Positions 1-64,000 of a stretch of 64,000 bases of DNA are shown here, piece after piece. The translations under genes and the position numbers were made by a program. Below the pieces are notes generated by a model. That model did not search any database. It had not been told where the DNA came from and saw only the letters and a list, made by a program, of their open reading frames with translations. Source of the stretch: Eubacteriales bacterium (GTDB lineage: Bacteria; Bacillota; Clostridia; Oscillospirales; CAG-272); assembly GCA_045658965.1 (NCBI GenBank), contig JAZOVZ010000099.1, positions 832 through 64,831 on the forward strand, given 5' to 3'. How positions within the stretch are numbered: the stretch's first letter is position 1; each line of letters begins with the position of its first letter.

Positions 1-1
1 A

Positions 2-595
2 TCGTATGCGACTACGTGGTTTTTACCGTTTATTGTGACGGTTGCCAACCTTGGCGGCGGAATGATCGTATTTCTGTATCTGTTCATTGCGCTGCTGGTT
101 GCCATTGCGGTGGCGCTTGCAATATTTTATATCCGCGCCATTCTCAAACGCAGGACGTTTATTGCGGCGCTGCGTGAGGTTTGTAAGAACAAATCCGCAA
201 CCATATCTGATATTCAAAAGCCGTATTTGTCAATATTTACGCAACACAAGGGTGTTGATTTCACGATAGAGCACAACGGACGCTTGTATGATTGCAAATT
301 TGTGGCAAGCGTGTTCAAAAGCTCACCCATCGCGTTTGCAGACACGGGCAAGGGCATTCGACAGGATGTGCTGCGCGTGTTTAGGGTGAACGTGCTGCAC
401 ATGAATACGCTCATAGATTTCCGCATGGAGGGCGAGGGCAAGAAGATTGTGATCGTGCTGCCCGTGCCCGAGAGAATATATGTATCGGTTGACGGATCGA
501 CACCGGGTCCCGCAGATACGGGAGAGGTATTCGGAGAGTACACTCTCTATACCGCAACCGGATTCTTGGGAGCGTTGGAGCGAGATATTTTGTGA
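2..595 (+). CDS. Hypothetical membrane protein, probably 5'-truncated by the window edge
   Basis: The frame of ORF 35..595 stays open back to position 2. A hydrophobic helix (MIVFLYLFIALLVAIAVALAIFYI) precedes a soluble domain. Confidence 0.7.
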   Translation, partial: SYATTWFLPFIVTVANLGGGMIVFLYLFIALLVAIAVALAIFYIRAILKRRTFIAALREVCKNKSATISDIQKPYLSIFTQHKGVDFTIEHNGRLYDCKFVASVFKSSPIAFADTGKGIRQDVLRVFRVNVLHMNTLIDFRMEGEGKKIVIVLPVPERIYVSVDGSTPGPADTGEVFGEYTLYTATGFLGALERDIL

Positions 596-603
596 GATGT
601 TAG

Positions 604-628
604 GTAACAGGGGACGGTTCTCTGTTAC
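604..628 (+). repeat. Hairpin cassette-boundary repeat, copy 1 (GTAACAGGGGACGGTTCTCTGTTAC)
   Basis: GTAACAG/CTGTTAC inverted arms; the core GACGGTTCTCTGTTAC is identical in four intergenic copies. Confidence 0.9.
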
Positions 629-853
629 TACGGTATATGTACGAGAACGATTCGTTCTATGTCAGGAAACTTAAACTATATGATTCGATATACAAAAGGT
701 TTTGTGCTCAACGATAAAGAAATGACAGCTGAAGAATATCAAATCAAACTAATAAACGACAAGGAATATCTTTTCGTACAACACAAATCGGGAGATTATT
801 TTTACGGCGGTATAACTCCGCAATGGTATGTTTTTGAGAGGAAGGAATGGTAA
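629..853 (+). pseudogene. 5'-truncated gene fragment (C-terminus ...YTKGFVLN...HKSGDYFYGG...)
   Basis: The frame is open from the repeat to the stop at 853, with no RBS ahead of the internal ATG at 659. Its stop lies 1 nt before the next gene's ATG. Confidence 0.55.
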
Positions 854-854
854 A

Positions 855-1451
855 ATGAAAAACAAAAATAGCGTAGAGCAGTATTTTAATCAAAAAGATT
901 TTTCGATATTAGAAATAGTTTTAATAATCATAGCTGTTATTTCTCTGACCGTAGCCACGTTCGTACAAGGCGGAGGTCCTATAGGTCTTCCTATTTTGAT
1001 GCTTAGCATTATCGTCATTTGTGTTTATCGTTCTTTCAAAATCAAAGATACCGAAATCGATCAAACGCTAAAAAGAATCATACAAGACAATAAAATCGAG
1101 TGTTCTGAAAATAGTATTCAATGTTATGAACTAAAAGGCATGCTAACAAAAAGAAGAAAGGATGGAAAGTATATTTCTTCGAACTATTATATTACGAATA
1201 TTATCTTTTCATCAGAAGAGACTCTTTTTCATATCTACGTCATCGATTTAATTAAACAATCTGTAGAAGCAGTTACCCATAGTACAAAGTGTACTGAAAA
1301 AATCACTCTGATCGAGGAAAAAATCAAGACCAATTCCGGATTAGCTCACGTAGCTCACCTTAAAATAGATGATGCATTCGTAATTCCTGTCACGCTCAAT
1401 GAATACAGAACATCTCAATTAGTACAAAAAATTTGCGAGATACATAAATAA
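855..1451 (+). CDS. Hypothetical membrane protein with two N-terminal TM helices
   Basis: ORF track 828..1451; ATG at 855 follows GAAGGAA; AT-rich; two hydrophobic segments. Confidence 0.8.
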   Translation: MKNKNSVEQYFNQKDFSILEIVLIIIAVISLTVATFVQGGGPIGLPILMLSIIVICVYRSFKIKDTEIDQTLKRIIQDNKIECSENSIQCYELKGMLTKRRKDGKYISSNYYITNIIFSSEETLFHIYVIDLIKQSVEAVTHSTKCTEKITLIEEKIKTNSGLAHVAHLKIDDAFVIPVTLNEYRTSQLVQKICEIHK

Positions 1452-1462
1452 ATACATAAAAA

Positions 1463-1488
1463 GTAACAGGGGGACGGTTCTCTGTTAC
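1463..1488 (+). repeat. Hairpin cassette-boundary repeat, copy 2
   Basis: GTAACAGGGGGACGGTTCTCTGTTAC, 11 nt after the stop of the upstream gene. Confidence 0.9.
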
Positions 1489-1598
1489 CCCCTTCGAAGG
1501 TGTTGACTATTCCGACTCTTTACAATCATTGATGCAATATCGGCAGAGTAACTAAAGCCGCCGATCATTCGACGACTACTATACTGAGGAGGTTACCA

Positions 1599-2513
1599 AT
1601 GGAATATGTACTCACAACCTCGGCGCTGACGAAGACTTATCGAAAGTTTGAAGCATTGAGGGATTTAACCATGCACATTCCCAAAGGATCAATTTACGGC
1701 TTTGTGGGAAGAAATGGAGCGGGTAAGACCACGCTTATCCGCGTCATTTGTGGATTGCAAGAGCCAACAAGCGGTGAATATATGCTTTATGGCATATCAA
1801 ATAAAAGTAGAGAAATAACAAAAGCAAGGCATAGAATGGGAGCGGTAGTGGAAACTCCGTCTATCTATCTTGATATGACCGCAGAAGACAATCTCCGCCA
1901 ACAGGCACTTGTTCTTGGTCTGCCCAACTACAAGAGCATTCCCGAAATCTTGAAGCTCGTAGGACTTGAAAATACGGGGAAAAAGAAAGCTCGTCATTTC
2001 TCGCTCGGTATGAAGCAACGACTTGGAATTGCAATCGCGCTGATCGGGAACCCTGACTTCATTGTTCTTGATGAGCCAATCAACGGTCTTGATCCGCAGG
2101 GTATTGTGGAAATCAGAGAGCTTATCTTAAAGCTCAATCACGAGCACTGCATTACCGTGTTGATTTCAAGCCATATTCTCGGTGAGCTTTCCAAGCTTGC
2201 AACGCATTATGGCTTTATCGAAAAAGGTCGCATTGTAAAAGAGATCAGTGCAACTGAACTTGAGGCTGCTTGTCGCAAATGCACGAGGGTAAAAGTCAGC
2301 GATACAAAAGTACTTGCGAGTGTGCTTGACGAGTTGGCATTGGAGTATGAAATCGTAACCGATACCACGGCAATTATTTACGGCGATACCACTCTGTCCG
2401 CCCTTGCGTTAGCTCTTGCAAAAGAAGACTGTGAATTGATCTCCTCAAATGAGCAGGACGAAAACCTTGAAACGTATTTTATCAAACTGATCGGAGGTGG
2501 AGAGCATGTATAA
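1599..2513 (+). CDS. ABC transporter ATP-binding protein (BcrA/lantibiotic-immunity-like exporter)
   Basis: Walker A GRNGAGKTT, signature FSLGMKQRL, Walker B IVLDEP, SSH H-loop; GAGGAGG RBS. Confidence 0.92.
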   Translation: MEYVLTTSALTKTYRKFEALRDLTMHIPKGSIYGFVGRNGAGKTTLIRVICGLQEPTSGEYMLYGISNKSREITKARHRMGAVVETPSIYLDMTAEDNLRQQALVLGLPNYKSIPEILKLVGLENTGKKKARHFSLGMKQRLGIAIALIGNPDFIVLDEPINGLDPQGIVEIRELILKLNHEHCITVLISSHILGELSKLATHYGFIEKGRIVKEISATELEAACRKCTRVKVSDTKVLASVLDELALEYEIVTDTTAIIYGDTTLSALALALAKEDCELISSNEQDENLETYFIKLIGGGEHV

Positions 2514-3393
2514 TCTTCTTCGCTCCGGATTTTTCAGATATACGCATAGTACGGTGTTTTGGGTGTGCACGGTATTGACCGCTGTTTTCGCCCTGTTGTT
2601 CTCATGGAATATATACGCTTCTGCGGAATTGAACGAGGTTTGGTTTGTATTCGGAACGATGCCGCTTTCGATTTTGATCACGTTCATAATCGGTAATGAA
2701 TCCTCAAAATGCATTCGTAATAAAATCCCGACAGGATACACAAGAACACAAATTTATCTCTCGGAATTGATTTTAGCCAACATGTTTGTTGTGTTTTTAT
2801 TCTCCGTATTTCTTGTTTTCTCGATCGTGCTCAATATTCGATTGCTTCCGCACATTCCGTTAAAGCTTGCTTTGCAAACGGTTTTCGGCTTTCTATGCTC
2901 TGCGCTCCTTTTTGCCAACGTGTTTGCCACTATGACGTGCATCGTTTCCCATAAAACAATTTCGATCGTCATAGGACTTGCTTTGATCATTGCGCTGTAT
3001 CTTCCTTGCACAGGCGTTTCATTATTGTTGGATGAGGAGGAGTTTTTACAGGTGGGTACGTTTGAAAACGACGTGTGGGTGGAATATGAAGAAAAGAATC
3101 CGCGCTATGTGGATGAGCCGCAGCGTTCGTTGCTTATGTTTTACGATAAAGTCAATCCGTACAGCCAACGCATCTCCTATGATGATATACTGCGTCCTTT
3201 TCTGTTTGATGACGAGGCATGGGAAAGAGCCAAGCAGGCAACCGCTAATACAGTAGGAGATGCATTTCTCAAGAGAGAAATATCCGAAGACGAGCAAGTG
3301 TTTCTAAACACCACACCTTTTGCGACCATTGCGCTGATTCCTATATTTGTTCTTACCGGATGGCTTGTTTTTCGTAAGAAATCTTTTCAGTGA
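2506..3393 (+). CDS. ABC-2-type transporter permease
   Basis: About six TM helices, an 'IRNKIPTGYTRTQIYLS' loop and a large extracellular loop. Overlaps the ATPase stop; GGAGG RBS. Confidence 0.85.
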   Translation: MYNLLRSGFFRYTHSTVFWVCTVLTAVFALLFSWNIYASAELNEVWFVFGTMPLSILITFIIGNESSKCIRNKIPTGYTRTQIYLSELILANMFVVFLFSVFLVFSIVLNIRLLPHIPLKLALQTVFGFLCSALLFANVFATMTCIVSHKTISIVIGLALIIALYLPCTGVSLLLDEEEFLQVGTFENDVWVEYEEKNPRYVDEPQRSLLMFYDKVNPYSQRISYDDILRPFLFDDEAWERAKQATANTVGDAFLKREISEDEQVFLNTTPFATIALIPIFVLTGWLVFRKKSFQ

Positions 3394-3409
3394 GGGGCGA
3401 GGAGGTTAA

Positions 3410-3442
3410 GTGAAACGGGGACGGTTCTCTGTTACACACTTA
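3410..3442 (+). repeat. Hairpin cassette-boundary repeat, copy 3 (degenerate left arm)
   Basis: GTGAAACGGGGACGGTTCTCTGTTACACACTTA; core intact. Confidence 0.85.
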
Positions 3443-3491
3443 AAAGTTAGTACTTACGCAACAAAAATAATAACAAAGGAGCAATAACAAA

Positions 3492-4235
3492 ATGAAAAGC
3501 AAACACATTCAAAATATCTTGCTACTATTTGTTTGTAGCATTATAATACTCACTACAACTGCATGCGCAAACGAAGCAGATTCCCCCACGCAGACCACTG
3601 ATTCAACGCATGATATAACAACTGATATTACAAACGGCGAAACAGAACAACAATCTTCAGACTCTACAACCGAACAGGTCGATGAAGTCAACGCAATCCT
3701 TGCCGATCTGAACCACGACGGAACAGACGATAAAATTGTCATTACTTATGATGATGAGCAAAAAAGTTCTGCAACCATTCAGGTGATGAACGGTATAGAT
3801 AATTCGGAGTTGATGTCGGACACACTCATGCTTGATGGGGATAAAATTGGTGCATACTACCTTCAGGTAGGCAAGGACGGTTTTCGCGACAGTCTTGTAT
3901 CTTGGCATTATGAATATTTGGAAGACGGAAAATTATATTTCTATTACAGTGTTTTTAACTATGAACCGGATGGCAAGATTACGTATAGTGCTCGCGGCGG
4001 CGACACCTTTAATGTATCAAATAAAGGTTCAGCCATAAGAGGAGGCAAAGCTTTCTTGGTAATGATAAAAAAACTCCAAGATAACATCGATGCTTCTTGT
4101 ATTGACTATAACGGCTATCTGTTACTTGATAACCAAGGAGATAGCATATTGATCAGCACAGCGGAAAATATGCTGACTCCTACAGAGCTTATGTTTGAAT
4201 TGGAGGATTTCGTCATTGATTCCAACGCGGAATAA
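3492..4235 (+). CDS. Hypothetical lipoprotein
   Basis: Signal peptide with lipobox LTTTAC, T/D/E-rich linker, DxNxDG calcium-loop-like motif (ADLNHDGTDD); AAGGAG RBS. Confidence 0.85.
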   Translation: MKSKHIQNILLLFVCSIIILTTTACANEADSPTQTTDSTHDITTDITNGETEQQSSDSTTEQVDEVNAILADLNHDGTDDKIVITYDDEQKSSATIQVMNGIDNSELMSDTLMLDGDKIGAYYLQVGKDGFRDSLVSWHYEYLEDGKLYFYYSVFNYEPDGKITYSARGGDTFNVSNKGSAIRGGKAFLVMIKKLQDNIDASCIDYNGYLLLDNQGDSILISTAENMLTPTELMFELEDFVIDSNAE

Positions 4236-4240
4236 CTTTA

Positions 4241-4272
4241 GTAACAGGAGACGGTTCTCTGTTACACACTTA
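4241..4272 (+). repeat. Hairpin cassette-boundary repeat, copy 4
   Basis: GTAACAGGAGACGGTTCTCTGTTACACACTTA, 5 nt after the lipoprotein stop. Confidence 0.9.
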
Positions 4273-4275
4273 TAT

Positions 4276-4310
4276 GATAAAAGAGGTCGGTTAGTCCGAC
4301 CTCTTTTATC
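4276..4310. terminator. Bidirectional intrinsic terminator
   Basis: GATAAAAGAGGTCGG-ttagt-CCGACCTCTTTTATC inverted repeat between convergent genes. Confidence 0.85.
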
Positions 4311-4318
4311 GTGTTCCC

Positions 4319-4918
4319 TTATGCTCTTGTAATAATACTGATCCCTGCGGGGGAGATGCCGGTCTGCTCGTAGACAATGGCATTGATCTGCGCAAGCGCG
4401 GCTGCGCTCAGCTCGCCCTCGTGCTGCACCACGATGCTGACGGTCTCACCGCTGATAACCGCCACGCACTGCGCGTATCCCTTGGTCTTGATCAGCGATT
4501 CGATCTTTGCCTCGTTTTCCATCTCTGCGGCGATCTGTCTGATCTCGGCAACCGCCTCAGCCTTGACCTGATCGGTGGCGTTGTCGTTATCTACCACGGA
4601 ATTGAGCACCTCAAGTGCCTCGTCACGCGCCTTTTGTCTGGAGACCTGCACGCTGCTGAAGTAGGAACTCGCATCCGCAGACGTACTGTTCTGATCGCCC
4701 GTGCTCGAGCCCGTGCCCAGCGTGGTGCCGTAGTTGGTGTTCATGCCCGCGCTCTGATCGTAATTGAAGGAATCATCCTTGGTGTCCCCTGCAAAGAAGA
4801 TCCAGTTGACATATACCGCAAGACCGATCATGATGACCGCGCCGGCAATGATCAGGTTGCGCTTGCCCATTTTCTTGAAGAAATCGCCTATGGTATTGAT
4901 TACCTTTTTGAAGTTCAT
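4319..4918 (-). CDS. spoIIIAH: Stage III sporulation protein AH
   Basis: N-terminal TM, 'YFSSVQVSRQKARD', 'IESLIKTKGY'; last gene of the spoIIIA operon. Confidence 0.9.
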   Translation of the reverse strand: MNFKKVINTIGDFFKKMGKRNLIIAGAVIMIGLAVYVNWIFFAGDTKDDSFNYDQSAGMNTNYGTTLGTGSSTGDQNSTSADASSYFSSVQVSRQKARDEALEVLNSVVDNDNATDQVKAEAVAEIRQIAAEMENEAKIESLIKTKGYAQCVAVISGETVSIVVQHEGELSAAALAQINAIVYEQTGISPAGISIITRA

Positions 4919-4949
4919 ATGTAAGCCCTCCGTTTTTGTTTTACGCTAC

Positions 4950-4978
4950 ATTGTATTAAGCACTGCGCGAGAATATGC
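4950..4978 (-). promoter_or_regulatory. Candidate internal sporulation-sigma (SigE-like) promoter for spoIIIAH
   Basis: Minus strand GCATATT-14 nt-AATACAAT in the 65 bp AG/AH gap; same geometry as the spoIIIAA promoter. Confidence 0.5.
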
Positions 4979-4983
4979 CTGCT

Positions 4984-5535
4984 TTATCCGTTTTGTGCAC
5001 CGCTGACGTGAATTTTGTTTGTCCCAATGCCAAACGCCGCACTCACCAAAGCCGTCAGCTCGTTTTGCACGGCAGGGTCGGCACCGCCCTGGCATACAAT
5101 GCCCACGCCCGCAATTCCCGGTTGCTTTTTCATCAGCAAAATAGGGCTCTGTGCACTTCCCGCACCCACGATCACATAGCTTTCCTCCCACGTATAGCTG
5201 TCCCCGCCCGTTTTGCTTTCCAGATCACGGGCGTACACGTACTCGTATCCGCCGGACAGCGTGACCACAACCTGCACCTTGCCAACGCCCTGTACCTCGG
5301 CACACAGCGCAGCAATCTCACGCGAAAGCTCTTGCCTGTACGCCTGCAGCTCGCTTTGCTCGTCTGTCACGGTCGCGGTATTCTTCTGCGCACCCTTGCG
5401 GGCAGGCAGATCAAAGCTCCCCACCACCAAAAGCCCCAAGCCCACGATGGCACCCAGCACCACGATCCACAGCTTGCCGCTTTTTTTCATTTGCCCGACA
5501 GTACCCGATATTTCCGAAACACCGTTTGAATACAT
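4984..5535 (-). CDS. spoIIIAG: Stage III sporulation protein AG
   Basis: 'VQGVGKVQVVVTL', 'PGIAGVGIVCQGGADP', 'NKIHV'; operon position. Confidence 0.88.
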   Translation of the reverse strand: MYSNGVSEISGTVGQMKKSGKLWIVVLGAIVGLGLLVVGSFDLPARKGAQKNTATVTDEQSELQAYRQELSREIAALCAEVQGVGKVQVVVTLSGGYEYVYARDLESKTGGDSYTWEESYVIVGAGSAQSPILLMKKQPGIAGVGIVCQGGADPAVQNELTALVSAAFGIGTNKIHVSGAQNG

Positions 5536-5543
5536 ACCCTCTC

Positions 5544-5993
5544 CTATTCCAAAACCACCTTACATTTGCAATCCAAAAGTCCTTCCACGTATGCAATGAT
5601 GGGATCGGGATCGCGCCAGATCGCCTTGCCCGAAAGCAGCAGCGTTACCTGCGACACTCCGCCATCCTCGCCCCATTCCACCAAAATGCGGCACTGCGCG
5701 GGCGGCAAACCCTGCTCGCGCTCCAAAAGCACTTGCAGCTGCCCGACCACCAAAGCATCCGAAAATTGCTCGTAATCCTGCTGTTCCTGCTGCTCATTTT
5801 GCCACGCCTCGGGAATCTCCCAAGCCCCCTGCCCCACGGCATGCATAAGGCTCATGACGGGCGAGATCAGCAGCGCGATGACGCAAAGGCTGCAGAGCAG
5901 CTTTGCGTGCTGCATAGCACTCTCGGGCACTAAGGTACACACCAGCGCGACCAACACCGCCGCCAGAGCAAGACTGTATAAATATCCTCCCAT
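5544..5993 (-). CDS. spoIIIAF: Stage III sporulation protein AF (divergent)
   Basis: Two N-terminal TMs ('LVPESAMQHAKLLCSLCVIALLISP'); lies between AE and AG. Confidence 0.75.
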   Translation of the reverse strand: MGGYLYSLALAAVLVALVCTLVPESAMQHAKLLCSLCVIALLISPVMSLMHAVGQGAWEIPEAWQNEQQEQQDYEQFSDALVVGQLQVLLEREQGLPPAQCRILVEWGEDGGVSQVTLLLSGKAIWRDPDPIIAYVEGLLDCKCKVVLE

Positions 5994-5999
5994 GCGCCG

Positions 6000-7139
6000 T
6001 CACCCAATCCAAGCCGCGGCACTTGCCGCAAACGCACCTACGGCTATGATAAACACCGTCGTGCACATGGCAACCGCAGCAGCCATATAGCCAAACAGGC
6101 TGCTCGCCTCGCCAAGCACCGCGCTCTCGGGTGCACATCCAAGCAGATGCGCAAGCGTCGCACCGAGATCCAGCAGCGTGCGCAGAGCAAGCATTTGGAG
6201 CAGCACGGGCAGGCAAGTCAGAAACAAAAGGATCACCCCGCACCCACCCGCAAGCCCGCGCAGCATGCCCACGCCTGCGGCAAGCGTATCAAGCGAACCC
6301 GAAAGCGCACCGCCCACCACGGGGATCATCTGTCCGATGGCGTAGCGGCCGCTGCGCATGGCAAGGCTATCCGCGCGCGAGGCAAGCAGGCTTTGCGCAG
6401 ACAGACAAAGCGAGAGCAACAGCGTCAGCACGCCCAGCACCGCGGTATAAGTCTTTTTGAGAAATGCCGATATTTTGGAAAGATCCACACCCGATTCCAA
6501 TATGCCCGGCAGTGACATTGCCATGCAGCTGCCGAACAGGGGCGGCGCGATATTCGCACACACGCTGCCGCATACGTTCAGCCCCACCGCAAGCGTGGCG
6601 TTGCCCACCGTGGCACGCGTCACGTTTCCGCCCATGATATAGAGCGCACTCATCAAGGGCATGATCCCGCCCATCAGCACGCGCAACGAGGAAAAATACC
6701 CCACCATAGAATCGACCGCGGCATACCCCGCACCCGCCACCGCACCGAACAAGCAAAGCCGCGGCGCAAGGCTTGCCCACGGTAGGCTTTGCGCCTTGCC
6801 GACAGAGCGCATCAGACCGCACAAAAGGATCAATGCGCAAATCGAGGCAAGCAATCCCCCGCTTTGCCCGAATTGCAGTCCGTACACCTGCAAAAGAAGA
6901 CCCAAAAGCCCCGAAAACGAGGTCATTTGCGCAAATGCGTCGCGCACCTCTGCCACGTCACGGGAAAACAGCCCATCCGGCAAAATGGCAGCAAGCGTTT
7001 CGGGAATGCACTCCTCAAGCGCTGCGTATTGCTCGGGCAGCGTGCTGTAGTCAACGCTCGTTGGCTCTGCCGATGCGCCAAAGCACAGAAAAGCCACCGC
7101 CGCCAGCGCAATCACAACCCCAAACAACCGTTTTTTCAC
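6000..7139 (-). CDS. spoIIIAE: Stage III sporulation protein AE
   Basis: Signal peptide plus polytopic membrane protein with 'IPVVGGALS'; operon position. Confidence 0.9.
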   Translation of the reverse strand: MKKRLFGVVIALAAVAFLCFGASAEPTSVDYSTLPEQYAALEECIPETLAAILPDGLFSRDVAEVRDAFAQMTSFSGLLGLLLQVYGLQFGQSGGLLASICALILLCGLMRSVGKAQSLPWASLAPRLCLFGAVAGAGYAAVDSMVGYFSSLRVLMGGIMPLMSALYIMGGNVTRATVGNATLAVGLNVCGSVCANIAPPLFGSCMAMSLPGILESGVDLSKISAFLKKTYTAVLGVLTLLLSLCLSAQSLLASRADSLAMRSGRYAIGQMIPVVGGALSGSLDTLAAGVGMLRGLAGGCGVILLFLTCLPVLLQMLALRTLLDLGATLAHLLGCAPESAVLGEASSLFGYMAAAVAMCTTVFIIAVGAFAASAAAWIG

Positions 7140-7519
7140 GTCAACAGCTCCTTTGTCATGCCCAGTATTTCGGTGATGAGCGGCAGCGCCTGCAGCACCA
7201 CCGCAATTTTGCCCGCGCCCTCCAGCGCAGTTGCCAAGCCCGCTTCACCAAAGTCGCGGCAAATGCCCGCCCCCAAGGCAGACAGCAAGGTGAGCCCCAA
7301 CCCCGAAAGCAAAATTTCCCCGTGTGCCGTGGGCAGACTTTGCTCGGACAAGCTTTTGATCATATCCACGATGGGCTGCGCTGCGCCAAGCACCGTAAAA
7401 AAGATCAGAACCGTGCCCGCGGCACGCACGGGCAGCACCATTTCGGCTTTATATTGCTTGAGCACCCACACAGCGGCAAGGCACAGCATGGCAATGCCGC
7501 AGATCTTGAGCATATCCAT
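7136..7519 (-). CDS. spoIIIAD: Stage III sporulation protein AD
   Basis: 'ICRDFGEAGLATALEGAGKI..LQALP' motif. Confidence 0.9.
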   Translation of the reverse strand: MDMLKICGIAMLCLAAVWVLKQYKAEMVLPVRAAGTVLIFFTVLGAAQPIVDMIKSLSEQSLPTAHGEILLSGLGLTLLSALGAGICRDFGEAGLATALEGAGKIAVVLQALPLITEILGMTKELLT

Positions 7520-7522
7520 TTG

Positions 7523-7717
7523 TCAAAAGCCAAAGGTGGCATACACCAGCGAAAAAAGCTCGCCGATCTGCTCCACCAGCATGAGCAGCACCACCACAAT
7601 GCCCGCAATCGTGACTAAGGTTGCCTGCTCGTCGCGCCCCGATTTATTTAAGATCTGCGTGGCGACCGAGACCAAAAGGCCCACGCCCGCCACCTTTAAG
7701 ATAAGACCTACTTCCAT
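7523..7717 (-). CDS. spoIIIAC: Stage III sporulation protein AC
   Basis: 64 aa MEVGLILKVAGVGLLVSVATQILNKSGRDEQA..., typical of SpoIIIAC. Confidence 0.92.
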   Translation of the reverse strand: MEVGLILKVAGVGLLVSVATQILNKSGRDEQATLVTIAGIVVVLLMLVEQIGELFSLVYATFGF

Positions 7718-7719
7718 AG

Positions 7720-8202
7720 TTACCAAAGAAGGATCACCGCGCCCGCAGCGCACAGCATCCATATCGCTCCGTTCGTTTTTGCTCTTGCAGGCAGCTCATT
7801 TTCAAGCTGCGTGCGTTTTTCGCGCAAAAGCTCGATGTAATAATCACACCGCTTGATCTGCTCGTCACGAAAGCCACCGCCCAGCCCCGCGCCAAAGCTT
7901 TGCAGCACGCGATAAGTCTCGGGATCCAGATAGGCTTTGACGTGCGGCAGGAGTGCCTCAATCGACTCTACCTGCCCCGGGCACCTGCAATCGGCAAGGA
8001 TGCCCTTATCCATTGTGAGCATGATCTGCTCTACGGGCATGGCGTAACAATCGATGCGCCCCTTGATATAAAAGATCAGCGAGATCAGCGCGTCGTGCAC
8101 CCGAAGCCGCGCACGCTCGTACCGTGCAGCTCCCACGGCAAGACCCGCACCGCTGGCAAGCACCAGCATAGCCCCCACGATCTTACAGACAAGCATCCGC
8201 AC
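7720..8202 (-). CDS. spoIIIAB: Stage III sporulation protein AB
   Basis: N- and C-terminal TMs, 'FGAGLGGGFRDEQIKRC'; operon position. Confidence 0.85.
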   Translation of the reverse strand: MRMLVCKIVGAMLVLASGAGLAVGAARYERARLRVHDALISLIFYIKGRIDCYAMPVEQIMLTMDKGILADCRCPGQVESIEALLPHVKAYLDPETYRVLQSFGAGLGGGFRDEQIKRCDYYIELLREKRTQLENELPARAKTNGAIWMLCAAGAVILLW

Positions 8203-9115
8203 TCTCCCAATCGGTCACATGGTAGGAAAAGCCACTCTCGCGCCTTGTGATGCCCACGTACGCACCGAACATTTTGCAATCATGCAAAAGGCGCAGACCC
8301 GTGCGGCACAAGAGTTCCTCAACAGACGAAGCGTGCGCACTCGCCACCAAGGGCACACCGCAGTTTTGCACCGAGGCAAGCGCGAGCGCCTCTTGATAAT
8401 CCCCGATCTCATCGCAGATCATAACCTGCGCGTTCATGGTGCGGCAGGCGATCTGCACGCCAAGACAGCGCGGATACCCCACCAGCACGTCAAGACAGAG
8501 TGCCGCGCCCGTTTGCAAAAACGGCATTTCTCCGCGCGTGTCAATGACCACCACGCGCCGTGGGTCTTCACCCGAGGCAAGCGCGCATGCCACACCGCGC
8601 AGCAGCGTGGTCTTACCGACGCCGGGCGGCGAATAGATCAGCACGCCCTTGGTATAGCGGAATTTCTGCATGAGATTGCAGATCTCCCTGCCGCTCACGG
8701 CAAAATGCGCGGGAATACGGATGCACAAACCCGATACGTCATACACCCCGATCACCTCGCCCTGCTCGCAAGCAGCCCTACCGCACACACCTACGCGCAC
8801 GCCGCCGTCCAGCGTCAGATACCCTTCTGCAATGGTGGGAGCGTGGGAATACAGCGATCCGCCGCACATGCGCGTCAAGGTCGCGGTCATTTCCTGCGCG
8901 CTAAGCACCGTGCGCAACAAAATATTGCGCCCGCCTGCCACCACGCTGGCGCATCTGCCCGTATGCAGCCGTATCTCCTCAATATGCTCGGGCAAATGCC
9001 CCGCATACAGCTCGGATACAAGCCGCTCAGGGAGCATCCTGATCACACTCGGCGGCAGATACGTGCGCTTCTCCACACTCGCGTCCTCTGCCCTGTTGAC
9101 CATCACGCTGCGCAT
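8183..9115 (-). CDS. spoIIIAA: Stage III sporulation protein AA (AAA ATPase)
   Basis: 'EEIRL', 'GYLTLDGGVRVGVCG', Walker A SPPGVGKTTLLR, 'ICDEIG'. Confidence 0.93.
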   Translation of the reverse strand: MRSVMVNRAEDASVEKRTYLPPSVIRMLPERLVSELYAGHLPEHIEEIRLHTGRCASVVAGGRNILLRTVLSAQEMTATLTRMCGGSLYSHAPTIAEGYLTLDGGVRVGVCGRAACEQGEVIGVYDVSGLCIRIPAHFAVSGREICNLMQKFRYTKGVLIYSPPGVGKTTLLRGVACALASGEDPRRVVVIDTRGEMPFLQTGAALCLDVLVGYPRCLGVQIACRTMNAQVMICDEIGDYQEALALASVQNCGVPLVASAHASSVEELLCRTGLRLLHDCKMFGAYVGITRRESGFSYHVTDWESADACL

Positions 9116-9137
9116 ATTGCTCACCACCTTTCACAGC

Positions 9138-9166
9138 AATATATGCACACTTGTCCGCAAGTATGC
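9138..9166 (-). promoter_or_regulatory. SigE-type promoter of the spoIIIA operon
   Basis: Minus strand GCATACT-14 nt-CATATATT just upstream of the RBS; spoIIIA is SigE-dependent in B. subtilis. Confidence 0.75.
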
Positions 9167-9200
9167 GCAACACGTCCATCGGTCGCGTGTCCACCCATCG

Positions 9201-9359
9201 GTAGGGCGGGGCTTTACGTCCCGCCGCCGATTTTGCAATCCGTCTACCCGGTAGGGTGGGCTTTACGTCCCGCCGCCGATTACGCAATCCGTCTGCCGGT
9301 AGGGCGGGGCTTTACGTCCCGCCGCCCGTCACGCAATCCGTCCGCCGGTAGGGCGGGGC
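9201..9359 (+). repeat. Tandem GTAG-type REP array (three full units plus one partial, period 48-50 bp)
   Basis: GTAG-GGCGGG-gctttacgt-CCCGCC units start at 9201, 9251, 9299 and 9348. Confidence 0.88.
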
Positions 9360-9368
9360 AAACAAACA

Positions 9369-9397
9369 AAAAAGCCCCATCTTTGATGGAGCTTTTT
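9369..9397 (-). terminator. Intrinsic terminator
   Basis: AAAAAGCcCCATC-ttt-GATGGaGCTTTTT downstream of gene 9406..9864. Confidence 0.7.
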
Positions 9398-9405
9398 CTC
9401 TTGAT

Positions 9406-9864
9406 TCATTTTTTCGTCTTCACCCCGCGGACGCGGACGGTGAAGGTCTTTGAGCATCTTGGGCAACGCACGGTATGCTTGCCCTTTTCTCTGGGCAATC
9501 TCAGGGTTGCCTTGCACTTCGGGCAATCGCGGAACACGTGCGTGTCGGTGTCCTTATTGCCGTTATGTCTGCGGAACAGGCAACGCACCTTATATTCAAA
9601 GGCGCACCATTTGGCGTTTTCGGCTTGTCTTTTATAGATCTTACGTGAAAAGGTGCGTGTGGTCGACCAGACGCACAGCCCGATCGATACGGCGTACAGG
9701 CAAAACGAGATAATATTGCCCGCCAAGGTTCTGCCGCACAAAAGCGACACAAGCACCGAAATGCACAGCAGCACGATTGCCGCTACCGACAAGACGCGGT
9801 TCAGTCTGTCCGTACCGTAGCGTCCGTACATGAATTTATAAAGCTTTTCTTGAAAATTTGCCAT
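9406..9864 (-). CDS. Conserved clostridial membrane protein with C-terminal Zn ribbon
   Basis: 'FMYGRYGTD' N-terminus, two TMs, CPKC...CPRC. Confidence 0.85.
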   Translation of the reverse strand: MANFQEKLYKFMYGRYGTDRLNRVLSVAAIVLLCISVLVSLLCGRTLAGNIISFCLYAVSIGLCVWSTTRTFSRKIYKRQAENAKWCAFEYKVRCLFRRHNGNKDTDTHVFRDCPKCKATLRLPREKGKHTVRCPRCSKTFTVRVRGVKTKK

Positions 9865-10024
9865 GATTTCAACCTCATTTTGTCATATTGTGCGCATTAT
9901 AGCACACAAATATGAACCGAGCGTGAAAGAATCGGGATGCTTTGGTAACGGATACGAAAATTTTGATATAAAAGCAAGGCGGTTCCCCCGCAACAAACAC
10001 CAAAACGACTCGAATACGCGCTGC

Positions 10025-10256
10025 AAAGGCGTCCCCCGGGGGGAAGCTGGCGCCGTAGGCGACTGAAGGGGAACGCGAAAGCTTGGGATTGAATTATTAT
10101 ACCCCAACGGACAACCGTACCGTTTAGTCCGCAACTCCCCTTCAGTCGCTGCGCGACAGCGTCTCGCTGCGGCTCGGTCACGCCACGGTTCTGACAGTCC
10201 GCCGGACTGTCATTCATTGCCGCGTCGCCGCTTCGCTACCCTCGGGGGACGCCTTT
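10025..10256. mobile_element. MITE/REP-like element, copy A, with nested 76 bp insert
   Basis: Terminal IR AAAGGCGTCCCCCG.../...CTCGGGGGACGCCTTT; closely similar to 24165-24317 apart from the insert at 10161-10236. Confidence 0.75.
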
Positions 10257-10351
10257 ATTATGCGCATCCGCACCGTTTTGTCATCCGCAACATGTTAGTC
10301 AATCCTTGAACTGTCTGCATTCCCTCAAAACGATGCCTTATGCTCCCATAA

Positions 10352-10379
10352 AGAAAAGCCCCGTTACCGAGGCTTTTCT
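10352..10379 (-). terminator. Intrinsic terminator
   Basis: AGAAAAGCC-ccgttaccga-GGCTTTTCT downstream of the CotH gene. Confidence 0.65.
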
Positions 10380-10405
10380 GTTATTTTACATATGCGGATG
10401 TGGCT

Positions 10406-10428
10406 GCGGAAGCAAGCCCCCGCCCTAC
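10406..10428 (-). repeat. Single GTAG-type REP
   Basis: Minus strand GTAGGGCGGGGGCTTGCTTCCGC, related to the 9201 array. Confidence 0.65.
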
Positions 10429-10457
10429 GGGAGCAAGCCACGCACTACGGTTATCAC

Positions 10458-13400
10458 TTAAAACAACGCCTGCGACATATTGACACTGCCGCCGGTCTTG
10501 CCGTTGCCTGCCTGGCCGTAGGTGTTTTCTCCCTGCGCTTGAATGGTACCGTCCTCGTAAAGGAACAAGCTGAACTGATATCCCGACGCAATATCCTTGA
10601 CACCGCCGTCAATCATTTTAGCGGGAGTGCCCGAGGTTGCGTTCACGCCACCCAATGCACCGCCCATGTTAGAGCCGTAGCCCCATACCGAGCCGTCGGT
10701 CTTGAGAATGAGCATATTGCTGTTGTGCAGCACCGCCTTTTTGACGCCGCCCGTCAGCTTGACCGCACCGCCCGTGCCCGTGCCCTGCCCCCAACCGTTC
10801 AGGGATCTCCAGCCTGCGTAGTACAGCTCTCCCTTGGTGTTGACAAGCACGATCTGATGCTCACCCGTGGACATATACGTAACGCCCGCAAGCAGCTTAT
10901 GCGGTGTATTGTACCTCTCCGCATCCGTACCAAACTTCTGCCAGCGGTTGTCGCCAAGCACGTAGCAGGTATGATTCGCATCGGTATAGAAGGAGTTTCT
11001 TCTGCCCGCAGCGATCAGCTTAACGCCGGTTGCAACGGTCTGGAAGGTGGTGGTGTTTCCACCGTCGTTGCGCTTACCGAGCTGCCCGTAGGTATTGGAA
11101 CCAACGCCCCAGAGCACGCCCTCCTCGTCAAGGATCAGCAAATGGTCGTGTCCGACGCTGAAGTCCTTGATCTTTTTATCAAACTCCACAAGCCCTACGC
11201 GATCATCTGCCGACGTGCCGTTTCTGCCAAGCTGTCCTGCGCTGTTAGAACCAACCGTGTACAGCTTACCGTCCAGCGTCAGATACGCCATCATGGTGTC
11301 GTTATTGTTGTTCTCCGCGTCGTTGCTGTGGCAGACCTCCACCTTGGCAACGTTCGAAGCCACCAGCGTGGGCACGGGAACGCTTGCATTTCCGGGAATA
11401 CCCAAAATGCCGTTTTTGTTCATGCCCCATGCGTACAAGTCGCCTGATTCTGTCAGATAATAAGACGAATGCGCGCTGGCGGTAATGCCGCTCTGCACGC
11501 CCGCTACGGGTGTTTGCGCACCGTTGGAGCGGGTATTGACCATCACCGTGCCCGAGGAGGATACGGTAAATTCGGCACTGTTGCCCTGCACGGTCTGCAT
11601 ATCGCCGATTGAGGGCATAAACACGATAGAGGAAACGCTGTATCCCTCCTTTGCCGTTGCGCTGACCGTAAAGGTCACGTTCTTGGCATCGGGCTGCATG
11701 TCAAAGACGTACTCCGTACCCGCGTTCTCTACCGTCTCACCGTTAAAGGAGACCTCGGCGCGTTCGGGATTAAAGCTGACCACGATTTTTTTCTCGGTGC
11801 CGATCTCCAGATCCTCAGCCGAAATGCCGAAATATCTGCACAGCATGGGAATCACGTACTGCTCTCTGTTGCGCACAAACTGATACATATTATCGATTGA
11901 GGTGCGGTACTGCTGCTCGCTCGCGCCCCAGCGCTTACTTTGCAGCTCAACCAACGGCTCTCGCTGTGCCACAACGGCATCCAGCTCTGCCTCTAAAAAT
12001 TCGGGGGAATAGATGCGATCCACCACGTAGGCAAAGCGCGAAATAAAGGTTTGCTTAAAGCCCGCATTCTTGCAAAGCCCGTGCATGATGGTGCCTACCA
12101 CCGTGCCCGTGGAATCGATCCAGCCAAAGAAATCGGCTCTTTCCGTGGTATCGTTTTCCCTTGGGAAATAAGAAATACCCATATCCATATCCAAGAGCGT
12201 AAAGTGCCACTTGGTATCCACGCTGCCCTCGGTGCGGTTCTTGAACACCTTGATATTGTTTTCGGGCCAGTCGCGTGCATTGAAGAACAAACGAGCAACG
12301 TACATATCCATAAAGGAGTTTACGTCCAGCCGCTCGGCTACGTACTGATAGTGCTCCTCTTGTGAAAGATCGTGCGTACGGATATAATGCACGATCGCAT
12401 TGAACTCGTCCGCATCCGCCTGCGTGGACTCCATGGGAATAAAGGGAGCACCGGGATTGCCGCTAAGCACCAGCGCATCGTAGTCACTTTCGATGATGGC
12501 GACCTCATCCTTATTCGCGCCCGTATGGGACTCCACGTACTCGGGGCTGTAACGCTCACGCGCATTGTAAACGCCCCAGAATTCACCGTTGATAAACAGC
12601 AGCACGGGTGCGTACGCCATGGTATACACGTCCAATTCACGCGATACGCGCTGCATATATGCGTCACGGATAAAGGAATCCATGCAGTCGTTGCCCGAAT
12701 TACGGAGCAACAGACGCGAGAAATCGGTAATGGCGTGTCCTTGGTCATCACGGGCGTAGCCGTCGAACAGATCGTAATTGAGATCCCCATCCGTACCGAC
12801 TGCCGTATTGTTTGCACTCTTATAGTACAGACGCATGGACTTCATGGGCCAACCGGACGAGCCGTGTCCGCTGATGGCAAGCTCCACGTACGAGCTGCCT
12901 TGGCGCTCACCGTCGGGCGAGAATACCTCCATCATGCCGGTCTGGCGCGTATTACCGTTGCCGCCCGTGCTGTGATAGTGGGTATAAAAGCCTTGGCTGC
13001 CGTAGATCAGATTTTTGTCCATCGACAAGGACATCATGGTCACACCGTAGTCATAAAAGGTTTCGGAAATGAAATAGGTATTGGTAAAGACGTCCGAATG
13101 GGTAAATCCATCACTTGCATATGCCTTGATCACGTAGCCGCCGGGAAGCGATTTGCTGCTTGTACCAAAGCCGTGAGCGCTGCCGCCCTTAATGGTGTCT
13201 CCGATAGGCATATCCGAGCTGTCGGTCAGATAGATGGGGCCTGTATATTCCTTACCCTTTGCTTTGGGATCCGTGCCGTCGGTGGTATAGTAGATCTTAT
13301 ACCCCTCCTTAGCACTCAGCTCAAGTGAAAACTCCTCCTTATAAATCCCCGCGTCCTTGGAGAACTGCACTTCGAAAACGCGAGAACCGACCACGGTATT

Positions 13401-14222
13401 GCCGCCTTGGCTGCTCTCGGGGCATACCTGCTCCAGCTGTGCGGTGGTCGCCTCATTCAAATTGACCTTATGGAAGCCGCTGTAATTTTTGAGTGCCGTA
13501 CGCACTGCAACCTTGCTCTTGGACATGTTATCCACGGCATAATGGCTGTTATAGCCAAGCTCTGCGGCAACGAAATACGAAACGGTGCCGTCAATGTTTT
13601 CCACAAGCGTAGCCTCATCAATATCCTGCCCCTTGGGTGCAAGAGAAAGCTGCACGTTGTTGTTGTCCAAGATCACCGCCCATTCGGCATCGTACGATTC
13701 AATGGACAAAACGGCAAACGACGCGTCATAAGCCTCACCGTTCTTTTCGCGTGCCGCCTGCATGCGGATCAGATAATAGCCACCGGGCGCAATGCTTGCA
13801 TCCTTGGGGAAGGTAAATTGCCTGTAGCCATCCCCCGTCTCCTCGCGGTAGTACAGCGCGGCATCCGTCAAGAAGACTCTCTCGGTGCTTGTATTGTACA
13901 ACTGGATAAAGCCGTGCCCCACGGCAGCGTCCTTATTCTGTCCCGTGCCGTATACGGCAGAGATCAGTACGTCCTTGAATTGCTTGGCAACGTCATATTG
14001 GGGATCGTCAGGCTGCAGGATCTCGTCACCCGTCGTCTGCTCCTCCCCGGGTCGGTTCGCGCCATCACCGGGCTGCGTGGACTGCTCGGGATCACTTGTG
14101 CCGTCCTCGGTGGTCGTGCCGTCGGGTGGCGTATTCGGCTGGCAGGCAGCCAACGCGCCCACCAAAAATATCAAAATCAAGAAAAGTGAAAGTACGGCGT
14201 TGAAAGATATTCTGTGTTTCAT
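10458..14222 (-). CDS. CotH kinase-family lipoprotein with lamin-tail-like, Fn3-associated and C-terminal RCC1-repeat domains
   Basis: Lipobox LAAC; 'LISAVYG..FIQLYN' (LTD-like); 'IYYTTDGTDP'; CotH motifs 'LLRNSGND', 'INGEFWGVY..RER', 'DWPENN', 'DMD'; RCC1 repeats 'GSNxxGQLG'. Confidence 0.85.
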   Translation of the reverse strand: MKHRISFNAVLSLFLILIFLVGALAACQPNTPPDGTTTEDGTSDPEQSTQPGDGANRPGEEQTTGDEILQPDDPQYDVAKQFKDVLISAVYGTGQNKDAAVGHGFIQLYNTSTERVFLTDAALYYREETGDGYRQFTFPKDASIAPGGYYLIRMQAAREKNGEAYDASFAVLSIESYDAEWAVILDNNNVQLSLAPKGQDIDEATLVENIDGTVSYFVAAELGYNSHYAVDNMSKSKVAVRTALKNYSGFHKVNLNEATTAQLEQVCPESSQGGNTVVGSRVFEVQFSKDAGIYKEEFSLELSAKEGYKIYYTTDGTDPKAKGKEYTGPIYLTDSSDMPIGDTIKGGSAHGFGTSSKSLPGGYVIKAYASDGFTHSDVFTNTYFISETFYDYGVTMMSLSMDKNLIYGSQGFYTHYHSTGGNGNTRQTGMMEVFSPDGERQGSSYVELAISGHGSSGWPMKSMRLYYKSANNTAVGTDGDLNYDLFDGYARDDQGHAITDFSRLLLRNSGNDCMDSFIRDAYMQRVSRELDVYTMAYAPVLLFINGEFWGVYNARERYSPEYVESHTGANKDEVAIIESDYDALVLSGNPGAPFIPMESTQADADEFNAIVHYIRTHDLSQEEHYQYVAERLDVNSFMDMYVARLFFNARDWPENNIKVFKNRTEGSVDTKWHFTLLDMDMGISYFPRENDTTERADFFGWIDSTGTVVGTIMHGLCKNAGFKQTFISRFAYVVDRIYSPEFLEAELDAVVAQREPLVELQSKRWGASEQQYRTSIDNMYQFVRNREQYVIPMLCRYFGISAEDLEIGTEKKIVVSFNPERAEVSFNGETVENAGTEYVFDMQPDAKNVTFTVSATAKEGYSVSSIVFMPSIGDMQTVQGNSAEFTVSSSGTVMVNTRSNGAQTPVAGVQSGITASAHSSYYLTESGDLYAWGMNKNGILGIPGNASVPVPTLVASNVAKVEVCHSNDAENNNNDTMMAYLTLDGKLYTVGSNSAGQLGRNGTSADDRVGLVEFDKKIKDFSVGHDHLLILDEEGVLWGVGSNTYGQLGKRNDGGNTTTFQTVATGVKLIAAGRRNSFYTDANHTCYVLGDNRWQKFGTDAERYNTPHKLLAGVTYMSTGEHQIVLVNTKGELYYAGWRSLNGWGQGTGTGGAVKLTGGVKKAVLHNSNMLILKTDGSVWGYGSNMGGALGGVNATSGTPAKMIDGGVKDIASGYQFSLFLYEDGTIQAQGENTYGQAGNGKTGGSVNMSQALF

Positions 14223-14360
14223 GGATATCCTCCTTGCAAAGCGAATTTATATCAAAAAAGTCATCATCATTTTGTCGGTCTTTCATTATATCATAAATTC
14301 GTAAAATTGTAAATAGTTTACCATGCCGAAATTGTAAATTCTGCCAAAATTCACACCAAA

Positions 14361-14376
14361 TGTGATATTTGTCACA
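14361..14376. promoter_or_regulatory. Palindromic operator TGTGA-N6-TCACA (Crp/Fnr- or Rex-like)
   Basis: TGTGATATTTGTCACA, about 140 bp upstream of the CotH gene start. Confidence 0.45.
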
Positions 14377-14390
14377 TAAAACGCATCAAA

Positions 14391-14424
14391 AAAGAGGTCT
14401 GCCCCTCAATGGGTAGACCTCTTT
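14391..14424 (-). terminator. Intrinsic terminator
   Basis: AAAGAGGTCTgCCC-ctcaat-GGGtAGACCTCTTT after the SBP gene. Confidence 0.75.
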
Positions 14425-14437
14425 GTACTGTTTTACT

Positions 14438-15964
14438 TTAATTCATCTTTTCATACGCGGCGATCAGCTTATCCAACGATTTTTGGAACGCCTTTTGCTG
14501 CTGCGTCAGCCAAGTGGCAACCGTGCCGGATTGCTGATCCAGCAAAATGCCGAAATACTGCACCTTGCTTCCAAGCTCACCGATCAGATAATTACTGCCG
14601 AAATCCAGAGTCTTGCTTTCCCAGATCAGCATCAGCATGTCAGAGTCCTGCACGGTGTGACACACCTTGGTGGAAATACGATCCCTGTAAAGACCGTCCG
14701 AGATCTGTGCCAATGCTTCAAGAGCATAGCCCGCCAAATCGTAATTGCGCGCACTCTTAGGCACCATAACGGCAGGTGCAGCAGTGGAAACGAAGGCTTG
14801 GTAATTCTCCTGCTCCTCATTCAGCTTGGGATACGGCAATATGCCGTACGACAATCCCGATCCCGACCCGTACTTTTCCAGCGTATAATTCACATCCGTA
14901 CCGTAAAGCAGCGCACGCCCACTTTCGAACAGCATCTGCGGCTCCTGCTTAAAAGCATCCGTGAAAGAATGTGTGGGCAGATACGTGCAGCCGCGATCCA
15001 GAACCATTGCGTAAAACTCGTCATATGCCATCATCATGCGGTCAAGCGCGGTGTCATTGACTACGGGCAGATTTTGTGCATCCTTACCGACCAGCATAAC
15101 GTCTGCACCGCAAGCAAACGCATACGTGCGATCCCCCTCCAGAGCCAAGCCAAAGCGATCATCGCTGTCTGCCATGCCGTTTCCGTTGAGATCTGCGTAC
15201 GACATATCGACGAAAGAGTGCATCTTTGCCAGCGTCCAGCCGCCGCTGATTACGTAATCATACAGGTACACGCCCATTTCATCCGCCATCTGACTATGAA
15301 AGACAAGCATGGCGGTGAGCATATCGGAGGACGGCAACAAAGCACCTGTTGCCATGGGTACGTAATTGCCTATCGCAAGCCCCTCGTTGACGCTTGCATC
15401 CCATGCAGAACCGGTCAGATCCACGTAGGCAAGCGTGCCCAGATCAACCAGATATCCGTTCAGCGCAAGCTCCGCACCGGAATTGGCGATCTCCGCCATC
15501 ACGATATCGTAATCCGGAACACCCGCCTGCACCACTGTTTTGGTCTTATTCGCAATTTCTGTAGAACTGACATATTCGGTATTGATACGGATATTAAACG
15601 CTTCCTCAACCGCTTGATTGCGCGCATATGAGAGCTCGTGCACGAAGCTTGTCGACACATCGAGCAAACCGATATCTCTGTTAGAGCTTCCCAAAATCGT
15701 GACGGTTTCTCCCGGGAAAACATTCTCGGGCAAATCCACAGTGGGATGCTCCTCGATGAGCACGTCGGTCTCTATCCACGTTTCCTCTATCCATGTTTCT
15801 TCAACAGCCGTCTCGGGCACGACGTTACCGGGAAGGTCTATGACGTTGCCGACCGTCACCTCGTCAAACAGCTCACCCACAAGTCCGCCAAACTCCATAT
15901 CGCATGCGACAAAGCTGCAAAGCAGCACAAGGCACAACAGCGCAACGAATATTCTTTTTTGCAT
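14438..15964 (-). CDS. Extracellular solute-binding lipoprotein (carbohydrate ABC family 1-like)
   Basis: Lipobox FVAC; 'WTLAKM', 'DLNGNG..DSDDRFG', 'YGILPYPKLNEEQENY'. Confidence 0.85.
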   Translation of the reverse strand: MQKRIFVALLCLVLLCSFVACDMEFGGLVGELFDEVTVGNVIDLPGNVVPETAVEETWIEETWIETDVLIEEHPTVDLPENVFPGETVTILGSSNRDIGLLDVSTSFVHELSYARNQAVEEAFNIRINTEYVSSTEIANKTKTVVQAGVPDYDIVMAEIANSGAELALNGYLVDLGTLAYVDLTGSAWDASVNEGLAIGNYVPMATGALLPSSDMLTAMLVFHSQMADEMGVYLYDYVISGGWTLAKMHSFVDMSYADLNGNGMADSDDRFGLALEGDRTYAFACGADVMLVGKDAQNLPVVNDTALDRMMMAYDEFYAMVLDRGCTYLPTHSFTDAFKQEPQMLFESGRALLYGTDVNYTLEKYGSGSGLSYGILPYPKLNEEQENYQAFVSTAAPAVMVPKSARNYDLAGYALEALAQISDGLYRDRISTKVCHTVQDSDMLMLIWESKTLDFGSNYLIGELGSKVQYFGILLDQQSGTVATWLTQQQKAFQKSLDKLIAAYEKMN

Positions 15965-16073
15965 ACGCTTTTCCTCCTATTCGGGGTCTTTATATACATT
16001 TTAGCACATTTTGGCGCATTTGTAAAGTGCTTGATATTCCCCTCTACCTATATAGACGCCAAAAATGCAAAAA

Positions 16074-16108
16074 AGTTCCGCGAAAATTGGAAAAATTTTC
16101 GCGGAACT
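16074..16108 (-). terminator. Intrinsic terminator
   Basis: 15 bp IR AGTTCCGCGAAAATT/AATTTTCGCGGAACT with an adjacent A-tract (T-tract on the minus strand). Confidence 0.75.
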
Positions 16109-16129
16109 CAAAATTTTATTGTTTAATCA

Positions 16130-17596
16130 TCAATAATCGTAGCCGTAAGCCTCGTAGATTTCCTTGAGAAGCTTCTTGGTCTGCTTTTCATCCTTGGTGA
16201 TGTTCTTGATGATAGAGGGGCTCTTGCTGTTGAGCGAGGTCTGCACGATAGACGAGCAAGCCAGCGACTTGTGGTGGAAGTGAGTATAACCAAAGTCAAA
16301 TACCTTGTTACGGATGATCACGTCAACCATCTCAGCGGACTCGGGGTCACGCGCGGTCTTGGACTTTGCAACCTTTTCGTACAGAGTCTCGGTAACCATG
16401 TAGTAAGAGGAAGAGGACAGAACCTCCATCATATAGCCTGCCATATCCAGGTTTTCATCGGAAACGCTCTTGGGAATGATGGCAACGCAAGCAGAACCGT
16501 TTACAAAGCTCAGGTAATCTTCCTGATCCTCGTCATACTTGGGCTGAGGCAGAAGACCGAAATCGTCCTCCATGTCCTTCAGACCGATCGCGCCGGACAG
16601 GTAACTTGCGAACAGCAGGGCTCTGCCGGCCTTAAATACGTTTGCGGGTTCACCGGGCATACCGGGGTTTGCAAGATATTCCTGCACGGTTACGTGGAAG
16701 GACTGCTGGGTAACGACCAGCTCATAGATCTTGTCGTAAACCGTCTGCAGTCTGTCGGTGTTTGCCTCGTATACGGGCAGGTGATCCTCGTCAAAGGAGA
16801 ACATGGTGCAGCCTGCGCCGAAGAAGAAGTTGTAGTCACAGTCAAGCGACCAACCTACAAGACCGTAGAAGTCGTCCTGATATGCAACCTTACCGTCACC
16901 GTTAAGGTCCTTGGTCTGATCCTTGGTCAGAAGCAGCATATCGTCAAGGGTCCAAGTGCCCTGTCTTGCATCTTCGTAAGGATACTCCAGACCGTATTCA
17001 TCAAACAGATTCTTGTTGAAAATGACTGCAGCGGTAATGGTGTTGGTGCTGGGCAGCAGGTCTCCGCACACCATCAGCATGCTGTCACCGATCATAAAGC
17101 CGTTCTTGCAGTCCTGGTCCCACCAAGGCTGGTCAAAGTTCACGTGCTCCAGGTCGTTGAGCTTATAGAGGTTGTTGCCAAGCGCCAGGTTGGTTGCAGC
17201 ATCAACCATGTGCTGGAAAACGATGTGGTATTCACCGGTGCCTGCGGTAACGTCGGTCTTAACGTCCTGACCGAGGGTGATGTAGTCCTCCACGTGCAAG
17301 CCGTTGATCTCAATGCCATAGTAGCTTTCGATCATGTCGTTTCTTCTGTAAACAGCGTCCTCAAGCGGGTCGGTGGAGTTTTCCTCGGGACCGATATTGG
17401 TGGCACTATTACTGAGAATGACAAGCTCCTTGCCCTTGTAAGCATCCGAAAATGCAAGGTCGGGGCTGACCCAGTGAGACTCTTCCTCGGATACACCCTC
17501 GGAGGAATTCTCGTCCTGGTTTGCGTCAACGCAAGAAGCCAGCATAGCGATCATCATAACGCCGCACAAAAGCAGAACTAAAAGCTTTTTGTACAT
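16130..17596 (-). CDS. Extracellular solute-binding lipoprotein
   Basis: Lipobox LASC; 'GTWTLDDM', 'DLNGDG', 'FGLLPQPKYDEDQEDY'. Confidence 0.88.
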   Translation of the reverse strand: MYKKLLVLLLCGVMMIAMLASCVDANQDENSSEGVSEEESHWVSPDLAFSDAYKGKELVILSNSATNIGPEENSTDPLEDAVYRRNDMIESYYGIEINGLHVEDYITLGQDVKTDVTAGTGEYHIVFQHMVDAATNLALGNNLYKLNDLEHVNFDQPWWDQDCKNGFMIGDSMLMVCGDLLPSTNTITAAVIFNKNLFDEYGLEYPYEDARQGTWTLDDMLLLTKDQTKDLNGDGKVAYQDDFYGLVGWSLDCDYNFFFGAGCTMFSFDEDHLPVYEANTDRLQTVYDKIYELVVTQQSFHVTVQEYLANPGMPGEPANVFKAGRALLFASYLSGAIGLKDMEDDFGLLPQPKYDEDQEDYLSFVNGSACVAIIPKSVSDENLDMAGYMMEVLSSSSYYMVTETLYEKVAKSKTARDPESAEMVDVIIRNKVFDFGYTHFHHKSLACSSIVQTSLNSKSPSIIKNITKDEKQTKKLLKEIYEAYGYDY

Positions 17597-17709
17597 AAGT
17601 ATGTCCTTCTTTCTTATAAATATTTTTATACAAGTAATATTGTACCATAAAAACCATTGGTTGTCAAGACAAAGTTTCGGGGGCTATTTTGTGCAACTTG
17701 CACGATAAA

Positions 17710-17739
17710 AAGGAATCCCCTGTAAACAAGGGATTCCTT
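17710..17739 (-). terminator. Intrinsic terminator
   Basis: AAGGAATCCC...GGGATTCCTT hairpin. Confidence 0.7.
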
Positions 17740-17749
17740 GATGGATCGA

Positions 17750-19234
17750 TCAATCGTAGCCGTAAGCCTTGAGGATCTTTTTCAGCTCGGTTCTGGTTCT
17801 GCGCTCGGAGGTGTTGATGTCCTTGACGATAGAGGTCTGATTTGCCTGCAGCGCGGTCTGCGCAATGTTAAAGCACGGGAAATCCTGACCGGAGAAATGC
17901 GCATAACCGAAATCAAATACCTTGTGACGGATGATGATATCCACCATCTCGGCAGACTCGGGGTCACGCGCGTTCTTGGACTTGGCAACCACGTCGTACA
18001 GCGTATCGGTCACCATATTGTAGGACGCAGAGGTCAGTGCCTCCAGCATATATCCCGCGATTGCGAGATTTTCCTCGGAGAGGCTGGAAGGTACGCACGC
18101 CATGCTCGCGCTGCCGTTGACAAAGCCGAGATAATCCGCCTGCTTTTCGTCATACTTGGGGTTGGGCAGGACGCCGTAGTCGTCCACCATGTCACGCAGG
18201 CTGGTTGCCGTTGCAAGATAGGTCGGGAAGAACAGTGCTCTGCCGTCGCGGAACACGTCAATTGTCGCGGTATACATAGAGGGATCCTTATCGTACTGTG
18301 CCCAGGTAACGTGGAAGGAGTTCTGCGTGATGATCAGCTTGTAGATCTTATCGTAGATCTCCTGCAGTCTGTCGGTGTTGGGATCAAATACGGGCAGGTG
18401 ATCCTCGTCATAGGAGAACATGGTTGCGCCGGTGCCGAAGTACAGGTTGAAATCTGCGTCCGCAGCCCATGCGGTCACGCCGAAAAAGTCGTCGGTATAA
18501 GCGACCCTACCGTCACCGTTGAGGTCCTTGGTCTGATCCTTGGTCATGTCCAGCATATCGTCCAGCGTCCAGGTTCCTTCTCTTGCGTCGTCATAGGGGA
18601 ATTCCCAGCCGTTTTCTTCAAACTGGTTTTTGTTGAACAAAACAGCTGCAGTGATCAGCATAGCGGAGGGCAGCAGGTCGCCGCACACCATCATCATGTT
18701 GTCGCCGATCACAAAACCCTTCTTGCAGTCCTGGTCCCACCATTCCTTATCGAAGTTCACGTAATCAAGGTCGGTCAGATTGTACAGATATCCGCCGGGA
18801 GCAAGCGCGCGCGCTGCGTCGATCATGTGCTGGTATACGATGTGATACTCACCCGTGCCCGCGGTCACGTCGTTTTTGACAGCGGTAGAGATCAGGTTAT
18901 AGTCGGACTGGTAAGCGCAGTTGAACTCAATGCCCAGCTCGTTTTCCAGCTTGTCGTCACGTCTGTAAACCGCATCCTCCAGCGGGTCGGTGGAGCTTTC
19001 CTCGGGAGCGATGTCATACTGGTTGTAGGACAGGATGACCACCTCAACGTCCCCCAGATTGAGGTCAACCTTGTCGAGCTTGAGATCGGGGTTCATCCAG
19101 TAGCTCTCTTCCTCTACGACGGAGCCGTTTTCATCGGTTTCGGTACTGCCCTGCTGCGCAGGATCATCTACACAGCCTGCAAAGCAAGCAAGCAGCATCC
19201 CTACAAGCAGTAGCCATACGGTCAGCTTTTTCAT
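17750..19234 (-). CDS. Extracellular solute-binding lipoprotein (close paralog of 16130..17596)
   Basis: Lipobox FAGC; shares long identical stretches (STDPLEDAVYRR, WWDQDCK, ARDPESAEMVD) with the neighbour. Confidence 0.88.
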   Translation of the reverse strand: MKKLTVWLLLVGMLLACFAGCVDDPAQQGSTETDENGSVVEEESYWMNPDLKLDKVDLNLGDVEVVILSYNQYDIAPEESSTDPLEDAVYRRDDKLENELGIEFNCAYQSDYNLISTAVKNDVTAGTGEYHIVYQHMIDAARALAPGGYLYNLTDLDYVNFDKEWWDQDCKKGFVIGDNMMMVCGDLLPSAMLITAAVLFNKNQFEENGWEFPYDDAREGTWTLDDMLDMTKDQTKDLNGDGRVAYTDDFFGVTAWAADADFNLYFGTGATMFSYDEDHLPVFDPNTDRLQEIYDKIYKLIITQNSFHVTWAQYDKDPSMYTATIDVFRDGRALFFPTYLATATSLRDMVDDYGVLPNPKYDEKQADYLGFVNGSASMACVPSSLSEENLAIAGYMLEALTSASYNMVTDTLYDVVAKSKNARDPESAEMVDIIIRHKVFDFGYAHFSGQDFPCFNIAQTALQANQTSIVKDINTSERRTRTELKKILKAYGYD

Positions 19235-19350
19235 AGTCAATTTCCTCTTTCGTGATGATTTTGAAAATATTTCATATTATTTTACCACATAAACGCGCGC
19301 GTGTCAAGAGATTTGCGCATCAAAAAGGGCGACCGAAGCCGCCCTGTCAT

Positions 19351-20907
19351 TTATTCAGTTGTTGTGTCTGTGGTTTGCTCGGGCGCAGACTCCGCTTGTT
19401 TCTTTTTGCGTTTTTTGGCATGTTTGACCAGTATGACGATCAGCACCACGATCGACGCAGTAGAAATACCGATCACCGCAAGCACGAACAGCACACCTAT
19501 GACAATGAGGCCGATCACCGCAAGCATGAACAGCGCGCCTATAACGATGAAGCCGATTGCCAAGTACGTGTACGCCGTGACCACGCGTTCGGGGTTTTCC
19601 ACCTCGCACAAGGTAAAGATCAGATCCTCGTCGGGCAAGCCGTCCAAGTGAATCTTGTATCCCGCGTCGGTCTTTGTCCACTCCTTTGGTGCAATGCTGT
19701 ACTCTCCCTTGCGCTCCTTGACCATGACGTAGGGCGTGTTGATATAGATATCCAGCGTGCCGAACTCGGTCCATGTTGAAGCGGGCGTCAAAAAATACTC
19801 ATAGGCATAAGTAGGCTGATCATATCTGCCGTTAATATGGGGATACAGAGGAGCTGTGACCGTGTTGGTCAGCCGCTCGCCGGGTGCGAGCGTGATCTCG
19901 TACGCATACCATTGCAATAGATGCTCCGAAACATCCCAATTGACACCGCCGTACAGACCGAGTGCTCTTTCAGAGTACTCGAGCTGTGCTACAACTGCAT
20001 TAAACCAATCGTGCGCTGCCACACCCGACGCATGATCGTAATATTGCATGGCAAGCGCGCCAAAGGTGGTGCTGGTTTTGTCTACCACACTCATGCTGCC
20101 CTCGATCTCGGTTTCCAAAGAGCCGTTTTCATAGAACTTCCATTCCAACTCTCCAACATCCTCGCCAAAAACATACACCGTGATCTCGGCATCAGACGTG
20201 TGCACGGATGCCCAGCCCGCATGTCCGTTCTCATCCGAATGGTAGCCGCCCAGATTTTCCAACATAAAGCGCGTATGTTCAAAAGCACCGTCAAAATACG
20301 TTGCCGCACGGGCAGAGCGGTATGTCTGCTTATCCACACTTATGCGGTAGGTATAGACATGCACAGGCAGATCGTAGGTCAAAAAGCTATCCGTGCGGTA
20401 ATCGTTATGCAGCTTTGCCATTTCCTCCGCGGGATCAAAGTTGTACAGATAGTGATCCCAATAGCTGTGTCGCACGGTGGTCTGTACCGCTGCACCGTTT
20501 ACCTGCGCGCCGTAATTGGACGCATTATTGGGCGTGACGTATTCTCCCTTCTCGGAGTCGTAAATTTCGCCGTAATAGGGAGTGATCCCAAACGGAAATA
20601 GCAAATTTGCCGTAACCGTCATATCACTTGGATTGTAAAAAGTATATTCTGCCGTCACGCTTGCATCGTAGGCAAGATAGTCCTCGATGCTGCCGTAAAG
20701 ATTGCTTGGAAACGCCCCTATATCAAAGGTCAGCGTTTCGTGCTCCACCACCAAGGGACATTCCCCTTCCGTGGTCAGCACCCCCGACGTGCTCACGCCC
20801 TCCCAATAAGATTGCGCGGAATTGGCAGATGTGGGGAGGATCGTAAGGGCGCACAGCAGTACGCATATGGCGGAAACGAAACATATTTTACGCGTTTGTT
20901 TGCTCAT
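19351..20907 (-). CDS. Membrane-anchored surface protein, DUF4424-like (paralog 3)
   Basis: Signal peptide; 'VEHETLTFDI', 'AEYTFYNPSD..LLFPFG', 'YFLTPASTW..FGTLDI'; C-terminal TM plus basic tail. ATG at 20907 follows GGAGGA. Confidence 0.75.
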   Translation of the reverse strand: MSKQTRKICFVSAICVLLCALTILPTSANSAQSYWEGVSTSGVLTTEGECPLVVEHETLTFDIGAFPSNLYGSIEDYLAYDASVTAEYTFYNPSDMTVTANLLFPFGITPYYGEIYDSEKGEYVTPNNASNYGAQVNGAAVQTTVRHSYWDHYLYNFDPAEEMAKLHNDYRTDSFLTYDLPVHVYTYRISVDKQTYRSARAATYFDGAFEHTRFMLENLGGYHSDENGHAGWASVHTSDAEITVYVFGEDVGELEWKFYENGSLETEIEGSMSVVDKTSTTFGALAMQYYDHASGVAAHDWFNAVVAQLEYSERALGLYGGVNWDVSEHLLQWYAYEITLAPGERLTNTVTAPLYPHINGRYDQPTYAYEYFLTPASTWTEFGTLDIYINTPYVMVKERKGEYSIAPKEWTKTDAGYKIHLDGLPDEDLIFTLCEVENPERVVTAYTYLAIGFIVIGALFMLAVIGLIVIGVLFVLAVIGISTASIVVLIVILVKHAKKRKKKQAESAPEQTTDTTTE

Positions 20908-22489
20908 CGTCTTCCTCCTTCTCGTCAGTTTCGTCAGTCTCCTCATTTGCATCTTGCCCGGCAGGCACCGCTTGGCTATTTTCCTGCTTTTCGTGCTTGG
21001 CTTTCTTTTTCTTGCGCCTGCGAATCAACAGCACAATGAGAACGATAACTACCGCAATCACAATCACGGCAAGCAGCACGGGCAAGGCGTGCAGCAACAG
21101 CATTATGATCAGGATCACGACAAAGAAAAACATCATTGCCAACCCGCCAAAATCAATACTGATCCTGCCCTTGCTCGTGGAAACGACCAGATAGGGTGCA
21201 TCGATCTCCCCTGTGTACTCGTATCCGTCCTCGACCTTGGAAAACTCCTTGTAATCGGGATGTGATTCCATCTTTTTGAGTCGCAGATCGGTCACGGCGT
21301 GCACGCTGAACTGTCCGCACGCGCTCCATTGCTCTGCTGCGGGCAACGCAATCGGGTAGGTGTAGATCGGGGGCGTTTTGTAATCGTGCACAAAGGGATA
21401 GAGCGGCGACTTGACCGTCACGGTCGTGCGCGCACCGGGTTCAAGCGTCACGCCAAAGATCTGCATTGCCTGCAAGCAGCTGTCGCCCGCCAAGCCGTAC
21501 TTCGTGAAATTGCAGGTGCCCTCGGTATACTCGTAATAACTATCATTCCGCGTCAGATACGCGAACGTGGCGTTGTAATAATCGACCTCGCTGCAGCCCG
21601 ATGCTGCATCATAACCCATCATGCAATATTCCTCAAAGGTGATCTCCTCTTTATCTTGCAGCGTCACCTCAATCTCCATCGGCTCGCCCTTGTCGGGATA
21701 CGGCTCGGTGCTTCCCTTCCAATCAAGCGCGTCAATATCCTCGCCTATGACGTAAACGGAAACGACGTCCTCACACGCAGAAATCTGCGTGCCATAATTC
21801 AAATAGGTATCAAAACGGGCATCTCCCGAGCAGATCATGCGCGTGCCCGTATATGCGGGTAGCGTTGCGCTGATGTAAGCGTTCTCATGTTCCTCCTTCG
21901 GCAAGAGCAAATACGTATATTTGTACACGGGCGTATTGCGGTAAAATATACCCTCTTCGATATAATCGTCCGACAAATACTTCACCCCGTACGCATGGGA
22001 GCGGATCGCAGCCTCCTGGGCGGTTCTCGATTGGGTGTAATCGTACGCGTTGTAGCAAAAAACGTGTCTTGTCTGCGTTTCGACCTGCTCACCGCCGATC
22101 TCAACCGTGTACTTTTCCGCATCCGCACCCGCAGGCAGCTCATGTGCATACCACGGCATGGACGCCGCTGCGTTGTGCGTCAGCAGCTCGGTATGTACGG
22201 TGTGATCGGTGGGATTATACAGCGTATAGGTGGCTGTCATTTGCCCGCCGTACGCCAAAAGCTGCTCTGCCGTTTTGTATTCCTCTAAAGGCAAGTCGCG
22301 GACATCCATGTATATCTCGGTGCTCTCTATGGCAAGCTCGGTCTTGCCGTTCATGACGTACAAGCCGCCAGCAACCGAACCGCGATACGGCTCGGCAGGG
22401 GTAAATGCAAAAACAGGCATAACGGCAAGGACGCACAGCAGTGTGCAAAGCAACACGGAAAATGCGATTCTTGGCGTTCTGTTTTTCAT
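20888..22489 (-). CDS. Membrane-anchored surface protein, DUF4424-like (paralog 2)
   Basis: Signal peptide; 'ATYTLYNPTD'; C-terminal TM plus RRRKKKK; ATGA coupling with the upstream stop. Confidence 0.75.
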   Translation of the reverse strand: MKNRTPRIAFSVLLCTLLCVLAVMPVFAFTPAEPYRGSVAGGLYVMNGKTELAIESTEIYMDVRDLPLEEYKTAEQLLAYGGQMTATYTLYNPTDHTVHTELLTHNAAASMPWYAHELPAGADAEKYTVEIGGEQVETQTRHVFCYNAYDYTQSRTAQEAAIRSHAYGVKYLSDDYIEEGIFYRNTPVYKYTYLLLPKEEHENAYISATLPAYTGTRMICSGDARFDTYLNYGTQISACEDVVSVYVIGEDIDALDWKGSTEPYPDKGEPMEIEVTLQDKEEITFEEYCMMGYDAASGCSEVDYYNATFAYLTRNDSYYEYTEGTCNFTKYGLAGDSCLQAMQIFGVTLEPGARTTVTVKSPLYPFVHDYKTPPIYTYPIALPAAEQWSACGQFSVHAVTDLRLKKMESHPDYKEFSKVEDGYEYTGEIDAPYLVVSTSKGRISIDFGGLAMMFFFVVILIIMLLLHALPVLLAVIVIAVVIVLIVLLIRRRKKKKAKHEKQENSQAVPAGQDANEETDETDEKEEDDEQTNA

Positions 22490-24063
22490 GATTTTGCTCC
22501 TTTCTCGGTTTTCTGTTCCGTAGTTTGATTGGTTGGCGGGGCGGGTTTGCCTTTGCGCTTGCCTGACGTTATGCGTTCGCACAGCAAAATGATCAACGCG
22601 AACGCGCCACCGGGAACGCCCACAAACACAAGCATCATCAGCGCGATAGCGATATATCCCCAAATTTCGTTAACCATCATGGATAAGGTTGTGTAATTGC
22701 TTTTACTTGAAAGCGAAAAGCGTACGATGGGCACATCGGGCGAGACAGACATGGAATATCCCTGCTCGTCCTGCTCGTAATCCTCGATTTCGTGCGTGTA
22801 ATAGTAGGAAACCTCAGACATATACAATGCGGTGTGGATGTGCAGATTGATCTGCCCCACACTTGCAAACGACCCTTGCACGGGAGGCACGAAGGTCCAA
22901 GTGCCAAGAGTGCCACGCCCATTATCCGATGGCAGCTGCCACGGATATGCAAGCAGCTCCACGGTGTTCTGTACGGTAGCGTGCGGTGCTATCTCTATTT
23001 CATAGTAAAGCATAGGCTGCAGCAGCTCGCGTACGTTCCAGCCTACAGAGGTAGTGCCGATATCAGAAACTGCGTTCGATCCTTGTATGCGCTGATCTTG
23101 CAGCATTGCCAATACCGCGCTGTACCAATCCTCGCGTGACACACCGGACACCGCGTCGTACTCCTGCATGACAATCTCACCCAAAGTGGTTTGGGTCGTG
23201 CCCTGCATCCGCATATCGTCATCGCCGCGAATCCTGCCTACCTTCCATTCGCCGATCTCAACCTCGCCCTCTCCGATGACGTACACGTTGATGACGTCAC
23301 CGTAGAAAACGTATCCTGCCAAGATTGCACAAGCTTCCCCGCTCTTTGCATCCTCTTCTACTCTGTTTCCCCACATATGCGGGATAAAGACGCACGCGCC
23401 GTCCTCTATGACCCGAACGCGACATTCCAGCATTTCCGAGCCCCCATCTTTTCTGACGTCATTGCCCGGCACGTAAGAATACACCGTCACAGGCGTGTCT
23501 TTTGCATAAGTATTGACGTCAAGATTGCCGACCGCATGCGAAAGCAGAGCTTGCATGGTGTAGTCATTTTCAAATATATTAGGCTCATACCGCGTCTGCG
23601 CCTCGGAAAGATAAGCATAGCGCACGGTGGGCGTGACCGGTTTGCCGTCCAGCGTGATGCTGTATTGCTCCAAAAGGCGCGACGCCACGCTCACGCTCTC
23701 CCACTCTGCATATTCGGGCGGTAGTGCGGCAGGCAGATACAATCCCTGTTTGACTGGCTGATCGGTGGGATTTTCAAATACGTAGGTTGCACGCACGCGC
23801 GGTTGATATTCCAGAAACGATGCATATTGCTCTGCATCACGGAAGTCCCAATCGGGAGGCAGGCTGTCAATCTGCCACGTCACGTCCAAGGACTTGATGG
23901 CAAGCGGGCTGTTCCCACCCGCAGGATACAGCGCAAAATGCGGCACCGCGCCATACGGATCAATGGGAGTCATGCCAAAAACAGGCATAACGGCAAGGAC
24001 GCACAGCAAAAATGCCATTGCGCCTGCCGTTATGCACAGGTTTATTTTTTTGAATTTTTTCAT
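22486..24063 (-). CDS. Membrane-anchored surface protein, DUF4424-like (paralog 1)
   Basis: Signal peptide; 'ATYVFENPTD'; C-terminal TM; GGAGG RBS. Confidence 0.75.
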   Translation of the reverse strand: MKKFKKINLCITAGAMAFLLCVLAVMPVFGMTPIDPYGAVPHFALYPAGGNSPLAIKSLDVTWQIDSLPPDWDFRDAEQYASFLEYQPRVRATYVFENPTDQPVKQGLYLPAALPPEYAEWESVSVASRLLEQYSITLDGKPVTPTVRYAYLSEAQTRYEPNIFENDYTMQALLSHAVGNLDVNTYAKDTPVTVYSYVPGNDVRKDGGSEMLECRVRVIEDGACVFIPHMWGNRVEEDAKSGEACAILAGYVFYGDVINVYVIGEGEVEIGEWKVGRIRGDDDMRMQGTTQTTLGEIVMQEYDAVSGVSREDWYSAVLAMLQDQRIQGSNAVSDIGTTSVGWNVRELLQPMLYYEIEIAPHATVQNTVELLAYPWQLPSDNGRGTLGTWTFVPPVQGSFASVGQINLHIHTALYMSEVSYYYTHEIEDYEQDEQGYSMSVSPDVPIVRFSLSSKSNYTTLSMMVNEIWGYIAIALMMLVFVGVPGGAFALIILLCERITSGKRKGKPAPPTNQTTEQKTEKGAKS

Positions 24064-24164
24064 AGTGAGTCCTCCTTTGTTCTGTCGGAATGCGGTCGAC
24101 TTCAGGATTCACCGAATGAAGTAACCCATAGCAGACATTCAAGCGATAAGGACATGCGCTGCAT

Positions 24165-24317
24165 AGGCGTCCCCCGGGGGGAAGCTGGCGCCGTAGGCGA
24201 CTGAAGGGGAACGCGAAAGCTTGGGCTTGAATTGTTATATCCGAACGGGTAACCATACCGTTTAGCACGCCACTCCCCTTCAGTCGCTGCGCGCCAGCTT
24301 CCCCTCGGGGGACGCCT
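24165..24317. mobile_element. MITE/REP-like element, copy B (no insert)
   Basis: AGGCGTCCCCCGGGGGGAAGCTGGCGC...GCGCCAGCTTCCCCTCGGGGGACGCCT nested IRs; homologous to 10025-10256. Confidence 0.75.
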
Positions 24318-24482
24318 TTTGGGCGCGCAACCATATCGTTTAGTTATCCACTACAAATTAGTCGACCTTTATATTCCCATCATTCCGGTTCTATCGGGGG
24401 TTCTACCTATAAAGACGCAAAAACTCGCATTTCGTTTCGCGTTTTTCAAAAAACATTTGTTAATAAATTGTAAACTGTAAAA

Positions 24483-24857
24483 TCAGTTGCCGTACAGTCT
24501 GTCCAGATCGTAAAATTCTCTTGCCTCGCGGCTGAACACGTGCACGATGACATGGCTGTAGTCCAGCACGATCCAGGAGTTATTGCCTCTGCCTTCAACT
24601 GCCTCTGCCTTGATATCTCTCTCTTCCATCTTGAACTCGACCTCGCCTGCCAAAGCCTTGACGTGGGTGGAGGAGGTACCGTTTGCCAGCACGAAATATT
24701 CCGCAATGTCGGTCTTTTCCTTGAGCTCCACGATCTTGATATCCTTGGCTCTGGTATCGTCCAAAATCTCTGCGATCGCCTCTGCCAGCTGCAGGGGGGT
24801 AGCACCGATCAGAGAGGGCTTCTTTACTTGATTTTCATTGTTCAGAATGTCTTCCAT
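24483..24857 (-). CDS. rsfS: Ribosome silencing factor
   Basis: 'AKDIKIVEL', 'FVLANGTSSTHVKALA', 'WIVLDYSHVIVHVF..REFYDLDRLY'. Confidence 0.93.
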   Translation of the reverse strand: MEDILNNENQVKKPSLIGATPLQLAEAIAEILDDTRAKDIKIVELKEKTDIAEYFVLANGTSSTHVKALAGEVEFKMEERDIKAEAVEGRGNNSWIVLDYSHVIVHVFSREAREFYDLDRLYGN

Positions 24858-24882
24858 GTGTATATTCCTTTCTATTTCTCGT

Positions 24883-25515
24883 TTACTTTTCAATCTTCAG
24901 TTTCAAAATCAGGCTGTTTCGAGCCAAAAACGTGTCCGCACTGACGGGTGCGCCGTCCTCGATCAGCCCTGCAATGGTCATGTCAAACGATTGCACCAGC
25001 ACGCGCAAAAGGTGCGTTTCGCGCTCGTCTTGCGTCATATCTTCGGGCTTGGCTCCCCAAAAAGCATTGCGTAAGGTCACGCAATCCGCGAATGTGCGCG
25101 AGTCATCGATATAATCGGCAAGGTACACGATCTGCTCTGTCACGGTCATGTCTTCCCTGCCCGTCGTATGGTAGCGCACAGCAGAGATGACCTCGTCATC
25201 TGCGTATTCGGAATACTGCTCGGGGATGAGCAGCGCAGCCGTTTTTGCGTGTAAGGTTTTGGGTGCTGCCAGATCCATGGCGGTGGGAACGATGCCGTGC
25301 TCTGCAAGAAACGCCGCGTGACGCTCGGTGCTCCATTCCTTTGTCACGTCGTGGAGCAGTGCCGCTATGCGCAGCATTTGCTCCTTTTCGGGGCAGTACA
25401 GTGCAGAAAGTCTTGCCGCCATTTGCTCAACCGCCAAGGTGTGTCTTGCACGCTTTTCGGACATATCCGCGATCACGCGCGCACGCAATTCCGTAATCAT
25501 GTGTTCTTTGTTCAT
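24883..25515 (-). CDS. yqeK: HD-domain Ap4A hydrolase
   Basis: 'RARHTLAV', 'ALLHDVTKE', 'RYHTTG', 'YLADYI'; adjacent to nadD. Confidence 0.9.
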   Translation of the reverse strand: MNKEHMITELRARVIADMSEKRARHTLAVEQMAARLSALYCPEKEQMLRIAALLHDVTKEWSTERHAAFLAEHGIVPTAMDLAAPKTLHAKTAALLIPEQYSEYADDEVISAVRYHTTGREDMTVTEQIVYLADYIDDSRTFADCVTLRNAFWGAKPEDMTQDERETHLLRVLVQSFDMTIAGLIEDGAPVSADTFLARNSLILKLKIEK

Positions 25516-26114
25516 TGGTATAACCCGTTTTCCTTGATATATGCGGCAACGCGTGCGGGAACGAGCTGCTCTATTCCCTGCCCCGCTCTAATGGCGTTAC
25601 GGATCTCTGTTGAGCTGACCTCGATGGGGTCGGTCACGATCCTGCGCACCACCTTGCCGTATTTTTGATTGTATTCCGCAATTTTTTGCACGATCTCCTC
25701 GTCCAGCGCCTTGTCGCTCTCGCGGCGCACGTACACGGGATAGCACAGCTCAAAGATGCGCTCGGGTGCGCGCCATGATCCCAGCGTCAGCATCATATCG
25801 GTGCCCAAAAGCAAGAACAACCGTCTGTCCTCGCCCGCAAGTGCTTCCAGCGTATCCACGGTAAAGCTCTTGCCCTCGCGGCGCATCTCGATATCGCTGA
25901 CGATCACGCCCTCAACGTCCGAGAACGCAAGCTCGCACATGCGCAGCCTTTGTGCCGCGGTGACCTCACCGTCCATCTGCTTGTGCGGCGTTGTGCCCGT
26001 GGGAATGACGTATAGCACGTCCAGCCACATCTGCTCCATAAACGCCTTGGCAGCTGCCACGTGGCCCTTGTGCACCGGTGAAAACGTGCCGCCGTAAATG
26101 CCTATACGCAGCAT
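25512..26114 (-). CDS. nadD: Nicotinate-nucleotide adenylyltransferase
   Basis: 'GIYGGTFSPVHKGH', 'SSTEIR', 'YIKENGLY'. Confidence 0.95.
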   Translation of the reverse strand: MLRIGIYGGTFSPVHKGHVAAAKAFMEQMWLDVLYVIPTGTTPHKQMDGEVTAAQRLRMCELAFSDVEGVIVSDIEMRREGKSFTVDTLEALAGEDRRLFLLLGTDMMLTLGSWRAPERIFELCYPVYVRRESDKALDEEIVQKIAEYNQKYGKVVRRIVTDPIEVSSTEIRNAIRAGQGIEQLVPARVAAYIKENGLYQ

Positions 26115-26115
26115 A

Positions 26116-26409
26116 TCAGGGCAGCTCGATGCGATTCTTTTTCTTTTCGCTGCGGCGGTACAGAATGATCTTTCTGCCGATCACGCCGCAAACCTCAGCT
26201 CCCAGCGCCTCGCCAAGCGCGTCCGCAATATCGCGGGGGGTGTATTCACAGTTATCCAGAACGCCCAGCTTGATCAGCTCTCTTGCGTCAAGCGCGTCCG
26301 AAAAGGTTTTGAGCATGTTATCTCCCAAGCCGCCCTTGCCGATCTGCATAATGGTGGGCAGATCGTGCGCCAGGCTGCGCAGGTATGCTCTTTGCTTACT
26401 TGTAATCAT
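26116..26409 (-). CDS. yhbY: CRM-domain RNA-binding protein
   Basis: 'TSKQRAYLRSLAH', 'QIGKGG', 'RELIK', 'IGRKIILYR'. Confidence 0.93.
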   Translation of the reverse strand: MITSKQRAYLRSLAHDLPTIMQIGKGGLGDNMLKTFSDALDARELIKLGVLDNCEYTPRDIADALGEALGAEVCGVIGRKIILYRRSEKKKNRIELP

Positions 26410-26410
26410 A

Positions 26411-27013
26411 TCAAACTCCGTTATAATTCTTTACTAAGAAATCAACCAGCAGCTGCATGGCTCTGCCGCGGTGGCTGATACTGTTTTTCTCGTCTGCCGT
26501 CATTTCGGCATAGCTTTTTTCCATGGGGGGATAGTAGAACAAGGGATCGTAGCCAAAGCCGGTCTCTCCTCTGTATGCGTGCAAGATCTCGCCCTCGGTC
26601 TTACCGAGGAAGACGTGTGCCCGATCAAGATCATCCGGGAACACGCAGGCAATGGCACACACGAACGCGCCGCTTCTGTCCTGCACGTTCTCCATATTCT
26701 TCAAAAGCAGCTGATTGTTCGCCTCGTCGTCGCCGTGCTCACCCGCGTATCTTGCGCTGAAGATGCCGGGCGCACCACCAAGGGCGTTTACCTCAAGTCC
26801 CGAGTCGTCGCCTACGCCGATATAGCCGCTCTCTGCCGCCGCGCGCGCCTTGATGGTCGCGTTTTCGGCAAAGGTGGTGCCGTTTTCCTCAATCTCATCG
26901 GTCAAGCCCACCTCGTCAAGCGAATATACCTCAACCTCGGGAATGGACTGCGAAAGGATCCTCTTGAGTTCTCTGATCTTATTTTGATTGTGTGATGCAA
27001 GTACGATCTTCAT
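26411..27013 (-). CDS. rdgB: Non-canonical purine NTP pyrophosphatase (HAM1 family)
   Basis: 'ASHNQNK', 'DDSGL', 'GFGYDPLF', 'KNSISHRGRA'. Confidence 0.95.
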   Translation of the reverse strand: MKIVLASHNQNKIRELKRILSQSIPEVEVYSLDEVGLTDEIEENGTTFAENATIKARAAAESGYIGVGDDSGLEVNALGGAPGIFSARYAGEHGDDEANNQLLLKNMENVQDRSGAFVCAIACVFPDDLDRAHVFLGKTEGEILHAYRGETGFGYDPLFYYPPMEKSYAEMTADEKNSISHRGRAMQLLVDFLVKNYNGV

Positions 27014-27025
27014 ATCTCTTGATGA

Positions 27026-27934
27026 TTACTGTTCAAACAGTGCCTTGATAAACTCGGCAGCATCAAATTCCTGCATATCGTCGATCTTTTCGCCCACACC
27101 GATGAACTTGACGGGAATGCCCAGCTCGCGCTTGATGGAAAGCACGATACCGCCCTTTGCGGTGCCGTCCAGCTTGTTGAGCGTCAGACCCGTGATGTTG
27201 GCAGCCTTGCCGAATTCCTTTGCCTGCATGATCGCGTTCTGACCGGTGGTAGCGTCCAGCACCAAGAGGTTTTCTCTTGCCGCACCGGGCAGCTCACGGT
27301 CGATGACGCGGTTGATCTTTGCAAGCTCGTTCATCAGATTGGTCTTATTGTGCAGTCTGCCCGCGGTATCAATGATCAGCACGTCAGCCTGCTTTTTCTT
27401 TGCGTAGCTGATAGCGTCGTAAACAACTGCGGCAGGGTCGCTGCCCTCGTTCTGGCGCACCATTTCTACCTTGGCGCGGTCGCACCATACCTGCAGCTGA
27501 TCGATTGCCGCTGCGCGGAAGGTGTCCGCTGCCGCGACTACGACCTTCTTGCCCTGTGCGCGCAGTCTGTTGGAGATCTTACCGATCGAGGTGGTCTTGC
27601 CCGCACCGTTGACACCGATGACCAGGATCACCGAGGGAGTGGTGGACAGATTCAGCGCACCGCCCTCGCCGATCATGTCGGTCAGCATTTCCTGCAGCGC
27701 AGCCATCACGTCCTCTTTTTCCTTGATTCTGCCGTCCTTGATACGGTCGCGCAGCTCGTCCATGATCTCCTCGGTCGCGCCAACGCCCACGTCTGCCTCA
27801 ATCAGCAGCTCCTCAAGCTCGTCCAGCATATCCTCATCCACGCGCACGAAATTGGAAAGTACGTCGTGTACCTTGCCAAACAGCGCGTCCTTGGTCTTTT
27901 TCAGACCCGCCTTTAATTTATCCAAAAATGCCAT
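27026..27934 (-). CDS. ftsY: SRP receptor FtsY
   Basis: 'GVNGAGKTTSIGK', 'DTFRAAA', 'DTAGRL', 'KLDGTAKGG'. Confidence 0.97.
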   Translation of the reverse strand: MAFLDKLKAGLKKTKDALFGKVHDVLSNFVRVDEDMLDELEELLIEADVGVGATEEIMDELRDRIKDGRIKEKEDVMAALQEMLTDMIGEGGALNLSTTPSVILVIGVNGAGKTTSIGKISNRLRAQGKKVVVAAADTFRAAAIDQLQVWCDRAKVEMVRQNEGSDPAAVVYDAISYAKKKQADVLIIDTAGRLHNKTNLMNELAKINRVIDRELPGAARENLLVLDATTGQNAIMQAKEFGKAANITGLTLNKLDGTAKGGIVLSIKRELGIPVKFIGVGEKIDDMQEFDAAEFIKALFEQ

Positions 27935-30900
27935 CCCAGTTACTCTCCTTTTGCTTTTCAATATCGTTAACGTCCAGCGTCAGCACCTTGGAAATGCCGT
28001 GCTCGGGCATGGTGACGCCGTACAGTCTGGTGGCAGCAGCCATGGTACCGCGGCGGTGCGTGATCATAATGAACTGCGTACCGTCGGTGTACTTCTTGAT
28101 GTACTGTGCAAGTCTTTCTACGTTGACCTCGTCCAGCGCCGCCTCGATCTCGTCGAGAATACAGAAGGGCGTGGGGTTGACCTTGAGGATTGCAAAGAAC
28201 AGCGCAACACCGATAAACGCCTGCTCGCCGCCCGACAGCTGCATCAGATTCTTGATGATCTTTCCGGGAGGTGCCGCCTTGATCTCAATGCCCGACTCCA
28301 GAATGTTCTCGGGATCGGACAAAGACAGCTCTGCAGAGCCGCCGCCGAACAGCTCGGCAAACACCTTGCCGAAGTTCTCGTTGATCTGATTGAAGGACTC
28401 GACAAACACCGCCTTCATCTCGGCTTCCAGCTCGGCAATGATCTTCATGGTCTCTGCCTTGGACTTTTCCAGATCGGTGATCTGCTCGTTCATCTCGTCG
28501 TATCTCTTCTTGACCTCCTGGTACTTCTCCACAGCACCCAGGTCCACGTGACCGATGGCACGCAGCTTGTTGCGGCATTCGGTCTGCAGCTGTACCATCT
28601 CGCGGCGGTTTTCGGGCGTGATCGCGGGATACCCCAGAGCGATCGCGTCCGCTCTGGTCATTTCGTAATCATCCCAAAGCTTGGACGAAAGCTTATCCAG
28701 CTCGTCGCGCAGATTGTTCAGCTTATTCTCACACTTGGTATATTCGCGGAAGATGATCTCCTTCTGGTTCATCTTCTCGCGCATGCGCGCAGTCATTTCA
28801 TTGAGCTTTTTCTCAAAGTCCATGCTGTCGCTTTCAATTTCGGCGCGCTTGGCATTCAGCTCCTGCAGTCTTGCCTGTCCCGCCTCGTATTTTTGTCTGT
28901 TATCTGCCTGGAATACCGTGTATCCCTCAATCATGTCCTCCAGCGAAACGATACGCTCGCGCGACGCGCGGATCTCGTCCGCATACAAATCAACGCGCGT
29001 ACGGCAAACGCCAAGCAAGGTGTGCTCGGTCTCGGTATCCTTTGCCGTTTCGCTGATCTTGATGATCACACCGGTCATGCGGTCGTTCAGATCCGCCACG
29101 TGGTCTTCCATATCAAGTCTCTGCTCGTCCTTTTTCTGACGTGCCGCGGTGATCTCGCTCACGACCGTGGCTGCTCTGCGCTCGTCCGCCTGCAGAATGG
29201 CAAGGTCTTCCTCGTATCTCTCGCTCATGGCGATGATCTGGTCGTAGTCCTCGCGCATCTTGGCAAGCAGCGTTGCATTCGCCTCGATCTTGGCATTGAT
29301 CTGCTCAAGCTGCGCCGCCTCGGTGCTCATCAGCACGCCCAGCAGCTCCTTGCGGTCCTCGCACGATGCCTTATCCTCGGTGGTGTCGCGGATATCCTGC
29401 TTTTTCTGATCTGCATCCTTGAGCAGCTTGGCAAGCTCCTTTTCGCATGCAGCGCAGGTCTCCTCCAGCTTTTTGATCTCGGCTGCTCTGCCAAGCACGC
29501 TCGCACCCTGGCGCACCGAGCCGCCCGTAAACGAACCGCCCATATTGATCTGCTGACCGTCCAAGGTCACAACGCGTACGCGGTAGCGCAGCGCCTTTGC
29601 CATAGCGGTCGCATTATCGATGGTATCGAAAATGACGGTTCTGCCGATCAGCGAGGAAACCACGTCACGGAACTTGTCCTCGCAATCGATCAAGGTGTCC
29701 GCAACTGCAATATAGCCGCGATAGCCCGACGCGTCACGCATTTCGGGCGTGGGGGCAGACGCACGCATAGAGGTCAGGGGGAAGAAGGTCGCTCTGCCCG
29801 CCTCGCCCTTTTTGAGCGCGTACATAGCCGCCTTTGCGGTCTCTTCGTCGTCCACTACGATATGCTGCAGGTTTGCACCCAGCGCGGTTTCAATCGCGGT
29901 GACGTACTTTTCATCTACGCTGACCACCTTGGAAAGCGGACCGTAGATCTTGCCCACGGGCACACCGCCCGCAGCAGTGATCTTGCCCTCCGCGTAGCGG
30001 TTCATGACGAAGCGCACGCTGTTGGCATAACCCTCAAAGCTCTCTTCCATGTGCTTGAAGGTCTGAATTCTTTGCTGTGCCGAATCGCGGCGCAGTCTGA
30101 TCTGGTTGATCTGCTCGGAAAGCTCACCAAACGACGCGTTGAGCGCAACCAGCTTTTTATTATAGTCCTCGATCTCTGCCGCAGCCTCGTCGATCGCCTT
30201 CTGATAATCGGCAACCGTCTTTTGCTTTTCGGCACTCTGCTTTTGCAGGGCGCGGTCGGCATTCTCATAGGTCTCCATATCGGCAAGGATATCGCTGTTG
30301 CGATCGCTGCCGCTGTTCTTGGCGTTCTCCAAGACAGAGATACGCACGCGGATGTCGGTCGCCTCAGCCTCAGCCTCGCGGATGTCCGCAAGCGCGGTGG
30401 CAATATCAGCCTCCAGCACCGCGATCTTGGCGCGCGTGGTGCGGATCTCGTCTGCGATCTCGCCCTGCTGACGCTCAAGCGCAGCACTCTGCTCGGCAAG
30501 CGCAAGAATGCGTGCGGAGTGCTCACCGCAAGCCGCCTGCTCCTGCTCCATATTTTTCTGCGAAAGAGCCATGGAGGAAGTTGCCGCCTCGATCAGCTCC
30601 TTGGTGTGCGCAATGTTGCTCTCGGTCACGCGGAACTCGCTGTCCAGCGTATGATTCTCCTGCGTCTGCTCGCGGATCTGCGTCAGCAGCTGCTCGGATG
30701 CCATCTTGTTGGACTGCGACGCCTCAAACAGACGGTTGTTCTGCGTCTCCATGCCCTGCAGCGCGTCCTCTGCAGTCTGCAGATCAAACGCAGAGTGCTT
30801 GAGCGCATCCTCCGCGACACCGATCTCGTTGCGGAAGCGCTCGGTATCGTACAGCCACAGGCTGACGTCTGCACGCTTTTTGGAGTCCATCAGTTCAATG

Positions 30901-31571
30901 GCGCGCTTTGCCTTGCCCGCCTCTTTTTCCAAGGGACCTACCTGCGCCTGCACCTCGGAGAACACGTCCATAATACGCACCATGTTCTCCTCTGCCTTGG
31001 CAAGCTTGCGCTCCGCCTCGTTCTTCTTATGGCGGTACTTGGCAATGCCCGAAGCATCCTCAAACGTGCTGCGTCGCTCGTCACTCTTACGCGATACCAT
31101 CTCGGCAATTCTACCCTGACCGATGATCGAGTAACCGTCACGACCGATACCGGTGTTCATGAACAGCTCGTAAATATCGCGCAATCTGACCGCACGGCGG
31201 TTGATGAAATATTCACTCTCGCCCTGGCGGAAGTAACGTCTGGTAACCGTCACCTCGTCGTAAGGGCAATCCAATTTTGCAAAATCTCCGGTGTTATCAA
31301 AGGTAACCGATACCTCTGCATAACCCATGGGACGGCGGCTGTCCGCGCCGCCGAAAATAACGTCCTCCATCTTGGAGCCGCGCAGCGTTTTGGACGAGAT
31401 CTCGCCCAGTACCCAACGCATCGCGTCCGCGATATTGGACTTGCCGCTTCCGTTGGGACCTACGATGACGGTAACGCCCGCCTGCTCGCCCACCATGCCG
31501 TTGTCAAAGACCAGCTTGGTTCTGTCCGGGAAGGACTTGAAGCCTTGTAATTCAATAGATTTTAAGTACAA
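27918..31571 (-). CDS. smc: Chromosome segregation protein SMC
   Basis: 'GFKSF', 'GPNGSGKSN', hinge 'GRATFFPL', coiled coils, 'LSGGE', 'LDEIEAALD'. Confidence 0.97.
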   Translation of the reverse strand: MYLKSIELQGFKSFPDRTKLVFDNGMVGEQAGVTVIVGPNGSGKSNIADAMRWVLGEISSKTLRGSKMEDVIFGGADSRRPMGYAEVSVTFDNTGDFAKLDCPYDEVTVTRRYFRQGESEYFINRRAVRLRDIYELFMNTGIGRDGYSIIGQGRIAEMVSRKSDERRSTFEDASGIAKYRHKKNEAERKLAKAEENMVRIMDVFSEVQAQVGPLEKEAGKAKRAIELMDSKKRADVSLWLYDTERFRNEIGVAEDALKHSAFDLQTAEDALQGMETQNNRLFEASQSNKMASEQLLTQIREQTQENHTLDSEFRVTESNIAHTKELIEAATSSMALSQKNMEQEQAACGEHSARILALAEQSAALERQQGEIADEIRTTRAKIAVLEADIATALADIREAEAEATDIRVRISVLENAKNSGSDRNSDILADMETYENADRALQKQSAEKQKTVADYQKAIDEAAAEIEDYNKKLVALNASFGELSEQINQIRLRRDSAQQRIQTFKHMEESFEGYANSVRFVMNRYAEGKITAAGGVPVGKIYGPLSKVVSVDEKYVTAIETALGANLQHIVVDDEETAKAAMYALKKGEAGRATFFPLTSMRASAPTPEMRDASGYRGYIAVADTLIDCEDKFRDVVSSLIGRTVIFDTIDNATAMAKALRYRVRVVTLDGQQINMGGSFTGGSVRQGASVLGRAAEIKKLEETCAACEKELAKLLKDADQKKQDIRDTTEDKASCEDRKELLGVLMSTEAAQLEQINAKIEANATLLAKMREDYDQIIAMSERYEEDLAILQADERRAATVVSEITAARQKKDEQRLDMEDHVADLNDRMTGVIIKISETAKDTETEHTLLGVCRTRVDLYADEIRASRERIVSLEDMIEGYTVFQADNRQKYEAGQARLQELNAKRAEIESDSMDFEKKLNEMTARMREKMNQKEIIFREYTKCENKLNNLRDELDKLSSKLWDDYEMTRADAIALGYPAITPENRREMVQLQTECRNKLRAIGHVDLGAVEKYQEVKKRYDEMNEQITDLEKSKAETMKIIAELEAEMKAVFVESFNQINENFGKVFAELFGGGSAELSLSDPENILESGIEIKAAPPGKIIKNLMQLSGGEQAFIGVALFFAILKVNPTPFCILDEIEAALDEVNVERLAQYIKKYTDGTQFIMITHRRGTMAAATRLYGVTMPEHGISKVLTLDVNDIEKQKESNWDGIFG

Positions 31572-31588
31572 TGCTCTTTCTCCTTTGC

Positions 31589-32590
31589 TTAGATTTTAGG
31601 AGCTTTTACGTCGCTTGCAACCAGCCTGAGCTGTGTGCCGAACTCCGCTTGCAAGCGCAAAAGGTTTTGTCTGTGCTGTCCGATCGCCACAGAAAGCTCT
31701 CGGACGGGAATATATACTTGCCGCACGGGAGCGGTTGCTCCCGCCAGCAATTCTCTCAAGCTCTGATAATACAGGTGCGAGCGCACCAGCTCACCGAGCG
31801 CGGGGTGTTTTGCCCCCGCAACAGCCAACGCGGGATCGGAGAGGTTGTCCGAGGCGCAAAGTCCTACACGTATGACCTGCACGCCTGCATCCTCAAATAC
31901 GCGTAAGGTTGCCGCGCTGCGCTCCACCGCCTCGTCAAGCGTCAGCGGCACGTAGCGTCCGCTTTGCATCATATCACACAGCGCGGTGTCGGCAAACACC
32001 ACGGTGGGATAGATGCGCGCACCCTGCACGCCGAGCCTGCATAGCTTCTCTGCAGTTTCCACCTCGCTTTGCAGCGTGCTGCCCGGCAGACCGATCATGG
32101 TCTGTCCCACAACCTCGTAGCCTGCGTCCAGCAGCAAGCGACATGCCCGCTCGGCACACGCGGCATCGTGACCGCGCCCCGAGGCGTATAGCACCGCGTC
32201 GTCCATGCTCTGCACGCCAAGCTCGACCGTGCGCACGCTGTAGCGCGACAGGATCTCAATGATCTCGTCCGAAATATAATCGGGTCGCGTGGACATGCGA
32301 ATGCCCTGCACGCGCGCTTTACCCGCCACGGGAGTCTGCACGTACCGCTGGGCAACGTCCAAAAGATAGCACATCAGCGCACGGTCAATGCCGGTAAACG
32401 AGCCGCCGAAAAACGCGATCTCTGCCGTATCCTGCTCGGTCGTAGTGGCAAGTGCCTGTGCGATCTGCGCGTCCACCTCGTCGGGATCAAAATGCTGTGT
32501 GCCCGATATGGTGCGCTGATTGCAGAACACGCAGGCGTTGGGGCATCCGAGATGCGGGATAAACACGGGGATATTTAAGTGTCTGCTCAC
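31589..32590 (-). CDS. Radical SAM protein (Elp3-like, without acetyltransferase domain)
   Basis: CxxxCxxC (GCPNACVFC), 'FFGGSFT', 'STRPD', 'ELGVQS'; lies between rnc and smc. Confidence 0.88.
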   Translation of the reverse strand: MSRHLNIPVFIPHLGCPNACVFCNQRTISGTQHFDPDEVDAQIAQALATTTEQDTAEIAFFGGSFTGIDRALMCYLLDVAQRYVQTPVAGKARVQGIRMSTRPDYISDEIIEILSRYSVRTVELGVQSMDDAVLYASGRGHDAACAERACRLLLDAGYEVVGQTMIGLPGSTLQSEVETAEKLCRLGVQGARIYPTVVFADTALCDMMQSGRYVPLTLDEAVERSAATLRVFEDAGVQVIRVGLCASDNLSDPALAVAGAKHPALGELVRSHLYYQSLRELLAGATAPVRQVYIPVRELSVAIGQHRQNLLRLQAEFGTQLRLVASDVKAPKI

Positions 32591-33318
32591 GGCTGTACAC
32601 CGAACAGCTCAAGCGCCTGACGCGCAGCGTTTTGCTCTGCGCGACGCTTGGACTGTCCCTCGCCGCGGCCTATGACGTTGGAATTGAGTCTTGCCTCGAC
32701 CGTAAAGGTCTTTTGGTGATCGGGACCGCTCTCGCCAACCGTGACGTATTCGAGAAAATCGCCCTCGGTCTGCTGCACGAACTGCTGCAAGAGAGTCTTG
32801 TAATCGCTGCTGCCTTGCGCACCCGCGTGAGAGATCTCCTCACGGATCAGGGGCAACAGCAGCTCGCCAACGCGGTCAAAGCCCTGCTCACCCGCATCAA
32901 GGTAGATGGCAGCCAACAACGCTTCAAACGCATCCGCCAAAATGGATCTGCGCTCTCTGCCGCGGTTTTTCTCTTCACCGACACCCAAAAGCAGGTAATC
33001 GCCAAGATGAATGCGATCGGCAAACGAGGACAGCGCGCGCTCACAAACCAGCTCCGCGCGCAATCTTGTCAATTCACCCTCGGCAAGATCGGGATACGCA
33101 GTATATAAGTAACGGCTGACCACCACCGACAGCACCGAGTCTCCCAGAAATTCCAGTCGTTCGTTGCAAAGCAGATGGTGATGCTTGTCTCCCTGCTCGT
33201 TGGAGTATGAGGAGTGCGTCAGCGCCTTTTGCAGATAGGAATGATTTTCAAAGCGATATCCGATGGTCTGTTGCAAAAGCTCGGTAGGCTTGGGATATCT
33301 GCTCTCAAAATGACTCAT
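32587..33318 (-). CDS. rnc: Ribonuclease III
   Basis: 'ALTHSSY', 'NERLEFLGDSVL', dsRBD 'DYKTLLQ...GPDH...AEQNAA'. Confidence 0.97.
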   Translation of the reverse strand: MSHFESRYPKPTELLQQTIGYRFENHSYLQKALTHSSYSNEQGDKHHHLLCNERLEFLGDSVLSVVVSRYLYTAYPDLAEGELTRLRAELVCERALSSFADRIHLGDYLLLGVGEEKNRGRERRSILADAFEALLAAIYLDAGEQGFDRVGELLLPLIREEISHAGAQGSSDYKTLLQQFVQQTEGDFLEYVTVGESGPDHQKTFTVEARLNSNVIGRGEGQSKRRAEQNAARQALELFGVQP

Positions 33319-33342
33319 AAGCGTCCTTTCTCTGTCCCGGGA

Positions 33343-34674
33343 TCAGGCGTTGATCTCGGGCAGCATTTCTTTGATAATTGCAATTGCGGTCTCGGCGATC
33401 ACGGCATTTCTTGCCGCCTTGCCGCCCTTGACCTTTTTTGCAGGCATTTCAATAATGCCGAAGTTAGCGTTCATGGGCACGAACGAGCCTACGCTGCCGT
33501 TCTGTACGTACTGTGCCATCGCACCGATCATGGTCTTTCTGGGGAAGATCAGCGCATCCATGCCTTTGGCGCGGCGTGCGGCGTTGATGCCTGCCACCAA
33601 GCCCGAGCCTGCGGATTCGATATAGCCCTCCACACCGGACATCTGTCCTGCAAAGAATACGTTGGGACGGGACAGCATGGAATAATCCGCTGCGAGCAGA
33701 CCGGGAGAATTGAGATAGGTATTGCGGTGCATGACACCGTAACGCAAAAATTCCGCGTTTTCCAGTCCGGGAATCATGCTAAACACACGGCGCTGCTCGG
33801 GGAAGGTCAGGTGGGTCTGAAAGCCCACGAGGTTATACATAGTTCCCTCTTTGTTCTCCTTGCGCAGCTGCACGACCGCGTAATACTCCTTGCCCACGCG
33901 CGGGTCGATCAGACCCACGGGCTTCAAAGGGCCGTAACGCAGCGTTTCGTAGCCGCGGCGTGCCATGACCTCAACGGGCATGCAGCCCTCAAACACGGTC
34001 AGATCCTTCTGCTCCTCGCGGTCAAATTCCTTGAGCGCAGCCTCCTCTGCCGTAATCAGCGCCTCGTAAAAGGCATCGTACTGCTCCTTGGTCATGGGGC
34101 AGTTGATATAGTCGGCATCCCCCTTATCATAGCGGGATGCGAAAAACGCGACGTCCATATTGATGCTGTCGGCATCCACGATGGGTGCGGCAGCGTCAAA
34201 GAAGTGCAATCCCGAGCAGCCGAGATCATCACGGATATAGCTTGCCATGGGAGCACTGGTCAAGGGCCCCGTCGCGATCACCGTAATGCCGTCATCGGGC
34301 AGGCGGTCGCACTCGCACTCGATCACCTCAATATTCGGGTGATTGCGTACACGGTCGGTAATATACTCGGAAAACAGCACTCTGTCCACCGCAAGAGCCG
34401 AGCCTGCGGGCACGCGCGTTGCGTCCGCCGCCTGCATGATCAGCGAGCCCATCTCGCGCATCTCGCTTTTGAGCAAGCCGATGGCGTTGGAGGGCGCGTC
34501 CGAGCGCAGCGAGTTGGAGCAGACCAGCTCGCCAAAGGTGGGCGCGTGGTGCGCGGGTGTATATTTATGGGGCTTCATCTCATAAAGCTTGACCTTGACA
34601 CCGCGCTCGGCTGCCGCAAAGGCAGCTTCACAGCCCGCAAGTCCCGCGCCGAGAACGGAAATATAGTCAGCCAT
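33343..34674 (-). CDS. trmFO: Folate/FAD-dependent tRNA (uracil-54-C5)-methyltransferase
   Basis: 'GAGLAGCEAA', 'ELVCSNS', 'FFDAAAPI', 'GQMSGVEGY', 'PMNANFG'. Confidence 0.96.
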   Translation of the reverse strand: MADYISVLGAGLAGCEAAFAAAERGVKVKLYEMKPHKYTPAHHAPTFGELVCSNSLRSDAPSNAIGLLKSEMREMGSLIMQAADATRVPAGSALAVDRVLFSEYITDRVRNHPNIEVIECECDRLPDDGITVIATGPLTSAPMASYIRDDLGCSGLHFFDAAAPIVDADSINMDVAFFASRYDKGDADYINCPMTKEQYDAFYEALITAEEAALKEFDREEQKDLTVFEGCMPVEVMARRGYETLRYGPLKPVGLIDPRVGKEYYAVVQLRKENKEGTMYNLVGFQTHLTFPEQRRVFSMIPGLENAEFLRYGVMHRNTYLNSPGLLAADYSMLSRPNVFFAGQMSGVEGYIESAGSGLVAGINAARRAKGMDALIFPRKTMIGAMAQYVQNGSVGSFVPMNANFGIIEMPAKKVKGGKAARNAVIAETAIAIIKEMLPEINA

Positions 34675-36968
34675 TATGCTTCTCCCTCACCGGACATTTC
34701 GGTCTCGGTTGCCTGTCTCTGATATCCGCACGCCTTGTCGTGGCAAACGATGAGTGCCTTGCCCTTCTTTCTGAACAGCATGCCGCCACAATCGGGGCAC
34801 TTCTCACCCACGGGCATATCCCAGGAGGAGAAATCACACTCGGGGTACTTTTCACAGCTGTAGAACACAGTCTTGTTCTTGCCGTACTTCATGACGACCT
34901 TGCTTGCGCACTTGGGACAAGGTACGCCGATATCCTTGGTTCTGGGCTTGGTAAACGCACAGGTGGGATAATTTGCGCAAGCGTAGAAGCTGCCGTAACG
35001 ACCGGTACGCAATACCATGTCACCGCCGCACTTTTCGCACTTGAAATCGGCAACGACGACCTTCTTTTCGGTCTGCGCCTGCTCCTCCGCCTCCGCCTTG
35101 GGGGGATTCAGGGGCTTTGTATTCTTACAGGTGGGATAGTTGGGGCACGCTGCAAATTTGCCAAAGCGGCCGTTCTTGACGATCATGGTCGCGCCACACT
35201 TGTCGCAGATCATATCGGTCTTTTCCACAGGCAGCTCGTAGGAAGCCTGCGCCAGTGCCTTTTCCGCGCCCTCCAGCTGCCCTGCAAAGTCACTCCAGAA
35301 CTTTTCCAGCACGCTGTTCATCTCTACGCTGCCCTTTTCGATCGAGTCAAGGTCGCTCTCCATACGTGCGGTAAAGCGGTAATCCACAATGCTTGTGAAA
35401 TTCTCCTCCATGAGCTTGGTCGTCACCTCGCCGTACGCGGTGGGATAGAGCGACTTGCCCTCGCGGGAGACGTAATTCTTGGAAATGTTGGTAATGATGG
35501 TGGTATAGGTGGAGGGTCTGCCAATGCCCTTTTCTTCCAGGTTCTTGATCAGCGTTGCCTCGGTATATCTTGCGGGAGGCTCGGTGAAGTGGCATGCGGG
35601 ATCGATCGAATCGGGCTGCCATACCTGCCCCTGCTTCATGTCCGGCAGGCGGATATCGCTGAGCTGATCGGGGTCGTTCTCGTCAGCCTTGTCATCGGTG
35701 GATTCTTCATACAGCACCATGTAGCCGGGGAATGTCACGGTATAACCGCCGGTGCGGAACAAATATCCCTGAGCGTTGAAGTCCACGCTCAAGGTAGCCA
35801 GCTCTGCGGACTGCATCTGGCTTGCCACAAATCTCTCCCAGATCAGCTTATACAGTCTGTACTGATCGGTAGTCAGATACTTGCGGATCTTTGCGGGCTC
35901 CAAATCGGTCTTGGTGGGACGGATGGCTTCGTGCGCATCCTGCGCACCTGCCTTTGCCTTATAGGTTCTGGGGCTTGCGGGGCAATACTGCTCACCGTAC
36001 TTGCCTGCGATAAATGCCAATGCCGCTGCCTGTGCCTCGTCGGAAATACGCAGAGAGTCGGTACGCATATAGGTGATCAGACCCTGTACGCCGCCGTTCT
36101 CGGCACCGACGTTAATACCCTCGTAAAGCTCCTGCGCCACGCGCATGATGCGTTGGGACTGGAAGCCCAGCTTGCGCGACGCCTCCTGCTGCATGGTAGA
36201 GGTGGTAAAGGGAGGCGCGGGCGACTTATGTCTGGTTGCACGCTTGACGTCCGCTACGGTAAAGGACTTGCCCTGTACTGCGCTTACGATCGCTTCAGCC
36301 TGCTCGCGGTTGGTCAGCTTGATCTTACCGTTACCGTCACCCCAGAAGCGAGCCAGCACGTGCGAACCGCTCTCGGCATGCAGCTGCGCTGCAATGGTCC
36401 AGTATTCCTCGGGCACGAATGCGTGGATCTCGTTTTCTCTTTCCACGATCATCTTGGTCGCAACGCTCTGTACGCGACCTGCGGAAAGACCGGGCTTGAC
36501 GTTCTTCCAGAGCAGCGGGCTGATCTTATAGCCCACGATTCTGTCCACGATACGGCGCGCTCTCTGCGAGTCGACCAGATCCATATCAATGGTTCTGGGC
36601 TGCTTGATAGCAGTCTTGACTGCGGTCTTGGTGATCTCGTTAAAGGTGACGCGCTGGGTCTTTTCTACGGGAATACCCAGAACTGCCGCCAAATGCCAGG
36701 AAATTGCTTCGCCTTCGCGGTCAGGGTCGGTTGCAAGGAATACCTTGGTGGCGTGCTTTGCCTCCTTGCGGATCTCCTTGATCAGATCTCCCTTGCCGCG
36801 CACGTTGATGTAATGTGCGTCAAAGCCGTTCTCAATATCCACGGCAAGTGTGCTTTTGGGAAGGTCGCGCACGTGTCCTTTGGACGCAATGACCTTATAG
36901 TTAGAGCCGAGATAGCTCTTGATGGTTGTTGCTTTGGAGGGTGACTCCACGATTACCAGATTTGCCAT
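34674..36968 (-). CDS. topA: DNA topoisomerase I
   Basis: 'LVIVESPSKA', 'ATDPDREGE', 'SAGRVQS', 'ITYMRTDS', C-terminal Zn ribbons. Confidence 0.97.
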   Translation of the reverse strand: MANLVIVESPSKATTIKSYLGSNYKVIASKGHVRDLPKSTLAVDIENGFDAHYINVRGKGDLIKEIRKEAKHATKVFLATDPDREGEAISWHLAAVLGIPVEKTQRVTFNEITKTAVKTAIKQPRTIDMDLVDSQRARRIVDRIVGYKISPLLWKNVKPGLSAGRVQSVATKMIVERENEIHAFVPEEYWTIAAQLHAESGSHVLARFWGDGNGKIKLTNREQAEAIVSAVQGKSFTVADVKRATRHKSPAPPFTTSTMQQEASRKLGFQSQRIMRVAQELYEGINVGAENGGVQGLITYMRTDSLRISDEAQAAALAFIAGKYGEQYCPASPRTYKAKAGAQDAHEAIRPTKTDLEPAKIRKYLTTDQYRLYKLIWERFVASQMQSAELATLSVDFNAQGYLFRTGGYTVTFPGYMVLYEESTDDKADENDPDQLSDIRLPDMKQGQVWQPDSIDPACHFTEPPARYTEATLIKNLEEKGIGRPSTYTTIITNISKNYVSREGKSLYPTAYGEVTTKLMEENFTSIVDYRFTARMESDLDSIEKGSVEMNSVLEKFWSDFAGQLEGAEKALAQASYELPVEKTDMICDKCGATMIVKNGRFGKFAACPNYPTCKNTKPLNPPKAEAEEQAQTEKKVVVADFKCEKCGGDMVLRTGRYGSFYACANYPTCAFTKPRTKDIGVPCPKCASKVVMKYGKNKTVFYSCEKYPECDFSSWDMPVGEKCPDCGGMLFRKKGKALIVCHDKACGYQRQATETEMSGEGEA

Positions 36969-37001
36969 AGTGTATCTTTTTTCCTTTCAGAGTAAGGTGA
37001 A

Positions 37002-38318
37002 TTATTTACGAGTGTAAAGTCCGCCGGGCAGCGAGGAGATCAGTCCCTTGATCTCAAACATGGTCAGCGCCATCATGACCTCATGCGCGGGGTAACCGCA
37101 GCGTACCAGCCAATCTGCACTGATCGCCTTATCCAGCGGGATCTGCGCGAACATTTCGCGCTGCTTTTCGGAAAACGCTGCCAGCACCTCGGCAGAATCG
37201 TCACGGTGCGGCTGTGCGGCAGGCTGCTCAGGGGCAGCGTCCGCCTTTTTGGGTTGTGTCCGCTCCGGCTTTTCAGCCTTGGAAGCAGACGGCTTTTGTG
37301 TTTGCTCGGCACGCACCTCGCCCACACTCTTGACGGGCGCAGATGCGGCGGGGAGTCCGACGCCGTAGCGCGCAAACGCTGCGGGATCGGGATCGGAACG
37401 CTCCTGCGCGCGCATCAAGCGGGCAGCATCCACGCTGTCGCGGTACAGGAATGCGTAGTTTTGTAAAATATCGCGTGTGTTCAGCACGACCGCGGCACCG
37501 TCACGGATCAGTGCATTGGTGCCCGAGGTGTTCTGATCGCCCACGTTTCCGGGAACGGCATAAATGTCCTTTCCCTGCGCGATCGCCTCTCTGGCGGTGA
37601 TCAGTGCACCGCTGCCAAGGTCGGCTTCCACGACCAACGCACCCGCGCCAAGACCGCTGATAATGCGGTTGCGGATGGGAAAATGGTAGCCTCTGGGCGG
37701 TGTTGCGGGCGGGAACTCGGTCAACACGACGCCATGCTCGGCAATCGCCTGCATCAGTCTTTCGTGCTGCTTGGGATAAACAACGTCGATCCCGCAGCCA
37801 AGCACCGCAACTGTGCAGCCCTTTGCCGCAAGCGCGCCCACGGCGCAAGCCGCGTCAATGCCGAGTGCCATGCCGCTGACGATGACGGTTCCCGTGCTTG
37901 CCAGCTCATAGGAAATTCTGTACGCCATCTCCTTGCCGTATTCACTCATGCTGCGCGTGCCCACCATGCTGATGAACAAACGCTTTTCAAAGTCGGGCAG
38001 CTTGCCCTTGTAATAAAGCACGCAGGGCGGTGCCTTAATGGCGCGCAAGGAGGAGGGATACGCGGGATCGGTGTAGGACAAAATGCCCACGCCGTGCTTT
38101 TGACAGTACTCCACGATGCCGTACGCATCGTCAAGCCGCTTATCGCACAGTCGGCCCTTCAAGCCCTCGCTGACGTCCAGCTCCTCAATATCCGACTCCT
38201 GCGCACAGAACAGCGCGTATGCGGAGCCGAACTTATTGATCAGCGTAACAAATTCCGTATTGGCAACGCCGGTGCACAGCGACAGCCATACCGAAAACAA
38301 GGTCTCGTTCCCTTTCAT
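37002..38318 (-). CDS. dprA: DNA-processing protein DprA
   Basis: 'VGTR', 'VSGMALGID', 'FPIRNRIISG', 'SGALITA', C-terminal winged helix. Confidence 0.95.
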   Translation of the reverse strand: MKGNETLFSVWLSLCTGVANTEFVTLINKFGSAYALFCAQESDIEELDVSEGLKGRLCDKRLDDAYGIVEYCQKHGVGILSYTDPAYPSSLRAIKAPPCVLYYKGKLPDFEKRLFISMVGTRSMSEYGKEMAYRISYELASTGTVIVSGMALGIDAACAVGALAAKGCTVAVLGCGIDVVYPKQHERLMQAIAEHGVVLTEFPPATPPRGYHFPIRNRIISGLGAGALVVEADLGSGALITAREAIAQGKDIYAVPGNVGDQNTSGTNALIRDGAAVVLNTRDILQNYAFLYRDSVDAARLMRAQERSDPDPAAFARYGVGLPAASAPVKSVGEVRAEQTQKPSASKAEKPERTQPKKADAAPEQPAAQPHRDDSAEVLAAFSEKQREMFAQIPLDKAISADWLVRCGYPAHEVMMALTMFEIKGLISSLPGGLYTRK

Positions 38319-38345
38319 ATAAGCAACTCCTTTCATACGTTTGGT

Positions 38346-39200
38346 TTAATCGTTTCTGCACATCTCCCACATCAGCACAGCTGCTGCGACAGATGCATTG
38401 AGCGACTCTGCATCGCCCGCCATGGGGATATAAACGCTTGCATCGCAAGCGTTCAGGACGCGCTCCGAGAGTCCGTGCCCTTCGTTGCCGATCACGGCGC
38501 TGTCAGCCTTGTCAAACGCAAAGCTGCCAAGCTGGCGCGCGCTTTCGTCAAGGGCTGCGGCATACACGCGTCTGCCGGATGCACGCATCATTTCGATAGC
38601 GGCAGCCAGATCGTCCACGCGCAAAATCCTTTGCGAAAACAGCGTACCCATCGCGCCGCGCAGCACCTTGGGATTATACAGATCCGCACAGTCGCCGCTG
38701 AGAATCAGCCAATCGATACCGAAAGCAAACGCGGTACGCACCACAGTGCCCACGTTGCCGGGATCACGCAGCGATTCGCACAGCAAAACGCGTCCGCCTT
38801 CGGGCGAAAAAATGCCCGAAAGATCCTCGTTGCTACTATCTATTGTAGCGATTTTATGAATTTTGTCAATATATTTTGCCACGCAAATGATTCCCTCGGG
38901 CGCATTTTCGTCAGAAATTTTGACAAAAAGATCGTGTGAGAGATACAAAATGCGGCAATTTGCGTCGTCCAAAGTCAGCGAATACAGGCTCTTGGTCTTG
39001 GCGTTTACGCTGTTTACAAGCGTCTCGTCCACCAAAACAAAAGCGAGCTCCACGCCTCTTTGCACCGCCTCACAAAACAGCTTGACGCCGTCAAAACGGA
39101 ACATTTTTTCGCTCTGGCGATGCTTCTTTTCGCCCAGCTTGCATGCAAGGCTGACGTAGCCGTTCTGCCTGGACGTAATGATCATGGGGGTAGATTCCAT
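38346..39200 (-). CDS. TrmH/SpoU-family RNA methyltransferase
   Basis: 'ITSRQN', 'DPGNVGTVVRTA', 'GNEGHGLS', 'ESLNASVAA'. Confidence 0.92.
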   Translation of the reverse strand: MESTPMIITSRQNGYVSLACKLGEKKHRQSEKMFRFDGVKLFCEAVQRGVELAFVLVDETLVNSVNAKTKSLYSLTLDDANCRILYLSHDLFVKISDENAPEGIICVAKYIDKIHKIATIDSSNEDLSGIFSPEGGRVLLCESLRDPGNVGTVVRTAFAFGIDWLILSGDCADLYNPKVLRGAMGTLFSQRILRVDDLAAAIEMMRASGRRVYAAALDESARQLGSFAFDKADSAVIGNEGHGLSERVLNACDASVYIPMAGDAESLNASVAAAVLMWEMCRND

Positions 39201-39372
39201 GGAAAGATCCTCCGTTAAAAGGACATAATTTAAGGGAAAACGGGCTGTCACACGCGCGTGTAAACAGCCCATTATGGCATGGATTTTCCTTGTTTTACAA
39301 GGTTTTTACCTAAGCCATAAAACGCAACTGGGGATGCCCGCACACACGTGTGTAAGCATCCCCAATATTCAA

Positions 39373-39726
39373 TTAAAGAGCAGCCTTAGCCTGCTCGCAC
39401 AGAGCGGTGAATGCAGCGGGATCGCTGATTGCGATCTCAGACAGCATCTTTCTGTTCAGGGTTACGTTTGCCTTCTTCAGACCGTTCATGAAAGTAGAGT
39501 AGTTCATGCCGTTTGCCTTGCAAGCTGCGGAAATTCTGGTGATCCACAGACGACGGAAGTCTCTCTTCTTCATCTTTCTGCCGGCAAATGCATAGTTACC
39601 GCTCTTCATGACGGCCTGCTTAGCCATCTTGAAGTGCTTGGACTTGGAACCCCAGTAGCCCTTTGCAGCCTTCAGAACTTTATTTCTTCTCTTACGCGCC
39701 ATCATAGCGCCCTTAACTCTTGCCAT
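39373..39726 (-). CDS. rplT: 50S ribosomal protein L20
   Basis: MARVKG...KGYWG...RRLWITRI...LNRKMLSE. Confidence 0.98.
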
Positions 39727-39758
39727 TTTCTTATCCTCCTTCTGCTAATTTCTTCCGA

Positions 39759-39956
39759 TTACTTCTGAATCAGTTCTCTGATGTTTGCAGCGACCTTTGC
39801 GCTTGCGATGGTTGCACCGGTGCGCAGATGTCTCTTTCTCTTCTGATCCTTAATGCCCAGCTTGTGGCGGTGGTGGCTGTGGTTCATCTTAACCTTGCCG
39901 GTTCCGGTAACGGAAAATCTCTTAGCCGAAGCCTTATGTGTCTTAACCTTTCCCAT
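39759..39956 (-). CDS. rpmI: 50S ribosomal protein L35
   Basis: [21 protein letters not shown]; lies between infC and rplT. Confidence 0.96.
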
Positions 39957-40064
39957 TTTAACTTTTCTCCTTTTCAATTTTGATTGGCGTGCACGTGGCA
40001 CTATCATTTCTCCCTCGGGGCGCAATGGAAAGGGCGCACCTTCGGAATAATAAAATGAACGAAA

Positions 40065-40589
40065 TTACTTTTTCTTAACGGGCGAAATGACTACGCTGAG
40101 CAGCTTACCGTTCAGCACGGGCTTTTTGTCGGTCGTACCCAGGTCCGCACAGTCGGCAATAAACTTGTCGATCATGTCCTTACCCAGCTGCTGATGGCTC
40201 ATCTCACGTCCGTGGAAGACTAATACGACCTTGACCTTGTTGCCCTGCTCCAGGAACTTGCGGCCTCTCTTCATCTTGGTCTCGTAGTCGTGGGTGTCAA
40301 TGCGGCAGGAAAGCTGAATTTCCTTGGTTTCAATGACCTGCTGCTTTTTCTTTGCTTCCTTTTCGCGCTTATCCTTTTCAAAGCGATACTTGCCGTAATC
40401 CATGATCTTGCACACGGGGGGATTTGCATCGGGAGACATCATCACAAGATCCAGCGACTTGTCGTAAGCCATCTGAAGTGCCTGATCGGAGCTCATGATA
40501 CCCAGCATTGCGCCGTCCGTGCCGATAACGCGGATCTGCTCACAGTTGATCTCTTCATTAATAAGCGTGTCTTTTTGATTGGTAGCGAT
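40065..40589 (-). CDS. infC: Translation initiation factor IF-3 (ATC start codon)
   Basis: 'INEEI', 'PPVCKIMDYGKY', 'VFHGRE'. GGAGG is followed 9 nt later by an in-frame ATC, with no suitably placed ATG/GTG/TTG. Confidence 0.93.
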   Translation of the reverse strand: MATNQKDTLINEEINCEQIRVIGTDGAMLGIMSSDQALQMAYDKSLDLVMMSPDANPPVCKIMDYGKYRFEKDKREKEAKKKQQVIETKEIQLSCRIDTHDYETKMKRGRKFLEQGNKVKVVLVFHGREMSHQQLGKDMIDKFIADCADLGTTDKKPVLNGKLLSVVISPVKKK

Positions 40590-40599
40590 AGGACTGCAC

Positions 40600-40735
40600 C
40601 TCCGAAAAATAAAAATCGTACCGAAGCAATCTGCCCCCGTACGCCCACTGCACCGACTTCGCGGCACAAGAAAAGAGAATATCAACCGAGCGCGCTCATG
40701 GGCGGCAGGGTGGAAACCGAGGGGTTTCGCTTCAT
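40600..40735 (-). promoter_or_regulatory. Probable L20 leader (ribosomal protein autoregulatory RNA)
   Basis: Long structured 5' region of infC-rpmI-rplT beginning GAAGCGAAACCCCTCGGTTTCCACCCTG and ending in a U-rich tract. Position matches the Firmicutes L20 leader; not tested against a covariance model. Confidence 0.55.
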
Positions 40736-40889
40736 TTACCGTGCTATTTTACCACACATGCTTGGGTTTGTCAATAGGTTTTGCAAAAATATTTTTCATT
40801 TTTCGCATCTGCTTTCACGGATTTCTTCCGGCGTTGCACCAGTGCCCTTCTTTTGGGCAAAAGGCAGACGAAAAATTGGATGCCGCCCG

Positions 40890-40918
40890 TTGACGCAGCC
40901 GCTTTTTTATGGTATAAT
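40890..40918 (+). promoter_or_regulatory. SigA promoter
   Basis: TTGACG-17 nt-TATAAT with TGn extended -10. Confidence 0.8.
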
Positions 40919-40951
40919 GATAGTACTTACAATCGGGAAAGGAGCTCCCCC

Positions 40952-43588
40952 ATGAAAAAACGTTTTGCGTTTGCTAAAATTCTCCCGCTTTTGCCGGCGG
41001 TCTTTATGATGGCAGCCTGCATACCGCCCCTGATCCTGCCTGCTTATGCAGCAGATGTTCCCGTCATGAACGGAACGGGCGCACGCAACGCCATGCGCGT
41101 TGAGACCACGTTTGCTTACCGCGCCAAGGTCAACGCCGAGTTCACCGGCTTTTCCTTCGCCATGCCCACCTGGACCGAAACAAACGCAGCTTGCACGCTG
41201 GCGCTGTTCAAGTGGACCGGTGACCCCGACGACTCTCTGGAAGCCGCGCCCATCGCATCCGTACGCATCGATCCCATGAAAGACAATGCCACAAACAAGC
41301 TGACCTTCGCCGCACAGCCCGCAGGTGAATACCTGTTTGCCGTGATCGAGCCCCGCGGTTCGGTCGGCGTCTGGACCTATACCGACGTCAAGGACGGCAA
41401 GGGTTTTACCTATATTGACGGCAGCGAGCTGCCGCACGAGCCCGAGCTCAAGATCGCCTTCGTGGGCTCTGTCGCAGATCCCTTCGGTAAATGCGATCCG
41501 ATCAGCGCAGACATCGACGGCAAGCACACAGCCCCCAAGGAATACGTCATTCCCGAGGACAGTGCCATTTACACCCACGAGGTCATGCCCGACACCTGGG
41601 TATTCACCGACGGTCTGGGTCGCGTTTCGCTGACCAACGCCGAGGTCGGTGACCCACGCGAGGACAAGACCGTATCCATCTTCTTCTGGACATGGCACCT
41701 TGGCAGACTCCGCGCTATCAACGTCAACGACACCGTAGAGCAATATCCCGAGGCAATGCGTGATTTCAACCATCCCGTATGGACGCCCGCCAACTTCCAG
41801 GGCTCATGGAACGAATCCATCTACGGTTACTATGAAAGCACCGATACCTGGGTCATCCGCCGTCAGGGTGAGCTGCTTGCCAACGCGGGCATCGACGCCA
41901 TTCTGACCGATAACACCAACGGCACCGCTACGCACAAATCCGGCTACAAGGCATTGTTCAAGACCTGGTCGGACGCGATGGACGACGGCGTGCTGACTCC
42001 CAAGGTCTCCTTCATGATGCCCTTCGGAGGCGGTGCGGACACCAACACGCAGGTGCGTGAGCTGTACTTAGATTTCTTCCGTAACGGCGACTACCATAAG
42101 CTTTGGTTCTACTGGAAAGGCAAGCCCATGCTGATGGCACGCCAGAGCGCCATCAACACCGGAGACAACGCAGGCAGAGAGATCACGAAATTCTTCACCT
42201 GGCGCAGCGGTCAGCCCGGATATAAGGTCGGCAAGACCGATACCGGCAGCTGGGGCTGGCTCTCCACCTACCCGCAGGCAGTTTATTACGCCTCTGCCAA
42301 GGACAGATCCAATAAAATTGCCGAGCAGGTCACCGTAGGCATCGCACAAAACCACAACTACGCGCTGGACATGATCTCGGCTATGAGCGGCAACAACGTT
42401 ATGGGACGCTCCTATACGCACGACTACCCCGATCGCTACGACAAGGAAGGCAAGGAAGCCTCCAAATGGGGCTACAACTTCGCAGAGCAGTTCAACTACG
42501 CGCTGGAGATCGACCCCAAGATCATCTTTATCACGGGTTGGAACGAATGGGCAATGGCACGCATCGACGGTTGGCCCGAGGGCTATGACTCCGCTGTTCC
42601 CAACGCGTTCTGCGACCAGTTCAACGACGAATTCTCCCGCGACATTGAGCCTACCAGAGGCGACCTCAAGGACCATTATTACTATCAGATGGTCAACTTC
42701 ATCCGTCAGTACAAGGGCGTACGCCCCATTCCCACTCCCAACGGTATGGCAACCATCGATATCACCAAAGATAACGCACAGTGGAGTGCGGTCGAGCCCT
42801 ACTACGCAGCCTACGTCGGCAATACCGGCGACCGCGAGGGCGACGGCTGGGGCGAGCTGCAGTACCACGAATACTCCGGCAGAAACGACATCATGGGCGC
42901 AAAGATCGCACGTGACGACGAATACGTTTACTTCTACGTAGAGTGCGCAGAGGATATCACCCCCTACACCGATCCTCTTTGGATGGTGCTGTATCTTGAC
43001 ACCGATCAGCAGAATCAGGGTTGGGAGACCTTTGATTTCGTACTCAATAAGACCTCTCCCTCCGCAACCAAGGCAGTGCTTGAAAAGTTCACGGGCAACG
43101 GCTACGAGACCGAGACCGTGGGCGAGGTGGACTACACCGTAAACGGCAACTACATGCAGGTCAAGGTACCCAAGAGCATGCTTTCCCTGTCCGGTCACGA
43201 CTTCACCGTCAACTTTGCATGGACCGATAACGTACACGACCTTGCAGACGCAGGCGCACGCGGCGAGACCGACTACGTTTACACCACCTTCTCCGGTGAC
43301 ATTCTGGACTTCTACACCTCGGGTGACGTTGCTCCCTCGGGCAGATTCAAATACAGCTACGTCTCGACCGCCGCAAACGCGACCGGCACCGAGCCCGAAG
43401 TCACCACCGAACCCGTAGAAACCGATCCCGCAGAGGACGTTACCACCGATGCACAACCCGATCAGACCACCGAGCAAACCACCGAGCAGACCGAGCAAAA
43501 GAGCGGATGCAAATCCGTTGCCGCTCCCGTCATGGTGCTGGCTCTGATGGCATGCGCATCCGTCGTAATCACCAAAAAGAAGGATTGA
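40952..43588 (+). CDS. Secreted glycoside hydrolase, GH99/GH71-like, with C-terminal GCxS-TM-KKKD tail
   Basis: Signal peptide; 'YGYYESTDTWVIRRQGELLANAGID', 'WKGKPM', 'IFITGWNEW', 'DIEP'; T/E/P linker and C-terminal TM. Confidence 0.7.
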   Translation: MKKRFAFAKILPLLPAVFMMAACIPPLILPAYAADVPVMNGTGARNAMRVETTFAYRAKVNAEFTGFSFAMPTWTETNAACTLALFKWTGDPDDSLEAAPIASVRIDPMKDNATNKLTFAAQPAGEYLFAVIEPRGSVGVWTYTDVKDGKGFTYIDGSELPHEPELKIAFVGSVADPFGKCDPISADIDGKHTAPKEYVIPEDSAIYTHEVMPDTWVFTDGLGRVSLTNAEVGDPREDKTVSIFFWTWHLGRLRAINVNDTVEQYPEAMRDFNHPVWTPANFQGSWNESIYGYYESTDTWVIRRQGELLANAGIDAILTDNTNGTATHKSGYKALFKTWSDAMDDGVLTPKVSFMMPFGGGADTNTQVRELYLDFFRNGDYHKLWFYWKGKPMLMARQSAINTGDNAGREITKFFTWRSGQPGYKVGKTDTGSWGWLSTYPQAVYYASAKDRSNKIAEQVTVGIAQNHNYALDMISAMSGNNVMGRSYTHDYPDRYDKEGKEASKWGYNFAEQFNYALEIDPKIIFITGWNEWAMARIDGWPEGYDSAVPNAFCDQFNDEFSRDIEPTRGDLKDHYYYQMVNFIRQYKGVRPIPTPNGMATIDITKDNAQWSAVEPYYAAYVGNTGDREGDGWGELQYHEYSGRNDIMGAKIARDDEYVYFYVECAEDITPYTDPLWMVLYLDTDQQNQGWETFDFVLNKTSPSATKAVLEKFTGNGYETETVGEVDYTVNGNYMQVKVPKSMLSLSGHDFTVNFAWTDNVHDLADAGARGETDYVYTTFSGDILDFYTSGDVAPSGRFKYSYVSTAANATGTEPEVTTEPVETDPAEDVTTDAQPDQTTEQTTEQTEQKSGCKSVAAPVMVLALMACASVVITKKKD

Positions 43589-43600
43589 TCCTACTCCTCC

Positions 43601-43632
43601 AAGGGGCTTGTCTTCGGGCAAGCCCCTTTTTT
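43601..43632 (+). terminator. Intrinsic terminator
   Basis: AAGGGGCTTGtC-ttcg-GgCAAGCCCCTTTTTT. Confidence 0.85.
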
Positions 43633-43775
43633 CGCGGGCAAAACCGAACGCCCGTTTGGTACGACATGCATGTCTATCGGGAAAATAGCCAAAATATTCT
43701 GTGAAAATATCGGCGATTTTCTCACCGGTAGTTGTTTTCACGAAATATCTCGTCAAAAATCGTCAACTTTGCCAA

Positions 43776-43804
43776 TTTACAAAACGCACAGGATGCGGTA
43801 TAAT
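43776..43804 (+). promoter_or_regulatory. SigA promoter driving the candidate ncRNA
   Basis: TTTACA-17 nt-TATAAT. Confidence 0.65.
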
Positions 43805-43810
43805 AATCAT

Positions 43811-43987
43811 GCACGGCGGAAGCAGTCGTTCCGTCGGAAAAGTGCAGCTCAAGTCGGACTTTGCGGAACGTCAATCTCATGACGTAAAGCGTGCAAAGAC
43901 GCCAAACGTTGCATCAGCTTCGTTCGCACCGAGGATATACGCGAGCGAACATGGAAGCGGGATCGGTTTCTGCCGATTCCGTTTTTT
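43811..43987 (+). ncRNA. Candidate structured small RNA (~175 nt; 6S-like rod or attenuator)
   Basis: GC-rich island in an AT-rich intergenic region, bounded by a promoter and a terminator (43958-43987); several pairable stems; no credible ORF. Confidence 0.55.
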
Positions 43988-44199
43988 CATTTTTCATTTT
44001 TTATACCCTTTTGCGCGTTTTTTCGCGCTTTTTTTGCGCTGTTTTTGAAAAAAACTATATAATAATTGTAAATAAACCTTGAAAGGTATAGCATTTTTTT
44101 ACCTCTTGTGCTATAATGTTAAGTTGATATAGTATTATCCCGCCCTTAGGGCGTCTTGTATATATCGCAATACCCTACCCCGGAAAGGAATTTTTACAC

Positions 44200-46644
44200 A
44201 TGTCAGGATATATTGAAAAAGCCGAAAGCATGACCATGCCCGTGATCGCATTGCGCGGCATCGTCGCTTTTCCCGGTGCCACCATCAATTTTGACGTTGC
44301 CGAGGACAGCTTTGGCTCGGCACATGCGGCAAAGCTTGCCGCACAGGGCTCTTTGCCCGTGCTTTTGGTCACCTTGCGCGATCCGAGTGAGCCCGACAGC
44401 GGTGAACCCTCGCTGCAGAAGCTGCACCGCGTTGGCACAATTGCCAAAATCAGACAGCTTGTCAAGTCCGGTGACGGACAAAACCGCGCCATTGCCGTTG
44501 GTATGACGCGCGGTATGCTGAGTGCTCTGCACCCCACCGAGGACGGCACGTACGCTGAGGTCATGTGCAAATCCTACGTGCTCAAGGATAACGGCGGCAT
44601 TCGCGCCGAGGCGTATATGCGTCAGGCTCTCGCTGCCATGGAGCGCGTGGTACATCACCTGCCCGCATCGGGCGAGGAGATCATGCACTCCGCACGCGCG
44701 CTCAGAGACCCCGGCGTGCTTGCCGATATGATCGCTGCCAACGTGCTCATTCGTCCCGAGGATAAGCAGACCGTGCTGGAATGCTTTGATCCCATGATCC
44801 GTATTGAAACCGTTTGCATGATGCTGGATCACGAAGCGGAGATTTTGGAATGCGACGCCATGATCCACGGCCGCGTGCGCGAGCGCATTGCGCGCCATCA
44901 AAAGGAATACTACATGCGCGAGCAGATCCGTACCCTGCAAGAGGAGCTTGGCGAGGGTGACAACGAGATCTGGGAAAACAAAAAGCGTATTGCGCAGGCG
45001 CATCTGCCCGAAGAGGTGGAGAAAAAGCTGCTCAAGGAAAACGACCGCCTTTCCCGCACGCCGTTCGGCTCCGCAGAGGCAGGCGTGATTGAAAACTACC
45101 TGGACGTTTGCTTAAATCTGCCCTGGAACAAGACCACCAAGGACCGCGTCAGCGTTTCTGCAGCCAAAAAGGTGCTGGACGCAGACCACGACGGCATGGA
45201 GAAAGTCAAGGAGCGCATTCTGGAGTTCCTTGCCGTTAAGCAGCTCTCCCCCGAGCTGAAAAATCAGATCATTTGCTTGGTAGGCCCTCCCGGCGTGGGT
45301 AAGACCTCAATCGGTGCTTCCATCGCCCGCGCGCTCAAGCGCAAGTACGTGCGCGTGTCCCTGGGCGGTGTGCGTGACGAGGCGGATATCCGCGGTCACC
45401 GTAAGACCTACATCGGCTCTATGCCCGGCAGAATCATCGACGCCGTTTCCCGTGCGGGCGTGCGCAATCCGCTGATTTTGCTCGACGAGATCGACAAGCT
45501 GTCGATCAGCGCGCACGGTGATCCCTCCTCCGCGCTACTTGAGGTGCTGGACCCCGAGCAGAACAAATACTTCCGCGATCACTTCGTGGAGCTTCCCTTC
45601 GACCTTTCCGACTGTCTGTTCATTGCGACCGCCAACACGCTTGAGACCGTGCCGCGTCCTCTGATCGACCGTATGGAGATCATTGAGCTGGGGACCTACA
45701 CCAAGAGCGAAAAACGCAGCATTGCCAAGAATCACTTGATTCCCAAGCAGCTGACGCGCCACGGTCTTTCCAAGCGTGCGGTCAAGATCACCGATGCCGC
45801 CGTAGACGAGCTGATCGAATACTACACCCGCGAGGCAGGCGTGCGTAACTTGGAGCGTACCTTTGCCGAGCTTTGCCGCAAGGCAGCCAAGAAAATGGTG
45901 GAAACGGAATGCAAGAAGATCGTCATTGACGCGTCCGACGTTCAGGGCTACTTGGGCCCGCGTAAGCGTTTGCCCGATGCCATTTCCGCTATGGACGAGG
46001 TGGGCGAGGTCAACGGCCTTGCATGGACAGAGGTGGGCGGTGACGTTTTGCGCGTAGAGGTTGCCGTAACCGACGGCACGGGCAAGATCGAGCTGACAGG
46101 CTCGCTTGGCGACGTCATGAAGGAAAGCGCAAAGGCTGCGCTGACCTACACCCGCTCGGTTGCCGATAAATGGGGCATTCCCACCGATTTCTATACCAAA
46201 AAGGACATTCACGTGCACGTGCCCGAGGGCGCAGTACCCAAGGACGGCCCCAGCGCGGGCGTGACCATGGCGGCCGCTATGATCAGCGCACTTGCAAATA
46301 TTCCCGTCCGCCGCGACGTTGCCATGACGGGCGAGATCACGCTGCGCGGCAGAGTGCTTGCCATTGGCGGACTCAAAGAAAAATCGCTTGCCGCATACGC
46401 TGCAGGCGCAACCACGGTCTGCATTCCCGCAGATAACATGCGAGACATGCACGAGCTTGATCCCGAGGTCAAGGAGCACGTGCACTTTGTGCCCTGCTCC
46501 CGCATCGAGGACGTGCTCGCAGTCGCACTCGTGCAGCCCGAGGCAGTTAAGACTGCCCCCGTTTCCCATGACATTCCCGATTACATTCCCGTAGCAACCG
46601 GCACAAGCCGTGTTCCCGCTACGTCGTTTACAGAGGTAAAATAA
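44200..46644 (+). CDS. lon: Lon protease
   Basis: 'GPPGVGKTS', 'IRGHRKTYIGSMPG', 'PKDGPSAG', 'IGGLKEK'. Confidence 0.97.
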   Translation: MSGYIEKAESMTMPVIALRGIVAFPGATINFDVAEDSFGSAHAAKLAAQGSLPVLLVTLRDPSEPDSGEPSLQKLHRVGTIAKIRQLVKSGDGQNRAIAVGMTRGMLSALHPTEDGTYAEVMCKSYVLKDNGGIRAEAYMRQALAAMERVVHHLPASGEEIMHSARALRDPGVLADMIAANVLIRPEDKQTVLECFDPMIRIETVCMMLDHEAEILECDAMIHGRVRERIARHQKEYYMREQIRTLQEELGEGDNEIWENKKRIAQAHLPEEVEKKLLKENDRLSRTPFGSAEAGVIENYLDVCLNLPWNKTTKDRVSVSAAKKVLDADHDGMEKVKERILEFLAVKQLSPELKNQIICLVGPPGVGKTSIGASIARALKRKYVRVSLGGVRDEADIRGHRKTYIGSMPGRIIDAVSRAGVRNPLILLDEIDKLSISAHGDPSSALLEVLDPEQNKYFRDHFVELPFDLSDCLFIATANTLETVPRPLIDRMEIIELGTYTKSEKRSIAKNHLIPKQLTRHGLSKRAVKITDAAVDELIEYYTREAGVRNLERTFAELCRKAAKKMVETECKKIVIDASDVQGYLGPRKRLPDAISAMDEVGEVNGLAWTEVGGDVLRVEVAVTDGTGKIELTGSLGDVMKESAKAALTYTRSVADKWGIPTDFYTKKDIHVHVPEGAVPKDGPSAGVTMAAAMISALANIPVRRDVAMTGEITLRGRVLAIGGLKEKSLAAYAAGATTVCIPADNMRDMHELDPEVKEHVHFVPCSRIEDVLAVALVQPEAVKTAPVSHDIPDYIPVATGTSRVPATSFTEVK

Positions 46645-47258
46645 TGGCTTTTATGACACAGAACGCACAGCTGCAGATCAGCGCGGGACTTGCCAAGCAA
46701 TTCCCCACCAATCCCATTCCGCAGGTCGCCTTTTCGGGTCGCTCCAACGTGGGCAAGAGCTCTTTGCTCAACACCTTGCTTGGCAGAAAATCGCTTGCGC
46801 GCGTATCCAGCGCACCCGGCAAGACCATCACGGTCAACTTCTACAACGTAGATAAAAAGCTGTTCCTTGTCGACCTGCCCGGCTACGGCTTTGCAGCGCG
46901 CAATCCCGCGGACAAGGAAAAATGGAGCATGCTGACCGACGGATACTTTACCAACAATCCCAACGTGGATCTGCTCTGTCTGGTGCTTCAGCTGGTCGAT
47001 TCCCGCGTGGGGCTGACCCGCGACGATGAAATGATGGTGGATTTCCTCAACCAGAGCGGCATTCCCTACGCCATCGTTGCCACCAAGGTGGATAAGCTCA
47101 ACAAGACCGAGCGCGAAAAGAATCTTGCAGCCATTGCGTCTCACAAGCTCATCAAGCTCGGCACGCCTGTCATCCCCTTCTCCTCGCTCAAGGGCGAGGG
47201 CAAAAACGAGGTCTGGCGCGTGATTTGCTCGCATGCCGATCTGCCGACTCCCAACTGA
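46644..47258 (+). CDS. engB: Ribosome biogenesis GTPase YsxC/EngB
   Basis: 'GRSNVGKSSL', 'DLPGYG', 'TKVDKL'; follows lon. Confidence 0.95.
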   Translation: MAFMTQNAQLQISAGLAKQFPTNPIPQVAFSGRSNVGKSSLLNTLLGRKSLARVSSAPGKTITVNFYNVDKKLFLVDLPGYGFAARNPADKEKWSMLTDGYFTNNPNVDLLCLVLQLVDSRVGLTRDDEMMVDFLNQSGIPYAIVATKVDKLNKTEREKNLAAIASHKLIKLGTPVIPFSSLKGEGKNEVWRVICSHADLPTPN

Positions 47259-47260
47259 TA

Positions 47261-47419
47261 CCGTCAACGCAAGCGTTGGCGGCATCAGTTGGTGAAATAT
47301 TTCGCTGCGCGAAATGTGAAATGTTTTCCTTTGGCAAACGTGAAATTCGCACTTCGTGCGAGTGAAATATTGCGCTTACAGCGCAATGTTGTGGTAGAAA
47401 TTTGCCCCGGGCAAATTTC
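47261..47419 (+). repeat. Six-hairpin GTGAAAT structured element, copy 1
   Basis: Leading CCGTCAA hairpin, four (G)TGAAAT-linked hairpins and a final GAAATTTGCC/GGCAAATTTC hairpin; homologous to 50945-51101. Confidence 0.85.
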
Positions 47420-47456
47420 AATTTGATTGAATTTTTCGTTATTTCGAGGTATTACC

Positions 47457-48776
47457 ATGCTTCTTTATCCCCATTTTGATATCAACGACCAAGGGCATCT
47501 GACCGTGGGCGGTCTTGACACCGTGGCACTTGCAAAGCAGTACGGCACACCCGTCAATCTGCTTGACGAGAACGTCGTGCGCGCGCAGATGCGTCTGTAC
47601 CTGCGCTGTGCAAAGCAGTATTTTGGCGAGAACGCGCTGCCGCTGTTTGCATCCAAGGCACTTTGCTGTGCGGAGATCTACCGCATTGCAGCCGAGGAAG
47701 GCATGGGCATTGACTGCGTTTCCCCCGGTGAGCTTTACATTGCGGAGCGCGTGGGTTTCCCCGCTTCCCGCATTTATTTCCACGGCAATAACAAGACCGA
47801 CGCAGATATCGCGCAGGCACTTGACATGGGCGTGGGTACCTTTGTGGTGGATAACACGGAGGAGCTGGATTCTCTGAATGCACAAGCCCTGTCGCGCGGC
47901 ATGCGTGCGCGCATCCTTTTGCGCATCACGCCCGGTATCGATCCCCACACCCACAAGGCAATCTCTACGGGCGGCGTGGATACCAAGTTCGGCTCTCCCA
48001 TTCTGACGGGACAAGCCGAGACAATCGTGCTGCGCGCGCTTTCCTGCGAAGGTATTGACCTGCAGGGATTTCATTGCCACATCGGCTCGCAGATCTTTGA
48101 CGCAGAGCCCTTTATCGAGGCGGCACAGATCATGGTCGCGTTCATGGCGGATATGACGCACAAGCACGGCATTCGCCTGCACGAACTCAATCTGGGCGGC
48201 GGACTTGGCGTGCGCTATACCTCCGAGCAGCCCACGCTTGACGTCGACGGTACGATCAGAACCATTGCAGAGAGGGTCAAGGAGCTGTGCGTGCAAAACG
48301 GCATCGAAATGCCTCGCGTCATCCTTGAGCCCGGCAGATCCATCGTGGCTGCCGCAGGTGCTACGCTTTACACCGTCGGCTCGGTGAAAAAGATCCCCGG
48401 CTTTAAGAATTACGTATCGGTAGACGGCGGTATGCCCGACAACCCCAGATATGCTTTGTATCAATCCCCCTACACCGCGCTGATCGCAAACAAGGCGGAT
48501 CAGCCCGCAGACCTTTGCGCAACCGTGGCGGGCAGATGCTGCGAATCGGGCGACCTCTTGGGCGAGGGCATGATGCTGCAGACCCCCGTGCGCGGTGATA
48601 TTCTCGCCATGCTGGTCACGGGTGCATATCAGCATTCCATGGCGTCCAACTATAACAAGATCCCCCGTCCCCCACTGGTCATGATCAAGGACGGTACCTC
48701 GCGCGTGGTCGTGCGCCGCGAGACCTATGAGGATCTGCTCCTGTATGACGTGACCGATCCTGTCTTTACGAGGTGA
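47457..48776 (+). CDS. lysA: Diaminopimelate decarboxylase
   Basis: 'FASKA' PLP lysine, 'FHGNNK', 'HCHIGSQIF', 'LGGG', 'EPGRSI', 'CESGD', 'GAY..SMASNYN'. Confidence 0.95.
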   Translation: MLLYPHFDINDQGHLTVGGLDTVALAKQYGTPVNLLDENVVRAQMRLYLRCAKQYFGENALPLFASKALCCAEIYRIAAEEGMGIDCVSPGELYIAERVGFPASRIYFHGNNKTDADIAQALDMGVGTFVVDNTEELDSLNAQALSRGMRARILLRITPGIDPHTHKAISTGGVDTKFGSPILTGQAETIVLRALSCEGIDLQGFHCHIGSQIFDAEPFIEAAQIMVAFMADMTHKHGIRLHELNLGGGLGVRYTSEQPTLDVDGTIRTIAERVKELCVQNGIEMPRVILEPGRSIVAAAGATLYTVGSVKKIPGFKNYVSVDGGMPDNPRYALYQSPYTALIANKADQPADLCATVAGRCCESGDLLGEGMMLQTPVRGDILAMLVTGAYQHSMASNYNKIPRPPLVMIKDGTSRVVVRRETYEDLLLYDVTDPVFTR

Positions 48777-48780
48777 TATT

Positions 48781-49491
48781 ATGCTTCTTACACTGCTTTC
48801 CGAGGGCTTTAGCCGAGACGCGCTGATCTCGGTGCTGCTCTCGCTTCCCGTCATCGTGCTTTCCCTTTGCTTGCACGAAACGGCACACGGCTGGGTGGCT
48901 TACAAGTTAGGCGACCCGACCGCCCGCAATTTGGGCAGACTGACGCTCAATCCGATCAAGCACCTTGACCCCATGGGCTTCCTTTTCATGCTGCTGTTCG
49001 GCATCGGTTGGGCAAAGCCCGTGCCCATCAACACGCGCAACTTCAAAAACCCGCGCGTTGGCATGGCACTTTCGGGCATTGCAGGCCCCATTTCCAACCT
49101 GCTGCTTGGTCTGCTTGGCATGGTTTTGTCCGTGGCGACGCTGGTTATCTGCTTCCTTGCGGGCATTGATCCGAACGCAAACATCTGGATCACGGTCATG
49201 CTGCTGTTTTTTGACGTGCTTGCATTTCTCAACGTTGCGCTGGCGGTATTCAATCTCATCCCCGTGCCGCCCTTTGACGGCTCGCGCTTTGCGTACGTGT
49301 TCCTGCCCACCAAGTGGTATTTCAAGGTCATGCAATACGAGCGTTTTACCGGTATTGCCATCATGATCCTCATCTTCATTCTCTCCCGCATAGGACTCAA
49401 TCCCATCTCCATCGTGGTGTCTTTCATTTTGAACAACACCATGGATCTGCTTTTGCTGATTGCAAACACCATTCTCAATCTGATTCTTTGA
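48781..49491 (+). CDS. Site-2 protease (M50 family)
   Basis: HExxH (HETAH), 'GDPT', 'GWAKPV', 'FNLIPVPPFDG'. Confidence 0.93.
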   Translation: MLLTLLSEGFSRDALISVLLSLPVIVLSLCLHETAHGWVAYKLGDPTARNLGRLTLNPIKHLDPMGFLFMLLFGIGWAKPVPINTRNFKNPRVGMALSGIAGPISNLLLGLLGMVLSVATLVICFLAGIDPNANIWITVMLLFFDVLAFLNVALAVFNLIPVPPFDGSRFAYVFLPTKWYFKVMQYERFTGIAIMILIFILSRIGLNPISIVVSFILNNTMDLLLLIANTILNLIL

Positions 49492-49506
49492 TAACGGCGG
49501 TATACT

Positions 49507-50301
49507 ATGGCTGAATTAAAGTATAAAATTGAATCCTTCGACTTTGACGGTCCGCTGGATCTGCTTTTGACCCTGATACAGAAAAACAAGGTCAGCATCC
49601 AGGATATTCCCATCGCGCTGATCTGCGACCAGTATCTTGCGTACATTTCGCAGGCGCAAAAGCTGGATCTTGAGGTCGCGTCCGAATTTTTGGTCATGGC
49701 AAGTGAGCTGATTTTGATCAAGACCAAAATGCTTTTGCCGCGTGACGAAAAATCCGACGAAAAGGACCCCCGTGCCGAGCTGGCTGACGCGCTGCTCAAA
49801 TACCAGCAGGCAAAGGAGGGCGCGGCAAAGCTCAAGGCAAGATATGAAAAATACGTGGGGCGTATGGTCAAGGACACCGATGAAATTTCGATAGACAAGA
49901 CCTTTGTGGACGACCAGCAGGTCACCTCTCTTTGTGCCGCGGTGCGCCGCATCATCGCCTATAACGAGGCAAACGACGGCAAGGAAAAGGTGGTCTTCTC
50001 CCCCATGATCTCCAAGCCCATCGTGCCGGTCGAAGCCAAGATCGTGGGCATTTTGCACCGCATGAAAAAGAAGGAATGGACGCAAATGGAGGAGCTGCTC
50101 TCCGACTCGGTCTCTCATGCCGACATGATCGCCATATTCCTTGGCGTTTTAGAGCTTCTCAAGGTGCGTGACATTTTGCTTGACGACGAGGACGCCAACG
50201 AGCACTCGCTCTACACGTCGGACGCAAAGCTGCGCATCAATCCCATTCCCGCGGACCAAAGACAACCCCAAAAACAAGACAGTGAGGTAGCACAGGTATG
50301 A
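49507..50301 (+). CDS. scpA: Segregation/condensation protein A
   Basis: 'FDGPLDLLL', 'EFLVMASEL..IKTKMLLP', 'FLGVLEL'. Confidence 0.95.
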   Translation: MAELKYKIESFDFDGPLDLLLTLIQKNKVSIQDIPIALICDQYLAYISQAQKLDLEVASEFLVMASELILIKTKMLLPRDEKSDEKDPRAELADALLKYQQAKEGAAKLKARYEKYVGRMVKDTDEISIDKTFVDDQQVTSLCAAVRRIIAYNEANDGKEKVVFSPMISKPIVPVEAKIVGILHRMKKKEWTQMEELLSDSVSHADMIAIFLGVLELLKVRDILLDDEDANEHSLYTSDAKLRINPIPADQRQPQKQDSEVAQV

Positions 50302-50939
50302 CAGAACAGCAAATGCCCACCATTTCCGATATCGGTGAAGCCATTGAGGCGATCCTTTTCGCCGCAGGGTATCCCGTTAAATACGACAAGCTTGCAGAGG
50401 TACTGGGACTTTCCGCGCCCGACGTCCGTCTGCTTTGCGAGCACATGGCAACAGAATACGAAAAAGCCGGCAGAGGCATTATGATGCTGTGCCTGCCCGA
50501 GACCTGCCAGCTGACCACAAAGGAGCAGTATATGCCCTACATCCGCGAAGCCCTTGGCATCAAGAGAGGCGGCAACCTCTCGGCATCCTCACTTGAGGTG
50601 CTTGCCATCGTGGCTTACAACCAGCCCGTGACCCGCGCTTACGTGGACGCGGTGCGCGGCGTGGACTCTTCTTACGCGGTCGGCTCTCTGCTCGACAAAA
50701 ATCTGATCGAGGCTTGCGGCAGAATGGACGCGCCCGGTCGCCCCATGCTGTACGTGACCACCGATAAATTCTTGCGCGTGTTCGGTCTGAATTCGCTTTC
50801 CGAGCTGCCCGAGACCGAGGCTCTGAGCATTGCCGCTGCGCAAGCCGAGCAGGTGGAGATGGAGATCGATACCCCTGCCGAGGAGGCTGTGCCCGAGGGC
50901 GAATACACCGAGGTCGCAGAGGACGACAGCCGCGCCTGA
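50298..50939 (+). CDS. scpB: Segregation/condensation protein B
   Basis: 'IEAILFAAG', 'LEVLAIVAYNQPVTRA', 'PGRP..Y.TT..FL..FGL'. Confidence 0.95.
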   Translation: MTEQQMPTISDIGEAIEAILFAAGYPVKYDKLAEVLGLSAPDVRLLCEHMATEYEKAGRGIMMLCLPETCQLTTKEQYMPYIREALGIKRGGNLSASSLEVLAIVAYNQPVTRAYVDAVRGVDSSYAVGSLLDKNLIEACGRMDAPGRPMLYVTTDKFLRVFGLNSLSELPETEALSIAAAQAEQVEMEIDTPAEEAVPEGEYTEVAEDDSRA

Positions 50940-50944
50940 GCAAC

Positions 50945-51101
50945 GCCGTCAAAGAACATTTGACGGCATTGCAGTGAAATATTTTGCCACAGGCAAAATG
51001 TGAAATTTTTGCTCTGCAAAAATGAAATTCGCGCTGTGCGCGAGTGAAATATTCCGCAAATGCGGAATGTTGAGGTAGAAATTTGCCGGATGGCAAATTT
51101 C
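50945..51101 (+). repeat. Six-hairpin GTGAAAT structured element, copy 2
   Basis: Same architecture as 47261-47419 with compensatory stem substitutions. Confidence 0.85.
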
Positions 51102-51126
51102 CGATTTTTCCGGAAAGGAGGCTGCC

Positions 51127-51912
51127 ATGCCACTCGCACTCAAAATCGTGCTGATCGTAGCAGCGGCAATTGCCGTGCTCACGGTTGCGCTTGTGCTTGC
51201 GTTGCTTGCCTTGCGCGTCAAGATCAAGATCGGCTATCGCGACACGTTATTTTTCAAGCTGTACGTGGGCGGCGTCAAGGTAGCCACCATTCCCAAGCCC
51301 CCCAAAAAGCTGCGCAGATTGCGCACCTACACCAAGAAAAAAGCCATGCGTGCTGCCGCAAAGTATGCACGGCATGCCGAGGATTACCTCGAAATGGTGC
51401 GTCAGCATGCGCTTTACCGCGCGCTGATGCAAAAATACGCGCAAAGCAAGGCGCAAAAGAAAAAGCCCGCGCCCTCGACGGACGCAAAGCCCAAAGAAAA
51501 GAAACCGGAAAGCCATTTGGACGTGGAAGTGCTTTTGCGCATGATCAGCGAGCTGATCGAAGCCTTTTTCGAGGGCACGCGCAAGGGTCTGCACGTGCAC
51601 GTGTGCCGCTTGCACGTAGACGTGGTCGGCAAGGACGCTGCCGCGACCGCGCTGCTCTGTGGCTGTTTATGGGCAGCCGTGACACAGCTGCTTGCCGTCA
51701 TTGACGCACACGCCGTGCTGCGCGTGCGCAAGACGGACGTAGTCATTACGCCCGATTATACGGGCGACAAGACCCGCACCGATTTCTCCCTGATCGTATC
51801 CTTCAGCGTATTCCGTACGCTGCACACGCTGCTCTCTCTCATTCCCGTTGTCCTCAGGCATAAGGACACCCTGATGAAAAAGGCAGCTGCTCCCACACCC
51901 GCAAAACAATGA
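51127..51912 (+). CDS. DUF2953/YtfI-like membrane protein
   Basis: N-terminal TM, 'VGKDAAATALLCG', 'ITPDY'; lies upstream of ytfJ/gerW. Confidence 0.75.
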   Translation: MPLALKIVLIVAAAIAVLTVALVLALLALRVKIKIGYRDTLFFKLYVGGVKVATIPKPPKKLRRLRTYTKKKAMRAAAKYARHAEDYLEMVRQHALYRALMQKYAQSKAQKKKPAPSTDAKPKEKKPESHLDVEVLLRMISELIEAFFEGTRKGLHVHVCRLHVDVVGKDAAATALLCGCLWAAVTQLLAVIDAHAVLRVRKTDVVITPDYTGDKTRTDFSLIVSFSVFRTLHTLLSLIPVVLRHKDTLMKKAAAPTPAKQ

Positions 51913-51940
51913 ATTTTCATATATGAAAGGAACTCTACGT

Positions 51941-52393
51941 ATGTCTGAGAACAACAAGATCCAAGAAATCATCAAGGAGTCGCTTGAAAACATCCGCTCT
52001 ATCATTGACGCAAACACCGTCATCGGCACTCCTATGGAGACCTCCAACGGCGTGACCATCATTCCCGTATCCAAGATCGCTATGGGCTTTGCTTCGGGCG
52101 GCTTGGACTTTGACGGCAAAAAGGAAGCTTCCGCCAAGAACTTCGGCGGTGGCGGCGGCACGGGTCTTTCTGTACAGCCCGTCGGCTTTTTGGTCATCTC
52201 CCATGAGGGTCGCGTTGAAATGATCAACGTCGGTCAGAAGACGCCCAAGGACACCATCGAGCAGGTTGCGGACCTTCTGGAGCGCACCCCCGATATCGTG
52301 TACCGCCTCAAGGTCATCTTCGACAAGTTCAACGAAATGAAAAAGGACGGCGAGGTACAGCCCGCGCTGGAATCCGAAAACAAGGACGAATAA
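51941..52393 (+). CDS. gerW: Sporulation/germination protein YtfJ (GerW)
   Basis: 'DANTVIGTP', 'IIPVSKIAMGFASGG', 'FGGGGGTG.SVQPVGFLV'. Confidence 0.92.
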   Translation: MSENNKIQEIIKESLENIRSIIDANTVIGTPMETSNGVTIIPVSKIAMGFASGGLDFDGKKEASAKNFGGGGGTGLSVQPVGFLVISHEGRVEMINVGQKTPKDTIEQVADLLERTPDIVYRLKVIFDKFNEMKKDGEVQPALESENKDE

Positions 52394-52394
52394 G

Positions 52395-52423
52395 ACATAC
52401 TTCCCGATAAAGCTTCGTATATT
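52395..52423 (+). promoter_or_regulatory. SigE-like promoter of dacB
   Basis: ACATACT-14 nt-CGTATATT; dacB is SigE-dependent in B. subtilis. Confidence 0.55.
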
Positions 52424-52454
52424 TTAACATTACGAAGCTTTCTATGGGGGTACT

Positions 52455-53636
52455 ATGCAAAAAAATCCGATCAAGAGCGTGCTTTGCGCACTGTTGTGCG
52501 TTGTTTTCTGTGTGCTTTGGTGCACCTTGCCCACACACGCGCTGAGCGCAGAGGTCACCGTGCCTGCGTCTGTGAACGCGGAAGCCGCGATACTGATAGA
52601 GGCAGACAGCGGACGCGTGCTGTACGAGCAGCATGCGCATACCCGCATGCCCATGGCGTCCACGACCAAGATCATGACCGCGCTGGTTGTGCTGGAGCAA
52701 TGCGACCTGACCGAGACCGTGGAGGTGGATGCTCGTGCCGTGGGCGTGGAGGGCTCGTCGGTATACCTGTACGAGGGAGAACGCTTGAGTGTGGAGCAGC
52801 TGCTCTTTGCGCTCATGCTGTCCTCTGCCAACGACGCTGCCGCTGCGCTTGCCTATCATACCGCGGGCAGTATTGAGGGCTTTGCCGCGCTGATGAATCA
52901 AAAGGCAAAATCGCTGGGGCTGCAAAATACGCAGTTTGCCAATCCCCACGGGCTGGATGCCAAGGGGCACTATACCTCGGCGTACGATCTTGCCTGCATT
53001 GCGTCGTGCGCACTTGAAAACGAGGATTTTTTGCGTATCGTATCCACCGAAAAAAAGGTCATTCCCCTGCGCGAGCAAGAGGGGGCGCGCGTGCTGCGCA
53101 ATCACAACAAGCTGCTCTCTTCCCTGGACGGCTGCATCGGCGTCAAGACCGGCTTTACCAAGAAAAGCGGTCGGTGCTTGGTCAGCGCCGCAGAGCGAGA
53201 GGGCGTGAGGCTTGTGTGCGTTACGCTGGACTGCCCCGACGACTGGCGCGTACATACCGCGCTACACGAGGGCGGCTTTGCCGCTTACGAGCGCGTCACG
53301 TTGGCAACTGCCAACGGCTTTGCCGCAGCTCTGCCCGTTGTGGGCGGCGTGCAAGCCGAGCTCTATTTGCAAACGGTTGCCGAAGTATCGCTCACCCTGC
53401 CGCGCCATCGCACAGAGATCACCTGCACGGTAATCGCGCCGCATTTTGCTTATGCCCCGATCGCGCCTGGCGAGCAGATAGGCGAGGCTATCTGGACAAT
53501 GGACGGGGAGATCATTGCACGCGCACCGCTCTGCGCCATGTACGGCGTGGAAAAAAAGCAAATCAAGCGCAAGCCGCTTTCCCGGCTGCGCACACTACTC
53601 GATATGATCAAAGGACTGTTATGGAAGAACAAATAA
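52455..53636 (+). CDS. dacB: D-alanyl-D-alanine carboxypeptidase (S11, DacB-like)
   Basis: SxxK (ASTTKIMT), SxN (SAND), 'NPHGLD', KTG; scpAB-ytfIJ-dacB context. Confidence 0.85.
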   Translation: MQKNPIKSVLCALLCVVFCVLWCTLPTHALSAEVTVPASVNAEAAILIEADSGRVLYEQHAHTRMPMASTTKIMTALVVLEQCDLTETVEVDARAVGVEGSSVYLYEGERLSVEQLLFALMLSSANDAAAALAYHTAGSIEGFAALMNQKAKSLGLQNTQFANPHGLDAKGHYTSAYDLACIASCALENEDFLRIVSTEKKVIPLREQEGARVLRNHNKLLSSLDGCIGVKTGFTKKSGRCLVSAAEREGVRLVCVTLDCPDDWRVHTALHEGGFAAYERVTLATANGFAAALPVVGGVQAELYLQTVAEVSLTLPRHRTEITCTVIAPHFAYAPIAPGEQIGEAIWTMDGEIIARAPLCAMYGVEKKQIKRKPLSRLRTLLDMIKGLLWKNK

Positions 53637-54355
53637 GACTTGCAAAATACTTTACCGACTGCGGTGTGCTCTCACGCCGCGCGGCAGAGGAAGAAATTAA
53701 AAAAGGCCGCGTCAAGGTCAACGGCGTCATTGCCGAGTTGGGACAAAAGATCACCCCCGGTAAGGACGTGGTGGAATACACGGGCAAGCGCATCATGCCC
53801 CCCAAAAAAGCTGCAAAGGTATACTTAATGCTCAACAAGCCCCGCGGCTTTGTGACCACCATGTCGGACGAAAAGGGACGCCCCACGGTTGCCGAGCTGA
53901 CCCGCAGCGCAGGCACGCGCGTCTATCCCGTGGGCAGACTGGACATGGACTCCTCGGGACTTTTGCTCATGACCAACGACGGTGAGCTTGCCAACCGTCT
54001 GACGCATCCGCGCCACGATATCCCCAAGATCTATCACGTGCTGGTTGCGGGTCACCCCACCACCGCGCAGATGACAGGTCTTGGTGCACCTACCGAGCTG
54101 GACGGATACTTGACCCAACCCATTCGCGTGCGCAAGCTTGCCGAGGGCGAGCACGAGACGCTGCTCGAAATGACGCTCTACGAAGGGCGCAACCGCCAGA
54201 TCCGCCGCATTTGTGAGCTGCAAAACTTGCGCGTCAAGCAGCTTGTGCGCGTTGCCATCGGTGAATTGGAGCTTGGAGACGTGCCCGAGGGCAAATACGT
54301 GCATCTGAACGCCAATCAGGTTGCATATTTGAAAGGAGAGAGAGATCATGTTTGA
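53621..54355 (+). CDS. rluB: Pseudouridine synthase, RsuA/RluB family
   Basis: S4 domain 'SRRAAEE', 'LNKPRG', 'YPVGRLD', 'EGRNRQIRR'. Confidence 0.88.
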   Translation: MEEQIRLAKYFTDCGVLSRRAAEEEIKKGRVKVNGVIAELGQKITPGKDVVEYTGKRIMPPKKAAKVYLMLNKPRGFVTTMSDEKGRPTVAELTRSAGTRVYPVGRLDMDSSGLLLMTNDGELANRLTHPRHDIPKIYHVLVAGHPTTAQMTGLGAPTELDGYLTQPIRVRKLAEGEHETLLEMTLYEGRNRQIRRICELQNLRVKQLVRVAIGELELGDVPEGKYVHLNANQVAYLKGERDHV

Positions 54356-54740
54356 GGTCAAGCCTATACAGGACAAGCCCACGCAAGAAAAGGTCTGCAG
54401 CCTTTGCGGTGTGGAATTCCTGCCTGAGGATTTTTGCTACAGCGTATGGGATGAGGGCAAGTTTTCGGGAGTTTGTCAGTTCAATATCTACGAGGATCAC
54501 GGTGAGGTGCATTCGCTGATCCCCCTGCCCGATGCGGATGCTTTTCAAGCCATGTTCACCGCAGGCAGAGCCGCGCTCAACTTCATTGACCTTTGCGACG
54601 TGCATCTTGCATACTACACGGGCGAGGTGCAGGACGAGGGGCTGATCAAAGCCATCGGATTCCGCCAAAACGAGCAAGGCAAATGGGAAATGGATCTGAC
54701 CGGATTTTTCACCAAGCCCTGCTCCTGCAAATGTGAATAA
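54348..54740 (+). CDS. Conserved hypothetical protein
   Basis: 130 aa ORF with AAGGAG RBS overlapping the rluB stop; Cys-rich C-terminus. Confidence 0.75.
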   Translation: MFEVKPIQDKPTQEKVCSLCGVEFLPEDFCYSVWDEGKFSGVCQFNIYEDHGEVHSLIPLPDADAFQAMFTAGRAALNFIDLCDVHLAYYTGEVQDEGLIKAIGFRQNEQGKWEMDLTGFFTKPCSCKCE

Positions 54741-54762
54741 ACGCATTTTTCGAAAAAAACTG

Positions 54763-54791
54763 TTGACAAACAATGACATTGCATGTAAAAT
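54763..54791 (+). promoter_or_regulatory. SigA promoter
   Basis: TTGACA-17 nt-TAAAAT. Confidence 0.75.
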
Positions 54792-54829
54792 ATACTTGTA
54801 TACCAATATTACTTTCAAGGAGAAAAGTT

Positions 54830-55678
54830 ATGAAAAAAGCATTGTCTCTTATGCTTTGCGTACTGATGCTGGCATCCTGCTTTGCTCTTTGCGCTTATGC
54901 AAATGAAGAAACCACTGAAGCAACCACCGAAGAAGCTACCACAGAGGGTGCTGCTCCCGTTGAGCGCACCAATGACAGACTCGTATTCGACCTTGATCTG
55001 ATCTCCAAGCCCAATCCCGTCGGCGGCAACAACGGTCTGGCAAAGAACAGCGGCGTTTCCAAAAAGGGTGAGTGGGAAGGCTTCAGAATTGAAATCAAGT
55101 ATCCCGAAGACCCCAACTTCACCATCAATTATTCGAACTACTTCAAAAAGTACGATCTGACCCCTCTGACCGGCGAAGAGGTTTCCTACATCGTGCTCAG
55201 ATTCGTAGTTCCCGAGGATGGCTACTACGATGACTTTGAGATCTATCACTGCGCAGGTCAGGTAACCGCTCCCACCGAGGACGCTAAGGCAGTCAGCGAA
55301 TACTGTGACGAGGCAAACGGCTTTACCTACTTCATCTTCAACCTTGAGGGTGCATGGGAAGGCAATATCAGCCAGCTTCGAATCGACCCCATCGGTATGG
55401 ACGAGGGTGATGTGATCTACCTGATGGAGATTGCTATGTTCAAGACCGAAGAGGACGCTTACAACTGGTGCGGCTTTGAGGAAGAGGAAGAGACCGAAGC
55501 TCCCACCACCGAGGCTGCTACCACCGAGGCTGAAACCGAGGAAGAGACCGAGGCAGGCACCAAGAAGCCCGCAGCTGCAAAGCCCGAGGAAAAGAAGGGC
55601 TGCGGCAGCATCGTAAGCATCGGCGCAGTTGTTGCAATGATCACTCTGGGTGCAGTTTGCATCAAGAAGAAGGATTGA
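54830..55678 (+). CDS. Secreted acidic protein (possible CBM-like beta-sandwich) with C-terminal GCxS-TM-KKKD tail
   Basis: Signal peptide AYA; 'WEGNISQLRIDP'; E/T-rich linkers; ends KKGCGS-TM-KKKD. Confidence 0.8.
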   Translation: MKKALSLMLCVLMLASCFALCAYANEETTEATTEEATTEGAAPVERTNDRLVFDLDLISKPNPVGGNNGLAKNSGVSKKGEWEGFRIEIKYPEDPNFTINYSNYFKKYDLTPLTGEEVSYIVLRFVVPEDGYYDDFEIYHCAGQVTAPTEDAKAVSEYCDEANGFTYFIFNLEGAWEGNISQLRIDPIGMDEGDVIYLMEIAMFKTEEDAYNWCGFEEEEETEAPTTEAATTEAETEEETEAGTKKPAAAKPEEKKGCGSIVSIGAVVAMITLGAVCIKKKD

Positions 55679-55697
55679 TCTTCAATATGAAAATAAC

Positions 55698-55731
55698 AAA
55701 CTCCGACAGATTTGAGTCTGTCGGAGTTTTT
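55698..55731. terminator. Bidirectional intrinsic terminator
   Basis: AAACTCCGACAGA...TCTGTCGGAGTTTTT between convergent genes. Confidence 0.85.
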
Positions 55732-55732
55732 C

Positions 55733-56260
55733 TTATAATATCGTAATCCAATACCGCCGAATACGGTGATGCCCTTCCGCGTCATTGTATGCTTCGATGG
55801 TGTCTTGCCACTTCCCGCCCATTTTTTCGCACAGGCGAATGGACGCGACGTTATTTTCATGAATAGTCAGCAACACCTTTTCCATACCGTAGGCTTTTGC
55901 GATCTCCAAGCCGCTTTGCAGAATTTGCGTGCCGTAACCCTTTCCCCATTCGGATACGCGAACGGCATAGCCAATGCTGCCGATCTCGGTCATGACCTTG
56001 TCCGTAAACTGCGTTCTGAGCTGAAATTCACCAATAAAACGGTCCCCATCCACCGCCCAATAGTGAATACTCGGAGATTGCCCCTCGATCAGCCCCTGCT
56101 CCTTTTTATCGTATATCGGCTTTGTGCGTTCAAACCAGCCGTCATCGATATGCCTCGGATCGGTGGGACGGAAATAGAGCACGCCATTGTCATATAGCTC
56201 TTGGCAATATGCCTTGTAACCCGCCATATATGCGGGGCATCGTTTGATAAGACGCAGCAT
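55733..56260 (-). CDS. GNAT-family N-acetyltransferase
   Basis: 'GSIGYAVRVSEWGKGYGT', 'NVASIRLCEKMGG'; AGGAGG RBS. Confidence 0.9.
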   Translation of the reverse strand: MLRLIKRCPAYMAGYKAYCQELYDNGVLYFRPTDPRHIDDGWFERTKPIYDKKEQGLIEGQSPSIHYWAVDGDRFIGEFQLRTQFTDKVMTEIGSIGYAVRVSEWGKGYGTQILQSGLEIAKAYGMEKVLLTIHENNVASIRLCEKMGGKWQDTIEAYNDAEGHHRIRRYWITIL

Positions 56261-56294
56261 GCGTTTCCTCCTTTTTGAGAAATATACGTAAAAA

Positions 56295-57599
56295 TCAAGC
56301 GTCAAGGCTATCCTTATCAAGCAAAAATTCTTTTACGCCCATCATGACGTATCCCTTTTCATCTCGGCGTGGCTTCATGCTCTTTTCAACAACGATGATC
56401 TTTTTGAAAGAATCCATAGTTTTATCAAAAGATGCGGTTTCTTGTTCGTACTTTGCCTGATCTGGAATTGCATATGCGGATTGAATATAGTATTTTTTGC
56501 TACCAAGAGTCGCAATAAAGTCAATTTCGAGCTGGGTGCGAGTTTCTTTTCCTTCTGCATCTCTTCCACGCGACTCTACCATACCGACATCCACTTGGTA
56601 GCCCCTGTAACGAAGCTCATTATAGATCATATTCTCCATAATGTGAGTGCCTTCAATCTGACGGAAATTCAAACGAGCATTGCGAAGACCGATATCCTCA
56701 AAGTAAATTTTATAAGGAGTGCCGATATATTTTCTGCCTTTAACATTATATCGCTTCACGCGAGTGAGCATAAAGGCATCTTCCATATGGGAGATATAAC
56801 GGTCTACAGTAGCATCGCAGATACTGTTGCCTCCATGAACACTATTCATTGTGTTCGCGATGTTTCGAGGATTGGTAAGAGCCGAAATACCGGATGCAAC
56901 AACGTCAAGAACTTCTCCGATGGTTACTTCATCCTGCAAACCGTAACGATTTTTTATATCGCGCAAGTAAAGATTTTGCATTTGAGAAATAAGGTAACCC
57001 GACTTCTGCTCTTCGGTTGCCATCAGCGCTACCGCTGGTAAGCCGCCATAGATAGAATAATCGTCAAAGGCCTCGCTCTTATCTCCACCCTTAAATGCAT
57101 AATACTCCGAGAAGGATAGAGGGAGTACGTGAACCTCATCGCCTCTGCCTTCAAATTCGGTCAGAATATCTTTTGATAAGAATCTGGAATTGCTTCCGGT
57201 AACATATACATCCAGATTATCTTTGCGAAGAAATCCATTCATGACAGATTCAAATGCGCCGAGCTTTTGCACCTCGTCAAGCAGAATGTAATGCATTTCA
57301 TTATCCGCGATTTGAGGTTGCAACCAATTCAAAAATTTAGTGGGATCGACTTTTCTGTCCTCACGTTCATTATCAAGAACGATAGGATTTTCTCCGATTT
57401 TCAATAAATCGTCAGCCGAGTCGAACGCAAATTTAATAATATGATCCTCTGCTATTTTTTCTGCAATTAAGTGTTTATAAAACAAAGTGTTGAGCAAATA
57501 TGATTTTCCACTTCTGCGAATGCCGGTAATAACCTTGATGAAGCCATTGTGTTTTCTGACAATAAGTCTATTCAGATAAACGTCTCTTTTAATCTCCAT
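56295..57599 (-). CDS. AAA_14 ATPase with DUF4143 C-terminal domain
   Basis: 'ITGIRRSGKS', 'LLDEVQ', 'VTGSNS', 'GGLP', 'KIYFEDIGLRN', 'EIDFI'; visibly AT-rich. Confidence 0.88.
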   Translation of the reverse strand: MEIKRDVYLNRLIVRKHNGFIKVITGIRRSGKSYLLNTLFYKHLIAEKIAEDHIIKFAFDSADDLLKIGENPIVLDNEREDRKVDPTKFLNWLQPQIADNEMHYILLDEVQKLGAFESVMNGFLRKDNLDVYVTGSNSRFLSKDILTEFEGRGDEVHVLPLSFSEYYAFKGGDKSEAFDDYSIYGGLPAVALMATEEQKSGYLISQMQNLYLRDIKNRYGLQDEVTIGEVLDVVASGISALTNPRNIANTMNSVHGGNSICDATVDRYISHMEDAFMLTRVKRYNVKGRKYIGTPYKIYFEDIGLRNARLNFRQIEGTHIMENMIYNELRYRGYQVDVGMVESRGRDAEGKETRTQLEIDFIATLGSKKYYIQSAYAIPDQAKYEQETASFDKTMDSFKKIIVVEKSMKPRRDEKGYVMMGVKEFLLDKDSLDA

Positions 57600-57608
57600 A
57601 ATAACCTC

Positions 57609-57725
57609 CATCTAATATTTTTGCCGCAAACGGCATTTTTATTAGATATATTATACACCATATTTTTGAAAATTACAATAGGGTTCATCTAATTTTTTTG
57701 CCGCAATCGGCATTTTTGTTAGATA
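57609..57725 (-). promoter_or_regulatory. SigA promoter flanked by two 40 bp palindromic direct repeats
   Basis: Repeats at 57609-57648 and 57686-57725; minus strand TTGTAA(57678)-17 nt-TATAAT(57655) lies between them. Confidence 0.75.
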
Positions 57726-57741
57726 GATTACCACAATATTC

Positions 57742-57772
57742 AAAAAAAGCAGAGCCGCGCTCTGCTTTTTTT
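57742..57772. terminator. Intrinsic terminator
   Basis: AAAAAAAGCAGAGC-cgc-GCTCTGCTTTTTTT. Confidence 0.85.
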
Positions 57773-57779
57773 GATCCGT

Positions 57780-59492
57780 TTACTTGACCAAATGTCTCTT
57801 GATCTTCTTGGAAGTAGTCTTTTCAAACTCGGTCGAGCGCAGCTCGATCAGAGAGACCTGCTTAAAGCTGGGCAGGTCGCGGTTAATGGCGCGGATAGAC
57901 GCAAGGATGGTCGCCTTGACGTTCTCTTCGGAGCAATCCTTTTCAAACTTATCGTAATTGGGATAAATGACCGCTACCAGTGCCGTGGGCGTATGCTCGT
58001 CTGCCTTTCTGCCCACAACCACACATTCGGCAACCGTGTCAAGCGCACCAAGGTACTCCTCGATCTCCTCGGGGAATACGTTCTTGCCGTTATCCAGCAC
58101 GATAACCGACTTGCATCTGCCGGTGATATAATAGTATCCCTGCTCGTCCTTGTAGCCCACGTCACCCGTGCGGAACCAGCCGTCACTTGTGAACACGGCA
58201 GCGTTTGCCTCGGGATTTTCGTAATATCCAAGCATGACGTTGCTGCCCTTGACCTGGATTTCTCCTTCATTGTAGCCCTTATCGTTTTTGCCGTAGCCAT
58301 TGGTATCCAGACGCAGATTGCAGCTGCTGACGGGTCTGCCGATAGATCCCGGCTTGGGCGCAAAGAAGGGGTTGAGCGTAGTCAAAGGCGAGCACTCGGT
58401 AATGCCGCAGCCCTCGTAGACCGTAATACCAAAGCTATCAAAGGTATGAATGAGCGCAGGATTGAGCTTGGCGCCGCCACAGATAATGGTGCGCAGATTG
58501 CCGCCAAACGCGCGATGCACGTCCGAGAACAGCTTACGACGCACGTCCACACCCGTCTTGCGCAAGGCATCCGAGGTCTTCATAGCCGCGCGCAGCGTCT
58601 TTACCTTTCCCTTCTTCTCTGCCTCTGCCCACACCTTTTTCTCCATGGTGTCAAGGAACAGGGGCACCAGCGTCATGATGGTGGGCTGAAAACGGTTCAT
58701 GTTCTTGACCACGTGGCGCAGCTTGTCGTTGATGCAGACGGTCATGCCCAGGAGCAGCTCTGCCTGCAGACACATCAATTCGTAGGTATGGTGCACGGGC
58801 AGCACGCTCAAGGACACGTCGTCGGGCGTCATGTCAATATAACGCATGGCAGCGTTTACGGTAGAATAAATATTCTGCTGGCTGAGCATGACGCACTTGG
58901 ACGTGCCCGTCGTACCCGAGGTAAACAGCATTTGTGCCATTTTGGTTCTGTCCTGAATGCGGGGCAGATGATAGCCCGCGCGCACGCTGCCGCCTCCCAT
59001 ACGCAGTACCTTTTCAAAAGAGGATACCTTATTGTGATCCCCTCTCTCGGGGTGCATGGGAATAAAGTGCTTGAGCGTGGGATGATTGTCCATAGCGGCA
59101 TCGAACTTACCGTTAAACGACTCACCGTAAATGACCGCCTCGGCATCCACCGATGCGATAAACTGCTCGATCTGAGACTGCGCGATCTCCTTGTCCATGG
59201 GAATGATCACACTGTCCAAGACCAGCACGGCAATGTACGCGGTCAGCCACTGAGGGCTGTTTTCACCAATCAACGCAATTCTTTTGCCGGCAAGACCAAG
59301 TGCGTCCAGTCCTGCTGCCATATCCAAAATATTGTCGCAAAAGCTTTTATAGGTCATTTCCATGACTTTGCTGCCTTCTATATAGCGCAGCGCAACCTTG
59401 TCGCCGTGCTCACGCATGGCAGCATACAGGTCGCTTGCATCCCAGATCTTGGGGCAATACGTGCTTGCAGCCTTCGTTGCTTGTTTTTTCAT
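57780..59492 (-). CDS. Long-chain fatty acid-CoA ligase (AMP-binding)
   Basis: 'FTSGTTGTSK', 'LPVHH', 'YEGCGITECSP', 'GWFRTGDVG', 'NGKNVFPEEIE'. Confidence 0.92.
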   Translation of the reverse strand: MKKQATKAASTYCPKIWDASDLYAAMREHGDKVALRYIEGSKVMEMTYKSFCDNILDMAAGLDALGLAGKRIALIGENSPQWLTAYIAVLVLDSVIIPMDKEIAQSQIEQFIASVDAEAVIYGESFNGKFDAAMDNHPTLKHFIPMHPERGDHNKVSSFEKVLRMGGGSVRAGYHLPRIQDRTKMAQMLFTSGTTGTSKCVMLSQQNIYSTVNAAMRYIDMTPDDVSLSVLPVHHTYELMCLQAELLLGMTVCINDKLRHVVKNMNRFQPTIMTLVPLFLDTMEKKVWAEAEKKGKVKTLRAAMKTSDALRKTGVDVRRKLFSDVHRAFGGNLRTIICGGAKLNPALIHTFDSFGITVYEGCGITECSPLTTLNPFFAPKPGSIGRPVSSCNLRLDTNGYGKNDKGYNEGEIQVKGSNVMLGYYENPEANAAVFTSDGWFRTGDVGYKDEQGYYYITGRCKSVIVLDNGKNVFPEEIEEYLGALDTVAECVVVGRKADEHTPTALVAVIYPNYDKFEKDCSEENVKATILASIRAINRDLPSFKQVSLIELRSTEFEKTTSKKIKRHLVK

Positions 59493-59684
59493 AATCGGAT
59501 ACCTCTTTTCATAGCGGTTCAATTTTCCTATTCATTATAAAAAGCATTGTGCGTTTTGTCAAGCGGATGTGACATTTGTTCACAAATCCACCTATTTAAT
59601 GTTACATTTGTAACTATTGCGATTATTCATAAGACAAATATTGCTCTTTTCTCTTCCAAATGATGCGTTTATACACCAGTATGA

Positions 59685-59713
59685 TTGAAATTCACGAAAT
59701 AGTATGCTATAAT
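59685..59713 (+). promoter_or_regulatory. SigA promoter
   Basis: TTGAAA-17 nt-TATAAT with TGn extension. Confidence 0.75.
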
Positions 59714-59754
59714 CAAATTGAATTTATACAATTTATATAATAGGAGGTTGTTTT

Positions 59755-59871
59755 ATGCGTTTTTCCAAGTATGCGGCAACAATTTTGTGTGGCTGTATAT
59801 TGCTCTCGGCTGTTGCCTGCAAGCCAAGCTCCGACTTGACCGAGGCAATCAAGCAAAAAGCAACGCTGTAA
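59755..59871 (+). CDS. 38 aa mini-lipoprotein or lipoprotein remnant (MRFSKYAATILCGCILLSAVACKPSSDLTEAIKQKATL)
   Basis: AGGAGG RBS, upstream promoter, intact lipobox AVAC; below the ORF-track size cutoff. Confidence 0.6.
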   Translation: MRFSKYAATILCGCILLSAVACKPSSDLTEAIKQKATL

Positions 59872-60078
59872 TTCAAGCAAGATAGAACATATCAGATCCG
59901 CGACTGAAACATGAATACAAAGGAGGATTAGCGTGAAAGTTTACGTCATATTCCTTCTTGCTTAACCATTCACGCCTAAACTTCACCTAAAAATGGGACC
60001 CAACCCATTTTTGGAGCCAAGCTCCGCGGTGAAGTTTCCATCACTATTTTAGCCGCCATAGGCGGCATGGAGGTTACT

Positions 60079-63000
60079 ATGAAACTCAGACACGTATTGA
60101 TCGTACTGCTCTGCATCTGCATGCTGCTCCCCTTAGCCGCATGTAAGCCCAACACGCAAACCCCCGAGGACACGACGGTGGCAGATACTACCATCGAAGA
60201 GATCACCACAGAGCCCGATGGCGAGCCCGAGCCGCCCGCGGATGCGATCGAGGCACAAAAGCAAGAGCTTGAGGCAATCAAGAACAGCATCGGTGCTACT
60301 ACGGACACCGTGCTGTACGTCAAGGACTTCGGTGCTGTCGGCGACGGCAAAACCAACGACGGTGATGCCATTTACGCTGCTCTGACCGCTGCCGCTGAGC
60401 AGCATGCAACTGTCAAGTTTGAGGAAAACAAGACCTATTACGTTTCCTCTGTCACCGGTAGCCGCGTTGCTCCCCTTACGCTCAGCAATGCGCACGGCAT
60501 GACCATCGACGGCTGCGGCTCCACGATTATGATCGCGCCCAACATGCGCTACATGCGCTTTAGCAACTGCGGCAACGTCAAAGTAACCAATCTGCACTTT
60601 GACTATGCAGTTCCCGTATACCTTGTGGGCAAGGTCAAGGACGTACTGGGCTCTGCGGTCGTATTCGAGGTAGATGAAAATCCTTACGCGGACCATTATG
60701 ATTTCACGCCCTCCAACGGCTTCTCGATCGGATACAACGAGGGCACGCAGCAGCGTCCGCACGCATTTATGACCGAATCGCACAAAACCGGCGACAAGGA
60801 GCTGACCGTAACCTATAAGGGTCACACCTACAGAGAAGGTCAGCTGGTATTCCTGCCCAATCCGGGCGTAGGTCACGCCGCCGACCAGGTGTTTGACGTC
60901 AGAGGCTCCGACCAGCCTATGCTGTTTGAAAACATCGGCGTGCACGCAGCATCCACCTTTATTTGGGCAATCATGCACAATCAAGATCACCTCTTCTTTG
61001 AAAACGTGGATCTCGTCCCCGCAGAGGGCAACGACAAAGAGATCAAGATGGTCTCTTGGCGTGACGGCTATCACTGCAAGAACAACTCCGAGGGCATTCA
61101 CTGGAACAACTGCGAGGCAGACGTGCTGTTCGACGACGTATTCAACATCGCTGCTACGCTTGGTTCCGTATCAGAGGTCATCAGCAATTCTTCCTTCTCC
61201 GTCAAGAATTATGAAAACCCTGCAGACGAGTTTGTCTGCTACCCCGGTGACACCGTGGATATTTACGACCTCAAGGGTGGCAACTACAAAGGCAGTGCCC
61301 GCGTAAGAGCCATTACTGACAACGCTGACGGCTCGCGCACCATTCACCTGTATTACGGTGAGACGATCGACCGCGTATCTGAGGGTTGCGTGGTTGCTAA
61401 CCGCGACACCGCTGCACCCGGCAGTACCATTACCAACTGCCACTTCCAGGGCACCTTCCGCTTCCTGCGTAACCTCTACGTAGAAAATACGGTGTTTGAT
61501 ATGCTGGCAACCTGGATGATGGTCGAGGGCTCGGTCGAAGGTCCTATGCCCGGCAACGTAGACTTTGTAAACTGCACCTTCAACGGCGGTGAGATCCAGA
61601 TCGATGCCTATAACCGCAACTCCGCAAAGCGTATGAAGGACATCGGCAAAGAGATCAAGGATATCGGCTTCTGGGGCTGCACCTTCAACAAGAGCAATAT
61701 CCGTTCGCAGACAGGATGCACCTATACCGAACAGGAAACCTTTACCACAGACGAGCTTTACACCGTCAAGAACCGCGCAAATGCCACCGGACCTCAGGTC
61801 ATTTCTCCCGTCAAGGGCGACGTTGACGTGGGCGTAACCTGGGACTGGACGCTGTTTACCATGTCCATGACGGGAAAAGCCGAGATCACTCCCCTTTCCT
61901 CCATTCAGGATGCCGCACTTTACGATAAGCTCAACGTGGAAAAAGTCAGCGACAACGTGCTGACCCTGACCGCTACGCAGGGCGAAAAGCTGTATTTTGA
62001 CGGTTTGAGCGCCTCCGCGCTGTCCTGCCTATACGATAAGGGTACGAGCTATATGATCAAAGTAACCTATTATGTCGATGCCCCCGTAAAGGCAAAGCTG
62101 GTCATCGGCGAAACGGTCGTCAGCGAGGATCTGTTTGCAACCGCAGGCGAGGTCACCACTGCCGAATTGATGTACTACGCAACCGGAAAAGGCAAGACCG
62201 CCTATATTGAATATGAGGGTGACGGCACTGTTATGCTGGGCGAAATGACCGTTGCAGCATTTGTCAATGCAAATCCCTCGATCAGCCAGCTGGAAAGCGG
62301 ACACACCTTTGCTTGGGACGACAACGTTACCATCAAGGGCGGTACTGCAATCAAAGCTGCAGACATCACCGACGAGGCTGCTAAGCAAGCCATTCTGGGC
62401 GCACCCGATAAATTCGGTGAGACCGTACTGCACCTGAACAGAGGCATGGGCGAATTTACCGGTATTACCAAGCGTTCTTACTTCACCGCAGGCACCACCT
62501 ACCACATCAGCATTGATGCCTACATCGTTTCACAAATCTCCGCCGGCTCCAAGATGTACTTGCTGGCATTGGACGGCACCCCCGGCAACCGCCTGCTCAA
62601 GGAAGGCATTTTCACGGGCGAGGGCATGTATCACTTCGAGATGGATTGGCAGGTCGGCACCACGGGTGAATATCAGCTGAAATTCTTTATCGACAATGCT
62701 CCCGTACAGTATGCGGACATCTACGTTGGTAACTTCACCATGACCAAGATGCCCGGCATGGCTCCCAACAAGACCTTTGTTCCCGAGCAAATGAAGCAGG
62801 TCACCGAGCAAGAGCTGCGTGCCGAATTCAAGTATGACTTCAGCAAGGGCATCTTCTTTGAGACCAACAAGAATTCCTACGTGGATTCCTCTTGTCTCAA
62901 TGCCTTTACCAAGGAAAAGCTGACAGAAGCGGGCTTTGGCGAATACGCTTATTACTTCGTGGAAAATATTGACGCTCTTGCGCTCAGCTCTCCTCTCTAC

Positions 63001-63288
63001 GGCGGCAACCGTTATACCATCACCTTTGACGTTTACGACTGCAAGGGCAACCTGGACGATAAGGAACCCGACGGCTCCTGGCGCGGTGCATTCGTACTGC
63101 TCAACATGACGGGCGGCGGTCAGAACAGCGCAGAGGTACACTACTCCATCAAGGCTGATCCCAACGTGCCCGGTCACTACACGCTGACCTTCATCGAGAC
63201 TCCTCCGGCAGGCACCGACCTCCTGCTCTTCTATCAGGTTCAGCCCTGCGAGTTCTACATTTCCTCTATCACAGTCAGAGTCGGCTAA
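60079..63288 (+). CDS. Lipoprotein with right-handed beta-helix glycoside hydrolase domain (GH110-like) and C-terminal accessory domains
   Basis: Lipobox LAAC; 'VKDFGAVGDGKTND'; 'DGYHC...FDDVFNI' acidic motifs resemble GH110. Confidence 0.65.
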   Translation: MKLRHVLIVLLCICMLLPLAACKPNTQTPEDTTVADTTIEEITTEPDGEPEPPADAIEAQKQELEAIKNSIGATTDTVLYVKDFGAVGDGKTNDGDAIYAALTAAAEQHATVKFEENKTYYVSSVTGSRVAPLTLSNAHGMTIDGCGSTIMIAPNMRYMRFSNCGNVKVTNLHFDYAVPVYLVGKVKDVLGSAVVFEVDENPYADHYDFTPSNGFSIGYNEGTQQRPHAFMTESHKTGDKELTVTYKGHTYREGQLVFLPNPGVGHAADQVFDVRGSDQPMLFENIGVHAASTFIWAIMHNQDHLFFENVDLVPAEGNDKEIKMVSWRDGYHCKNNSEGIHWNNCEADVLFDDVFNIAATLGSVSEVISNSSFSVKNYENPADEFVCYPGDTVDIYDLKGGNYKGSARVRAITDNADGSRTIHLYYGETIDRVSEGCVVANRDTAAPGSTITNCHFQGTFRFLRNLYVENTVFDMLATWMMVEGSVEGPMPGNVDFVNCTFNGGEIQIDAYNRNSAKRMKDIGKEIKDIGFWGCTFNKSNIRSQTGCTYTEQETFTTDELYTVKNRANATGPQVISPVKGDVDVGVTWDWTLFTMSMTGKAEITPLSSIQDAALYDKLNVEKVSDNVLTLTATQGEKLYFDGLSASALSCLYDKGTSYMIKVTYYVDAPVKAKLVIGETVVSEDLFATAGEVTTAELMYYATGKGKTAYIEYEGDGTVMLGEMTVAAFVNANPSISQLESGHTFAWDDNVTIKGGTAIKAADITDEAAKQAILGAPDKFGETVLHLNRGMGEFTGITKRSYFTAGTTYHISIDAYIVSQISAGSKMYLLALDGTPGNRLLKEGIFTGEGMYHFEMDWQVGTTGEYQLKFFIDNAPVQYADIYVGNFTMTKMPGMAPNKTFVPEQMKQVTEQELRAEFKYDFSKGIFFETNKNSYVDSSCLNAFTKEKLTEAGFGEYAYYFVENIDALALSSPLYGGNRYTITFDVYDCKGNLDDKEPDGSWRGAFVLLNMTGGGQNSAEVHYSIKADPNVPGHYTLTFIETPPAGTDLLLFYQVQPCEFYISSITVRVG

Positions 63289-63300
63289 CGAAACTTTTTC

Positions 63301-63330
63301 AAGGGCTGCGCCGGTTTTGGCGCAGCCCTT
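63301..63330 (+). terminator. Intrinsic terminator
   Basis: AAGGGCTGCGCCg-gttt-tGGCGCAGCCCTT. Confidence 0.8.
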
Positions 63331-63372
63331 CTTCGTTACATGCAGAGATTTCGACAATATATGAAGTCATGA

Positions 63373-63401
63373 TTGACAAGCGGCAAAATTCGTGATATAC
63401 T
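63373..63401 (+). promoter_or_regulatory. SigA promoter
   Basis: TTGACA-17 nt-TATACT with TGn extension. Confidence 0.8.
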
Positions 63402-63444
63402 GTATTGTGTATAATTATGTCAATTACATATGGAGGAACAAACA

Positions 63445-64000
63445 ATGAATATGACAAAAAGAATACTTGCCATCATGCTGGTTCTGGGCATGGTTTGCGC
63501 AATCATGATCGGTTGTGACAACAAGGATCCCGGAACGCAAGGCGGCACCAACAACACTACCGAAAGCACGACCCAGGCTCCCTCGGGCGAGACCGGTGCA
63601 ACCAAGTACGGTAATTACTCCACCGATGCCCCCGTCAAGACGTTGGAGGAGATCTTTGCCGACAAGATCAAGTTCACCGAGGACACCTACGCAACGGGTT
63701 CTTCTTATTCCGACGATAAGATCTCCCACGTTTACAAGATCGCTGACTGCATCGCAAACTACGAAAAGTACGTTGAGGAATACGCAGTACAGGATCAGCT
63801 GGAGGATCTGTACGAGCAGACCGGCTTTACCCTGGACCTCGGTTTTGGTGCTGACATGATCAAGCACTATATCGATATGACGGGCGACACCTACGATTAC
63901 ACTGCAAGAATGGAAGAGATCCTGACCCACCCCAAGGTCAGCGCAGCACAGTCCACCTGCATCAGCGCTGCTATGAAGGCAGCCGAAAACCTGGTCAAGG
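63445..64000 (+). CDS. Hypothetical lipoprotein, 3'-truncated by the window edge
   Basis: GGAGG RBS; MNMTKRILAIMLVLGMVCAIMIGC lipobox, T/G-rich linker; frame open to the window end. Confidence 0.8.
   Translation, partial: MNMTKRILAIMLVLGMVCAIMIGCDNKDPGTQGGTNNTTESTTQAPSGETGATKYGNYSTDAPVKTLEEIFADKIKFTEDTYATGSSYSDDKISHVYKIADCIANYEKYVEEYAVQDQLEDLYEQTGFTLDLGFGADMIKHYIDMTGDTYDYTARMEEILTHPKVSAAQSTCISAAMKAAENLVK

Follow-up and report, generated by a model that had tools for sequence, protein, structure and literature searches.

The four hairpins that punctuate an AT-rich stretch beside spoIIIAH, in the 64,000 nucleotides of Clostridia DNA analyzed here (the window), appear each to be one copy of a REP/TIR-type palindromic repeat that is scattered through the genome, rather than components of a dedicated platform for capturing gene cassettes. 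Judged from sequence comparisons, a domesticated RAYT/TIRYT-type HUH/Y1 transposase, encoded elsewhere in the same genome (contig C37), would have the core of the repeat, ACAGGGGACGGTTCTCTGT, as its cognate site; this enzyme resembles TnpA-Y1 subclass 2.1 and has a putative C-terminal helix-turn-helix tail. We give this reading a probability of about 0.85. The original prediction had pointed to a link between such repeats and RAYT-like HUH/Y1 transposases in Firmicutes, and this is real: C37 carries a RAYT-type gene with an adjoining repeat. It had also proposed an undescribed system; what we find appears instead to be of the known TIRYT/TnpA-Y1 subclass 2.1 kind.

Within the window, GACGGTTCTCTGTTAC has exactly four matches, all on the plus strand (starting at 613, 1473, 3420, and 4250), and dinucleotide-preserving shuffles (n = 100) gave none with up to two mismatches allowed. 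Each match lies in a full hairpin unit of 25–26 nt; the units are co-oriented and stand 5–16 nt past stop codons, confirming what had been seen by eye (Table 1). The left arm varies, as had also been stated: it is GTAACAG in three units and GTGAAAC in the third, and the local hairpin of that copy is therefore degenerate. No T-tract follows any of the four copies, and a consensus terminator scan listed five terminator-like sites, none of which overlaps a hairpin, in agreement with the earlier view that these are not ordinary terminators. The fold is strand-asymmetric, with G-U pairs possible on the top strand only and RNA folds of −10.0 to −13.9 kcal/mol.

Table 1. Features of the AT-rich stretch and its borders, in window coordinates.
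Feature	Position	Strand	Basis or remark
399-aa multi-pass membrane protein gene, 3′ part	2..595	+	gene starts at contig C99:227
Repeat copy 1, GTAACAGGGGACGGTTCTCTGTTAC	604..628	+	8 nt past stop of 399-aa membrane protein gene; DNA fold −5.3, RNA fold −13.9 kcal/mol
64-aa ORF, 3′ remnant of a MerR-family regulator gene	659..853	+	last third of G007:C21 gene aligns at 89%
207-aa membrane protein without known family	828..1451	+	ORF list and profile searches
Repeat copy 2, 26 nt, one additional loop G	1463..1488	+	11 nt past stop of 207-aa gene; DNA fold −6.2, RNA fold −12.1 kcal/mol
ABC transporter ATP-binding protein, closest to lantibiotic-protection type	1599..2513	+	PF00005, 3.1e-29
ABC-2 type permease, overlaps end of ATPase gene	2497..3393	+	PF12679, 1.5e-06, 28.1 bits (cut-off 27.2)
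Repeat copy 3, degenerate left arm GTGAAAC, core and right arm intact	3410..3435	+	16 nt past permease stop
247-aa lipoprotein without known family	3492..4235	+	signal peptide, lipobox cysteine
Repeat copy 4, loop variant GGAGAC	4241..4265	+	5 nt past lipoprotein stop, adjoins terminator
GC-rich hairpin between A-run and T-run, likely two-way terminator with spoIIIAH	4279..4307		read by eye; not listed by consensus scan
spoIIIAH, convergent conserved backbone gene bounding the island	4319..4918	−	PF12685, 1.3e-40

The genes between the hairpins are as first described, namely the 64-aa remnant and the 207-aa membrane protein (module 1), the ABC ATPase with its permease, and the lipoprotein. They make up a 3.7 kb stretch that is more AT-rich than the backbone, as had been claimed (GC content 0.32–0.46 over positions 601–4350 and 0.48–0.64 over 4351–9450, in 300-nt windows), and the array does end where it was said to, at the terminator before spoIIIAH. 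This terminator hairpin is kept in G003, G005, G008, and G012, and spoIIIAH is shared, at 85–100% identity, by every one of the 16 genus genomes. The other genes are more unevenly distributed. The 399-aa gene occurs in 7 of the 16 genomes and adjoins spoIIIAH only in the genome of the window (G000) and in G012. An intact, 366-aa MerR-type counterpart of the remnant (MerR_1, 6.2e-15) is present in G007, and the 207-aa gene recurs at four further sites, spread over three genomes, with 83–95% DNA identity. The ABC ATPase scores 229.8 bits against TIGR03740, under the cut-off of 309.75, and its only DNA match among the other 15 genomes of the genus covers 94 bases, at 78% identity, in G006; the ABC pair is unique to G000 in the genus. 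A protein 87% identical to the lipoprotein is encoded among different neighbors in the corresponding island of G008. The window had been said to lack a recombinase, and its whole contig (C99), which extends just 831 bases upstream, gave no match to a Y1 transposase, tyrosine recombinase or resolvase; none of the seven Phage_integrase matches in G000 lies on it.

Outside the window, the repeat forms a family in which a conserved core, GGGGACGGTTCTC, is set between covarying arms, of the form GTAACAG...CTGTTAC or AGCACAG...CTGTGCA. Allowing at most one mismatch, the core occurs 22 times on nine contigs of G000, and no genome of the genus (n = 16) lacks it. A search of 40 relatives for the exact 16-mer found it in every one of the other 15 genomes of the genus and in G037, and in none of the remaining 24, at a low copy number of 1–19 per genome; the 19-mer of the core retrieved more than 119 stretches, which come from many Clostridia and also from outside that class. 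Across 96 distinct copies, 80.4% of cells are paired compared with 70.7% in shuffles, and 70 cells have changed on both sides compared with 37.9; none of 500 shuffles reached the observed value for pairing or for double changes. The stem pair 9-29, for example, is AU in 43 copies and CG in 27. Conservation of the loop and of the inner stem is 90% or higher. This supports the view of the hairpin as a sequence-specific, structure-conserving element, and not an ordinary terminator. The copies in G000 include simple hairpins with varied arms, composite clusters, and inverted doublets (on C17, C26, and C37) with DNA folds of −14 to −16 kcal/mol. The original prediction had asked whether copies gather in arrays and co-occur with a Y1 enzyme or a tyrosine recombinase. 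A Y1 enzyme does share its lineages with the repeat; the copies are dispersed singly, in inverted doublets, and in clusters of mixed orientation.

The enzyme is a 249-aa Y1 transposase (C37:1880-2629; Y1_Tnp, 1.1e-16). It scores 81.9 bits against NF047646, the ‘REP-associated tyrosine transposase’ (cut-off 80), and 16.4 bits against the NCBIfam model for IS200 (cut-off 55). The sole match in the PDB is a weak one (E 0.45) to the E. coli TnpA-REP structure 4ER8, in which the HUH and YIxxNPV motifs are aligned. All of 12 homologues match both families, Y1_Tnp and NF047646, and H60, H62, Y119, N123, and P124 are invariant among them, as is an SxRQxxRLxG motif among homologues of the C37 enzyme. 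A tail of about 110 residues extends beyond the core; HTH_23 is weakly matched by it in 7 of the 12 homologues, with a best E of 0.0095 and all under the Pfam cut-offs. Copies of the enzyme are few: G000 has one full gene, a 3′ remnant on C26, and a 30-residue match at the end of contig C80, and genomes of the genus have 0–2 matches each. Of the 15 other genus genomes, 8 have a homologue, as does G037; the 24 other relatives gave none.

Enzyme and repeat are found side by side. An inverted repeat doublet begins 12 nt 3′ of the stop codon of the C37 gene, and repeats adjoin homologues in G004, G013, G001, G007, and G037. The same adjacency recurs in distant Clostridia: at loci retrieved solely by the 19-mer, a homologue adjoins the repeat in 8 of 124, with repeats on both sides of it at L092 and L179. 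Two paralogue loci, L036 and L037, likewise have repeats on both sides. The gene-proximal arm in G000 and G004, and in the C26 and C17 doublets, is GGGGACAG, which fits GGGGWSAS, and the dispersed core GGGGACGG differs from GGGGWSAS at one position. Among the 40 relatives, both partners are restricted to the same lineages, the genus and G037. Seven of the 15 repeat-bearing genus genomes gave no enzyme homologue (completeness 71–96%), so that the repeats may be relics there.

Some features weigh against reading the repeats as sites of this transposase, the seven genomes with no homologue found being one. The copy number is low, units carry neither a GTAG nor a CGTC tag, and on the 2.8 kb contig C37 the repeats lie on the 3′ side only, with none in the 1.5 kb upstream of the enzyme gene. 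Genes of subclass 2.1 are also reported to have no REP-like structures beside them (Quentin et al. 2018).

By analogy with E. coli TnpA-REP and IS608, which we take to be models for top-strand nicking by the C37 enzyme, the transposase would bind the top strand once this has folded as single-stranded DNA, nick it, and rejoin it, and in this way the repeats could spread and rearrange over evolutionary time. The copies in the window lie between the genes of an AT-rich, fast-turnover island, acquired horizontally, that reaches from the membrane protein gene to the terminator of the spoIIIA operon, and they mark some of its rearrangement junctions. Most likely, dispensable intergenic DNA tolerates repeats, and most likely these also offer short stretches of identity, or sites for nicking, at which recombination or deletion occasionally takes place. 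Two repeats adjoin truncated genes, and tandem duplications of half a repeat are found at eight loci, with a recurrent break after GGGGAC(G); passive residence alone is insufficient to explain these observations.

Turnover of the island invites a more active role for the hairpins, as in integrons or IS200/IS605 elements, in which a co-oriented pair would serve as ends, the Y1 enzyme would excise the genes in between as single-stranded circles and insert them at another hairpin, and arrays would grow. We consider this unlikely, even though the truncated genes and the half-repeat duplications would suit it and several comparisons at this locus point in its direction. Module presence differs between sister species, and this part of the original prediction stands. 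G000 and G012 have both flanks in common up to the outer repeats, with different genes in between; copy 1 is the end point of their homology, its 3′ side adjoining the truncated MerR-like gene, and copy 2 separates module 1 from the ABC pair. G000 and G008 have in common two extended repeat flanks, REP+RCACTTAAAAGTTA and REP+RCACTTATATGAT, which enclose different genes. Metagenome contigs diverge from the window at repeat edges (602 and 3417/3420): those with the ABC genes leave it at 3420, in copy 3, and others, with a full repeat and different upstream DNA, join it at 3417. Beside spoIIIAH, all 12 repeat copies of five species are co-oriented. Such copies at one locus of sister species are, however, inherited and not independent events; copy 4 has orthologues in G005, G007, G008, and G012 (the repeat is absent from this site in G003). 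Elsewhere, orientations are mixed, in arrays of G011 and G014 (+ − − + + at G011:C84), and on C26 the repeat is antisense to the adjacent genes, reversed relative to the window. Genes also move or stack without the repeat, which was found at none of three fetched loci with relocated copies of module 1, at none of five fetched for other sites of the 399-aa gene, and nowhere between five AT-rich genes stacked in G008. G000 has 103 AT-rich islands, just three of which contain it, and the metagenome contigs compared showed no joints. Genus-wide, 10 intergenic breakpoints fall within 20 nt of a repeat compared with 11.8 expected for random intergenic positions, counting only matches of at least 500 bp, so that short repeat-driven matches are removed. 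The original prediction of breakpoints at the repeat is not supported on this count, nor is attC-like stacking of genes, given also the mixed orientations and the relocated genes that lack a repeat. It is similarly doubtful that the enzyme uses co-oriented repeats as interchangeable ends, making its cut either in the loop, behind GGGGAC(G), or behind GTTAC in the 3′ foot, with DNA between or beside two copies being excised, deleted or pasted beside another copy. If it did, the island flanking spoIIIAH would be a site of hairpin-guided, single-strand gene shuffling, an HUH-run analogue of an integron.

A purely RNA-level role, as 3′-end stabilizers or partial terminators selected for expression and with no present link to a Y1 enzyme, seems very improbable. 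It would accord with the sense orientation of the window copies just past stop codons, with the strength and top-strand G-U pairs of their RNA folds, and with the seven repeat-bearing genomes in which the enzyme gene was not found. On the other hand, the loop is conserved as well as the stem across families and phyla, the enzyme gene of distant lineages is bordered by the same core, the C26 copy is antisense to its neighbors, and Rfam has no family matching the repeat. Because the repeats would be co-transcribed with co-oriented genes, RNA hairpins of −10 to −14 kcal/mol are expected, and these could buffer mRNA 3′ ends; such a role fits within the reading of the hairpins as dispersed transposase sites, as a secondary effect and not as a true alternative.

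The array resembles integrons and CALINs in having co-oriented short hairpin sites past stop codons, between unrelated, promoter-poor genes, a likeness confined to this one array. attC sites are 57–141 nt long, with a conserved structure and a variable sequence; the site here is a 25–26 nt hairpin with a conserved loop. These sites are also dispersed and often inverted or doubled, genes move without them, and there is no IntI-type integrase nearby on C99. An integron or CALIN is not supported, as relocated genes lack a site of their own, arrays are of mixed orientation, and the sites are not of the attC type. Elements of the IS200/IS605 family, such as IS608, have an HUH/Y1 core, recognize imperfect top-strand hairpins with G-T pairs, and have co-oriented hairpins at their ends. 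The system shares the catalytic core, the top-strand hairpins with G-T pairs, and co-oriented hairpins bounding a segment, the last being a formal analogy for gene shuffling. The IS200 model scores well below its cut-off, and the enzyme is present as one full gene and one remnant, in place of the several near-identical copies with defined ends, often with tnpB, of an insertion sequence of this family.

A closer likeness is to the REP/RAYT systems (REPtrons and REPINs) of E. coli and Pseudomonas. In both, a single-copy domesticated Y1 transposase, with HUH and a catalytic tyrosine in a Y...NP motif and distinct from IS200 transposases, accompanies cognate, dispersed extragenic palindromes of 20–40 nt; copies lie 3′ of stop codons, inverted doublets fold as long hairpins, and enzyme and repeat are limited to the same lineages. 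Unlike in those systems, the repeats here have no GTAG tag and number tens of copies and not hundreds, the enzyme has an extra, putative HTH tail, and conservation of the core extends over families and even phyla, whereas classical REPs are species-specific.

Assigned by features and not by phylogeny, the system fits an already described type, the TIRYT or TIRtron (Di Nocera et al. 2013, PMC3733652), which is equated with TnpA-Y1 subclass 2.1 in the part of Quentin et al. 2018 (PMC6006769) drawn on here. The same part describes a C-terminal extension of subclass 2.1 similar to Bac_DnaA_C, HTH_23 or HTH_28, and reports REP-like structures to be absent beside its genes. RAYT Group 1, which the portion consulted of Bertels et al. 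2017 (PMC5581495) says to occur also in Clostridia, is probably equivalent. Two differences can be drawn from these excerpts: the dispersed elements here are true hairpins of short length, in which the stem covaries and a core of 13–19 nt is conserved, and the host belongs to an uncultured genus of Clostridia, the main text of Di Nocera et al. making no mention of Firmicutes or Clostridia. Within the same scope, the system has in common with TIRYTs and subclass 2.1 an enzyme of about 250 aa with the Y1/HUH core, the Y...NP motif and a putatively HTH-like tail, gene-flanking inverted repeats with a gene-proximal arm that fits GGGGWSAS (on C37 as a 3′ doublet only), and few gene copies alongside moderately abundant families of repeats that occur as singles, dimers, and clusters.

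The window holds four copies of the 16-mer GACGGTTCTCTGTTAC (at 613, 1473, 3420 and 4250), all on the + strand, and no copy arose across 100 shuffles of the same DNA. Each belongs to a hairpin lying 5–16 nt past a stop codon, and the four preceding ORFs are co-oriented. The hairpins fall within an AT-rich island between the gene for a 399-aa membrane protein and the terminator of spoIIIAH, with a GC content in 300-nt windows of 0.32–0.46 (601-4350) compared with 0.48–0.64 over the next 5 kb. None of the four copies is followed by a T-run on its 3' side or overlaps any of the five terminator-like sites of a consensus scan, and the original prediction of co-oriented hairpins behind stop codons that are not ordinary terminators is upheld. 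We consider it highly probable (roughly 0.85) that the hairpins are repeats of the REP/TIR type, belonging to a TIRYT-like RAYT. As RNA, the four copies have folding energies of −10.0 to −13.9 kcal/mol with G-U pairs, which the opposite strand is unable to form, and a putative role as 3' hairpins at the RNA level would be compatible with this reading.

Positions of the repeat copies, the island genes and the Y1 transposase gene (window coordinates unless a contig is named)
Feature	Position	Strand	Attributes
Repeat copy 1	604-628	+	arms GTAACAG/CTGTTAC; 8 nt past stop codon
Repeat copy 2	1463-1488	+	arms GTAACAG/CTGTTAC; 11 nt past stop codon
Repeat copy 3	3410-3435	+	left arm GTGAAAC; 16 nt past stop codon
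Repeat copy 4	4241-4265	+	arms GTAACAG/CTGTTAC; 5 nt past stop codon
399-aa membrane protein gene			island gene; only its end in the window
64-aa ORF	659-853		island gene; module 1
207-aa membrane protein gene			island gene; module 1
ABC ATPase and ABC-2 permease genes			island genes
247-aa lipoprotein gene			island gene
SpoIIIAH gene			convergent; bounds the island; PF12685, 1.3e-40
Y1 transposase ORF	C37:1880-2629		249 aa; Y1_Tnp 1.1e-16

Across the source genome, G000 (2.73 Mb in 110 contigs, 52.6% GC), the conserved part of the repeat is the core GGGGACGGTTCTC, and the arms vary (GTAACA/TGTTAC, AGCACA/TGTGCA and others). At up to one mismatch the core has 22 copies on nine contigs: nine on C26, four on C99 (the contig of the window), three on C17, and one each on C18, C29, C37, C50, C52 and C89, the last of which lacks arms and may be a chance match. 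The window spans C99:832-64831, which leaves 831 bases of that contig on its upstream side. Beside simple hairpins there are inverted doublets, which form long hairpins (−16 and −14.3 kcal/mol as DNA, z about −3.1), and several loci share composite clusters. Diverged copies of a backbone flank (C29:440-620 and C26:23220-23400) adjoin a repeat copy with a half-repeat, and reflect either duplication of the region or the presence of a second strain among the assembled contigs. A genome scan at three mismatches was discarded for counting, as it returned 197 matches compared with 234 for a reversed-core control. A third motif, CTTCCCC-N3-GGGGACGGCTTTT, was seen only in that noisy scan; it has about 20 copies, among them those at C48:103, C88:43-769, C91:27, C95:977-1309, C96:252, C97:252 and 15445, C102:6594, and C108:15913-16781, and many copies are less than 300 bases from contig ends.

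When 96 distinct copies, drawn from 16 genomes of the genus and from G037 (a member of another family of the order), are aligned without gaps, the stem is supported. Within the 9-bp stem, 80.4% of cells are paired compared with 70.7% in shuffles, and 70 cells are changed on both sides compared with 37.9; neither observed value was reached in any of 500 shuffles, a figure that is not a probability because the copies are related. Slid controls of the alignment gave 26–57% pairing. Covariation is seen at pairs 9-29 (AU 43, CG 27) and 8-30 (UA 59, GC 13). Three loci that bear repeats, L001, L002 and L007, were compared permissively with Rfam (E up to 1), and no hairpin was matched. Elsewhere in the first of these (L001:2290-2365, or G000:C26:20289-20364) lies a match to Gut-1 RNA (RF01706, 52.7 bits against a gathering score of 50). 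The core was not found in print by string search, in which the papers listed were all unrelated, and supplementary files may hold it.

The original prediction associated such repeats with Y1/HUH transposases, and this link is confirmed. A search of G000 with Pfam Y1_Tnp matched C37:1916-2248 and a 30-residue stretch at the end of C80. The ORF on C37 scores 81.9 bits on the NCBIfam model NF047646, ‘REP-associated tyrosine transposase’ (cut-off 80), and 16.4 bits on an IS200 model (cut-off 55), and an inverted repeat doublet begins 12 nt past its stop codon. On C26, the 3' remnant of a gene of the same type (59% identity over residues 204-249) adjoins the same kind of doublet, in another AT-rich patch that carries nine repeat copies. 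The sole PDB relative of the C37 protein is E. coli TnpA-REP (4ER8), a weak match (E 0.45) in which the HUH and YIxxNPV motifs are aligned. All 12 homologues examined match both Y1_Tnp and NF047646 and retain H60, H62, Y119, N123 and P124, and seven of the 12 have a weak match to HTH_23 in a C-terminal tail of about 110 residues. Searches of G000 for other recombinases gave no match for Resolvase and, for IS110, a single match below the cut-off on a contig other than C99.

The repeat recurs in relatives as well as in the 22 copies of G000. Among 40 relatives, the exact 16-mer GGGGACGGTTCTCTGT is present in all 15 other genomes of the genus, in none of nine from other genera of the family, and in one of 16 from other families of the order (G037); its reversed control pattern has no match in any of the 40. 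Homologues of the enzyme are distributed similarly, with eight of 15, none of nine, and one of 16 (again G037, at 55% identity). Within the genus, a full-length enzyme is encoded by G001, G004, G007 and G013, while G002, G003, G005 and G011 have fragments, and a query with the C37 protein found no match in the repeat-bearing genomes G006, G008, G009, G010, G012, G014 and G015 (completeness 71–96%). Repeats adjoin the enzyme gene in G001, G004, G007, G013 and G037. A paralogue with 60% identity, in G007:C83 and G001:C2 (L036 and L037), has on either side another palindrome, whose core is GGGGACTGTCCCC and whose arms are GATACC/TGTGAC. Some 17–20 members of this second family lie in G000 on C2, C29, C32, C44, C58, C62, C66, C73, C80, C95, C100 and C109, where the DNA has a normal GC content (0.49–0.55); in that genome its enzyme may be represented only by the 30-residue Y1 stretch on C80.

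On a wider scale, the 19-mer ACAGGGGACGGTTCTCTGT occurs in at least 119 stretches of a collection of species-representative genomes, where about four chance matches are expected by estimate. By record title, the hosts among the matches listed include Lachnospiraceae, Blautia, Acutalibacteraceae, Oscillospiraceae, Faecousia, Eubacterium, Syntrophomonadaceae, Anaerovoracaceae and Peptococcaceae, together with a few metagenome-assembled genomes labelled Atribacterota, Desulfovibrio or Flexilinea. A homologue of the C37 protein lies directly beside the 19-mer in eight of 124 loci (33–74% identity, four of them fragments), and has repeats on both sides in two (L092 and L179). The 19-mer is also found on five stretches of four viral contigs from IMG/VR (L201-L205), with no Y1 homologue beside it.

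It had further been proposed that the hairpins form an integron-like platform, on which gene cassettes are stacked in the manner of attC sites. Stacks of accessory genes separated by repeats have a formal analogue in the recombinase-associated arrays of orphan immunity genes of Bacteroidales. The gene content of the island does differ between sister species. In the source genome and G012 the two flanks align (C99:223-1469 and 5071-5900), the left one reaching as far as the first repeat and the right one running from the last; between these flanks G000 has 3.6 kb with three modules, and G012 has 1.3 kb with two other modules and three repeats. For the ABC pair, the sole DNA match among the 15 other genomes of the genus is a stretch of 94 bases at 78% identity in G006. 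Against this, module 1 is found at 83–95% identity in G007:C21, G008:C5, G013:C216 and G008:C128, and the 399-aa gene at five other sites, yet the repeat (up to two mismatches) is absent from all eight relocated loci examined for them, and G008 has five consecutive AT-rich genes with no repeat between them. All 12 copies at the spoIIIAH flank of G000, G005, G007, G008 and G012 are co-oriented, and G003 has the terminator without a repeat, but arrays elsewhere are of mixed orientation (G011:C84, for example, reads + - - + +) and the repeats on C26 are antisense to the flanking genes. Although 14 of the 22 copies in G000 lie in or within 500 bases of AT-rich islands, which make up 9.7% of the genome, they do so at three loci only; a general link between the repeat and AT-rich DNA was abandoned, as only three of 103 islands in G000 hold any copy, and in other taxa (92 loci) the GC content shifts locally by −0.014 at the repeats and by −0.002 at random positions.

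Breakpoints of homology bear on the same proposal. In a first test across the genus, 44 of 272 breakpoints fell within 20 nt of a repeat compared with 8.6 expected at random positions, but the enrichment was lost when random intergenic positions served as the null and matches had to reach 500 bp (10 observed and 11.8 expected within 20 nt; 19 and 16.7 within 30 nt). With matches of at least 200 bp, 37 were observed and 18.9 expected, an excess that we attribute to the repeated composite clusters. The loci in these tests were chosen for holding repeats or compared genes, and are not an unbiased sample. The stacking of cassettes is not supported: the variation in gene content between sister species and the link to a Y1 enzyme stand, and the attC-like logic is opposed by the repeat-free relocated genes, the mixed orientations and, for matches of at least 500 bp, the breakpoints that are no nearer to repeats than random intergenic positions.

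Other observations hint at an involvement of the repeats in local rearrangements. G007:C21 (L054:3287-4387) carries an intact MerR-family gene of 366 aa, of which the 64-aa ORF is a 3' remnant, so that repeat copy 1 abuts a truncated gene; in G012, likewise, a copy lies against a membrane gene that is truncated there and whole in G003 and G008. A tandem half-repeat (an arm with GGGGAC(G)) lies directly 5' of a full copy at eight loci (G000:C26 and C29, L015, L041, L062, L063, L064 and L069), and since both arm subtypes are represented, a break point recurs inside the loop. Small metagenome contigs depart from the window at 602 and 3420, and others join a complete repeat to different upstream DNA at 3417; these contigs were recruited at 88% likeness and may derive from relatives. 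An IS608-like target, with a TTAC of the intact gene preceding each junction, was rejected, as both examples need extra unmatched junction bases. In 20 listed sequencing runs the fraction of sampled words present was at most 0.15 in each, and contigs of 100–840 bases from four runs showed no joints, a result that does not bear on excision.

The genes of the islands were also considered as immunity genes, an idea that was dropped when 45 island ORFs searched against Pfam matched no immunity family. Only 12 families were matched, by one member each (HTH_3, MerR, RHS_repeat and others), and most of the ORFs are lipoproteins or membrane proteins of no known family. A motif check flagged two, L073:105-1019 (G010 island) and L081:1489-2517 (G015 island); the latter, scanned alone, had no match in Pfam, so the RHS_repeat match (1.1e-09) probably belongs to the G010 lipoprotein.

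The position of the repeats at module junctions is best explained by their being tolerated in dispensable intergenic DNA, together with occasional repeat-associated rearrangements, which could include deletions adjoining a repeat and recombination, either from copy to copy or through conserved flanks in which copies are included. That the enzyme is active in moving the genes that lie between two copies is unlikely, and would be interesting if true. E. coli TnpA-REP and IS608 bind a folded top strand in single-stranded DNA, nick it and rejoin it; by analogy, the repeats would spread when the C37-type enzyme binds their folded top strand in single-stranded DNA, with nicking and rejoining to follow.

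The candidate for an undescribed gene-capture system is thereby removed, and the repeats of the window are a further example of a system of a known kind, assigned to a little-studied branch of the REP-associated Y1 transposases. Di Nocera et al. (2013, PMC3733652) gave the name TIRYT, or TIRtrons, to RAYT-like genes with flanking inverted repeats in which GGGGWSAS is a shared motif, and noted families of such repeats that are moderately abundant as singles, dimers and clusters. Quentin et al. (2018, PMC6006769) equate TIRYT with TnpA-Y1 subclass 2.1, whose C-terminal extension is HTH-like (Bac_DnaA_C, HTH_23 or HTH_28). The gene-proximal arm here, GGGGACAG, fits GGGGWSAS and the C37 protein has a C-terminal tail, and it is on these sequence features that we place the enzyme and its repeats with TIRYT and subclass 2.1. 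Bertels et al. (2017, PMC5581495) record RAYT Group 1 in Clostridia too, linked to 16-mers of about 12 occurrences. The 2018 classification found no REP-like structures beside subclass 2.1 genes, whereas here there are true hairpin repeats with a covarying stem, which indicates that enzymes of this subclass do have them in Clostridia. The 19-nt core, common to many families of Clostridia and to a few metagenome-assembled genomes labelled with other phyla, is unusually widespread for a REP-type repeat and offers a ready substrate for biochemical work.

Follow-up and report, generated by a model that had tools for sequence, protein, structure and literature searches.

Two Gut-1 hairpin arrays in a clostridial housekeeping operon are copies of a dispersed modular repeat associated with Avd-like genes

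In a 64,000-nucleotide stretch of DNA from an Eubacteriales bacterium (contig JAZOVZ010000099.1 of assembly GCA_045658965.1; the whole stretch is here called the window), two spacers of a single housekeeping operon contain a row of six hairpins with GTGAAAT joints. This arrangement raises the question of whether the hairpins control the operon or the operon only hosts them. The initial annotation regarded the element as new and its structure as selected in RNA or single-stranded DNA. Both elements are real, and the sequence at both sites is as described there, including the four stem pairs in which both arms are altered between the two copies. The gene names proposed for the surroundings also fit the Pfam assignments (MMR_HSR1 GTPase, Orn/DAP decarboxylase, ScpA, ScpB and DUF2953).

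The first element, copy A, lies on the + strand at 47251–47419 in the engB-lysA spacer, downstream of a gene for an EngB-type GTPase (46644–47258, + strand; PF01926, E = 4.3e-20). It opens with a composite hairpin at 47251–47292, whose outer stem CCAACTGAT/ATCAGTTGG encloses an inner hairpin CCGTCAACGC-AA-GCGTTGGCGG. The engB stop codon TGA (47256–47258) sits within this outer stem, and in engB orthologues the outer arm is formed with the final engB codons (CCCAAC TGA C GTTGGG). Four units of a linker and a short hairpin follow at 47292–47387, supported by the Rfam match and by covariation in 20 copies (see below), with GTGAAAT linkers at 47292, 47316, 47340 and 47362 and hairpins at 47299–47315, 47323–47339, 47347–47361 and 47369–47387; their stems are ATTTCGC, GTTTTCC (with one T.C mismatch), TCGCAC and ATTGCGC. 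The element ends at 47388–47419 with the junction GTTGTGGTA and a terminal hairpin GAAATTTGCC-CCG-GGCAAATTTC (47397–47419) with a T-rich tail.

Copy B occupies 50940–51101 on the same strand, in the scpB-ytfI spacer, and follows the ScpB gene (50298–50939, + strand; PF04079, E = 5.4e-50). Its first hairpin (50940–50972) begins one base past the scpB stop codon (50937–50939) and consists of an outer stem GCAA...TTGC around GCCGTCAAA-GAACA-TTTGACGGC; the 3' arm CATTGCAG is found again in other copies, as seen in the 20-copy consensus. The four units at 50974–51068, supported by the Rfam match and the minimum-energy fold, have linkers at 50974, 51000, 51022 (the third, reading ATGAAAT) and 51044 and hairpins at 50981–50999, 51007–51021, 51029–51043 and 51051–51068, with stems ATTTTGCC, TTTTGC, TCGCGC and ATTCCGC. 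The junction GTTGAGGTA and the terminal hairpin GAAATTTGCC-GGAT-GGCAAATTTC (51069–51101, hairpin 51078–51101) end 10 nt upstream of the ribosome-binding site of the DUF2953 gene. In a pairwise alignment that includes the flanks, copies A and B show a mean column identity of 81%. As RNA, copy A is predicted to fold with −84.1 kcal/mol (z = −9.04) and copy B with −77.6 kcal/mol (z = −8.79), with none of 200 shuffled sequences equally stable in either case; the minimum-energy structure of copy B is exactly the six hairpins, and that of copy A nests hairpins 2–4 otherwise.

Both elements are copies of an already catalogued RNA motif, Gut-1 (RF01706). Copy A matches this model at 47290–47373 with 52.6 bits and copy B at 50972–51055 with 52.2 bits, each over model positions 1–77 of 77; the claim of novelty fails because both scores exceed the curated gathering score of 50 bits. 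The three short hairpins, UGAAAU joints and covarying stems of Gut-1 are all common to the window copies, although the model is restricted to the central part of the element and leaves out the composite first hairpin, the fourth unit and the conserved hairpin at the end. Gut-1 was described by Weinberg et al. (2010, Genome Biol 11:R31; PMC2864571), who place it under "human gut only" and regard it as probably not cis-regulatory and as a likely stand-alone noncoding RNA (their main text and Table 1 have "Y" for RNA and "n" for cis-regulatory); our full-text literature search on Gut-1 yielded nothing beyond this paper and a mention in a benchmarking study. In contrast to that account, Gut-1 is here a high-copy repeat following stop codons, and both window copies are intercistronic. 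Its host belongs to the uncultured Oscillospiraceae/Eubacteriales, with close relatives from ruminant and other animal guts.

The genome contains at least 86 RF01706 matches at E ≤ 1e-3, at least 36 of which exceed the gathering score, in counts based on 150 scored candidates out of 373. Chains of two or more linker-hairpin units number 65, compared with none in shuffled sequence, and a search for arrays of at least three perfect hairpins irrespective of the linker yielded 116 arrays in several linker classes, compared with 6 in shuffled sequence. For the sister arrays that use other linkers, Rfam gave no match at E ≤ 0.01. A full-length model built from 20 copies (R1), which includes the junction and terminal hairpin beyond the Rfam model, gave 82 matches, 22 of them at 108 bits or more (20 of these being the training rows), which puts the full-length copies of the window subtype at about 22. 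The Gut-1 array is a dispersed non-coding repeat composed of very short perfect hairpins that are joined by a single constant word, GTGAAAT in this case; in the window subtype a terminal hairpin, conserved in the 20 copies, closes the array.

Gene context, which rests on a crude gene caller, places these arrays preferentially behind genes: of the 32 solo arrays whose upstream gene has the same orientation, 22 begin within 45 nt of its stop codon, and the spacers that hold solo arrays are convergent in 12 cases and divergent in 3, whereas the genome has 213 convergent and 225 divergent spacers in total. In tandem spacers 15 solo arrays are co-oriented with transcription and 6 opposed (p = 0.078), and by our reading of the placement table the window subtype is co-oriented in about 10 cases and opposed in 2. 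This bias counts against a pure DNA passenger, which would not need an orientation. There is no bias of array orientation relative to the G-rich strand as judged by GC skew (28 versus 23).

Comparison with close relatives shows that the element can be present or absent at the same site. The engB-lysA site is filled in 11 of 12 close relatives, with 1, 4 or 5 units and GTGAAAT or GTGATAT linkers, and is empty in relative L040 and in the more distant L049. The scpB-ytfI site is filled in 3 of 15 close relatives and empty in 12, one of the empty ones (L160) being located on the same contig as the filled L031. The elements therefore do not belong to this operon as such; Gut-1 is here a dispersed modular repeat and probably not an operon control device. 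ScpB of the window is two codons shorter at its end than in empty-site relatives.

The gene family tied to the arrays is 23S_rRNA_IVP, a family of Avd-like genes. All six IVP genes of this genome have a mirrored array, the fullest form of the repeat, directly upstream; a strict array rule holds for 5 of these 6 genes and for 41 of 2044 genes overall. The mirrored arrays, with both orientations back to back, follow tRNA terminators and precede promoter-like TTGACT/TTGAAA-17-TATAAT boxes, and the linker words before the six genes (GTGAAAT, ATGAAAT, GTGATG, CATCGTT/ATGATG) are those of the main dispersed classes. The encoded proteins (PF05635, E = 1e-23 to 1e-29) are four-helix bundles of 115–130 residues, and among solved structures the nearest is 2RLD, a five-chain entry for an uncharacterised protein. 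Among 20 IVP genes in five genomes of other families, 10 have at least three short linkers between perfect hairpins upstream, and a further 8 (L137, L138, L139, L143, L145, L147, L151 and L156) have, as judged by eye, tandem 7–8-mers; in some of the genes from other genomes the tandem 7–8-mers occupy the same place without hairpins. Across 150 genomes of the order, array presence tracks the IVP gene: 58 genomes have both, 8 only Gut-1, 14 only IVP and 70 neither (odds ratio 36), where the genomes are related rather than independent and RF01706 detects one linker class only. The 8 Gut-1-positive genomes with no IVP match count against the link.

Avd of diversity-generating retroelements belongs to the same PF05635 family as the genes adjoining the mirrored arrays, and we know of no role for Avd-like genes outside retroelements. 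The IVP genes of this genome are not part of such a retroelement, as there are no matches to the reverse transcriptase PF00078 in an assembly that is 96% complete. The relevant sections of PMC10053308 and PMC3936711 describe no hairpin arrays beside Avd or IVP genes.

These results lead us to propose, with a probability of roughly 60%, that the window copies are orphan passenger copies of an IVP-linked Gut-1 repeat. Of the three options offered in the initial annotation (a protein-binding scaffold, an mRNA processing or stability element, or a non-autonomous mobile element favouring intercistronic sites), the last comes closest in view of the copy number, the placement after stop codons and the turnover, with no transposase implicated. 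The operon copies would be co-transcribed and form successive hairpins, which would do no more than shield the 3' end of the upstream message or terminate weakly, and would not act as operon-specific regulators. The palindromes and their paired changes may be maintained at least as much by a templated process at the DNA level as by selection on RNA; such a process could involve template switching or correction within quasi-palindromes, together with sequence exchange among arrays. The IVP protein could be the trans-acting partner that reads the repeated linker word, each paralogue being matched to its own linker class.

More tentatively, we speculate that Gut-1 and its uncatalogued sister arrays constitute the nucleic-acid half, and the Avd-like IVP protein the protein half, of a two-part system. 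Each paralogue would read its own linker word of 5–7 nt, of which an array offers four to five copies set between mini-hairpins. The mirrored array next to the paralogue's gene would serve as master or operator copy, and the hundred-odd orphan arrays behind genes would descend from it, having spread through template switching at hairpins with no need of a transposase. If true, a widespread orphan protein family and an orphan Rfam motif would gain a function together.

The alternative that retains most weight, although we consider it unlikely, is a selected cis-acting mRNA element, which would stabilise the upstream 3' end, offer endonuclease sites in single-stranded UGAAAU linkers, or attenuate read-through at the terminal hairpin. 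In its favour are the start of arrays at or just past stop codons, the biased orientation and the even distribution relative to the G-rich strand, as well as covariation, sense-strand folding and the terminal hairpin. In the alignment of 20 full-length copies from this genome, 97.1% of 853 cells are paired and 23 of 43 pairs are altered in both partners, a level reached by none of 500 shuffles; when the partners are slid by 1–3 columns, 31.6–55.8% are paired and 2–9 pairs change on both sides. The covariation is therefore above every shuffled and slid control. Among 184 units, 140 have T..G and 42 have T..A as the pair flanking the stem, which amounts to U.G or U-A closing pairs in 182 of them. 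Such pairs form on the GTGAAAT strand only, so that this strand folds better by 11 kcal/mol (−84.1 versus −72.7 kcal/mol), and both the asymmetry and the predicted folding difference favour a role in RNA or on the sense strand. At both copies the terminal hairpin, with 10 bp that include 4 G-C pairs and with a T-rich tail, is flagged as terminator-like by a simple scan; the next genes follow 40–60 nt on, and no promoter was found on the + strand between 46500 and 52000.

Against this, relatives whose flanking proteins are 83–97% identical can do without the element, which is polymorphic at both sites and comprises 0 to 5 units at the engB-lysA site. The 20 copies contain 61 cells with changes on both sides, and one-sided changes inside stems are almost absent; only 17 of 1395 stem pairs are not Watson–Crick, among them 1 G.T and 3 A.C, making the units near-perfect palindromes. 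The paired changes do conserve the structure, as the initial annotation held, but the attribution to selection in RNA is weakened by the single G.T among 1395 pairs, by the nearly always two-sided changes and by the mirrored copies near terminators and promoters, where little transcription would be expected. A process at the DNA level that keeps palindromes perfect would account for the paired changes just as well.

It is improbable that the arrays act simply as DNA, as protein-binding or cruciform sites such as IVP operators or nucleoid sites in which the hairpins merely space or expose the linker words. The near-perfect palindromes with 3–4-nt centres, a modal unit length of 22 nt (about two helical turns), the mirrored arrays just 5' of IVP promoters and the hairpin-less tandem 7–8-mers at the same place elsewhere are consistent with this notion, whereas the T..G flank becomes a C.A mismatch on the opposite strand, orientation is biased relative to the upstream gene, and dispersed copies within operons would be operators with no obvious target. 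Less probable still is a REP- or MITE-type element mobilised by a transposase, for instance a RAYT-like Y1 enzyme that works on hairpins in single-stranded DNA. High copy number, extragenic placement, presence/absence polymorphism and hairpin units are all reminiscent of such elements, but no Y1 (IS200-like, PF01797) transposase gene flanked by arrays was found in this genome: PF01797 has only two matches, one on contig C37, which has no array, and a fragment on C80, where the nearest array is more than 20 kb away. Moreover, no terminal inverted repeats or target-site duplications are visible between filled and empty engB-lysA and scpB-ytfI sites, in a comparison of empty alleles that are 4–17% diverged and differ in their spacers; the arrays differ by whole units rather than being fixed-length copies, and neither strand is favoured with respect to GC skew. 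An independent small RNA gene, in keeping with the Rfam type ("Gene; sRNA") and the "noncoding RNAs unaffiliated with mRNAs" of Weinberg et al., is very improbable, as both copies lie in a co-oriented gene row 0–5 nt past a stop codon and 10–40 nt before the next ribosome-binding site, a scan of the + strand from 46500 to 52000 gave no sigma-70-like promoter, and the arrays number from dozens to more than 100 per genome, some in both orientations back to back.

The passenger copies proposed here resemble two better-known repeat systems. REP/BIME sequences of enterobacteria are high-copy extragenic palindromic units forming mosaic arrays behind genes in both orientations, with a RAYT gene flanked by repeats, and BOX elements of Streptococcus pneumoniae are modular intergenic repeats with variable internal units between fixed ends, predicted to fold when transcribed. 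Like REP/BIME, the arrays described here are extragenic, palindromic, mosaic, present in both orientations and in high copy number, mostly at gene 3' ends and associated with one protein gene (compare PMC5581495); in contrast, their units are much shorter, with stems of 5–9 bp, the conserved part is the linker and not the stem, and the associated gene encodes a PF05635 four-helix-bundle protein and not a Y1 transposase. The likeness to BOX, compared by description rather than sequence, lies in modularity and variable unit number, whereas BOX has longer modules, which are not perfect mini-palindromes.

Gut-1 has been in Rfam since 2010 as an sRNA from the human gut, and can now be placed in Oscillospiraceae-like gut Clostridia as a modular repeat with fast turnover, attached to gene 3' ends and tied to a small Avd-like family. 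Its arrays risk being misread as regulatory RNAs of whatever operon hosts them. They also break short-read assemblies: for 14 of 116 arrays, a contig end is less than 400 nt away.

The window carries two copies of a six-hairpin element, copy A in the engB/lysA spacer (47251–47419) and copy B in the scpB/ytfI spacer (50940–51101, beginning 1 base past the scpB stop). Copy A opens with a composite first hairpin, in which the stop codon of engB (47256–47258) is enclosed by the outer stem CCAACTGAT/ATCAGTTGG, and continues with four units each made of the linker GTGAAAT and a 6–7-bp hairpin, a junction (GTTGTGGTA) and a 10-bp terminal hairpin (47397–47419). Copy B follows the same plan, and the mean column identity of the two, aligned with their flanks, is 81%. 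The sequence at both places matches the description in the initial annotation. The predicted RNA fold of copy B has exactly six hairpins (−77.6 kcal/mol, z = −8.79, with none of 200 shuffled sequences as stable), and copy A reaches −84.1 kcal/mol (z = −9.04) with three units nested differently in the minimum-energy fold. The second unit of copy A (47323–47339) contains a T·C mismatch, its 5′ arm reading GTTTTCC against GGCAAAC in the 3′ arm; three orthologues (loci L031, L032 and L034) have a perfect GTTTGCC there, and the mismatch has the look of one recent change, so far left uncorrected. By Pfam, the neighboring genes encode Lon, an EngB-type GTPase, an Orn/DAP decarboxylase (LysA-like), an M50 peptidase, ScpA, ScpB and a DUF2953 protein.

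A scan of the whole window against Rfam returned two matches over the gathering score, both to RF01706 (Gut-1 RNA). They lie at 47290–47373 in copy A (52.6 bits) and 50972–51055 in copy B (52.2 bits), compared to a gathering score of 50, and each covers the whole 77-position model. The model spans three hairpins. In the window copies it leaves out the first and the terminal hairpin as well as the fourth unit; the copies are members of the Gut-1 family and represent a full-length six-hairpin subtype. Because both exceed the RF01706 gathering score, the novelty suggested by the initial annotation falls away: its observation stands, and its interpretation survives in part; the element was already catalogued. 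In the passages on Gut-1 in Weinberg et al. 2010 (PMC2864571), the family is rated as certainly RNA, probably neither cis-regulatory nor a riboswitch, and is listed as "human gut only" with 43 sequences. Apart from that paper, a full-text literature search on Gut-1 and RF01706 turned up only a 2026 structure-prediction benchmark in which the family serves as an example. What is new with respect to the published record is the evidence on the nature of Gut-1 and on its companion protein.

The assembly from which the window is taken (G000; 2.73 Mb, 110 contigs, 96% complete) contains many related sequences. With 150 of 373 candidates scored, RF01706 has at least 86 matches at E ≤ 1e-3, at least 36 of them over the gathering score. 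Chains of two or more units consisting of a TGA[AT]A linker and a hairpin occur 65 times compared to none in a shuffled genome, and single units 97 times compared to 26. Under a rule that ignores the linker word (stem ≥ 5, loop 3–6, linkers of 3–10 nt), rows of at least three perfect hairpins number 116 compared to 6 in the shuffled genome; these arrays make up 0.38% of the assembly, and 14 of them lie within 400 nt of a contig end. The linkers fall into the classes GTGAAAT, GTGATAT, ATGAAAT, ATGATG/CATCAT and CATCGT, and UGAAAU is the only class represented in Rfam. No Rfam match at E ≤ 0.01 was obtained with ATGATG, GTGATG or CATCGTT arrays, nor with the CATCAT/CATCGT class, which with 51 linkers is about as common as GTGAAAT. 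The window subtype, with four units and the terminal hairpin, was found in 20 copies by motif search, and a covariance model built from these copies (R1, 147 positions) yielded 82 matches in the assembly. The 22 matches of at least 108 bits are the 20 training rows and two tandem copies at contig ends.

In the 20 full-length copies, 97.1% of 853 cells are standard pairs, and two-sided changes occur in 23 of 43 pairs (61 cells); none of 500 shuffles reached any of the covariation measures, and controls with the partners slid by 1–3 columns were 31.6–55.8% paired. The covariation is real and its character is unusual. One-sided changes are almost absent inside the stems of the 20 copies, and among 1395 stem pairs in 220 units of the assembly only 17 are non-Watson–Crick. 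Loops of 3 nt (124 units) outnumber those of 4 nt (65), and most are closed by C–G. The units are near-perfect mini-palindromes, and slowly drifting RNA helices usually look otherwise. Among 184 units, the nucleotides on either side of the stem read T..G 140 times and T..A 42 times. This flanking pair lengthens the helix only on the GTGAAAT strand, whose predicted fold is 11 kcal/mol more stable than that of the complement. As an indicator of the strand, the comparison of G·U (written G·T in the DNA) with A·C inside the stems gives 1 versus 3, from too few mismatches to favor either strand.

The two sites were compared with their orthologues in close relatives, which are uncultured Oscillospiraceae/Eubacteriales recorded mostly from ruminant and other animal guts. 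For engB–lysA we used 12 relatives with EngB identity of at least 89% whose sequence reaches the spacer (L031–L042), leaving out L043 and L044, where the contig ends inside engB, and most loci below 89%. Eleven of the 12 are filled and one (L040) is empty, with a 26-nt spacer; the site is also empty in the more distant L049 (72%). The number of units is one in L038, four in others (e.g., L031, L032 and L034) and five in L041; the linker is GTGATAT in L039 and L042 and degenerate in L033 and L036, and the stems vary between alleles despite 90–97% identical EngB. For scpB–ytfI, among 15 relatives with ScpB identity of at least 83% (L173, which meets a contig end, and loci below 59% being left out), 3 are filled (L159, L169 and L171) and 12 are empty with spacers of 30–45 nt. 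The empty sites sought at both positions thus exist, and one relative combines both states on a single contig, with engB–lysA filled (L031) and scpB–ytfI empty (L160). ScpB ends in R-A-stop in the filled window allele (50928–50939) and in R-A-E-I/V-stop in the empty L160–L165 and the filled L169, which indicates a loss of two codons in the window lineage where the gene meets the element. Presence and absence at both sites, together with the varying unit number at engB–lysA, mean that the operon can do without the copies, which turn over fast and in steps of whole units. An RNA run (X1; Logan contigs, share 0.05) held mostly diverged contigs, under 95% alike; in it, coverage is heaped on the hairpin units, which a repeat would lead one to expect. 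In one metatranscriptome contig, 50927 and 51111 are connected by 36 other letters that equal the empty spacer of L160; this tells us no more than that the sample includes a relative carrying the allele.

A gene family consistently flanked by the element was found in the IVP genes (23S_rRNA_IVP/Avd-like, PF05635). The assembly has six (E values 4e-23 to 8e-29), and directly upstream of all six lies a mirrored array, with a forward half, a center and a reverse half running up to the ribosome-binding site or to a TTGACT/TTGAAA-17-TATAAT box; each half holds 4–5 linkers. By a strict array rule within 200 nt upstream, 5 of the 6 IVP genes qualify compared to 41 of 2044 genes overall (binomial 2e-8), and the sixth has RF01706 matches upstream. 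The linker words at these genes (GTGAAAT on contig C56; ATGAAAT on C27, C5 and C62; GTGATG on C29; CATCGTT/ATGATG on C53) are the dispersed linker classes of the assembly. Five genomes of five other families hold 20 IVP genes: 10 have at least three short linkers between perfect hairpins upstream, and by eye 8 more (L137, L138, L139, L143, L145, L147, L151 and L156) have tandem or mirrored 7–8-mers with imperfect or absent hairpins. RF01706 matched in 31 of 41 relatives, including all 15 of the genus. Among 150 genomes drawn evenly from the order (at least 90% complete), RF01706 occurs in 66 and PF05635 in 72, with both in 58, Gut-1 only in 8, IVP only in 14 and neither in 70, an odds ratio of 36 in which kin are not independent and RF01706 detects a single linker class. 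In these genomes, many top-scoring Gut-1 matches have an IVP match within a few hundred bases on the same contig. The Gut-1 family is tied to IVP genes both physically and phylogenetically.

PMC3936711, where it treats IVP genes, has them scattered within cas loci and gives a GxxRxxxSxxxNxxE motif, and PMC10053308 equates PF05635 with Avd. Neither the relevant sections of these papers nor a wider literature search yielded a description of hairpin arrays beside IVP genes. The assembly has no match to PF00078 (reverse transcriptase), so its IVP genes do not belong to a DGR as accessory genes. Among solved structures the closest is 2RLD, an uncharacterised protein whose entry contains five chains; the idea that five linkers might correspond to a pentameric protein, drawn from those chains and the 4–5 linkers per half-array, was excluded from the evidence. 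Three of the six IVP cassettes (L115, L116 and L117, on C5, C53 and C56) lie directly behind a tRNA gene and terminator, with a different small ORF next in each, one of which overlaps the IVP stop codon; these cassettes look like small islets.

The position of the arrays was assessed with calls from a simple gene caller of our own (2044 genes, 84% coding); 3 of 65 arrays overlap a call by more than 20 nt. Solo arrays (n = 47) occupy 12 convergent compared to 3 divergent spacers (p = 0.035), with 213 and 225 such spacers genome-wide. In tandem spacers (807 genome-wide) 15 are co-oriented and 6 opposed (p = 0.078). Where the gene upstream of a solo array is co-oriented (32 arrays), the array starts within 45 nt of its stop codon in 22 cases, and five overlap the stop. 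These counts indicate that arrays favor the 3′ flanks of genes and lean toward the sense orientation. As to replication, the G-rich strand carries GTGAAAT in 28 arrays and the C-rich strand in 23, giving no signal by a weak proxy, as the skew is followed by only 61% of genes. In the window, the terminal hairpins of both copies pass a simple terminator scan. Taken as a family, Gut-1 is a modular repeat of high copy number that sits at the 3′ flanks of genes and turns over fast.

These results lead us to a joint reading to which we give a probability of roughly 0.6. The window copies would be orphan passengers that are transcribed along with the operon and fold into hairpins, with at most a modest local effect such as 3′-end protection or weak termination. 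The perfect palindromes would be kept by templated correction at the DNA level and exchange between arrays, and the IVP protein would recognize the linker word. The main competing explanation, that the copies are an mRNA element under selection, draws on the orientation bias and the sense-strand U·G pairs; we consider it unlikely. That the arrays act as DNA sites, as the near-perfect palindromes might suggest, seems to us quite improbable. A transposase-driven MITE or REP would fit the high copy number, yet no target-site duplication or terminal inverted repeat is visible between filled and empty alleles at either site and the PF01797 (Y1 transposase) matches in the assembly lie away from arrays; we hold it to be very improbable. 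A free sRNA is scarcely credible, with no sigma-70-like promoter found by a scan of the + strand over 46500–52000. An outward promoter spotted by eye in the terminal part (TTGCC-17-TATTGT) was dropped, as that scan found none and the box would lie only 5–10 nt from the ribosome-binding site.

Some further repeats deserve mention. Head-to-tail tandem copies of the window type stand at contig ends C9:1–400 and C75:1–240 (L121), the inner copies with a different terminal hairpin, and the repeat probably broke the assembly there. At C93:30089–30457 (L239:290–658), 17 perfect mini-hairpins follow one another with CATCAT/CATCGT linkers, and a GTGAAAT-type copy adjoins. A different repeat, at C106:41700–42800 (L240), resembles a 13-base search pattern closely enough to have come up with it, and has no match in Rfam at E ≤ 0.01. 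It is present in six or more near-identical copies; C8, C31, C36, C60 and C106 carry similar stretches.
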